From positions 90,001 to 122,000 of the forward strand of contig CAZPUN010000021.1 in the NCBI GenBank assembly GCA_964589775.1: a DNA stretch of 32,000 nt, written 5' to 3'. This document shows, one piece after another, positions 1 through 32,000 of this stretch. The position numbers and the translations under genes are program-made. A model generated the notes under the pieces. The model had not been told where the DNA came from, did no database searches, and was given only the letters and a program-made list of their open reading frames with translations. The stretch is from an uncultured archaeon (GTDB lineage: Archaea; Asgardarchaeota; Thorarchaeia; Thorarchaeales; CAZPUN01). How positions within the stretch are numbered: the first letter of the stretch is position 1; every line of letters starts with the position of its first letter.

Positions 1-612
1 TATGCATACAAGACTGGACTTCTTGATGATAATGTCTTAGTTGTTCATGGTGTTTGGGCTGATGATCAATCTATACAAGCGATTGCAAAATCAAATGCAA
101 AATATTCTCACAATCCCGTGAGTAATTGTTATCTTGCATCTGGGATTGCGCCTCTCAAAAAGTATCTAGATGCAGGTATCATGTCCGGTCTTGCGACTGA
201 TGGTGCCGCAAGCAATAATACTTTGGATATGTTTGAAGTTATCAGATTAACTGGTTTAATTCACAAAGGTTACAATCGAAATCCGAAAGAAATAACTTCT
301 GAGCAGATATTACGTATGGCTACTATCAATGGTGCTAGAGCTATATTAATGGATAATATTGGCTCAATTGAAATAGGTAAGAAGGCGGACCTTATAATCA
401 TCGACGGTAAAAGTCCAAATATTCTCCCCATTCATAATTTAATATCTAACATTGTATATGCTTTTGGAAGAACACAAGTAAAAACATCAATAATTAATGG
501 ACGAATTGTTATGGAGAATGGTAAAATTTTGCATTTGAACGAATCTGAGATAATTGAAAAATTATATAAAATCACAAAGAAATTAAGTGATGATTTGAGT
601 ATGAATACCTAA
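1..612 (+). CDS. Amidohydrolase, MTA/SAH deaminase (MtaD/SsnA-like) family; 5' end outside the window
   Basis: Frame open from base 1: VHGVW, SHNPVSNCYLASG, GLATDGAASNNTLDMF, ATINGARA and GSIEIGKKADLIII are typical C-terminal amidohydrolase motifs. Confidence 0.9.
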   Translation, partial: YAYKTGLLDDNVLVVHGVWADDQSIQAIAKSNAKYSHNPVSNCYLASGIAPLKKYLDAGIMSGLATDGAASNNTLDMFEVIRLTGLIHKGYNRNPKEITSEQILRMATINGARAILMDNIGSIEIGKKADLIIIDGKSPNILPIHNLISNIVYAFGRTQVKTSIINGRIVMENGKILHLNESEIIEKLYKITKKLSDDLSMNT

Positions 613-640
613 ATTTTTTTTTACTCCTTTTGTATTTTCT
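613..640 (+). terminator. Probable archaeal T-rich terminator
   Basis: T9 run and further T tracts right after the stop codon, between convergent genes. Confidence 0.4.
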
Positions 641-666
641 AATTGAATATGGTATGATTTATCGAA

Positions 667-1347
667 TTAATGAATGTTCTTTATAATATTTGAAATCTGT
701 TGAAGAATGTCGCTATCCTCTGAAATTTTGAATGCGTTATACGTTTCGGATTCTGCATCGTATAAGTACGTGAAATTTACAATATGTTCTTTCATGATTT
801 TTAATGTATGTGGATCAAGCACTTCATTTACGTCTTTATTGTTCTCATCGGTAATTATGAAAATGAAATCTGAACCCTCGATGATCGATTTATCCTGAAA
901 CGCGTCTTTCATAATTATCCAGAATGTAATTGAAATATTATCATGATTTGGAATAGATGTTAATTCTGCTAATTGAACACTTTTCATTGCTTTATCCGCA
1001 AATGACTTCGGGAATCCTATTTTTTCCAAGAAGAATTTTAATGCTTCATATGATGTTGAAATTAAAATTACCTTTAATCGTATGTCCTCCATATTATATT
1101 CATCTGCAGTGACCTGTTTTTCTTTGATTTCTGGTGGTTCTTGCATATTTAGATACATTCGAATTATTGATTCTATTTTTGCAGTGGATTCTTGAACATC
1201 ATGTTCAGAGAGTATATCAATTATGGAGGATATTATGTTCTTTACCGTTTCTTTGGTTAATTCCTTAGAAAATAGTATGTTCTCTCCTTTAGATAGACTT
1301 ACAAATCCGTTTGAATAATTTAATTCATATCCTTCTTTAAGCTTCAA
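667..1347 (-). CDS. Hypothetical protein: N-terminal domain plus highly degenerate small-GTPase-like fold; probable paralogue of 14881..16578
   Basis: GGAGG precedes TTG at 1347. IRLKVILIS, ITFW and EGSDFIFIITD follow the beta1/beta3/beta4 pattern of Ras-like folds and align almost without gaps to the 14881..16578 product. Confidence 0.6.
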   Translation of the reverse strand: MKLKEGYELNYSNGFVSLSKGENILFSKELTKETVKNIISSIIDILSEHDVQESTAKIESIIRMYLNMQEPPEIKEKQVTADEYNMEDIRLKVILISTSYEALKFFLEKIGFPKSFADKAMKSVQLAELTSIPNHDNISITFWIIMKDAFQDKSIIEGSDFIFIITDENNKDVNEVLDPHTLKIMKEHIVNFTYLYDAESETYNAFKISEDSDILQQISNIIKNIH

Positions 1348-1416
1348 GATATATCCTCCAAACAATATAATAAATAAAAATAACAAATTCATATTTATAA
1401 CTTATTCTGGTCTTGA

Positions 1417-1821
1417 CTAGCTGATTCTTTTGATATATTGTAGCATTAAGACAATAATTATTATCGCAAGAATTAATGTTGAATAGATTAATGACTCATA
1501 GCTAATCGAAAATAGATCAATGAGTACAAACATTCCCGCTTGAGCAAAAACACTAATTAAAAATCCCAAAAACATAGTGAGATATAATTGATATTGTGGG
1601 ACATATCCTTTTGGATATATGCTATCCTCTGGGCGATTCATTGAATTTCGAATTAGTCTCTGTTTATTGTATCTCAAGAATAGAAATGATATTATTAATG
1701 TTGAAAATGCATAAGATATAAATGCGGCAGCATGGTTTATTATATAGAATATTCCGCCTGCTACTACTATTAAAAGAGCCATGAATAAACTGATAGTATT
1801 TAATAGACCCTCATTATTCAT
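1417..1821 (-). CDS. Small membrane protein (about 4 TM), unknown function
   Basis: Four hydrophobic segments; GGTGA upstream of the ATG. Confidence 0.7.
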   Translation of the reverse strand: MNNEGLLNTISLFMALLIVVAGGIFYIINHAAAFISYAFSTLIISFLFLRYNKQRLIRNSMNRPEDSIYPKGYVPQYQLYLTMFLGFLISVFAQAGMFVLIDLFSISYESLIYSTLILAIIIIVLMLQYIKRIS

Positions 1822-1904
1822 TAATAATCACCATTGTTCCTTGCATGTCCTATTTCTAAACTCTTTTATAAAGGCTTTGTTTATTATAATTGTGGAGGTA
1901 TATT

Positions 1905-3083
1905 ATGAGCGAGAGTGACTTTTCAAAGGTATATTTTGCTGACCGAAATGCAAAAGCAAAGTATTCAATGCTCGATAAAATTGACCGCTTATGGAAAAAA
2001 TTAGGTCTTGATAAAGCTATTAAGCCCGAAATGCGAGTATTAATTAAGACTCATTTTGGTGCTAGCGGAAATACGAACTATATTCGTCCTGCATTCATAC
2101 GGCATGTCGTAGATCTTGTGAAGCAAAATGGTGCATATCCTGCTGTTGCTGAATCTACAGGGCTAGGATATGGGCGATGGGGCGATTATGGTGGCCGTTC
2201 GCTTGCTACGGATTACATTGAAATGGCAGCATCTAATGGTTTTTCGATTGGTACAGTTGGTGCTCCGATCATTATGATCGACGGATATTGGGGTACTGAT
2301 TCCTTTGAAGTTAAAATTGATGGAAATTATTTAGACAGTGTTCATGTTGCAATGGCTTTGAAGGGATTCGACATTATTATAATGATGACACATGCGAAGG
2401 GTCACGGAGCAACCGGATTTGGTGGTACTCTCAAAAACTTAGGAATCGGTTGTGTTGCAAAGCAAAGTAAAGGTCTTATGCACAGTGAAGGCGATATTGC
2501 GGTGAATCCTAAAAAATGCAAGCCTTCGGAATGTGGTGCTCCATGCCTTTCTGTTTGTCCTCATGATTGTATTTCAATCGATAAAGTTGCAAAAATAAAC
2601 ACTCAATGTTGTACATTGTGTTTGCATTGTAAATCCGTTTGTACTCATAAGGCTCTAAATGCAATTACACTGACCTGGAGTAAATCTGAAGATGCAACTA
2701 AGAAAATGGTCGAAAATGCACTTGGCGTGCTCAAGGGTGTTGGTGCCGATAAATTCTATTACTTCAATCTTGCTTTAGATATTTCCGAAATATGCGATTG
2801 TGCATCTTACGGTCCTGCACCAATTGTTCCAGATATTGGAATCTTTGCATCGCGAGACCCTGTTGCAATAGACAAAGCAGTATTGGATAAAATTAATGAA
2901 TTTCCACCTATTCAGCAATCAAACTTAGCAGGAATAAAAGACGGAATGGATAAACTGGAATATGTTTATGACAAGATTTTTCCGAAAGAAGAATTCAAAC
3001 ACATAAATCACATTATTCAAATCGAGTATGCCGAAAAATTAGGCTTAGGTACTCAAAAATACAAAATTGAACAGGTAGATTAA
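1905..3083 (+). CDS. DUF362 family Fe-S protein with internal ferredoxin-like domain
   Basis: IKTHFGxxGN, THAKGHxxTGFGGTLKNLGIGC, CDC and DIGIFASRDPVAIDKA motifs, plus Cys clusters CxxxxCxxxCxxxCP and CxxCxxCxxxC. GGAGG precedes ATG 1905. Confidence 0.9.
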   Translation: MSESDFSKVYFADRNAKAKYSMLDKIDRLWKKLGLDKAIKPEMRVLIKTHFGASGNTNYIRPAFIRHVVDLVKQNGAYPAVAESTGLGYGRWGDYGGRSLATDYIEMAASNGFSIGTVGAPIIMIDGYWGTDSFEVKIDGNYLDSVHVAMALKGFDIIIMMTHAKGHGATGFGGTLKNLGIGCVAKQSKGLMHSEGDIAVNPKKCKPSECGAPCLSVCPHDCISIDKVAKINTQCCTLCLHCKSVCTHKALNAITLTWSKSEDATKKMVENALGVLKGVGADKFYYFNLALDISEICDCASYGPAPIVPDIGIFASRDPVAIDKAVLDKINEFPPIQQSNLAGIKDGMDKLEYVYDKIFPKEEFKHINHIIQIEYAEKLGLGTQKYKIEQVD

Positions 3084-3200
3084 TTTATATCTTTTATTAT
3101 TTTATTTTTCATACTACAAAAGATAATTTTTTTAGATATTTCCCAAAATTTTTTATATAATCATAAGATATATGTATCAAAACAAACATTGGTGATATCA

Positions 3201-3587
3201 ATGCGAATTGCAATACCTTCAGCAGATCCAAATGGATTAGACGGTTATATCGCAGACCATTTTGGTCGAGCAGAATATTATACTTTTATTGATTTAGAAG
3301 ACAAGGAAATTAAAGATGTAAAAGTTGTTAAGACTCCTTTCGTTGAACATGGTCCTGGAGATATTCCCAAATTTGTTCAACAGAATGGGGGAAACCTTGT
3401 TATTGCACGTGGTATGGGTCATCGTGCTATTGAATTCTTCCAGCAATTGGGTATTGATGTTATTACAGGGGCCCAAGGAAAAATAAAAGATGTGATGGAT
3501 CTTTTCATCAAAGAATTATTGAAAAATGATGATTCATGGCGAAACGAATCACAATATCAACAACACAACCATGAGCATGGTGTCTAA
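3201..3587 (+). CDS. NifB/NifX (dinitrogenase Fe-Mo cofactor-binding) family protein with His-rich tail
   Basis: MRIAIP, HFGRAEYY and GMGHRA motifs; C-terminal QHNHEH; GGTGA upstream. Confidence 0.88.
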   Translation: MRIAIPSADPNGLDGYIADHFGRAEYYTFIDLEDKEIKDVKVVKTPFVEHGPGDIPKFVQQNGGNLVIARGMGHRAIEFFQQLGIDVITGAQGKIKDVMDLFIKELLKNDDSWRNESQYQQHNHEHGV

Positions 3588-4466
3588 TTATACGACCTTA
3601 CGCGGGGAGTAATCTACTTTTACTTCCTCTCCTTTTTGTATATATGCAATTGCCATGATATTTGTATTGTGTGCAAAACCTATTCTACCCCAATGGTCTA
3701 ATACTATGACTCCTGCTGGTCCGTTGACACGCTCCGTAAGATACTTTATTGATGCCTCGGCAGCTAACTCTGGAGTCATTCCCTGTTCTACTAGTAGAGT
3801 TGCTGTTCTTGAAAGTAGTACTTTTGCAATTACTTCACCAACACCGGTTGCCGCAGCACCTGCAATTGGAGTAGCATATCCGCCACTTCCGATCATCGGA
3901 GTATCGCCAACTCTTCCGACCATTTTCTTTCTTGTTCCGCCTGTGGAGCCACCTACTGCAACGTTCCCATTTATATCGACTGCAACAGCTCCTACTGTAT
4001 CCCCAGAATCATTTGTATTGGTTTTTTCTGGTTGTTTCAGATCTGTTCTGGGCCTATAACCTTCATTTACCATTTTTTCGTATAGGTCATTTGCGCCATC
4101 TGCAGAAAATGCAACATGTGGTGTTTTTTCCATAATGTATCGTGCTAGAGAAATTGGGTTTCGTGTCTTAGTAACAGACATAACAGCTCCAAAGTCTAAT
4201 GTTGTACCATCCATTATTAGTGCATCTAATTCTTGGAATCCTTTTTCGTTTAATACCGAGCCAATTCCTGCATTAACCTTCCCGGAATCTTCAAAAACTA
4301 TTATTGCCTTCTCAACGGCATCTAATGCTGAGCCACCATTTTTCAAAATTTCAAATCCTGCTTCAGCAGCTTCTTTCACAATTTTTAGTGCTTCTTCTTT
4401 AGGCTTGGAACTTTTGTTACCCGCTCCACCATGGACAATTATAGCCGGGATTTTTATCTCTGTCAT
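3588..4466 (-). CDS. iaaA: Isoaspartyl peptidase/L-asparaginase (Ntn hydrolase, plant-type)
   Basis: IIVHGGAG, NAGIGS, D-TVGAVA autocleavage site with Thr nucleophile, STGG, GRVGDTP and TGVGE motifs. Confidence 0.92.
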   Translation of the reverse strand: MTEIKIPAIIVHGGAGNKSSKPKEEALKIVKEAAEAGFEILKNGGSALDAVEKAIIVFEDSGKVNAGIGSVLNEKGFQELDALIMDGTTLDFGAVMSVTKTRNPISLARYIMEKTPHVAFSADGANDLYEKMVNEGYRPRTDLKQPEKTNTNDSGDTVGAVAVDINGNVAVGGSTGGTRKKMVGRVGDTPMIGSGGYATPIAGAAATGVGEVIAKVLLSRTATLLVEQGMTPELAAEASIKYLTERVNGPAGVIVLDHWGRIGFAHNTNIMAIAYIQKGEEVKVDYSPRKVV

Positions 4467-4479
4467 ATTTATCTCCTCT

Positions 4480-5463
4480 TCAATCAGTGTACTCCGCCAA
4501 GCGTACTATGTTTTCCCTCCCTCTTTTATCTCTTCTTATATGCCCTTTTTCTTCCAAGTCTGATAAAATTAAACTTATTCGCGCTTGGCTCATATTTAAA
4601 TCGATATAGATATTTTTCTGTGGCGCGATCCCTCCCTTTTTCTGAAGGTATTTTATTATTTTCTTCTCATCGCGTGTTAGTCTAGTTGTGACTTTGTGCT
4701 TGATCCTAATTCGTGAAATAATCTTTGGTACTATTTTTGATAATAATAAACCAATCAAAACGCCTGCAATCAAAAATACAATCAATTCAATAATATTGTC
4801 TGATACAATTATGAATTGTTCATTTTCCTGATAAAAAATTACAAATAGGCTTTCCTGCCCTGGGAGAACTCTTGCGCGTTCCCATCTAAAATTAATTCGT
4901 AATCCATCTGTATAGTTATTCGTTGGTTGAGGATAAATCGGCTGAGATATATTATCATTCAAGTATGCCGCTTTTGGTAATGCTACATTAAGTGAGTAAT
5001 TTAAAATCGGATATGTTGGTCTCATGTAATATATGAAAATATATGATTGTTGATTATCTTCCTGATCTATGTTTTGTAGAGATGTTAGATCTGATGATAT
5101 ATAGTTGATTTGTATTGCGATATTTTCGCCTATTGCTATTGGTTCGTTGAACATAATTTTCAATTCAGTTCCCAATGATGATATTGTTTTCGAAAATGAA
5201 CTGATTTCTTTCTCTGAATTTATCGTGATGTTTGATGCAAGTATTGTATTTAATCTAATGTTTATTGAATCGATGCCTGATGTTCCATTATTAACAATAG
5301 TGAATTTCGTAGAAATATCGGCTGTTCCATCTATGTTAATTTGAATATTATCCTGAAAGTTCTTCATGAATATATTGTAGCTGTCCTGTGCATATGCTGG
5401 ACATACATTGCTGGATAACAACAACAGGCTCAGTGTAATATAGATTAATGCCGTTTTATTCAT
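4480..5463 (-). CDS. Membrane-anchored protein: signal peptide, extracellular beta domain, one TM, C-terminal winged HTH (COG2512-like)
   Basis: Signal peptide ending AYA-Q; TM IIELIVFLIAGVLIGLLL; LTRDEKKII...QKNI...SQARISLILSDLEEKGHIRRDKRGRENIV wHTH; GGTGG before ATG 5463. Confidence 0.82.
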   Translation of the reverse strand: MNKTALIYITLSLLLLSSNVCPAYAQDSYNIFMKNFQDNIQINIDGTADISTKFTIVNNGTSGIDSINIRLNTILASNITINSEKEISSFSKTISSLGTELKIMFNEPIAIGENIAIQINYISSDLTSLQNIDQEDNQQSYIFIYYMRPTYPILNYSLNVALPKAAYLNDNISQPIYPQPTNNYTDGLRINFRWERARVLPGQESLFVIFYQENEQFIIVSDNIIELIVFLIAGVLIGLLLSKIVPKIISRIRIKHKVTTRLTRDEKKIIKYLQKKGGIAPQKNIYIDLNMSQARISLILSDLEEKGHIRRDKRGRENIVRLAEYTD

Positions 5464-5600
5464 CAGATTGCCCACCATGTTCAATTTAAGTGTTTTATTA
5501 TAATAACCTTCAAATTAAGCATTTTCCTGAAGTACATCTTGCATAGAATAGATATTTTTATTTATGCTTTTATAATCTTTAGATTTGTCGGTGAAAACAA

Positions 5601-6782
5601 ATGTATGATGCAGCAATTATTGGAAGTGGTCTTGGCGGTCTGTTAACAGGTGCCATGTTAGCGAAAGAAGGTAAGAGTGTATATATTGCTGAAAAATTAA
5701 ATTTTTATGGTGGGCGTTGTACCGCATTTGAGTACAAAGGGTACCAAATCCCAACTGGCGCAATTCACATGATTCCTTTTTCTCGGGGGCCCATGAAACA
5801 AGTTATCTTAGATCGGTTGAATATTGATATAGAATTCATAGATGGTGGTCGTGCATATGTTGTACATGAAGATGGGACTCCTGAAGAACTCACTGGAAAT
5901 TACACTGCAAAGCTATTTCTGAAAGCTAGTTTAGGCGATAAACTTGCAAAACAATATATGGACTCATTCTATGAATTCGCATTAGGAATTCGAAGCAGCG
6001 AATTTTCATATGTTGAAAAATTAAATTATATCCGGATGATTAAGAAATATGGTCATCCCCGAACACCTCAAGGTGGTTTTGGAAATCTTATTAAAAAGCT
6101 TGTCAAATTTATCAAAGACCATGGTGGTGAAATGCACTTATCTACACGTGCAATTGATGTCTTGGTTGATGGTAATGTTGCAAATGGAATACTTGTTTAT
6201 CGTTTAGGCAATACTGAAATAATCAAGGCACGTAATGTTATTTCGAATATTGGACCACGATTAACCGCTGAACTATTAGGCAAAAAACGATATTTGTTGG
6301 GTAAGCAATTTATTGAAAAATTAAAGGAACATAAGACAGTTCCTGGAATTAAGATTGCAGTTGGTTGTGATCATCAAGTAAATCCTGGTCCTGTAACTTT
6401 AACTCCATTTCTAAAGCGCGTGAGTGGTTTTTCAGAGCCTACAATTGCAGATCCTTCACTTGCGCCCGAAGGAAAGCATCTTATTTTGAGTCATCAAGAA
6501 ATTAGATCTTCAGATATTAACCATGAAATAGAATTAGGAGTACAGGATATTAAATCATATATCAAAGACTTTGATGAAAGTTGTGAAATAATTAGTGTTC
6601 ATTCATATTTAAACGATCATCCTGTAAATCATTCACCACAAGGAAATGATTTCAGTCAATTCACAAAAATCAAGCATTTCTATTTAGTTGGTGATGGTGT
6701 AAAGCCTTCTGGGCTTCTTATGACAGAAGGAGTGGCAGAATCTGCAAGAATAGTTGCTGATCACATATTGGAGGGTAAATAA
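5601..6782 (+). CDS. FAD-dependent oxidoreductase, phytoene desaturase/CrtI-like (COG1233)
   Basis: IIGSGLGGL dinucleotide-binding motif, EKxxxxGGR, TGAIHMIP, PQGGFG and YLVGDG. Confidence 0.85.
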   Translation: MYDAAIIGSGLGGLLTGAMLAKEGKSVYIAEKLNFYGGRCTAFEYKGYQIPTGAIHMIPFSRGPMKQVILDRLNIDIEFIDGGRAYVVHEDGTPEELTGNYTAKLFLKASLGDKLAKQYMDSFYEFALGIRSSEFSYVEKLNYIRMIKKYGHPRTPQGGFGNLIKKLVKFIKDHGGEMHLSTRAIDVLVDGNVANGILVYRLGNTEIIKARNVISNIGPRLTAELLGKKRYLLGKQFIEKLKEHKTVPGIKIAVGCDHQVNPGPVTLTPFLKRVSGFSEPTIADPSLAPEGKHLILSHQEIRSSDINHEIELGVQDIKSYIKDFDESCEIISVHSYLNDHPVNHSPQGNDFSQFTKIKHFYLVGDGVKPSGLLMTEGVAESARIVADHILEGK

Positions 6783-6961
6783 TGGCAACACTGCAAGTTA
6801 ATGAGGAACTCTGCGTAGGATGCGGCAATTGTCTTTTAATTTGTCCCCATGATGGTATGAATGTATGGGGCAAAGCAAAACCAAATGAAAAGTGTACTGA
6901 TTGTAGATTATGCGAACGCGCTTGTCCTATGGATGCGATATCTTTTCCTGAGAAAAAGTAA
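6782..6961 (+). CDS. 2[4Fe-4S] ferredoxin, 59 aa (absent from the ORF track)
   Basis: Hand translation MATLQVNEELCVGCGNCLLICPHDGMNVWGKAKPNEKCTDCRLCERACPMDAISFPEKK has two CxxCxxCxxxCP motifs. The ATG overlaps the upstream stop (TAATG), with GGAGG upstream. Confidence 0.93.
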   Translation: MATLQVNEELCVGCGNCLLICPHDGMNVWGKAKPNEKCTDCRLCERACPMDAISFPEKK

Positions 6962-6991
6962 TTTTCTCTCTATTTTTTTTAATAAAAAAAA
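6962..6991. terminator. Probable bidirectional T-rich terminator
   Basis: T8 run followed by an A8 run between convergent genes. Confidence 0.45.
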
Positions 6992-7006
6992 GGAATGGAG
7001 GAGTAA

Positions 7007-8482
7007 TTATTTAGAAACCCATGATTTAATATTGAATATTAATGCTAGACCAATCAAGCCAAATGGAATGAGTGAATACGGCATATAATCTTGTATTGCA
7101 CTCTGGACAAGTCCAGGAAGATTTGGCTGAACATTAATTTCCTGAAGTGGTGTCCATTTATAGTATGTATCTCCCGCATAATCGTATCTTAGAATTGGGC
7201 TATTCAAAATGTATGTTCCCTCTGTTTCGAAATGAAGTTGGTATGTGATCGTAATTGATTCGCCAGGATTTAATGTAGAGACAGTCTTAGATAGGTTTCC
7301 ATCACCAATTATTGAAACTGATGTGTAATTTCCAAGTCCCAGAACTTTTGATTCATCAAGTAATACATTTGTTATAGGTTCTGTTCCATTGTTTGTCGCG
7401 GTGACAGTTACTGATACAGTACCACCGGAATTGATTGTTTCTGGAGATACTACGCGTGTTAGTGTAATTAATGGTGGATAATTTCCTTCAAAGTATATTC
7501 TATAGCTGTTTACAGCACTGCCGTAATCTGTAAGATTGAATACTGCAAATCTTTGATCAATGATCCTTGAATATGATGGATAATCTGTTGAAGTAATATT
7601 TGAAGTCATTGTGAATCCAACTACAAAGGATTTTGCAGTTGTTGACGGTACCAGAGAAGACATACCTGCTACTTCTGCAATGTCTAGCGAGTGATTACCA
7701 GTTCCCTGTACAACTTGTGTCTTAAGATATCCAAGAGCGCCTACTGACAGTATTTGAGTACCAAACTTTGCAATTAACATAACTGCAACGGAATCAGAAG
7801 CTTCTGAATAGTCATTAAGATTGAAATTACTTGCTAATCCAGGAGTTGGAAATGTACCAATAATTCCTTGAGCAAGCTGTGTATATGTGGATCTAATTGC
7901 ATATATTGCGACGAACAGAGCGATATTATCTATTTCTATATAAATATCCTTAGCGTGTTGGATAGAAATTCCAAGTGTTTGTGAGAATGAATTTGCAACT
8001 GTAGATGATCTGGTTTCGCCTTGAGATTTTGAAACGTTTGTATATACTATAATAAGGCTGTTTGTGAGCAGGTTAATCAATTGCCCAAGTTTCTGAGACA
8101 TCTCTCCCATGGTTTCATTACCCATTAATTCCATTAATAGATGGGAGACTAAAGTTCCATGTATGTTTAGTATTGCGGCTCCTAAGAATCCCTCGTATTC
8201 TGGATTCTCAAAGTTAAATCCGGAAATATCTAATCCTAGTTCTGCTAATACTACTACTGGAGATCCATCTGGTATAATTCCTACACCTAATAATTCACCA
8301 CGTATTTCTGAAATGTTAATATCTGGGAAATCCTCAGCGAAAATGCTATGAGATAGTGTAGCAATTTGTGTATTTGTAGTCGGGGATGCGGCACTTACAG
8401 GCTGAATTACTCCCATCGGTATTGCCGAGAAGGCTAATACCATTATTAGTATAAATCCAAAGGTCGTGCGTGCTATTTTCAT
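7007..8482 (-). CDS. Secreted, C-terminally membrane-anchored surface protein with a CARDB/BatD-like Ig domain
   Basis: Signal peptide; VSVTVTATNNGTEPITNV...TLNPGESITITY Ig-like motif; C-terminal TM; several N-x-S/T sequons. Confidence 0.75.
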   Translation of the reverse strand: MKIARTTFGFILIMVLAFSAIPMGVIQPVSAASPTTNTQIATLSHSIFAEDFPDINISEIRGELLGVGIIPDGSPVVVLAELGLDISGFNFENPEYEGFLGAAILNIHGTLVSHLLMELMGNETMGEMSQKLGQLINLLTNSLIIVYTNVSKSQGETRSSTVANSFSQTLGISIQHAKDIYIEIDNIALFVAIYAIRSTYTQLAQGIIGTFPTPGLASNFNLNDYSEASDSVAVMLIAKFGTQILSVGALGYLKTQVVQGTGNHSLDIAEVAGMSSLVPSTTAKSFVVGFTMTSNITSTDYPSYSRIIDQRFAVFNLTDYGSAVNSYRIYFEGNYPPLITLTRVVSPETINSGGTVSVTVTATNNGTEPITNVLLDESKVLGLGNYTSVSIIGDGNLSKTVSTLNPGESITITYQLHFETEGTYILNSPILRYDYAGDTYYKWTPLQEINVQPNLPGLVQSAIQDYMPYSLIPFGLIGLALIFNIKSWVSK

Positions 8483-8512
8483 TTACTTAATCACCTCAAT
8501 AATTATCTTAAT

Positions 8513-9082
8513 TTAGTCCTCCTTAGGTCTTATACTTGCACCTATAATTCCAGCAATGATTCCAATAATTAATGGAACTACTAACATTATGGCAATAGAT
8601 ACCAATAATGTTTGTAATCCTGTAGATGTACCTCCTGTACCACCAATAGTCAGGAATGCATCAACAACATTTCCAATTACAGGTGAAGCGAGGACTTCTG
8701 CGATTGAAAATCCTTCTGGAAATGGTGGTATGTTTGTTAGAGAAAATCCACCAGCTAATAGATACTTGAACAAGTTATAAGCTGAAAAGGCTAACAGTCC
8801 TAAGTTTGTTAGAAATGTTATGAATGCAACTGCAACTGCTCCTTTTTTAGTCCCTGCAATTAGTCCTCCGATGAATAATGCTCCTGCCCAGACACCTGCC
8901 ATTAATGGATATCCAATCGGATCAACAAAGATTGCATAAACTAAAACAAGTGTAGGCCTAAGATAATCATTAGTATATGGGGCTAGCCATTCCACTACCA
9001 TGTTGAAGCCTATAGGCAGTGTGTACCATGCGGCCGCTAATATTGTAAAATTAGCGATAAGCCATCCAAAAAGTTTGCTCAA
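8513..9082 (-). CDS. Multi-pass membrane protein, Gly-rich helices, unknown function
   Basis: About 4-5 hydrophobic segments; GAGGTGA before TTG; 30 bp upstream of the surface-protein gene. Confidence 0.75.
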   Translation of the reverse strand: MSKLFGWLIANFTILAAAWYTLPIGFNMVVEWLAPYTNDYLRPTLVLVYAIFVDPIGYPLMAGVWAGALFIGGLIAGTKKGAVAVAFITFLTNLGLLAFSAYNLFKYLLAGGFSLTNIPPFPEGFSIAEVLASPVIGNVVDAFLTIGGTGGTSTGLQTLLVSIAIMLVVPLIIGIIAGIIGASIRPKED

Positions 9083-9695
9083 ACACTCATCACCTCATAA
9101 TCCAATTGGATTTTATCAATATAAAAGTTGCTTATTTAACTTATTACTTTTTCTTAACGATTTTCGCATATTTTTTGTAATATTTTCATTTTTATCGACA
9201 ATATATTACAATAATAACAAAAATTATTCCCAACAATTAAAAAAAGTATAAATCTTTTATGAATAGTCTCGAAATTCATAGACTTATTTGAGAAATATGC
9301 AAGTATTACAAATTATGTGTAAAAAAGCATCGATTTTTTTAAAGTGGTGTCGGCTTGCCTAAGCACTCAAAGTGTAAGCTTATAACAAAAATCACATAAA
9401 TTGAAGATTTAGAATATGTCATAACTTGAATTTAGCACATCCAAAAAGATCCTCAAAAGAAAATTAAAACGATAACCAAAGATCTCTCAATGGAGCTAGG
9501 CGAGTATATGCACTAAATGTAAATCATAAACTTGTCTATATAATGCAGAACCCTCCCGTCTCAATACGGGACGTATTAGGTAGCTAAAAATATTTAATTA
9601 TTTGAGTGTTAATACATCTATTAGCAATAGAAATTATTTGCAAAGGTGTAATGTATCACACAAGCATAGTAATTTAATATTGGAGGCATATAAAG

Positions 9696-10064
9696 CTGGA
9701 AGACCAAAATTGCAAAGATGCATATGACATCATAATGCTCTTATCAAGCCACAACGTACTTCGTAGAAATATTATCCTTACATTAGCACATATCTATCCG
9801 AAAAGTATCTCTGGAGTTCAACTGGCAAAATTAATCGGATATAGTGGTCAATCAAAGACTCTATATCGTGGAGTCTTAAAACATCTATCGGAGGATCAGT
9901 TGATCCTTGTAGATCAACTAACTCCTCGAATGTATGCAATAAGGATAAATCACGAACATCCTCTCATGAAAAGTTTGATTGAATTATGTAAAAAGTACGG
10001 TCAAGACTTGAGGAAAATCTATCTTGACGCCTTAGGAGCTGAATTTAATGAAAAGCACAACTGA
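9696..10064 (+). CDS. Winged-helix transcriptional regulator (EarA/ArsR-like); start uncertain (CTG 9696 or ATG 9735)
   Basis: LRRNIILTLAHIYPKSISGVQLAKLIG helix-turn-helix. GGAGG at 9682-9686 precedes in-frame ATA 9690 and CTG 9696. Confidence 0.7.
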   Translation: MEDQNCKDAYDIIMLLSSHNVLRRNIILTLAHIYPKSISGVQLAKLIGYSGQSKTLYRGVLKHLSEDQLILVDQLTPRMYAIRINHEHPLMKSLIELCKKYGQDLRKIYLDALGAEFNEKHN

Positions 10065-10641
10065 AAGAGCAATTCGTTTATATAAATGGACTGTAAGATA
10101 TGCAGCACTAGTAGGCGTCACCATATTTTCATTGATCTTTGTTCTCCTGTACATTCCTCAAGTAGATATTTCGGGGATACCTGCCTCTAGCGGTACTTCT
10201 AAATTCATAATATCTATCTTTATGTATCGTAATTATATACTTGTTTTAGCAGGGGCCATTATTGCAATAGGTTTTTCAGTCTGGGTATATAATTTCATTC
10301 CTCAACCAATAGACGAGTTTGTAGTATCTACTGCTCTGGGGCAGGTAAATCCCCGTTACCAATTTAACAGAAAATTCGGTCGAAAATATGAAATTATTAT
10401 GAACGGAAATGGAACGAAAATCGAAATATTTTGTAGGAATCAAGAGATCGAATCTGGTGAATGGTTTGTTTTCAAAATCACAAGCTCGACACTATCTGCT
10501 TCAAACCTTGAGGAAATTGCATTGAGAAATGGATTATCTGTTCATGATGGCAGAATTACCGGCTGGTGTTCCAAAGACGAATTGCCATTGAAATTGCTTC
10601 TTATGCAACGCGCTATTAAACAAGCGGCTCAAGCCTCTTAA
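10048..10641 (+). CDS. Membrane protein with 2 TM and a C-terminal soluble domain
   Basis: Two hydrophobic segments; 17-bp overlap with the upstream wHTH gene; GGAG upstream. Confidence 0.72.
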   Translation: MKSTTERAIRLYKWTVRYAALVGVTIFSLIFVLLYIPQVDISGIPASSGTSKFIISIFMYRNYILVLAGAIIAIGFSVWVYNFIPQPIDEFVVSTALGQVNPRYQFNRKFGRKYEIIMNGNGTKIEIFCRNQEIESGEWFVFKITSSTLSASNLEEIALRNGLSVHDGRITGWCSKDELPLKLLLMQRAIKQAAQAS

Positions 10642-10713
10642 TTCATCTTTTTTTAAATGTTAGATAATTCTAGAAATAGATTTTTTGAAAAGATTATAAA
10701 AAAGTTCTTGACT

Positions 10714-11160
10714 TTACCAAGCTTTATCTATCTTTTTCGGGTCTAACCAAATTGGATTTGGCTTTCCATTTTCATAAACAACTTCAATTAATCTATCAAC
10801 CAAATATGCGGTTAATTTCTTCATGTGCTCCTTTAATTCATTATATTGGTCGAATCGCATCCTTACTATGTGTGCCATTAATACTTTTTTTGCTTCAGTG
10901 GGCATAGTTACTCCAACTAGTTTTCTCAGAAATTTTGTAATGGTCCTCTGTATATGGTAAACATAAAAATCCGCAATTCCAAAAATCGGCATGGAACCCA
11001 CATTGATATTATACCAGTATGATGAAATTGCTTCCCCCACAATATCGAACACTTCTTTAGGTTCGGCGCCGCATCTTGGACATTTTATTCCTTCTTTGTA
11101 TGCTATATATTCTAAACCACATTTTGGACATTTATGAGAATAATTCACATGAATTGCCAT
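10714..11160 (-). CDS. Zinc-ribbon protein
   Basis: CPKCG-x11-CPRCG at the N-terminus followed by a helical region; GGTGG before ATG 11160. Confidence 0.75.
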   Translation of the reverse strand: MAIHVNYSHKCPKCGLEYIAYKEGIKCPRCGAEPKEVFDIVGEAISSYWYNINVGSMPIFGIADFYVYHIQRTITKFLRKLVGVTMPTEAKKVLMAHIVRMRFDQYNELKEHMKKLTAYLVDRLIEVVYENGKPNPIWLDPKKIDKAW

Positions 11161-11250
11161 TTTTTCCACCGGGCTTGTGTTAACCCATTTATATTTTATG
11201 TATGATTTCTTTTATAAGGATTCTTTGGGGCATTATATATGTGAAGAATC

Positions 11251-12162
11251 ATGTCTATTCGAGACCTGCTTTCCGGATATTTGGAGCCTAAGGAAAGTTT
11301 ATTCGGTTATCCACAAATTAATGAAAATGTAACTCCTGAACACATTGGTGTATTAGGTATTCCTTATGATATTACCTCGAGTTTTCGTTCTGGTGCAAGA
11401 GATGCTCCAAATAAAATACGCCATGCATCATCACTACATCTTATTTCGCCGATCACTGAGTATGGTGTTGATATTTCTGAAATTGATGTTGTAGATATTG
11501 GAAATGTGAATTTAGCCGGTATATTTCCCGAACAAGCATTATTAGATATATCTGATGTTTCATTTAAGATATTTGGATACTTTCGAAAGGCTATATTTCT
11601 TGGGGGCGATCACTTTATCACATATCCAATCTTACGTGGATTATCCCGGGTCAAAAATGACTTTGGATTGATTGTCTTTGATGCGCATTTAGACCTTTAT
11701 GACTTGTTTGAAGGACAAAGCTTATCCCATGCAACCACTTTACGCCGCATAATTGATGATGATCTTGTAAAACCAGAAAATATTTTAGTTATAGGGGTTC
11801 GAAATTATGCTCTTGAAGAAATTCAGTTCGCTGAAAATTACGGTGTTCGGATCTTTGAAACAAAGTATCTCAATTTGTGGGATACACTAAATGAATCATT
11901 AAGTTTGATTCTCTCGTCCTTGAAGAATGTTTACATTAGCATTGACATGGATGTTTTGGACCCTGCATTCGCCCCCGGAGTTGGTGCTCCCGTTCCAGGT
12001 GGAATCAGTACTCGTGAGCTTATCCATATTCTTTCGACCATATCTTCACGGTCAAATATACTTGGATTTGATATAACCGAAATTGTTCCTGCATATGATC
12101 ACAGTGACATTACATTGCTTGCTGCATCCAAAATCATGATGGAGATCATCGGGCGTCTTTAA
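11251..12162 (+). CDS. speB: Agmatinase (ureohydrolase family)
   Basis: GIPYD, GGDHFIT, DAHLD, SHAT and SIDMDVLDPAFAPGVGAPVPGG metal-binding motifs. Confidence 0.92.
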   Translation: MSIRDLLSGYLEPKESLFGYPQINENVTPEHIGVLGIPYDITSSFRSGARDAPNKIRHASSLHLISPITEYGVDISEIDVVDIGNVNLAGIFPEQALLDISDVSFKIFGYFRKAIFLGGDHFITYPILRGLSRVKNDFGLIVFDAHLDLYDLFEGQSLSHATTLRRIIDDDLVKPENILVIGVRNYALEEIQFAENYGVRIFETKYLNLWDTLNESLSLILSSLKNVYISIDMDVLDPAFAPGVGAPVPGGISTRELIHILSTISSRSNILGFDITEIVPAYDHSDITLLAASKIMMEIIGRL

Positions 12163-12208
12163 TTGCATCGAAATATTTAAGTAGTTTTTACTACAAAAAA
12201 CATGTAAT

Positions 12209-12907
12209 ATGTCCGACTTGAGAGCAGTTTCATTACTTCGTAAGCTGGGATTTTCACCATACGAGTCAGAGGCATTGGTGGCATTATTCAAGTTAGGCCC
12301 AGCGACAGTATCCGACCTTCACAAAGTAACCAAGATTCCGCATGCTAATTTGTACTCTGTAATGGAAAAATTAGCGGAACGTGGTTTTGTAATAATTTCC
12401 CCTGGGCGCCCAAAGATTTTCAAGGCAGTACCTCCAGAGGAAGTGAAGACTGAACTTACCAAAACAGTAACTGAGCTAACGGACATATTGAAGAAGATCG
12501 AGCAAGAGTCTAAATCAACTGAGACGTGGGAGATATTATATACAATACGCGGTCAGGACAATGTGATTTCAAAGATTGAGGCCATGATTTCCTCATGTAC
12601 GGAAAATTTGATGGTTGTTGCGCCTTCTCTTTCAATATTTCCTCAACAAATATTTGACAGATTGAAAAGAGCATCAGAGCGTATTGCAGACTTTAGAATT
12701 ATAACTAGTGATGACCGTGTTACAATTTCTGGTGTTCATCATCGTATAGGTGATGGAATAAGCGCCATTGATGTAATTACGGATGATCATCAGTCTCTAA
12801 TTTCATTGCCCGATTTTTCGGTATGTGGATGGATTGAAAATCCTATTATTACGATGCATTTTAAACAATTTCTAGAGCAAATGTGGAGCAATTCAAAGGA
12901 GCGTTAA
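12209..12907 (+). CDS. TrmB family transcriptional regulator
   Basis: LRKLGFSPYE...IPHANLYSVMEKLAERGFV...GRPKIFKAVPP wHTH followed by an effector-binding domain. Confidence 0.9.
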   Translation: MSDLRAVSLLRKLGFSPYESEALVALFKLGPATVSDLHKVTKIPHANLYSVMEKLAERGFVIISPGRPKIFKAVPPEEVKTELTKTVTELTDILKKIEQESKSTETWEILYTIRGQDNVISKIEAMISSCTENLMVVAPSLSIFPQQIFDRLKRASERIADFRIITSDDRVTISGVHHRIGDGISAIDVITDDHQSLISLPDFSVCGWIENPIITMHFKQFLEQMWSNSKER

Positions 12908-12912
12908 GAAAA

Positions 12913-14283
12913 ATGGAAGAATTTGATGTAATAGTTGCTGGTGCAGGTACTGGCGGATCTGTTGCAGCATATGCGATTGCGAAAAAGGGATTTAGTGTAG
13001 CCCTATTGGATCAAAAGCCCAGATCCCTAATTGGTAAGAAGACCTGTGGTGATGCGATGGGTGATCACCACTTTAAAGAACTGAATGAATTAATCGGATT
13101 ACCCGAGCCTCGTGAAGATGTAATTCAATACACTGTTAAGGGTCTAGTGATTTATCCTCCGAATCGCAAGAATCCTATGGATGTAAGTGGTCCTGGAACT
13201 ACTGGAGTTTCATTTAACCGTCATGCAATGGGGCAATGGCTAGTAGATCTTGCGGTATCCGAGGGTGTAAAATTATTTGATGCAGTTTCTGTACAATCTC
13301 CAATTATTGAAGGTGATTCAGTAGTTGGTATTACTTATCGCGATAAAAATAAAGAAATTAAGAAGTTAAAAGGAAAGATTGTAATTGATGCCACAGGTGT
13401 AGGTGGAGTTCTCCGTAGGCAAGTTCCAGAATCTTTCTTAATGGATAAGCGTTTTGCGTTGGATGAAACGATTGCAGCATGGCGAGAGGTTTTGGAGACA
13501 TCTTATACTTTTGACAGACCTGATATGCTTGAGATTTATTTTGATCTTGAGCATGCGCCAGGTGGTTATGCGTGGATATTTCCGCAAGGTCCAAATAGAG
13601 TAAATGCTGGGCTCGGTGTAACTGCAGGTCTTCCAAATGTTCCAAATGTCAAAAAGAAGTATTATGACTGGATGATGAATTCTTTTGAGCCACTCCAGAA
13701 GAAAACTAAAGTTCTTGATGCTGGCGGCGGTCAGGTACCTGTAAGGCGTCCGGTTGATGTTCTGGTAGGTAATGGATTCATGATTGTTGGAGATGCTGCC
13801 TCTCAAGTGAATCCAATTCATGGTGGTGGTATTGGCCCATCTATGTATGCTGCTGCCTTAGCGTCAAAAGCTGCAGTTTCGGCTCTCGAATCTAATGATG
13901 TTTCACGAGAAGCATTATGGTCATATCCTGCAGAATATATGCGTACATATGGTAAGAAACAGGCGGGATTAGATATTTTCAAGTGGCTTATCATTCGTAT
14001 TTCAAACAAAGATATCGATTTTGCTTTTGATAAAGGTCTAATAAAAGGTAGTGACTTGCTTGAAATCAGTCTGACTGGAAAATTGCAAATGAATCTGATT
14101 GAAAAAATGGGCCGATTGGTTTCAGGCCTTGGTAATATTTCACTATTAAGACGATTAAAGAAAACGACGGAACTCATGGAACAAATTAAATCGCTTTATG
14201 ATAACTATCCCTCGTCAATCGATAAAATTCCCGAATGGAAACAGAAAATGGTGCCGATCTATAAGGCTGCTCGTAATTTATAA
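12913..14283 (+). CDS. Geranylgeranyl reductase family (digeranylgeranylglycerophospholipid reductase)
   Basis: VAGAGTGG, KxCGD, IDATG, PGGYAWIFP (YxWxFP) and VGDAAxQVNPIHGGGI motifs. Confidence 0.9.
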   Translation: MEEFDVIVAGAGTGGSVAAYAIAKKGFSVALLDQKPRSLIGKKTCGDAMGDHHFKELNELIGLPEPREDVIQYTVKGLVIYPPNRKNPMDVSGPGTTGVSFNRHAMGQWLVDLAVSEGVKLFDAVSVQSPIIEGDSVVGITYRDKNKEIKKLKGKIVIDATGVGGVLRRQVPESFLMDKRFALDETIAAWREVLETSYTFDRPDMLEIYFDLEHAPGGYAWIFPQGPNRVNAGLGVTAGLPNVPNVKKKYYDWMMNSFEPLQKKTKVLDAGGGQVPVRRPVDVLVGNGFMIVGDAASQVNPIHGGGIGPSMYAAALASKAAVSALESNDVSREALWSYPAEYMRTYGKKQAGLDIFKWLIIRISNKDIDFAFDKGLIKGSDLLEISLTGKLQMNLIEKMGRLVSGLGNISLLRRLKKTTELMEQIKSLYDNYPSSIDKIPEWKQKMVPIYKAARNL

Positions 14284-14386
14284 TTTTGTGCTTCATTTTT
14301 CTTATTTTTTTATTTATAAACAATAAATTCAAAAGATTATTTTTCTATATTTTAGATATGAACAAAAATTCGTAAATTTGGTAAAG

Positions 14387-14875
14387 ATGATGGGAAATAA
14401 GTGTTTTTCGAAAACTGGATTTGGTATTGGTTCATTTGGCACAATGAGTATTTTGTTTCTTTGGGCATATACTAGTGCGCATCAGATTCTAAGTGTTCCG
14501 ATGTTCTATATCTTTACTGCAATATTATCCACGTTGAACGGGCTCATTGGTGGATTGCTAAATCTTTATGCAACAGAAAACAATAATTATTTTCTTGGAA
14601 TTTGCCATAATGCAAAAAAAGGGAATATCGCATTACTTCTTGTATTCCTATCTATTGTAATTCCGCCTATTTACTTTGACGTACTATTTCCCAATTTATT
14701 AAATAATGTCTTAATCATTTTCTGGATCCTTGGCTATATATTCATAATATTATTCAGTATAAAGATTGGTACATCGTTTAGAGAAGCCGAATCTTCAAAT
14801 AGAGAAAATATTGTTGAACGGCTTTCTCTTTATTTTAAGCGTGTATACGCTCGAATATCTAGTCAAAATAAATAA
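14387..14875 (+). CDS. Membrane protein (about 4 TM), unknown function
   Basis: Four hydrophobic segments; exact start uncertain (14378, 14387 or 14390). Confidence 0.65.
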   Translation: MMGNKCFSKTGFGIGSFGTMSILFLWAYTSAHQILSVPMFYIFTAILSTLNGLIGGLLNLYATENNNYFLGICHNAKKGNIALLLVFLSIVIPPIYFDVLFPNLLNNVLIIFWILGYIFIILFSIKIGTSFREAESSNRENIVERLSLYFKRVYARISSQNK

Positions 14876-14880
14876 AAAAA

Positions 14881-16578
14881 TTATTTTTTGATTCTTTTTT
14901 CCTTTATAATTTTTAATAATTCTTTAAGTCCATTTTCAATGGACGGCCCTGTAATAATCGAAGTTTCTGTAAATAATGCTGGTAGTCCATTTTCGGCCTC
15001 TCTAGCTTTTGATATCAATTTGATTTTCTCTAATGCTTCGTCCTTTGAAACCGGTGCCTCGCCCATATCCTGATCATTCGCAGTGATAATGCGTAAATCA
15101 ATTTTGTTTCCAACAATAAGAATTGGTGTTTCAGGCCCTAACATTTGATTTATTTCTTTAACCCAATAGTCAATACTCTGATAGCTCCATCGATCTACAA
15201 CTGAATATACGATTATCGCTGCTTCTGCATCTGCATAGAATTTTCCACGTGTAATCTTTATTTTCTTAGCTTCATTCAAAGGCCAAATTTCTGTATCAAA
15301 AGCAACGTCCTTCAATGGAATTTCTTTTGTAAGAATTCTCATTGTGCTTAATGATGTTATTTGTTCTTCTTGTTCGTTGAACCCTATATTTTCAAATAGT
15401 GAACTCATTCCTACGTCATCTTCACCTAATACAACAACTTTAACTTTGTATTTGGGTAGTTCTCTTACAACTAATGTCTCTACTTCTTCTTTTTCTGTGG
15501 TTGGCGTCTCTGTAGGTGCTTCCACTTTGGTTTCTATGGCGGGTGCTTCCACTTTGGTTTCTATGGCGGGTGCTTCCACTTTGGTTTCATTTGATACAAT
15601 TTCGGGTTTAGAGGCTGATTCAGGAGTTATCTGTTTTTCATCACTATCATATTTTGTAGTCATCTGATCAATAATTCTCAATGTGTATGAAACTAGATCT
15701 TCTTCTGTTGTACTTTGTTTAATTGTTTCCTCCATAATTTGCTCTAGGACTTCTTCATCAGTTTTTTCAATTTGGGGTATTATAATTTTTCTTTCATGTG
15801 TAGACTCTTCCACTTTAGTTTCTGTGGTAGGTGCTTCTACTTTAGTTTCTACGGGAGGGCCTTCCACTTTAGTTTCTGTGGTGGGTGCTTCCACTTTGGT
15901 TTCTGTGGTGGGTGCTTCCACTTTGGTTTCTGTGGTGGGTGCTTCCACTTTGGTTTCTATGGCGGGTGCTTCCACTTTGGTTTCTATGGCGGGTGCTTCC
16001 ACTTTGGTTTCTATGGCGGGTGCTTCCACTTTAGTTTCTGTGGCGGGTGCTTCCACTTTAGTTTCTACGGGAGGGACTTCCACTTTGGTTTCTGTGGTGG
16101 GTGTTTTCACTTTAGTTTCTATGGCGGGTGCTTCTACTTTGGTTTCGCTTTTTCTTGTAGGGATCACTTCTTCAATTATGTCACTAATTATTTTTGACTT
16201 ATCAATAATCGGCTTTTTATCTGATTCTGGTATTGGCTTAGAAGTAGGTTCTATCGCTTCTGTTTGAGTTTCCTTAATTTCAGGTTTGATTGGTTCGACG
16301 GACCCCCAGATATCATCTGACTCAGGCTCTGGTTTAATTTCCTCTACTTCTACGAAGATTTTCTTAGCCTTTGGTATTCCAATCTTTAGCATGACTTCTT
16401 CAACTAATGCCGGCGGCAGTATCTTTCCTTTATAATAAAAGAAACGTTCTAGTTCTTTTCGGACTTGATCAAATGACTTTCCTTTTACTGGAATTGTTTT
16501 TATTAATCTGCCTTTATCCTTAATGCGTATTGTTTTTTGCTCCAATGTTATTCCAAATGTTGTTCCTGGGACAATCAA
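14881..16578 (-). CDS. Multidomain protein: N-terminal domain, long acidic Pro/Thr repeat linker, C-terminal Rab-like (pseudo)GTPase
   Basis: G1-like KVVVLGEDDVGMSS, FYADAEAAIIVYSV, G4 PILIVGNKIDL and G5 FTETS; GAGGAG before TTG. Confidence 0.85.
   Translation of the reverse strand: MIVPGTTFGITLEQKTIRIKDKGRLIKTIPVKGKSFDQVRKELERFFYYKGKILPPALVEEVMLKIGIPKAKKIFVEVEEIKPEPESDDIWGSVEPIKPEIKETQTEAIEPTSKPIPESDKKPIIDKSKIISDIIEEVIPTRKSETKVEAPAIETKVKTPTTETKVEVPPVETKVEAPATETKVEAPAIETKVEAPAIETKVEAPAIETKVEAPTTETKVEAPTTETKVEAPTTETKVEGPPVETKVEAPTTETKVEESTHERKIIIPQIEKTDEEVLEQIMEETIKQSTTEEDLVSYTLRIIDQMTTKYDSDEKQITPESASKPEIVSNETKVEAPAIETKVEAPAIETKVEAPTETPTTEKEEVETLVVRELPKYKVKVVVLGEDDVGMSSLFENIGFNEQEEQITSLSTMRILTKEIPLKDVAFDTEIWPLNEAKKIKITRGKFYADAEAAIIVYSVVDRWSYQSIDYWVKEINQMLGPETPILIVGNKIDLRIITANDQDMGEAPVSKDEALEKIKLISKAREAENGLPALFTETSIITGPSIENGLKELLKIIKEKRIKK
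15511..15588 (-). repeat. Second block of the 27-bp coding tandem repeat (about 3 units)
   Basis: Encodes ETKVEAPAI ETKVEAPAI ETKVEAPT. Confidence 0.92.
15808..16146 (-). repeat. 27-bp coding tandem repeat, 12 full units plus one partial (ETKVEAPxx)
   Basis: Plus-strand unit GGTGCTTCCACTTTGGTTTCTATGGCG and variants, head-to-tail with no spacers. Confidence 0.95.
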
Positions 16579-16682
16579 AGTTTTTGTCTCCTCTAAACAC
16601 GAATAATGATATTCATACTCAAAGTAAAATATATATGCTTTTAGTCTTTTAAATCAATCTAATAAATCTTGGCAGTGATACC

Positions 16683-17942
16683 ATGGATAAGTACGAAAAA
16701 TTAAAGTCCGGCGAGCGTGTGATTGTAGTTTCATTCATAGTTACAGTTTGTGTATTTATAGTTGAGATAATTGTGGGAATTCTCAGTAATAGTGTTTCAC
16801 TTACTGCTGATGCTATTCATACAGCAACAGACTCGTTAGGTATCATTGCTGTATTTTTCGGTTTAAAAATTGCACAACGTAAGCCTGATGAACGATTCCC
16901 GTATGGATATTACAAAGCTGAAAATATCGGCGCATTAGTTGTTGCCTTTATAATCTTATTAACTGCTGTGGATATTTTGGTTGATTCAATGGATGCAATT
17001 TTACATCCGCGAACATTAAGTATTCCTTTAGTAGCTTTGACCGTAGCAGCTGTTGGTACTGTTATTTCCTACCTTCTTGCGTATTATAAAGGAAAAACCG
17101 GAAGAAAAATAAATTCACAATCTCTTATTGCTGAAGCTGAACATTCTCGGATTGATGTTTTTGCAACAGCTCTTGTGTTTATTGGTATTCTAGTTTCATA
17201 TCTTGGATTTCCAATTGTAGAAGCCATGGCTGGTTTTATTGTTTCTATTTTTGTTGCTATTTCAGGTTTAGAAATTGCAAAAGATGCACTTTTTGTTCTT
17301 ATGGATGCATGTACAGATTCTGAGTTACCTATACAGCTAAAGGAATTTATAGAATCACATCCCAAAGTTGATGGAGTACACTCTATAAAGATTCGTCGTG
17401 CAGGGCCATTTCTTTTTGTTGATGCACATTTAGAGCTTGCACCTACATATTCTGTTAATTTTGCGCATGAAATCTGTGATGAACTTGAAGAACGTATTAA
17501 AGAAAAATTCAACAATATTGAATCTGTAAACTTTCACGTCGAACCTGGTACTGGGGATTCTAAGGTCATTGCAGTCCCTGTAGAATCAAGAGACGTAAGC
17601 TTAACAGATAGAATTTCATCGCATTTTTCAAGAGCACCATATTTTTTGATCATTCGAGTAAAGCATAAGGAGATAGTTGAAACAAAAATTGTTGAGAATC
17701 CTGCAAAAGATATATCCTCCAAAAAGGGATTAAAAATCGCTCATGTATTAGTAGATGCTGGGGTTACTGTTGTAATTACAAGGAATATCGGTGAAATTAC
17801 ATATTATGCATTAAACAGTCTTGGAATACTTATTTTTAGGACTGATGATGATGTTGTAGAAAATGTCGTAAAATTATTTTTGCAAGGAAAATTAAAATAT
17901 TATGAGCTCGCAATATCTGAAAAATTTGAAAAAAATAAGTAA
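16683..17942 (+). CDS. Cation diffusion facilitator (FieF-like) with a C-terminal NifB/NifX domain
   Basis: SVSLTADAIHTATD, PDERFPYGYYKAE, EAEHSRID and FHVEP; C-terminal IAVP...SHFSRAPYF...IGE. Confidence 0.9.
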   Translation: MDKYEKLKSGERVIVVSFIVTVCVFIVEIIVGILSNSVSLTADAIHTATDSLGIIAVFFGLKIAQRKPDERFPYGYYKAENIGALVVAFIILLTAVDILVDSMDAILHPRTLSIPLVALTVAAVGTVISYLLAYYKGKTGRKINSQSLIAEAEHSRIDVFATALVFIGILVSYLGFPIVEAMAGFIVSIFVAISGLEIAKDALFVLMDACTDSELPIQLKEFIESHPKVDGVHSIKIRRAGPFLFVDAHLELAPTYSVNFAHEICDELEERIKEKFNNIESVNFHVEPGTGDSKVIAVPVESRDVSLTDRISSHFSRAPYFLIIRVKHKEIVETKIVENPAKDISSKKGLKIAHVLVDAGVTVVITRNIGEITYYALNSLGILIFRTDDDVVENVVKLFLQGKLKYYELAISEKFEKNK

Positions 17943-18084
17943 TTGCCGATAGATCCCCTTCTACCAGTTTTTCTATCTTTCTATTTTTCCCGCAATATAA
18001 TTCTTAACAGAAATTTATATAAGTAATAGCTTTCAATAGTAAATTAATATTTATTAACAAATTTATACACTTGGGGGATTAGAT

Positions 18085-20295
18085 ATTCTATCTCAAAAAA
18101 AGGATTTCGAGAAAGACTCAATTGTACAACATTTAAAACAATTTGGATTATCAACATATGAAGCGGCTGTCATGTCCATATTATTATATTCTGATAAGCC
18201 GCTTTCTGGGAATGAAGTTGCAAAGCAAATTGGAATTACGCGTTATTATGTTTTTGAAATTTTGAAAAAATTATCTGAACGTGACTATATTACAGTAACT
18301 CCAACTCGTCCAAAATTATATTCTTTTTCAACATCCATTTTACAAGATAAAATTTCAGAAACGGAATTATACTATGATAATTTAATTAAATCTGTTCAAC
18401 GGAACGGTCCATTCGTGGTTCTCTCTGAATTAAAAGACTTTAATACAAATGCTGAGCGTATATATGTTGCATTAAAGGGAAGAAATCATACTGTACAATC
18501 TATTTCCAAAGTTACTGGAATTCCCCATTATACTGTGCGACAAATATTGAAACAATTTGTACAATATAATTTAGTTCGTACCCGAAGATCAAATAAATCA
18601 ATTCTTTATTTTCTTTATCCGTCAGAAATAGCAAGTGAAAAATTAGTTGAGTATCTTACTGAACTAAAAGAGAAACGAATTAAAACTCTATATGCTGCAT
18701 ACAATAAAATTGTAAGTCACGTTAAGAATAAAGAGCGAATCCTTGATGAAGAAATCAAAATAATTGAAGTAACCGGGCTCGAAAATGTAATAAAGCGCGT
18801 GCGTTTCATCATTCAAAAGTCTTCCAAAATCTTAAGTATTAGAGGTAAAAGATTATTTGACGCAATTTTGAATAGCCGAAACAAAAAAGAGGTCTTTTAT
18901 GAGTTCAACTTGTATCTTGATGAGGTCACTCGGTTTGTTAGAAGAAATGGAGAACTCAATATTATATTCAGTAATTATTATTTGAATGCAGAAAAATTCG
19001 GGAAGATGTTTAATGTTTTGGCGAAGTATAAAGATGTTATTGATGCTAGATTATTTAATGGACCGACATATGATATTGATATTATTGATGGCAAAACGAT
19101 TATTGAATACTTGGGTGGAACCCCATTCAAGGCGATCATAATAAATCATCCTCAATTTGTAAACGCACAAGTTGGTATGTTTAATTTATTATGGGAAAAA
19201 AGTCAAAATTTCTATTATGCGTATGAAAGATCATCTTCAGACATATTTAATAATGATTATGAACTATTAATTGAATCTCTCCCAGTATTACGTGGTGAAA
19301 ATGGAATTAATGTTGTAAACTCCTTCAATAACGCCATAAAAATTTGGTTTTATCTTGTAAAAAATGCAAAACAGCGAATTTATCATGTGCGTTATTATCC
19401 CGAAAATAAGGAATTTAATATGACGTATTTTCAAGATGCATACTCCCTTATCTATAATAAGGGTCGTGAGAATATTGATATTAAAATAATTAGTAACTTT
19501 CCGAATTATTTGATTAAAAAGATCGATAATGACCTCCGCTTACAAAACTTAAAAGTTGAATCTGTAAAAACGCACATTCATTATAATTTAAATAAGCACA
19601 TTGGTTTTGATATCATAGATGATTTCGTATTAATTATATTTCATCCTGATGATTATTCGAAATTTGAAGACTATAAATTAATTATTGTACGTGATGATAT
19701 ACTACTTAATTTCATGATCCATGACTTTTTGGCTATGTGGCGTAATTCTTATGACTCAAAGTTTCTTATATTTCCATACGTAAACAATCTTAATATGAAA
19801 AAAGAATTAATGCAAGTTCTAGATAATGATTTATTATCAAAACTTAAATCTTCAATTCCGATTCAATTGGGTAAGATCGGCTTAACTGGATTCATAAAAT
19901 TATTTTTAATTGCTGAAAAATCTATTTCTGTGATTGCACCTTGTAAATCTGACTTTGCTTCTGCATTTGGTATATATTCATTTGATGAGCTCGCCACATA
20001 TATTTCAAAAACTCCTGAAGAAATACGGATAATTGTAACTGATGATGAATTAATGCCTTATATAAAGTCTTTTACCGATAATGTAAAGACTAATCTGAAA
20101 CTTCACAAATTTACTTCTAAAATAGGTCCATTAACAAGCTATATTATAATTGATAATAAATATGTTCTTCAAATTTGGAAATCTGAAATCGATTTACTAT
20201 ATGATTATATTATCTATAAGCTTCCTCAATTTGTGAATCGTGCTATTCAACATTTTGAGTATGCATGGACTAACAGTGAAGAAGTCATTATCTAA
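18085..20295 (+). CDS. Large TrmB-like regulator: 2 wHTH plus 3 TrmB/PLD-like effector domains; start uncertain, upstream of ATG 18172
   Basis: In-frame LKQFGLSTYEAAV lies upstream of 18172; second wHTH SISKVTGIPHYTVRQILKQF; three IID...F...W..S domains. Confidence 0.78.
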   Translation: MLSQKKDFEKDSIVQHLKQFGLSTYEAAVMSILLYSDKPLSGNEVAKQIGITRYYVFEILKKLSERDYITVTPTRPKLYSFSTSILQDKISETELYYDNLIKSVQRNGPFVVLSELKDFNTNAERIYVALKGRNHTVQSISKVTGIPHYTVRQILKQFVQYNLVRTRRSNKSILYFLYPSEIASEKLVEYLTELKEKRIKTLYAAYNKIVSHVKNKERILDEEIKIIEVTGLENVIKRVRFIIQKSSKILSIRGKRLFDAILNSRNKKEVFYEFNLYLDEVTRFVRRNGELNIIFSNYYLNAEKFGKMFNVLAKYKDVIDARLFNGPTYDIDIIDGKTIIEYLGGTPFKAIIINHPQFVNAQVGMFNLLWEKSQNFYYAYERSSSDIFNNDYELLIESLPVLRGENGINVVNSFNNAIKIWFYLVKNAKQRIYHVRYYPENKEFNMTYFQDAYSLIYNKGRENIDIKIISNFPNYLIKKIDNDLRLQNLKVESVKTHIHYNLNKHIGFDIIDDFVLIIFHPDDYSKFEDYKLIIVRDDILLNFMIHDFLAMWRNSYDSKFLIFPYVNNLNMKKELMQVLDNDLLSKLKSSIPIQLGKIGLTGFIKLFLIAEKSISVIAPCKSDFASAFGIYSFDELATYISKTPEEIRIIVTDDELMPYIKSFTDNVKTNLKLHKFTSKIGPLTSYIIIDNKYVLQIWKSEIDLLYDYIIYKLPQFVNRAIQHFEYAWTNSEEVII

Positions 20296-21082
20296 TCTTG
20301 TAAATTTCAGTGGTTTCATCAATCTTTATTATATTTGGCGTAAATCCAGTAAAATTAACACTTATGACTGATATATCCGACTTAAATCCTTGTCGTAATC
20401 GTGCGATATATTTTTCATTTAGATTTACTAATCTGTTTAATGCTGGATCAATTTGAATCCATTTGCCATTGACATATGCTTCTAACCATGCATGTCCTAT
20501 TGTTTCTCCATCCTGTTTATAGTAATATCCAACAATTCGTCTTGCTGGAATTAAGAGTTGCCGTAATATCGAAATTGTTAAATCGGAAAATTCGTCGCAA
20601 TCCCCTTCTAATGTTTGCATGACTTTTTTGGCACCCAGTCTCTCTGTCAGATTAGTTCTCAATTTGATTTTTGAATTTACGAATTTATTTGTTAAAATAA
20701 TTTTTTCATCGTCCGGGTGAGATCTGATAGATGTAATGAATTCTTGAAGATCTGGTATAAATTCCCAGAATTTTCGTTCTTTTAGATATTCATTTTTCCA
20801 TGCTATTTTCAAAGATTCGTCCGATATGAAATTTCGATTTGTTTCAACAATTAGTTCCGCTGTAAATTCTCTCGATTCATTCGGATTAAAATTTTTAATT
20901 TTCAGTCTTGCAAAGCTATTTCCTTCTGATTTGTGTATTATACGCATTAATGGCTGAATTGTTATTTTTCTAACGTGCTGCCAAGGTACCTTTGTATTTA
21001 GCGCCCATAGACCATTTATATTAGTAATCAAGCGGTCACATTGATTTTGTAATTTTAATTTATATATTATTTTAAAAATCAT
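20288..21082 (-). CDS. Transglutaminase-like (papain-fold) protein
   Basis: Cys-His-Asp triad in GDCDEFSDL, HAWLEAY and WIQIDP. Confidence 0.88.
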   Translation of the reverse strand: MIFKIIYKLKLQNQCDRLITNINGLWALNTKVPWQHVRKITIQPLMRIIHKSEGNSFARLKIKNFNPNESREFTAELIVETNRNFISDESLKIAWKNEYLKERKFWEFIPDLQEFITSIRSHPDDEKIILTNKFVNSKIKLRTNLTERLGAKKVMQTLEGDCDEFSDLTISILRQLLIPARRIVGYYYKQDGETIGHAWLEAYVNGKWIQIDPALNRLVNLNEKYIARLRQGFKSDISVISVNFTGFTPNIIKIDETTEIYKIR

Positions 21083-21164
21083 AAATCTACCAAACCTCAC
21101 TACATAAATAGTTTTATACTACTTTATTATAAATTTCTCTTAGAAATGTGTCGAGGAGCCCGAT

Positions 21165-22613
21165 ATGCCTCTTAAAGATGATGAACCCTTAGAAACTGAT
21201 GAGAAAATGATTTCTGATCTACTTGATGAACTTGAAGTTCCTGAAGATTTGAAAGCTGAAATTAAAACCGGAAAGATAAAGCAAAAATTCATCAAAACTG
21301 AAAGTGTAGATGTTGCACGATACAAATTGGATCTTGATAAAGCATCCGGGAAGCTAAGGAGCTCTCCAGAGCCATATCTTGATATTTCTAAAAATCTCAA
21401 TAAGCTTAGTGAGCATCTAGAAGTGGATATTGTTCCGGTTCTGTTGAAATTCTATGTTACACTTAAGGGTGAACTATCTGTTGTAAAAGAATCGATATTG
21501 GCAAGAGCAAAATCTCGTGCAAAAATGTCACTTATTAAAATGTTTATTGATAAGGATCTTTCATATATCATCGATGATGAATTTTCAAATATTGAATCCA
21601 AATCTGGTAGTGAAGTTTTAGAGCCGGTTCTTAATCAAGTACGTGATGTTGCAGATAAACTAAAGAAGTATGATCGTGAAATCAGAAATAATGTAGCTGA
21701 ACAACAAAGAACTATAGAAGCATATATTGGGACCGTTTTAAGTGTAGTTGATGATATTTCTAAGTTAGTTGAAAATATTGATGTAGTTGAGCTACAAAAG
21801 CAGCTTAGAGAACGCGATGGTATTATAGAAGCTCTTCGTACGGAATTATCGACTAAAAATATGCAGCTAAAGGCTCGGGAAAAAGAAATTGAAAATCTCA
21901 AAGCAAGAATAAATGAGCTACAAGCAAGAGTTGATGAATTAGAAGAAAATATGGCATCTGGGGAAGCAATTACTCCAGGTTATGTGTCTGAATTGCGTGA
22001 AAAAGTTCGTGCTTTAGAAGCTTCTCGTTCGTTACTTATGAGTAAATATGAAGATGCTTTAAAGCACATTGAAGAATCTGAATCAGAAATCAAAGAATTA
22101 TCTGATGCTTTAGCCCATAAGAAAATTGAACTTGAAGATGCTTTGTATAGAATTCGCTCATTGGAAAGTGAGATTGAGGAATTACGTAAGCGACTTGCAA
22201 AAGTTACAGAACTTGAAGACGAAATAAAGAAGCTAAAAAGTAGAGATCTAACTCATCTTCTAGAACTAAAGGAACAAGATCTTAATGTTATGAAAATACA
22301 ACTAGAACGTGCAACAAAGGAGCGCGACGAATATAAGCAAGAACTCGATGAGTTAAAGGCACGTATGGAAAAGTTAGACTTGCTAATTGAGCGTGATGCA
22401 AAAACCATGGCGTATAAAGTATTAGAAAAACAAAAGCAATCTACCATTCGTGATTTGGCTCGACCCCTGGGTGTATCCCCGTCCACAGTTCGAACATGGA
22501 TGAATGAATTTCAGACTCTTGGCTTAGTAAAGTATATTGATGATAATACTGTTGAAATTATTGAGGAACCCTTACCTGCTGCAGAAGATGAAGAAAATAA
22601 AGAAAGTACGTGA
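21165..22613 (+). CDS. Long coiled-coil protein with C-terminal winged HTH
   Basis: Heptad E/K/L-rich region over more than 200 aa; STIRDLARPLGVSPSTVRTWMNEFQTLGLVKY; GAGGAG upstream. Confidence 0.8.
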   Translation: MPLKDDEPLETDEKMISDLLDELEVPEDLKAEIKTGKIKQKFIKTESVDVARYKLDLDKASGKLRSSPEPYLDISKNLNKLSEHLEVDIVPVLLKFYVTLKGELSVVKESILARAKSRAKMSLIKMFIDKDLSYIIDDEFSNIESKSGSEVLEPVLNQVRDVADKLKKYDREIRNNVAEQQRTIEAYIGTVLSVVDDISKLVENIDVVELQKQLRERDGIIEALRTELSTKNMQLKAREKEIENLKARINELQARVDELEENMASGEAITPGYVSELREKVRALEASRSLLMSKYEDALKHIEESESEIKELSDALAHKKIELEDALYRIRSLESEIEELRKRLAKVTELEDEIKKLKSRDLTHLLELKEQDLNVMKIQLERATKERDEYKQELDELKARMEKLDLLIERDAKTMAYKVLEKQKQSTIRDLARPLGVSPSTVRTWMNEFQTLGLVKYIDDNTVEIIEEPLPAAEDEENKEST

Positions 22614-22625
22614 GGGTATGCATAA

Positions 22626-23702
22626 TTGAATATTCAGCGAAATAAGATACTCTATGCAGATCCCACACAACTTCGAGAAGCCGAAATGTATGAGTCATTA
22701 CCAGATGGCTCTGTAAAATGTAACTTATGTGCTAGGCGGTGTATCATAAAACCTGGTCGCGTAGGTATTTGCCGTGTTCGAGCTAATATTGACGGAAAAT
22801 TGTATTCGCTAAATTATGGACGATTAAATGGTATGTATCCAGATCCTATAGAGAAAAAACCTCTATTTCATTTTGCACCCGGTTCGATTACTTTTTCCGT
22901 TAGCACACCTGGCTGTAATTTCCGGTGTCAATTCTGTCAAAATCATCACACGGTATATGAACCAATTGACCATACATCGTTTATACCTCCAGAAGTCATT
23001 GTATCTATGGCACAACGGAGCAATTCTCAAGGAATAAGTTATACCTATTCTGAGCCTACTGTATTTTTTGAAACCGTGCTAGATACAAGTAAAATCGCTC
23101 ATGAACTTGGACTTTACAACACATTAGTCACGAATGGCTATATGACTCCTGAAGCTATTGATTTATTAGCTCCTTATATTGATGCAGTAAGTGTGGATTT
23201 TAAGGGCTCCGGTAATACATTCTTCTATCGGCGATATATGGGTGTTCCATATCCTGATCCTATTTTTGATGCATTATTGGCGTACAAAAAACATGGAATT
23301 CATATTGAAATTACAAATTTGATATTACCTCAGATAGGTGATTATCCGGAAGATACTAAGCGAATTGCTCGTTGGGTTGCCGATAATCTTGGTGAAAATA
23401 CACCATTTCATATAACTGCATTTCATCCTGCTTTTAAAATTCGTAATATTCCTCGGACATCATCAAAATTACTCTTGAAGCATTTAGAAATTGTACGTAA
23501 TGAGGGGTTACAATTTGTATATTCCGGAAATATTCCCGGTATGAGTACCGAAAGTACTTATTGTCCTAATTGTAATGAACTTGTGATTAGCAGATATAGT
23601 GTTTTCTTAAGTTCTAATAAAGCTACTGAGGATGGTCGATGTCCCAAGTGTGGTGCAGATCTTAATATCGCAGGACTAAACTGGATGCGGAGGAGTACAT
23701 AA
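22626..23702 (+). CDS. amrS: AmmeMemoRadiSam system radical SAM enzyme
   Basis: CNLCARRC...GICRVR, DPIEKKPLFHF, CNFRCQFCQN (CxxxCxxC), TYSEP, and a C-terminal CPNC/CPKC zinc ribbon. Confidence 0.92.
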   Translation: MNIQRNKILYADPTQLREAEMYESLPDGSVKCNLCARRCIIKPGRVGICRVRANIDGKLYSLNYGRLNGMYPDPIEKKPLFHFAPGSITFSVSTPGCNFRCQFCQNHHTVYEPIDHTSFIPPEVIVSMAQRSNSQGISYTYSEPTVFFETVLDTSKIAHELGLYNTLVTNGYMTPEAIDLLAPYIDAVSVDFKGSGNTFFYRRYMGVPYPDPIFDALLAYKKHGIHIEITNLILPQIGDYPEDTKRIARWVADNLGENTPFHITAFHPAFKIRNIPRTSSKLLLKHLEIVRNEGLQFVYSGNIPGMSTESTYCPNCNELVISRYSVFLSSNKATEDGRCPKCGADLNIAGLNWMRRST

Positions 23703-24595
23703 CGAGCCTAGATCATCTAATAAAACTTTCTTGGGAAAAAGTAGGTAATGGTTATTTACCGCATTTACTTATGTGGTCCAATAGTAAAATTAAGAAGATC
23801 GCTCTAAAATTCAATGATTATTTTTCTGTTGGAATTGTTGGGCCTAAAATTTGTGTAGGCTATGTTGGTACGGACCTTTATCGGCATCCCTGCCCAGCGC
23901 ACGAAAAAATTAATGGCGGGACTCAATGTAAGTTATGTTATCAGTTAGATGTAAATGCAGTTTGTTCTCGATGTACTGGTTCTGGCTGTGATGCTAGTTC
24001 AGAACTTCAAAGTAGGTGTATTAATACTCCAACAATCGTCTATATTGCAGGATTCAAAAGTGGTGTTTTAAAAGTTGGTGTCACTCGTGAATCTCGTGGA
24101 TTATCACGTTGGCTAGAGCAGGGTGCGGATTTTGCGGTTCGATTAACCACTTGTCCTGATGGTCTCAAAGCTCGAAAAATTGAAGACTTTATATCTAGTA
24201 ATTTTGGTATTACAAAAGTTGTACGAAGAAATAAGAAAAAGTTCTTCAACTCGACTCAATATTCATTTGAATGGTTCAAACACGAATTACATAAGCTATT
24301 TTCGAAAGTGCGTGAACTCTTTGGTTGTAAAATTTCATTGGACAATATCTTTAATTTTGAGCCATTTTATGGTAAGAACATATCCGTTTCTCCTACTGAA
24401 ATTAATATTCCTCGAGATCTTTCTGATGAAATACGTGTATTAGGTAATATAGTAGCAGTCAAAGGGTCATTTGTAGTTTTGCAATATGAAAAATCTCATT
24501 ATCTTATTGACTTTTCAAAAGCTTACGGATATCATCTAAATTGGCAAAGTCAAGTCGCAATGAAAGTTCAATCGAGTTTAGAGGACTTTTTCTGA
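23699..24595 (+). CDS. DUF2797 family Cys-rich protein; start uncertain (ATA 23699 or ATG 23771)
   Basis: CVG...CP...QCKLC...C, VYIAGF, KVGVTR and RWLEQGA motifs; GGAGGAG precedes an in-frame ATA that overlaps the amrS stop. Confidence 0.78.
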   Translation: MTSLDHLIKLSWEKVGNGYLPHLLMWSNSKIKKIALKFNDYFSVGIVGPKICVGYVGTDLYRHPCPAHEKINGGTQCKLCYQLDVNAVCSRCTGSGCDASSELQSRCINTPTIVYIAGFKSGVLKVGVTRESRGLSRWLEQGADFAVRLTTCPDGLKARKIEDFISSNFGITKVVRRNKKKFFNSTQYSFEWFKHELHKLFSKVRELFGCKISLDNIFNFEPFYGKNISVSPTEINIPRDLSDEIRVLGNIVAVKGSFVVLQYEKSHYLIDFSKAYGYHLNWQSQVAMKVQSSLEDFF

Positions 24596-24661
24596 CTTTA
24601 TAATTAATTTTATATTGTTAAAAAATAACTAATATAAGATGGTATTGTATCAGGTGGGGTA

Positions 24662-25489
24662 TTGGAATTGGACAGTCCTCGATCAAATATACAGTTTATA
24701 AGTATAATCCGAAAATTCGGTGGGGAATCGCTTATTTCAGTTGAATATAGTAAAAATTCGGATATCGATGAAGATTTAATCTCTGCATTTTTACAGGCAT
24801 TTTCTATTTTTGCGGGGGCAGGCGATTCTCAAGATGGACTAAGTTCGATCGAAAAAGATGGATTTAACTATATTATTGAAACCACTGAAAAAATTCTAGG
24901 CGTAATTGTCTTAACTAAGATTGAAGATGAGCAAAATATTCGAAATAAGTTAAAGGAGTTATGTAAAGAATTTGAGGATATTTATGCATATCATTTAGAT
25001 AAATGGACTGGTAATATATCTCATTTCAGAGAATTTCTAATATATATAGTTTCTAAATTTCCACTTGCCAAAATTGATTATGATCTTGTTCCGGTAAAAT
25101 CTATAGATGGCGCAACAAAAACTGTAGGTCAAACTGCTGAAATTATTGAAACTGTTAAAAAGATGATTAACGGGAAGCGAACCGTTTTGGACATAATAAA
25201 CGCATCAGAAATTCCTGAAGAATTTGTAATCGGCGCCTTATCTTTAATGAAGCGATTTGGTGAAATTAAGTTTAAGCGGTCTATAAAAGAGGAAGATAAA
25301 CCGCGAATTGTTGCACCAATTGGACCACAACTCAGAAGATTTTACGCCGATGTGGTTGACCAGTTATCCGAGTTATGTACTGGTGAAATGACGATTAAAG
25401 AAATATCTTCCAAGTTGGGTATTGAATTTAATACTACTAAGTTTATATTAGAAAAATTAGCTGATTCAGGATATGTTGAATTCTTATAA
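24662..25489 (+). CDS. Longin-like domain plus two winged-helix domains (NPRL2-like architecture)
   Basis: Longin pattern GESLI...DEDLISAFLQAFSIFA...F...Y...WTGNISHF, then VPV...INGKRTVLDI...FGEIKF and CTGEMTIKEISSKLG...LADSGYVEF. Confidence 0.72.
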   Translation: MELDSPRSNIQFISIIRKFGGESLISVEYSKNSDIDEDLISAFLQAFSIFAGAGDSQDGLSSIEKDGFNYIIETTEKILGVIVLTKIEDEQNIRNKLKELCKEFEDIYAYHLDKWTGNISHFREFLIYIVSKFPLAKIDYDLVPVKSIDGATKTVGQTAEIIETVKKMINGKRTVLDIINASEIPEEFVIGALSLMKRFGEIKFKRSIKEEDKPRIVAPIGPQLRRFYADVVDQLSELCTGEMTIKEISSKLGIEFNTTKFILEKLADSGYVEFL

Positions 25490-25538
25490 AAATAAGTGAA
25501 GCTTTTTGCCCAGTGCCAAATATTGGTACTTCGGGCTT

Positions 25539-25946
25539 TCACATTATTTGGTGTAATATCTTCTTAATATTTCTGACAGCCTTTTTAACGTCGTTGAACA
25601 CTAATCCCAGCTTTGTATCCTGTCCAGCAGTTACAATTATTATATTATCTTTATCAACTGTCATCACAACAGTTACACCATTTTCTCCATCAATAATGAT
25701 AGCTCTAACATTCCCCTGGTTTAGATTCTGTGCTGTTTGGTTTCCTGTTGCATATAATGCAGCAGATACTGCAGCAATAAGAGCTTCATTTTCCTCTCCG
25801 GTCATATAATTAGCTACAGGTAACCCTTCAATTGTAAGAACAGCTGCAGAAGTAATAGGTGATGATTGCACTAGTTCTTTTAACTCTTCTGTAATTTTAC
25901 TTACTAACGGGCTTGATTCGTATTGGTCTGCATTATTATATCCCAT
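25539..25946 (-). CDS. Roadblock/LC7 (MglB/LAMTOR2-like) protein
   Basis: SAAVLTIEGLPVA...IAAVSAALYATG...IIIDGENG...KLGLVF pattern. Confidence 0.9.
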   Translation of the reverse strand: MGYNNADQYESSPLVSKITEELKELVQSSPITSAAVLTIEGLPVANYMTGEENEALIAAVSAALYATGNQTAQNLNQGNVRAIIIDGENGVTVVMTVDKDNIIIVTAGQDTKLGLVFNDVKKAVRNIKKILHQIM

Positions 25947-26034
25947 TCACACCTGCCCCATTTGACTAATAATATTTTATTATTTTTATTTAATACTATT
26001 TATTATTTATTTTTATCTTTTAAAAGTTGGTGTT

Positions 26035-27075
26035 TTAATTCGTTTCTATTGTATCAATTAATTTTGTACTTATTAGCCCCGGAGCTTCTATTTTTTCATT
26101 TGGTGTTTTCATGATCATTAGAACTTTTTCAGCATCCTCATGTAGTCCATGTTCTCTCAACAACTCTATAAATTTCATTCCTGTTGTAATTGTTAGTCCT
26201 TTTTCTGGTATACCATTTTTAATGGAATCTAATAATGCTTCTAATGGTATGTTTCTTACTTTTATTAAGTCATTTTTATGTTTTTCAAGGTGTTTTAGGC
26301 CTTTAACTACGATTCCTCTTAATTCCTTTTGGTCTTTTGTCTCTGGTCTTCTTTGCAATATGATCTTGTACCGCTTGATTCCATTTTCTATCAGGTCTTT
26401 AATTGTGATATATTCCCCATATTCATCAATTGGTGACTTTACAGATGTTGAAATTAGCCACGCGGTTCCGAATTCTTTTGCGTACCTTGCGCCTTTTAAT
26501 ATTTCAGATTCTGCCAGTGGGAAAAATGAACGATATGCCTTGTATTCACATGCAAGTAACCATGAGGGGTCTCTATTCTCAACTATTAGATCTGGGGTTA
26601 ATGTGTATCCGGAACCGATTTGTGGTATTGAATAATCTGCATTTGGTGCTAGGATTCGCATCAATTTTAAAAATGCAATATGGAAAATATTATGTCGTAG
26701 GTTGCGTGATTCTTGCGGATGGCGTATTCCTGCAGTATGATATAATTTCGGCATATCTGGGCTGATTCCTAATTTTCCCTTGATATATTGCTTTGCTGTG
26801 ATCCTTCCTTCTTTATGTTGTTTTTTAACTAGCTCTACTGCTGCTACATATGCAAGTGCTCGGAATAACCTTCTGCCTTCGTCAAGTAACTCATCAATTG
26901 GATCGATCGGCTCTGTATAATCTTTGGGTGGTTCCAAGCTCTCTATATCAATATATTGAGCTGCTGTATCCAAGTCACCACCCAATAGATTCAATATATT
27001 TGTGAATTTTTTTTCAAGATTTTTTGACTGTACATATTTTCGTATTGCTATTTTTTGCTTATTGCTCAAATCCAT
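26035..27075 (-). CDS. Hypothetical protein with a PD-(D/E)xK nuclease-like motif
   Basis: TPDLIV-x9-ACEYKAY, followed by a helix with Y (KGARYA) and the strand AWLIST. Confidence 0.6.
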   Translation of the reverse strand: MDLSNKQKIAIRKYVQSKNLEKKFTNILNLLGGDLDTAAQYIDIESLEPPKDYTEPIDPIDELLDEGRRLFRALAYVAAVELVKKQHKEGRITAKQYIKGKLGISPDMPKLYHTAGIRHPQESRNLRHNIFHIAFLKLMRILAPNADYSIPQIGSGYTLTPDLIVENRDPSWLLACEYKAYRSFFPLAESEILKGARYAKEFGTAWLISTSVKSPIDEYGEYITIKDLIENGIKRYKIILQRRPETKDQKELRGIVVKGLKHLEKHKNDLIKVRNIPLEALLDSIKNGIPEKGLTITTGMKFIELLREHGLHEDAEKVLMIMKTPNEKIEAPGLISTKLIDTIETN

Positions 27076-27129
27076 TTTTTTCCCTGTTACTATTTTTTTG
27101 AATTGAAATAAATTTAGATTCTGATATTT

Positions 27130-27957
27130 TTAGAAGATTTTCTTTAATAAAGTAATCTCTTGGGTTTCTTCATTATACGATACCAGTCCTGCATTTACAA
27201 GATCGTGTATTGCATGTAAAATTACTGCAGGTTGAATTCCTGTTGCGTTTGTTAAGGCTCTTCTATCGATTGTTTCTGCTGATGTTTGTAATGTATACAA
27301 TATTCTAGCATGTGGTTTCCCGGCAAATACGTTTTCAAGCAGTACTACATATATTGACAATAGATCTGAAAGGTCTAGCTTTTCATCTTCTTTACTTTTT
27401 TCAGCGGATAATTCCTTGTATAGGGAACTAATTCTATCTAATTGTTTTTGAATTTCGTTTAATTCTTGTTCTAATTCTTGTTTCTCACGTATTATTTGTG
27501 CCATCTTTTCATCTTTTGCAGATAGGTCCTCGATCATTTTATTTAATTCTTGTTCTCGGCTTTCTGCGTTTTTCTTAATTTGTTCTATTTGAAGTTCTTT
27601 TTCATCGATTTCTTTCTGTAATGTTTCGACTTTTTCTTTAAGCTGAGCAATTTCTGTATCATATTTCTCTTTATCGTTTTTGAGTTCGTCACGTTCTTTT
27701 GTTAATTCATCGATTTTTGTGTTTAGTTCATTAATTTGATTTTCAAGGTTATTTATCTTTTCTTTATATTCATTAAGTTCGTTATTTTTTGAGTCAATTT
27801 CGCTTTTTAATTCTATATTATCTTTCTCGAGCTTGGATACTTCTTCTTTTAGCTTTGAATTTTGTTCGCTCAAATCATTTGTCTTCGCTTCTAAGGATAT
27901 TACATATTCCTGTATACTGTGAAAAATTTCTCCTAAATTGTCTCCTTTGATTTCCAA
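27130..27957 (-). CDS. Coiled-coil protein with C-terminal winged helix
   Basis: About 170 aa of continuous heptads, then KPHARILYTL...RRALTNATGIQPAVILHAIHDLVNAGLVSY; GGAGG before TTG 27957. Confidence 0.8.
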   Translation of the reverse strand: MEIKGDNLGEIFHSIQEYVISLEAKTNDLSEQNSKLKEEVSKLEKDNIELKSEIDSKNNELNEYKEKINNLENQINELNTKIDELTKERDELKNDKEKYDTEIAQLKEKVETLQKEIDEKELQIEQIKKNAESREQELNKMIEDLSAKDEKMAQIIREKQELEQELNEIQKQLDRISSLYKELSAEKSKEDEKLDLSDLLSIYVVLLENVFAGKPHARILYTLQTSAETIDRRALTNATGIQPAVILHAIHDLVNAGLVSYNEETQEITLLKKIF

Positions 27958-28098
27958 AATTAACAATCCTCCACGCTTTAACACATTCTTAACTTTCTCT
28001 TGTTATTTAAAACTTTTCTAAAAATTAATTCACATAACTGCATTACTTGCTTCTAAATGTTTCGCTAATATAAAAGAAAAAGGAGATGCAATTGAATA

Positions 28099-29184
28099 TT
28101 AAATGAAATCAATATACGGATATGCTTTTACAAGAATCTTGTCAATCTGTGCAACTGTCTCATCATCGATACCTGTTACTGATTTTTCTAGTTTTTCAAT
28201 AATATCATTTGGCATAAACTTTAGAAAGTGATCCAGTGACTTTTTGATGAAATATGTAGGGCGTTCACAAAGGATCATAGCAGTAATATCGCCCCTATCT
28301 GAGAACAGTAACGTATGATTTGTTGCTTCCACTCTCAATAATCTTGTATTTTCACTAATTCCTTCTTTCATGATTGCAGAAACTGCTGTTATTATTGCTG
28401 AAATAACTTGTGTTGGAATTTTTTCAATATCGATTCCTTTAGATTTAACCGCTTTGGAATAAATTGTTAATCCTGTTGTATTGAATAATGCTACTTGATA
28501 CAATGGCTTGGGAATACGATAAAGATAATCCGGATTAATTATATAATTTGAAGTTAGTAGTACTATACCTATGAAGCTCAAAATGTCTCCTATCATAAAT
28601 AATTCTCCGCTGATTCCGATACCCTTGAAGTAATTTCCAATGATTGCGGGAATTACTGTGATTAAGAAAATTATTAAAGATAGCAATTCAATCAAGCCAT
28701 TTCTTTCCTCGGTGACCTTCCATGTTTTCCAAACTACAATTGTTGCATATAGAAATGACAAAAATTTCAAGGAATCATGTGAGAAATCATTAATCATTAT
28801 TAATTGACTTGGATGCTCTGCAAGGGAGAGTAACGTAATACTTGTACCGATACCCAATCCAAGAAGTCCAGCCAAAACTACCGTTAGAGGAATGCTAGGT
28901 GCAGCGCGATCTGCAAGTGAAAAATGAATATATATGAAAAAGTACATTAGTAAGTAAAAGATTCCATTCGAAATAATCCAGTAATTTGAATAGACAAACG
29001 ATTCTTTGGGGAAGAATGGTCTATATGCTGCAAATGATATTCCAATCGTTCCAAAAATAACACCAAGTGATAATATATTTGCCTCTCTATTTTTTGTAGT
29101 TGTTCTGTAAATAAATAATACCGCCAAAATTATGAAGATAGCCCAAATTCCTAGTAATATTATGTCTCCAAGATCTAATGCCAT
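28099..29184 (-). CDS. 7TM membrane protein fused to a C-terminal longin-like domain
   Basis: Seven hydrophobic segments ending at NPDYLYRIP, then LFNTTGLTIYS...VISAIITAVSAIMKE...LLF...AMILCERPT longin pattern. Confidence 0.72.
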   Translation of the reverse strand: MALDLGDIILLGIWAIFIILAVLFIYRTTTKNREANILSLGVIFGTIGISFAAYRPFFPKESFVYSNYWIISNGIFYLLMYFFIYIHFSLADRAAPSIPLTVVLAGLLGLGIGTSITLLSLAEHPSQLIMINDFSHDSLKFLSFLYATIVVWKTWKVTEERNGLIELLSLIIFLITVIPAIIGNYFKGIGISGELFMIGDILSFIGIVLLTSNYIINPDYLYRIPKPLYQVALFNTTGLTIYSKAVKSKGIDIEKIPTQVISAIITAVSAIMKEGISENTRLLRVEATNHTLLFSDRGDITAMILCERPTYFIKKSLDHFLKFMPNDIIEKLEKSVTGIDDETVAQIDKILVKAYPYIDFI

Positions 29185-29389
29185 AATTTTGAACTCCTAC
29201 TATTCTAATTTTTTATATTTCAAAATAAAATATATTATATCTTTCTTATTAGCATTTCTCATATTTTTCGTTTTTTATTTTATTTTTTGAAAAAAATATA
29301 ATGGTTAATATTGCATTATCTTTCAATCATGTTCTGTATGATAAGAAAGGTTTTTGAATGAATATTACAAAGCAAAACTTGTGGTAATC

Positions 29390-30922
29390 ATGAGAAAAAA
29401 TTCGCAGGATTTGTCAGATACTGTAATGTCATTATTAAAGAAACGTGGATTTATCTGGGGCCCCTCTCCAGAATTATATGGCGGACTTTCTGGATTTTAT
29501 GACTTTGGTCCACTTGGTAAGCTAGTAAAGAACAAGATTGAATCTATAGTTCGTAAAGTCTTTGTTCGCGCAGGTTATTGGGAAGTGGAGTGCCCTACGG
29601 TTTCACCACGAGTTGTATGGGAAGCCTCCGGTCATGTTGAAGGATTTATAGACCCTGTAACGAAATGTAAATCTTGTGGAAGTATTTATCGTGCTGATAA
29701 TTTAATTGAGGAATTTCAGCCTGATCTTGATATTAAAGGCAAATCCTTTGATGAATTGACTAGTATAATTAAAGAGCATGGGATAAAATGTCCCTCATGT
29801 GGTGGGGAACTTGGAGAAGTTATGGAATTTCATCTTATGATGCGGACTACTATTGGTTTAGATAAAGAGGCATTTTTGAGACCTGAAACTGCAACAACTA
29901 CTTATTTGTTGTTCAAGCGACTGAAGAACTTCTTTAGAGATAAGTTGCCTTTCAAAGTATTTCAAATTGGTAAAGCATATCGGAATGAAATATCTCCACG
30001 TCAGGGAGTTCTAAGACTTCGTGAATTCACTCAAGTTGAAGGTCAAATGGTTATTTTGGAAGAGCAAGAGGATCCCTTTGAAGAGTTTGAAAAAATTAAA
30101 GATGAGATTCTTCCTATGCTTCCGTATCAACTACAACTGGAAGGCAAATTTGAGCCCATTAATATTTCATTAGGTGAAGCTTTGGAAAAAGGCTATCTTC
30201 AGAAAGAGGCATACGCATGGTCTATTTATGTTGCGTATTCTGCGTTTAAAGAAATGGGATTCAAGGAAGGCAATATTAGATTACGTCAGCATCTTCCAAC
30301 TGAGCGTGCTCATTATGCAAAAGATGCATGGGATATCGAAATTATTAGTAATAGATATGGTTGGATTGAATGCTGTGGGATTCATGATCGTGGAAATTAT
30401 GATCTATCACGTCATCAGAAGTATTCAAAAGAATCTCTAAGTGTAAAAGTTAATAAGAAACCAGTTGTTCCTAATATACTTGAAATTGCATTTGGTGTTG
30501 AGCGTCCACTATATTGCGCCTTAGAGCAATCATATCGTGAGGATATAATTAAACAAGAAAATAAAGAAGAAAAGCGAGTTTGGCTTGATCTTCCTGTTTC
30601 AATAGCGCCAATTGAAGTCGGTGTCTTTCCGCTTATGAATAAACCACCACTTACTGAGCTAGCATCTAAGGTGTACAATATTCTCATTGAAGAAGGTATA
30701 TACGCTTATTTTGACGTGTCTGGAAGTATTGGTAAACGTTATCGACGAATGGATGAGATTGGGACTCCGTTCTCGATCACAATAGATTATGATTCCTTGG
30801 AGGATAATACGGTTACAATACGCGATCGAAATACCATGGAACAAAAACGCGTCAAAATATCAGATTTATCAGAAATCATGAAAAATTTGATAAAAGGTAA
30901 AAAATCATTTTCTAATTTGTAA
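29390..30922 (+). CDS. glyS: Glycine--tRNA ligase, archaeal/eukaryotic alpha2 type
   Basis: YGGLSGFYDFGPLG, LRPETA, YRNEISPRQGVLRLREFTQ, AHYA and GSIGKRYRRMDEIGTPF motifs. Confidence 0.97.
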   Translation: MRKNSQDLSDTVMSLLKKRGFIWGPSPELYGGLSGFYDFGPLGKLVKNKIESIVRKVFVRAGYWEVECPTVSPRVVWEASGHVEGFIDPVTKCKSCGSIYRADNLIEEFQPDLDIKGKSFDELTSIIKEHGIKCPSCGGELGEVMEFHLMMRTTIGLDKEAFLRPETATTTYLLFKRLKNFFRDKLPFKVFQIGKAYRNEISPRQGVLRLREFTQVEGQMVILEEQEDPFEEFEKIKDEILPMLPYQLQLEGKFEPINISLGEALEKGYLQKEAYAWSIYVAYSAFKEMGFKEGNIRLRQHLPTERAHYAKDAWDIEIISNRYGWIECCGIHDRGNYDLSRHQKYSKESLSVKVNKKPVVPNILEIAFGVERPLYCALEQSYREDIIKQENKEEKRVWLDLPVSIAPIEVGVFPLMNKPPLTELASKVYNILIEEGIYAYFDVSGSIGKRYRRMDEIGTPFSITIDYDSLEDNTVTIRDRNTMEQKRVKISDLSEIMKNLIKGKKSFSNL

Positions 30923-30924
30923 AT

Positions 30925-30972
30925 CTCTTCTCTTTTTCATTTTTATTATGAAAAATGGCTTTTATTTTTTAA
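30925..30972 (+). terminator. Probable T-rich terminator after glyS
   Basis: Successive T tracts right after the stop codon. Confidence 0.4.
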
Positions 30973-31070
30973 TTTTATCGAATTTTGTGGCACATGAAGT
31001 TAAATTTAAAAGTGCGATAAAGAATCTACTACGAAGAGTTAAAAAAAATATTATTGTGGTGATTCAAAAA

Positions 31071-32000
31071 ATGTTCATAGATCCACAGCACTTGATGCCT
31101 GTCTATGGAGTCCTAGCCACAGCAATAGCAGGCCTTCTCTATGCATTATATTTAGTTGTAACAATTGGAAAAGAGGAAGAAGGCTCTGAAAAAATGCTTG
31201 AGGTGGCTAACTCAATCAAAGAGGGCGCAAACGCATACCTCAAGCGACAGCTCAAGTCTATCGCGTTCTTCATTGTATTATTGGCAATCTTTCTATATTT
31301 CACATGGATTCAACCGACTCCCGCAGGCTATCCTGATATTGGAATTGGTAGATCTATTGCATTCTTGATGGGTTCTACCTTCTCAGCCACTGTTGGATAT
31401 GTCGGTATGAATATGGGAGTTCGTGGCAATCTAAAGGTTGCTGCTAAAGCCGAAAAACATGACTTTATTGGTGCTCTTCGTGTCGCTTATCGTTCAGGTA
31501 CCATTACTGGTATGTTAACTGATGGTCTTGGTTTATTAGGTGGTACCCTATTATTCTTAATCTGGCAGGAATATGCCTATGATGTACTTCTTGGATTTGG
31601 TTTTGGTGGCACCTTAATTGCATTATTCATGCGAGTTGGTGGTGGTATTTATACAAAGGCTGCCGATGTTGGTGCAGACCTTGTAGGTAAAGTTGAGAAA
31701 GGTATACCTGAAGATGACCCCCGAAATGCTGCTGTTATTGCTGACCAAGTTGGAGACCAAGTTGGAGACAATGCAGGTATGGCTGCTGACATTTTCGAAT
31801 CTTATGAGGTTACGATTGTCAGCGCTATGATTCTCGGTTGGTCTGCACTAGGCGCAGCAGGTGTTGTATTTCCACTCCTAGTTCGTGCAATAGGTGTCAT
31901 TTCATCAATTATTGGAACTTATGCCGTTAAAGCGAAAGGCAGACTTGAAAATGCAATGCGTGCAATTGAGCGAGGATTCTTACTATCAGCTGCAATATCC
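31071..32000 (+). CDS. hppA: Membrane-bound H+/Na+-translocating pyrophosphatase; 3' end outside the window (absent from the ORF track)
   Basis: Hand translation MFIDPQHLMPVYGVL...IKEGANAYLKRQ...RVGGGIYTKAADVGADLVGKVEKGIPEDDPRN...GMAADIFESY; GGTGA before ATG 31071. Confidence 0.96.
   Translation, partial: MFIDPQHLMPVYGVLATAIAGLLYALYLVVTIGKEEEGSEKMLEVANSIKEGANAYLKRQLKSIAFFIVLLAIFLYFTWIQPTPAGYPDIGIGRSIAFLMGSTFSATVGYVGMNMGVRGNLKVAAKAEKHDFIGALRVAYRSGTITGMLTDGLGLLGGTLLFLIWQEYAYDVLLGFGFGGTLIALFMRVGGGIYTKAADVGADLVGKVEKGIPEDDPRNAAVIADQVGDQVGDNAGMAADIFESYEVTIVSAMILGWSALGAAGVVFPLLVRAIGVISSIIGTYAVKAKGRLENAMRAIERGFLLSAAIS

Follow-up and report, generated by a model that had tools for sequence, protein, structure and literature searches.

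In a 32,000-nucleotide stretch of Asgard archaeal DNA (the window, hereafter), a minus-strand open reading frame at 667-1347 encodes a protein, P0001, which on the evidence of its predicted structure is probably a nucleotide-free pseudoGTPase laid out like the members of an order-wide family, in which an acidic linker joins an N-terminal domain to a Rab-like domain. Eukaryote-like small GTPases are a subject of study in Asgard archaea, and to our knowledge very little is known of catalytically dead members among them. The explanation that we prefer as a whole, in which P0001 would be a fast-evolving cytoplasmic protein of two domains, restricted to its lineage, and a pseudoGTPase of the family layout that descends from that family, is in our judgment evenly balanced between right and wrong. 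The family is represented in the window by P0002, the product of 14881-16578 on the same strand, and P0003 denotes the homologue of P0001. Residue numbers of P0001 refer to a 226-aa form unless a 241-aa reading is stated.

The gene, its start signals, and the three parts of its product are as follows.

670-1347, minus strand: P0001 gene, 226 aa, with the stop codon at 667-669 (open reading frame list and translation; P0003 starts at the equivalent MKLKEG)
1347-1345, minus strand: TTG start codon of P0001
1354-1359, minus strand: Shine-Dalgarno-like GGAGGA, 6 nt upstream of the TTG (read directly from the sequence)
1393-1400, minus strand: TATA-box-like TTATAAAT, about 49 nt upstream of the TTG (read directly)
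1141-1347, minus strand: N-terminal domain, residues 1-69, with strands at 7-12, 15-20, and 23-29 followed by helices at 32-48 and 55-69
1084-1140, minus strand: short acidic linker, residues 70-88, with seven D/E and two K/R in 19 residues, predicted to be disordered
670-1083, minus strand: C-terminal alpha/beta domain, residues 89-226, predicted to have a small-GTPase-like fold without G1, G3, and G4 (AF2, Foldseek, VIA)

The frame exists as a first-pass annotation described it: read from the TTG at 1347, the product is 226 aa long and opens with MKLKEGYELNY, and P0003 starts at the same place. The frame is a real gene, on the basis of a homologue of the same length with 59% identity and the lack of a second copy in the genome. 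The minus-strand frame is also open from a first ATG at 1392 (667-1392, 241 aa), and a start there would give the protein a 15-residue hydrophobic N-terminus (MNLLFLFIILFGGYIL) by which it might be membrane-anchored or secreted, a reading in keeping with the small membrane protein encoded by the upstream gene on the same strand. We regard this start as improbable and take the product as 226 aa because all three members of the P0003 cluster are 228 aa long and begin with MKLKEG, because GGAGGA lies 6 nt before the TTG, because TTATAAAT (1400-1393) directly adjoins the alternative ATG, which by inference would disfavour that codon, and because the P0002 gene is laid out alike. The layout common to the two genes consists of a TATA-like box about 50 nt upstream, GGAG(G) about 6-10 nt upstream, and a TTG start. 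The TATA-like box suggests that the P0001 gene has its own promoter; a scan for bacterial-type promoters and terminators around the gene was uninformative. Its neighbors encode an amidohydrolase, a small membrane protein, a DUF362 Fe-S protein, and a FeMo-cofactor-binding-like protein, and offer no functional hint. The small membrane protein, at 1417-1821 on the minus strand, is a 134-aa multi-pass protein without a Pfam match that is encoded directly upstream of P0001; 69 nt separate its stop codon from the TTG at 1347.

P0003 (228 aa) is the sole known homologue of P0001, which is thereby known from two genomes and is present as a single copy in its own. A word-indexed search of 5.8 billion proteins returned one cluster, that of P0003, with three members, and an exhaustive HMMER search of 1.84 billion representatives with a two-sequence profile (P0001 and P0003) found P0003 alone. 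Among 86 other genomes of the same order, there was no match at E ≤ 0.001, and a search of the genome contigs for related loci yielded none; the host genome is the sole representative of its family in the collection searched. P0002, by contrast, has full-length orthologues in essentially all of 60 relatives. The searches in relatives therefore mark P0001 as a lineage-restricted orphan and P0002 as a member of an order-wide family.

The features of the P0002 gene are these.

14881-16578, minus strand: P0002, 565 aa (Pfam Ras match, 5.9e-18, at residues 380-558; family alignment)
16351-16578, minus strand: basic N-domain of P0002 (AF2 model, pLDDT 90)
14884-15453, minus strand: Rab-like domain of P0002, with a degenerate P-loop (GEDDVGMSS) and NKID retained
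about 16576-16632, minus strand: start region of the P0002 gene, with a TATA-like box, GGAG, and TTG

An acidic repeat of about 300 aa links the two domains of P0002. In the alignment of P0002 with its relatives, a basic and well-conserved N-domain (pI 10.1) is followed by an acidic linker, which is variable, and by a Rab-like domain that has an off-consensus P-loop (GEDGVGKES; GEDDVGMSS in P0002), lacks DxxG, and retains NKxD; the residues P4, G5, T6, T7, D21-K22-G23, S35, and I66-G67-x-P69 of the N-domain are invariant. The unnamed family of N-terminal domain, acidic linker, and pseudo-Rab that had been proposed from P0001 and P0002 is real and larger than supposed, the layout being present in 60/60 relatives searched and also in tandem paralogues. 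The latter, seen in order relatives at L035:1149-2390 (+) and L035:2514-3761 (+) and also in L036 and L037, have the P-loop GEDGVG[IV]NS, in which the lysine is replaced, no DxxG, and a retained NKTD. By their sequences, the family comprises at least three paralogue groups, all with an off-consensus G1. Since the layout is a multi-paralogue theme in this order, one more and further decayed copy is plausible.

The AF2 model of P0001, which was built on a two-sequence alignment only, has a mean pLDDT of 69.8 and a pTM of 0.47. Within it, pLDDT is 87-91 over residues 1-50, dropping to 71 by residue 69, falls below 50 in the linker (residues 70-87), and lies at 57-80 over most of the C domain, with values < 50 at the C-terminal end. 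The modelled C domain has the element order b-a-a-b-b-a-b-a-b-b-a. Its b2-b3 antiparallel hairpin separates G domains from all-parallel Rossmann-like folds, and its b5-b6 hairpin, with no a4, departs from the Ras topology. Foldseek against the PDB gave 48 matches at E ≤ 1e-3, nearly all of them Rab, Ran, or Arf (Rab5a with E 2.5e-4, probability 1.00, and TM by target of 0.43-0.48), and across Foldseek and VIA, which are independent aligners, small GTPases and almost nothing else were top-ranked, with about 90% of the C domain covered. The GTPase fold attributed to P0001 from its sequence is supported at the level of the model, save for the missing a4 and the hairpin in its place, and we consider a G-domain (pseudoGTPase) fold of the C domain somewhat the better supposition. 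Structure prediction and fold searching of the separate domains, which had been proposed as a check, partly supported the annotation, in that the modelled C domain of P0001 matches small GTPases and both N-domains are predicted as beta3-alpha2.

The first-ranked Foldseek match of the whole model was a different protein, 6gos_1, a chain of the McbBCD complex that we take to be McbB (E 1.3e-4, 208 columns across both domains), and the same chain is a weak match of the P0002 N-domain (rank 34, E 1.1). An RRE-like element and an E1-like domain are combined in McbB, a component of the microcin B17 synthetase, and P0001 might by analogy consist of an RRE-like peptide-binding domain and a Rossmann domain of degenerate E1/ThiF-like type, and serve as a scaffold for peptide modification. 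The superposition is very poor (TM 0.18-0.22, rmsd 15.6 Å), no E1-like or ThiF-like chain is among the VIA top 50 of either search, and no YcaO, dehydrogenase, or precursor-peptide gene lies nearby; we set this reading aside on account of the very low TM and consider it highly improbable.

The sequence of the C domain is devoid of the motifs by which small GTPases hold nucleotide. After b1, where the G1 P-loop GxxxxGK[ST] is expected, P0001 has ISTSYEAL by eye, without glycine or lysine; after b3, FWIIMKDAFQD takes the place of the G3 DxxG; and after b5, FTYLYDAES takes that of the G4 NKxD. There are two glycines in the whole C domain, and the first-pass annotation was right that P-loop glycines and NKxD are lacking. 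No Ras, Roc, or Arf Pfam match to P0001 was found at E ≤ 1, whereas P0002 scores 5.9e-18, and when compared with Ras-superfamily small GTPases (Pfam PF00071, PF08477, and PF00025), P0001 is without G1, G3/G4, and an HMM match. Since all nucleotide-binding motifs are lost, P0001 would be a nucleotide-free pseudoGTPase, a class for which the absence of motifs is seen in its sequence and the G-domain fold only at the level of the model. It differs in the same way from Rab6B (8ij9_A), Rab43 (9ltp_B), Rab5a (3mjh_A), and Thor-Rab (PMC10933270), as P0001 has neither the G1-G5 motifs nor a Pfam Ras match, and in comparison with Rab, Rho, and Arf small GTPases it is about 27 residues shorter, has a b5-b6 hairpin instead of b5-a4-b6, and could not form a switch. 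Thor-Rab, the structure of which is solved, is a normal nucleotide-binding Rab, and the three-part layout is not described there (PMC10933270).

Conservation between P0001 and P0003 is unevenly spread over the protein, with 62% identity in the N-domain, 37% in the linker, which is the least conserved part, 77% in the b1-b4 half of the C domain (89-167), and 39% in the rest of the C domain, the base-binding half. In terms of the model, the constrained b1-b4 portion is the P-loop/switch face of a GTPase and the relaxed portion is the guanine-binding half. This split is as expected for a G domain that gave up its nucleotide and kept a binding surface.

The relationship of P0001 to P0002 was claimed on the grounds of two gap-free alignments. 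The first, in the N-terminal domains, pairs Y22..I77 (241-aa reading) with F8..M63 of P0002. Its hydrophobic/polar pattern stands, with 80% agreement over 56 positions and a correlation (r 0.59) that none of the 686 other registers of the pair attains (null sd 0.14, max 0.42), but there is no residue similarity (2/56 identities, BLOSUM62 -12). Among the best windows of 2275 six-frame open reading frames of the genome, the pattern ties second to fourth. When the averaged pattern of 27 family members was used, the same register was best for both P0001 (r 0.50) and P0003 (r 0.39); the score of P0001 against this averaged pattern is unexceptional genome-wide (rank 31 of 2275). The second alignment, K107..D151 (241-aa reading) with K380..D424 of P0002, exists as written and has ten identities in 45 positions, but its BLOSUM score of 28 is at the level of chance, as 50% of shuffles reach 28 somewhere. 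Its hydrophobic correlation (r 0.28) is reached by 4% of registers and is not special; the best diagonal overall between the two proteins has the offset of this register (score 38, about 2 sd above shuffles). The tryptophan said to follow in both proteins is present (W158 of P0001 in the 241-aa reading, W432 of P0002), but its pairing requires a one-residue gap.

Further comparisons gave no sequence evidence of homology. BLASTP of P0001 against P0002 found nothing (E 0.63). HMMs of the family, made from 27 N-domains and 26 G-domains and run with all filters off against 1000 shuffles, gave P0001 -0.6 bits (N-domain) and -1.0 bits (G-domain), the same as shuffles, and P0003 likewise scored like shuffles. 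The hhalign comparison that had been suggested for the pair went against the claim: the profile of P0001 and P0003 reached a probability of 1.5% with a 7-sequence family alignment, 11% with a 27-sequence N-domain alignment, and 16% with an 18-sequence N-domain alignment widened by two further paralogue groups, and the sole match was not the alignment that had been put forward, being constantly the same 14-15 columns at a non-equivalent place, with no N-to-N match. Searches of Pfam, NCBIfam, and PDB sequences with P0001 gave nothing meaningful, and the ESM Atlas held no usable match for P0001 or P0002. The family N-domain signature (I-P-G-T-T ... D-K-G ... S-F ... I-G-x-P) is not found in P0001, which keeps no invariant residue in register.

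In the constant hhalign match, EALKFFLEKIGFPK, which is helix 1 in the C domain of P0001 (residues 101-115; window 1003-1047, minus strand), is paired with residues 57-71 of P0002 (window 16366-16410, minus strand), at a pairwise E of 0.0017-0.033 and a probability of 1.5-16%. EALKFFLEKIGFPK is invariant in P0003, and its counterpart is the conserved L..IGLPK end (helix 2) of the family N-domain; LFENIGF also occurs in helix 1 of the G domain of P0002 itself. The pairing may be due to chance or to a shared short motif.

The resemblance between P0001 and the family lies in architecture. Both are predicted to consist of three parts: an N-domain, the elements of which agree in order, in length, and in how far they lie from the start codon; an acidic linker; and a last part with a small-GTPase fold and a W in strand b3. 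The AF2 models of the N-domains of P0001 and P0002 have the same elements at the same positions (beta3-alpha2 at the extreme N-terminus), and PDB chain 9axt_By is among the best matches of both. In the family itself, the G motifs have partly decayed (GEDGVGKES, GEDDVGMSS, GEDGVG[IV]NS; no DxxG). The differences are these: sequence similarity is not detectable, the linker of P0001, though acidic and predicted to be disordered, measures only 19 aa as against roughly 100-300 aa, the C domain is Rab-like at the fold level alone, with NKxD gone and a4 missing in the model, the N-domain is acidic (pI 5.3) rather than strongly basic and lacks the PGTT / DKG / SF / IG.P signature, and P0001 is confined to one small lineage in comparison with a family found in 60/60 relatives.

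P0001 could also be an unrelated young or fast-evolving lineage-specific orphan, neither pseudoGTPase nor paralogue, with a generic alpha/beta C domain and a simple beta3-alpha2 N-domain whose likeness to the Rab-like family came about by convergence or by the drift of a shallow-alignment AF2 model toward a common fold. We give this reading roughly one chance in three; against it, two independent aligners rank small GTPases top over about 90% of the C domain, the model contains the antiparallel b2-b3 hairpin of G domains, P0001 and P0003 share one best N-domain register, equally far from the start codon, and the three-part layout matches a family abundant in the same order.

According to the pseudoGTPase explanation, P0001 would consist of a small beta3-alpha2 N-domain, a short acidic linker, and a Ras-superfamily G-domain fold that has lost every nucleotide-binding motif. 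Its layout copies that of the order-wide family, and the most economical origin would therefore be the duplication of a family member in this lineage, followed by the loss of the GTP switch and runaway divergence. The claim that P0001 is a paralogue of P0002 is retained in part: layout and predicted N-domain elements are alike, but there is no homology at the sequence level, and together with the opposite charge of the N-domains (pI 5.3 vs 10.1) and the lack of invariant residues, this counts against descent from the family. The beta3-alpha2 unit is simple and could have an independent origin. True paralogy is plausible, and we place it slightly below an even chance. Since the N-domain of P0001 is acidic, the binding target of the family N-domain is probably not bound in the same way.

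Having no nucleotide cycle, P0001 would most likely act as a constitutive binding module through its b1-a1-b2-b3-b4 face, which corresponds to the P-loop/switch side of a GTPase and shows the strongest conservation in the protein; we infer this binding or scaffold role, as we do a shared ancestry with the family. In function, the nearest analogues are, by likeness of fold and motif loss, CENP-M and the pG1/pG2 domains of p190RhoGAP, eukaryotic nucleotide-free pseudoGTPases that act as scaffold or interaction modules (PMC10211241). Like P0001, for which the fold is predicted, they have a G-domain fold, have lost all nucleotide-binding motifs, and are recognizable by structure alone; unlike P0001, they are eukaryotic, have other partners and domain contexts, bear no sequence relation to it, and have had their function shown by experiment. 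Neither CENP-M nor p190RhoGAP pG1/pG2 appears in the fold matches listed for P0001. A full-text literature search for 'pseudoGTPase' together with 'archaea' returned general reviews only.

If confirmed, P0001 would indicate that GTPases turn into nucleotide-free scaffolds in archaea too, as is known in eukaryotes from CENP-M and p190RhoGAP, and it would exemplify a family that diverges past recognition by sequence with its domain layout kept. Because the argument draws on predicted structures and P0001 is an orphan confined to one small lineage, the immediate value is modest: the protein should be seen as a candidate for structural study and not as a settled discovery. A more specific proposal, that P0001 pairs with the partly dead P0002 or with another small GTPase by way of its N-domain or its conserved former switch face, strikes us as a long shot; if true, it would be an Asgard pseudoenzyme regulating an active or semi-active paralogue, like the GTPase/pseudoGTPase pairs of eukaryotes. 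Roughly nine small GTPases are encoded in this genome. The P0001 and P0002 genes lie 14 kb apart in this genome. In the other genome with a P0001 homologue, the cluster member P0011 and the P0002 orthologue P0005 both list an 82,228-base longest contig, and genes of the two types are therefore probably linked there as well.

What the first reader, a model, noticed from the sequence alone, without database searches (positions are those of the whole stretch)
14881..16578. Rab-like pseudoGTPase tethered by a ~300-aa disordered acidic linker
Seen: G1 is GEDDVGMSS (P-loop Lys replaced by Met) and G3 WDTAG is replaced by WPLNE, while G4 NKID and G5 ETS are retained. A small N-terminal domain is separated by a long E/P/T/K linker. 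Known: the P-loop Lys and the G3 Asp/Gly are needed for phosphate/Mg binding and switching, while G4 and G5 read guanine. Inference: a non-switching guanine-nucleotide-binding or scaffold protein, possibly a long-range tether.
Basis: partly seen in the sequence, partly recalled or inferred. Interest (0 to 1): 0.75.

Follow-up and report, generated by a model that had tools for sequence, protein, structure and literature searches.

The report
Thorarchaeal Rab-like pseudo-GTPase, extra-degenerate variant
This archaeal gene encodes a Rab-shaped protein that has lost the residues needed to act as a GTP switch, joined by a long floppy acidic arm to a small new basic domain; it belongs to a family found only in Thorarchaeota and is that family's most degenerate known member.

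Summary
ORF 14881-16578 (-) encodes 565 aa in three parts: a basic beta-beta-beta-alpha-alpha head (aa 1-75), a 296-aa acidic E/T/K/P-rich arm with 16 copies of a 9-aa repeat, and a Rab-fold domain (Pfam Ras, E 6e-18).

The Rab-fold motifs read:
- G1 GEDDVGMSS
- G3 WPLNE
- G4 NKID
- G5 ETS

It is not an error or a decaying gene. A sister species carries the same Lys-to-Met change, and the three ordered modules are under strong purifying selection.

The protein belongs to a family present in 57/60 genomes of the neighbouring Thorarchaeota family and in 0/190 other Asgard genomes searched. All 48 other orthologues lack the switch-I Thr and DxxG but keep the P-loop Lys, NKxD and ETSC.

Compared with those 48, the window lineage has changed four pocket positions: K391M, S433P, D435N and C541I. 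It also lacks the small zinc-finger gene that follows the gene in 46/46 assessable loci elsewhere.

Best reading: a non-switching adaptor, probably with weak or no nucleotide binding. The closest analogy is fungal versus metazoan dynein light intermediate chain.

The arm is not featureless: it holds a conserved amphipathic helix. This scan had already found the family in other Thorarchaeota genomes; no paper describing it was found.

The parts
14881..16578 (-). Whole gene, 565 codons plus stop; TTG start
   Evidence: single copy in the genome
16354..16578 (-). N-terminal head domain, aa 1-75: three-stranded meander plus two helices, pI 10.2, net +10. No Pfam, PDB or Atlas match.
   Evidence: pN 0.04 versus the sister species
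15466..16353 (-). Acidic E/T/K/P-rich arm, aa 76-371, net charge -36, mostly below pLDDT 50. At 313 aa by the motif-delimited measure it is the longest of 48 orthologues (median 188).
   Evidence: pN 0.31-0.39 versus the sister species
15807..16146 (-). 27-nt tandem repeat, 12.6 copies, encoding ETKV[EK]xPxx units (aa 145-261)
15515..15588 (-). Second block of the same 27-nt repeat, 2.7 copies (aa 331-357)
15655..15756 (-). Helical island in the arm, aa 275-308. Aa 292-308 correspond to the family-conserved amphipathic helix (D[IV]xxALxxVExLSDSF in most members).
   Evidence: pN 0.10 versus the sister species for aa 263-312
14884..15465 (-). Rab-fold pseudo-GTPase domain, aa 372-565, pLDDT 90-97
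15400..15426 (-). G1/P-loop GEDDVGMSS (aa 385-393). Met391 replaces the Lys found in 48/48 other orthologues.
15271..15285 (-). G3 position WPLNE (aa 432-436). No Asp57 or Gly60 equivalent. The family-invariant Asp (WSFD) is Asn435 here.
15097..15108 (-). G4 NKID (aa 491-494), invariant N, K and D in 48/48 orthologues
14959..14967 (-). G5 ETS (aa 538-540). The next residue is Ile541, where 45/46 orthologues have Cys and canonical Rabs have Ala.
16588..16636 (-). Upstream signals: AGGAG at 16588-16592 (9 nt before TTG) and a TATA-like ATATATA at about 16628-16636. Both are conserved in the sister species.
   Evidence: read by eye

Best explanation
The gene encodes the local version of a protein family specific to one Thorarchaeota order.

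**Architecture**
- A small basic head domain.
- A long acidic disordered arm that carries one conserved amphipathic helix.
- A C-terminal Rab-fold domain that is a pseudo-GTPase.

**Why it cannot switch**
- Throughout the family the G domain lacks the gamma-phosphate sensors: the switch-I Thr and the G3 Asp/Gly.
- It usually also lacks the Mg-binding Ser/Thr.
- It therefore cannot work as a GTP/GDP switch or hydrolyse GTP in the canonical way.
- Most members keep the P-loop Lys plus G4 and G5. They probably still hold a guanine nucleotide as a fixed cofactor.

**What is special here**
- In the window's lineage the pocket has degenerated further (K391M, D435N, C541I).
- The domain most likely binds nucleotide weakly or not at all.
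- It then acts purely as a constitutive protein-docking platform.
- The head and the linker helix would be further binding sites, and the repeat-expanded arm a flexible spacer of freely variable length.

**Shown versus inferred**
- Shown: architecture, motif states, conservation, selection and distribution.
- Inferred: loss of switching (from textbook roles of the motifs), the nucleotide state, and the adaptor/spacer role.
For: **Fold and family**
- Pfam Ras match.
- The best PDB sequence and fold matches are Rabs and Thor-Rab 7EZB, TM about 0.8 on the target.

**Motif census over 48 orthologues from other species**

| Position | Other orthologues | Window |
|---|---|---|
| P-loop Lys | K 48/48 | M |
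| Mg-binding Ser/Thr | S in 4/48; otherwise E/R/G/H/K/A/Q/L | S |
| Asp57 position | never D | P |
| Gly60 position | never G | E |
| Gln61 position | A 48/48 | A |
| Family Asp (WSFD) | D 47/48 | N |
| G4 N, K, D | 48/48 each | N, K, D |
| G5 Ser | 46/46 | S |
| Residue after G5 Ser | C 45/46 | I |

**Loss of the P-loop Lys elsewhere**
- Three other family members have also lost the Lys: P0015 (M), P0035 (V) and P0025 (R).

**The gene is functional**
- The sister species (GCA_053940065.1) has the same substitutions and the same gene neighbourhood.
- pN is 0.04 (head), 0.10 (helix island) and 0.11 (G domain), against 0.31-0.39 in the arm.
- pS is saturated at 0.54-0.76.

**Accelerated G domain in this lineage**
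- G domain: 32% identity to the main family, against 49% among main-family members.
- Head: 40% against 51%.

**Arm**
- Arm length ranges from 121 to 313 aa across orthologues, with constant acidic and Pro-rich composition.

**Precedent**
- In dynein light intermediate chain, metazoan forms with an intact P-loop but no DxxG bind GDP for stability.
- Fungal forms with the P-loop Lys replaced by Gln and the DxxG Asp replaced by Thr bind none.
- A disordered region beside the G domain carries the cargo-adaptor sites (PMC4359372).
Against: - No biochemical data exist for any member.
- N491, K492 and D494 are strictly retained, and Ser392 sits at the Mg-binding position. Both under purifying selection could mean that the window protein still binds guanine nucleotide.
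- No partner is identified in this genome.
- The head domain has no recognisable fold relative, so its binding role is a guess.
- The adaptor model is partly a default for pseudo-enzymes.
Confidence: 0.68

Rival explanations
1. The window protein is a constitutively nucleotide-loaded pseudo-GTPase. It still binds GDP or GTP tightly through G4, G5, the P-loop backbone and Ser392, and uses the nucleotide as a structural cofactor, as Rnd/RhoH or metazoan dynein LIC do.
For: - NKID and ETS are intact and under purifying selection.
- The P-loop Gly pattern GxxxVG is invariant.
- Ser392 has appeared at the Mg position exactly where Lys was lost.
- Human LIC1 binds GDP without DxxG.
Against: - The P-loop Lys is the main phosphate ligand. 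LIC1 K80A is unstable, and fungal LIC with Gln at this site binds nothing.
- Cys541 to Ile puts a bulky residue at the G5 position that packs on the guanine base (inference from Ras A146).
- Asp435 to Asn removes the only conserved acidic residue of the G3 region.
Confidence: 0.25
2. It is a real but unconventional GTPase. Catalytic and phosphate-binding residues have migrated, or are supplied in trans by the head domain, the linker helix or a partner.
For: - The head has near-invariant PGTT and DKG motifs.
- The head's pLDDT rises from about 80 alone to about 95 in the full-length model.
- Pseudo-enzymes with migrated residues are known (PMC10211241 abstract).
Against: - No positive evidence of a contact between head and G domain.
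- The Mg-binding position tolerates E, R, G, H, K, A, Q and L across the family, which argues against any conserved catalytic geometry.
- No conserved Gln or Arg stands out as a candidate catalytic residue.
Confidence: 0.05
3. Sequencing or assembly error, or a gene in recent decay. The Lys-to-Met change and the repeat arm would then be artefacts.
For: - Lys (AAG/AAA) to Met (ATG) is a single base change.
- A 340-nt array of 27-nt repeats is hard to assemble, so the copy number could be wrong.
Against: - An independent assembly of a sister species has the same Met, the same WPL motif and its own different repeats.
- Both frames are intact, and pN/pS is low in the ordered parts.
- The repeat units are only 85-88% alike, which helps assembly.
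Confidence: 0.02

Closest known systems
Thorarchaeota Rab (Thor-Rab, PDB 7EZB/7EZD/7EZE; PMC10933270) and eukaryotic Rab21/Rab11/Rab5
   Same: - Same Ras/Rab fold: Foldseek E about 1e-11, TM on target 0.77-0.82.
- Sequence E 1e-16 to 1e-11.
- G4 NKxD, G5 ETS and the YxxA...VYD/S...SF...W..E core are shared.
- Like Thor-Rab, it has no C-terminal Cys for prenylation.
   Different: - Thor-Rab binds GDP/Mg and GTPgammaS and has complete G1-G3.
- This protein has Met for the P-loop Lys, no switch-I Thr and no DxxG.
- It carries a 371-aa N-terminal extension (head plus arm).
Dynein light intermediate chain (LIC), fungal versus metazoan (PMC4359372)
   Same: - A Ras-like domain without DxxG that is not a switch.
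- Within one family, members with an intact P-loop bind GDP as a stabiliser, while members with the P-loop Lys and the G3 Asp replaced bind nothing.
- A neighbouring disordered region carries the partner-binding elements.
   Different: - Analogy only; no specific sequence relationship was found.
- In LIC the disordered region is C-terminal; here it is N-terminal.
- LIC has no counterpart of the basic head domain.
Class i pseudo-GTPases (CENP-M, p190RhoGAP pG1/pG2, AAGAB psGD; PMC5593906, PMC12490416)
   Same: G fold used as a protein-protein interaction module without nucleotide cycling.
   Different: Those have lost G4 and G5 as well. Here G4 is perfect and G5 nearly so, so the domain is intermediate between class i and the nucleotide-binding classes.
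RGK GTPases (Rad, Gem, Rem) and 'large Rabs' (CRACR2A, Rab44/45); from my own knowledge, not tested here
   Same: - RGK proteins keep G1, G4 and G5 but have non-canonical G2 and G3, and are regulated through terminal extensions.
- Large Rabs carry an N-terminal domain and a long linker ahead of a C-terminal Rab domain.
   Different: - RGK proteins and large Rabs bind nucleotide and are eukaryotic.
- No orthology is implied.

Membership tests
Ras superfamily small G domain (Pfam PF00071) | Profile match above the curated cut-off, and a Ras/Rab fold | tested here: met
   65.4 bits against a cut-off of 21.6. Foldseek top 50 are all small GTPases, TM on target about 0.8.
Functional small GTPase (switch) | G1 GxxxxGK[S/T] with the P-loop Lys | tested here: not met
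   GEDDVGMSS; Met391 aligns with the Lys of Rab21. K is present in 48/48 other orthologues.
Functional small GTPase (switch) | G2 switch-I Thr and G3 DxxG | tested here: not met
   WPLNE at G3. No D or G at the Asp57 or Gly60 positions in any of 49 orthologues, and no conserved Thr in switch I.
Functional small GTPase (switch) | G4 [N/T]KxD and G5 SA[K/L]-type motif | tested here: met
   NKID and ETS are present. However, the Ala-equivalent after the Ser is Ile541.
Functional small GTPase (switch) | Binds and hydrolyses GTP | not testable with these tools
   Needs purified protein.
Rab family sensu stricto | C-terminal Cys prenylation motif and RabF1-F5 motifs | tested here: not met
   The protein ends in a basic tail (KEKRIKK) and contains no Cys at all (read by eye). 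Only the RabF4/F5-like FYADA...IVYS is recognisable; the RabF1 IGVDF and RabF3 equivalents are absent (read by eye).
Pseudo-GTPase (G fold lacking catalytic motifs) | G fold with conserved, selected loss of catalytic or nucleotide-binding residues | tested here: met
Thorarchaeota head-arm-Rab-like family (unnamed) | N-terminal beta-beta-beta-alpha-alpha head matching the family profile | tested here: met
   E 2.4e-32; 40% median identity to main-family heads.
Thorarchaeota head-arm-Rab-like family (unnamed) | Acidic arm with the conserved amphipathic helix | tested here: met
   Aa 292-308 keep the h-x3-L-x2-h-x2-h-x3-[FY] spacing of the family helix. They are predicted helical.
Thorarchaeota head-arm-Rab-like family (unnamed) | G1 GExxVGK and G3 W[SC]FD | tested here: not met
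   Window and sister species have GEDDVGM and WPLN/WPLS. This makes them a divergent sub-lineage.
Thorarchaeota head-arm-Rab-like family (unnamed) | About 105-aa C4 + C2H2 zinc-finger gene immediately downstream on the same strand | tested here: not met
   Present in 46/46 assessable loci of other species. Absent from the window, from the sister locus, and not found in the 96.75%-complete genome with a profile.

The most novel reading that the evidence does not exclude
**Proposal**
- In Thorarchaeota, the pseudo-Rab and the small C4 + C2H2 zinc-finger protein encoded just downstream form a primitive Rab/effector-like pair. I recall that the C2H2 fingers of EEA1 and Rabenosyn-5 bind Rab5.
- In this pair a permanently loaded nucleotide would serve only to shape the binding face.

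**The window lineage as a natural experiment**
- This lineage lost the zinc-finger gene.
- With it went the constraint on the nucleotide pocket (K391M, D435N, C541I), and G-domain evolution accelerated.
- The head and the linker helix were kept, which points to a second, nucleotide-independent function.
Probability: 0.15. Interest if true: 0.75.

Novelty: new variant of a known kind. Interest (0 to 1): 0.58.

Why it matters
**Context**
- Asgard small GTPases are studied as forerunners of eukaryotic membrane-traffic switches.
- The one Thorarchaeota example solved so far, Thor-Rab, is a bona fide nucleotide binder (PMC10933270).
- I found no paper describing an archaeal pseudo-GTPase.

**What this family shows**
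- Present in almost every genome of one Asgard order, it shows that conversion of a Rab-like switch into a fixed scaffold also happened in archaea. In eukaryotes such conversion is known from dynein LIC, CENP-M and AAGAB.
- The archaeal scaffold comes with its own new head domain and an operon partner.

**What the window variant adds**
- It gives a graded natural series: Lys kept versus Lys lost, and partner present versus absent.
- That series makes the role of nucleotide binding in such scaffolds directly testable with a few recombinant proteins.

Tried and rejected
**Head domain**
- Foldseek against PDB gave no match at E <= 0.001.
- VIA-align wide gave a best Z of 6.0, to a de novo designed protein, then Z 4-5 to assorted ribosomal and phage proteins. 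This is common-arrangement level.
- The ESM Atlas shape search gave only unnamed or unrelated clusters.
- The Atlas feature search gave no usable hit.
- A PDB profile search gave nothing below E 0.05.
- Pfam gave nothing.
- I considered a helix-hairpin-helix (the IG[LIV]P motif) and a ribosomal L9 N-domain likeness by eye. Neither is supported by any tool.

**Head against G domain**
- Complex prediction of the head against the G domain returned 'no answer' (score 0.00, controls not run).
- That result is not evidence either way.

**Other attempts**
- The search for related loci with the head alignment failed for lack of a conserved 7-10-column stretch. It worked with the full-length alignment.
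I therefore have no read-level check of the repeat copy number and no expression data.
- A word-index search for short stand-alone head homologues found only gene fragments.

**G-domain tree**
- The FastTree G-domain tree places the window pair on a very long branch next to the paralogous subfamily.
- I treat this as long-branch attraction, because the head domain is clearly main-family type.

**Neighbours and literature**
- A link to the roadblock and longin genes of the window is rejected. They lie 8-9 kb away and are not syntenic with the gene in 50 other loci.
- Literature searches found no description of this family.
Full report
**The gene**

ORF 14881..16578 on the minus strand encodes 565 aa from a TTG start. 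Three things support that start.
- Every family N-terminus begins M/L-I-[IV]-P-G-T-T.
- An AGGAG lies 9 nt upstream.
- A TATA-like ATATATA lies about 50 nt upstream.

Both upstream elements are conserved in a sister species. The gene is single-copy in a 2.16-Mb, 96.75%-complete genome.

**Anatomy**

- *Head.* AlphaFold2 with family alignments gives a small head, aa 1-75. It has strands 8-13, 16-21 and 24-30 and helices 36-49 and 56-66. Its pLDDT is about 80 alone and about 95 in the full-length model.
- *Arm.* Aa 76-371 are mostly below pLDDT 50.
- *Helical island.* Aa 275-308 form a helical island inside the arm (pLDDT about 60-70).
- *G domain.* Aa 372-565 form a confident Ras fold (pLDDT 90-97).
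- *Charge.* The head is basic (pI 10.2, net +10). The arm is acidic (net -36; E 20%, T 15%, K 11%, P 10%).
- *Repeats.* Two blocks of a 27-nt tandem repeat (15807-16146 and 15515-15588) give 16 ETKVEAPxx units.

**Motifs**

Pfam Ras matches aa 380-558 (E 5.9e-18). The HMMER alignment to Rab21 fixes the register.

| Window residue | Canonical position (Ras numbering) |
|---|---|
| Met391 | P-loop Lys |
| Ser392 | Mg-binding Ser/Thr |
| Pro433 | Asp57 |
| Glu436 | Gly60 |
| Ala437 | Gln61 |

NKID (491-494) and ETS (538-540) are in place.

About 20 other Ras-superfamily genes in the same genome have GK[ST]. This is the only one with GM.

**Not an artefact**

The closest homologue is P0003, from assembly GCA_053940065.1. 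It is 83% identical in the G domain and has GEDDVGMSA and WPLS. It also shares the window's gene neighbourhood: CDF transporter, 165-aa membrane protein, geranylgeranyl reductase, TrmB, arginase.

Between the two species synonymous sites are saturated (pS 0.54-0.76). Non-synonymous differences are:

| Region | pN |
|---|---|
| Head | 0.04 |
| Helix island | 0.10 |
| G domain | 0.11 |
| Arm | 0.31-0.39 |

Three ordered modules are under strong purifying selection, and the arm evolves freely.

**The family**

An exhaustive HMMER search found about 35 clusters (at 50% identity) with the same head-arm-G architecture. A scan of species-representative genomes returned 51 loci, nearly all labelled Thorarchaeota.

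The head profile gave these counts:
- 57 of 60 genomes of the neighbouring family in the same order had a match.
- 0 of 190 genomes from 26 other families of the phylum had a match.

The window's genome belongs to a separate family of that order.

Some genomes have two or three paralogues. Some also have stand-alone 77-aa head homologues, in an unrelated neighbourhood of Usp, RACo, a class II aminoacyl-tRNA synthetase and HMG-CoA reductase.

**Motif census over 48 orthologues from other species**

| Position | Other orthologues | Window |
|---|---|---|
| P-loop Lys | K 48/48 | M |
| Mg-binding position | S in 4/48; otherwise E, R, G, H, K, A, Q, L | S |
| Asp57 position | S 42, C 3, L 2, N 1 | P |
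| Two residues on (family Asp) | D 47/48 | N |
| Gly60 position | never G | E |
| Gln61 position | A 48/48 | A |
| G4 N, K, D | 48/48 each | N, K, D |
| G5 Ser | 46/46 | S |
| Residue after G5 Ser | C 45/46 | I |

No conserved Thr exists in switch I.

Loss of the gamma-phosphate and Mg machinery is therefore ancient and family-wide. Loss of the Lys is specific to the window lineage among orthologues, but has recurred in three other family members: P0015 (M), P0035 (V) and P0025 (R).

The window G domain is only 32% identical to main-family domains, which are 49% identical to each other. The head is 40% against 51%. The G domain accelerated in this lineage and then settled under constraint.

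**The arm is not featureless**

Family linkers share a strongly conserved amphipathic helix, D[IV]xxALxxVExLSDSF. It is followed by an I-x-I-x-L-x-G-x-x-E strand-like motif.

In the window the helix is recognisable at aa 292-308 with the same hydrophobic spacing, and it is predicted helical. The repeat expansion lies N-terminal to it.

Arm length ranges from 121 to 313 aa across orthologues (median 188). The window's is the longest.

**Gene neighbourhood**

In other Thorarchaeota the gene is followed on the same strand by a roughly 105-aa protein, whose reading frame opens mostly 30-176 nt after the gene's stop. This protein has an N-terminal CxxC...CxxC and a C-terminal C2H2-type finger. Ten of 18 members hit zf_C2H2_ZHX (best E 6e-5), and there are weak FYVE hits.
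- 46 of 51 loci have it.
- Of the five without, three end at a contig edge and two are divergent paralogues.

A phosphoribosyltransferase lies divergently upstream, and an ABC/FtsX transporter lies further downstream.

The window and its sister locus lack the zinc-finger gene. A profile search of the whole genome found none. The roadblock and longin genes of the window are 8-9 kb away and do not recur near the gene in other genomes.

**Interpretation**

From the textbook roles of G1-G5 (as summarised in PMC4359372), the family cannot sense or hydrolyse the gamma-phosphate in the canonical way.

Strict conservation of the P-loop Lys, NKxD and ETSC in the main family argues that those proteins still hold a guanine nucleotide as a fixed cofactor.

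The window lineage has replaced three pocket residues conserved in at least 45 of the other orthologues (the Lys, the family Asp and the G5 Cys), plus the Ser kept in 42 of 48 at the Asp57 position. I therefore favour weak or no nucleotide binding here, about 2:1 over retained binding.

Dynein LIC offers a close precedent. Metazoan LIC (intact P-loop, no DxxG) binds GDP for stability. Fungal LIC (Lys to Gln, Asp to Thr) is nucleotide-free. A disordered flank carries the partner-binding sites.

I read the protein as a non-switching adaptor:
- the Rab-fold platform, the basic head and the linker helix are binding modules;
- an entropic, PEVK-like spacer joins them.

The adaptor role and the spacer role are inference.

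**What remains open**
- The fold class and ligand of the head.
- Whether the head docks on the G domain in cis.
- Whether the zinc-finger protein is a physical partner.
- The nucleotide state.

**Prior notes from this scan**

This scan had already flagged the same family in several other Thorarchaeota genomes. One follow-up reached the same family-level conclusion. My analysis was done independently before that look-up and agrees.

New here are:
- the extra-degenerate pocket of this lineage;
- the conserved zinc-finger neighbour and its absence here;
- the conserved linker helix;
- the selection analysis.

Noticed in passing
L032:9379-9696 (+) and the equivalent position in 46 of 51 related loci: A conserved gene for a roughly 105-aa two-zinc-finger protein (CxxC...CxxC plus a C2H2-type finger). 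Its reading frame opens mostly 30-176 nt downstream of the pseudo-GTPase gene, on the same strand, in other Thorarchaeota. It is absent from the window, from the sister locus, and not found in the window's genome.
   Followed up: partly
L060:4959-5192 (-), L062:4956-5189 (-), L061:5001-5234 (+), L063:4911-5234 (+): Stand-alone 77-aa proteins homologous to the head domain (E 1e-5 to 1e-8). They sit in a conserved neighbourhood of HMG-CoA reductase, a class II aminoacyl-tRNA synthetase, Usp and RACo. The head is therefore an independent module.
   Followed up: partly
window 10714-11169 (-): A 151-aa protein matching Pfam P21-Arc (ARP2/3 complex subunit ARPC3) at 28.7 bits (cut-off 25), with a small zinc-ribbon-like CxxC segment. 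It is conserved next to the same genes in the sister species.
   Followed up: no
window 16683-17942 (+): A cation-diffusion-facilitator transporter fused to a C-terminal NifX/NafY-like (Nitro_FeMo-Co) domain. It is transcribed divergently from the pseudo-GTPase gene and shares a 104-nt intergenic region. A stand-alone NifX-like gene lies at 3189-3587.
   Followed up: no
proteins P0009, P0010, P0021, P0026, P0043: Proteins of 570-750 aa with three or four separate Ras-like stretches (tandem G domains) ranked among the best hits to the G domain. Their origin and motif state were not examined.
   Followed up: no
P0015, P0035, P0042, P0066; L050:7974-9110: A paralogous subfamily with a shorter arm (134-157 aa), a one-residue deletion in the head and a C-terminal extension. 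Two of its four representative proteins have also lost the P-loop Lys (to M and V).
   Followed up: partly
window 14881-16578, model m358dcdf47812 versus m4a52b1b9bde7: The head domain's pLDDT is 75-85 when folded alone but 94-96 within the full-length model. This could reflect a cis contact with the G domain or only the different alignment.
   Followed up: partly
own genome G000: 22 Ras-family matches in a 2.16-Mb genome, several inside longer open frames of 296-652 aa. Four lie on the window's own contig, outside the window.
   Followed up: no
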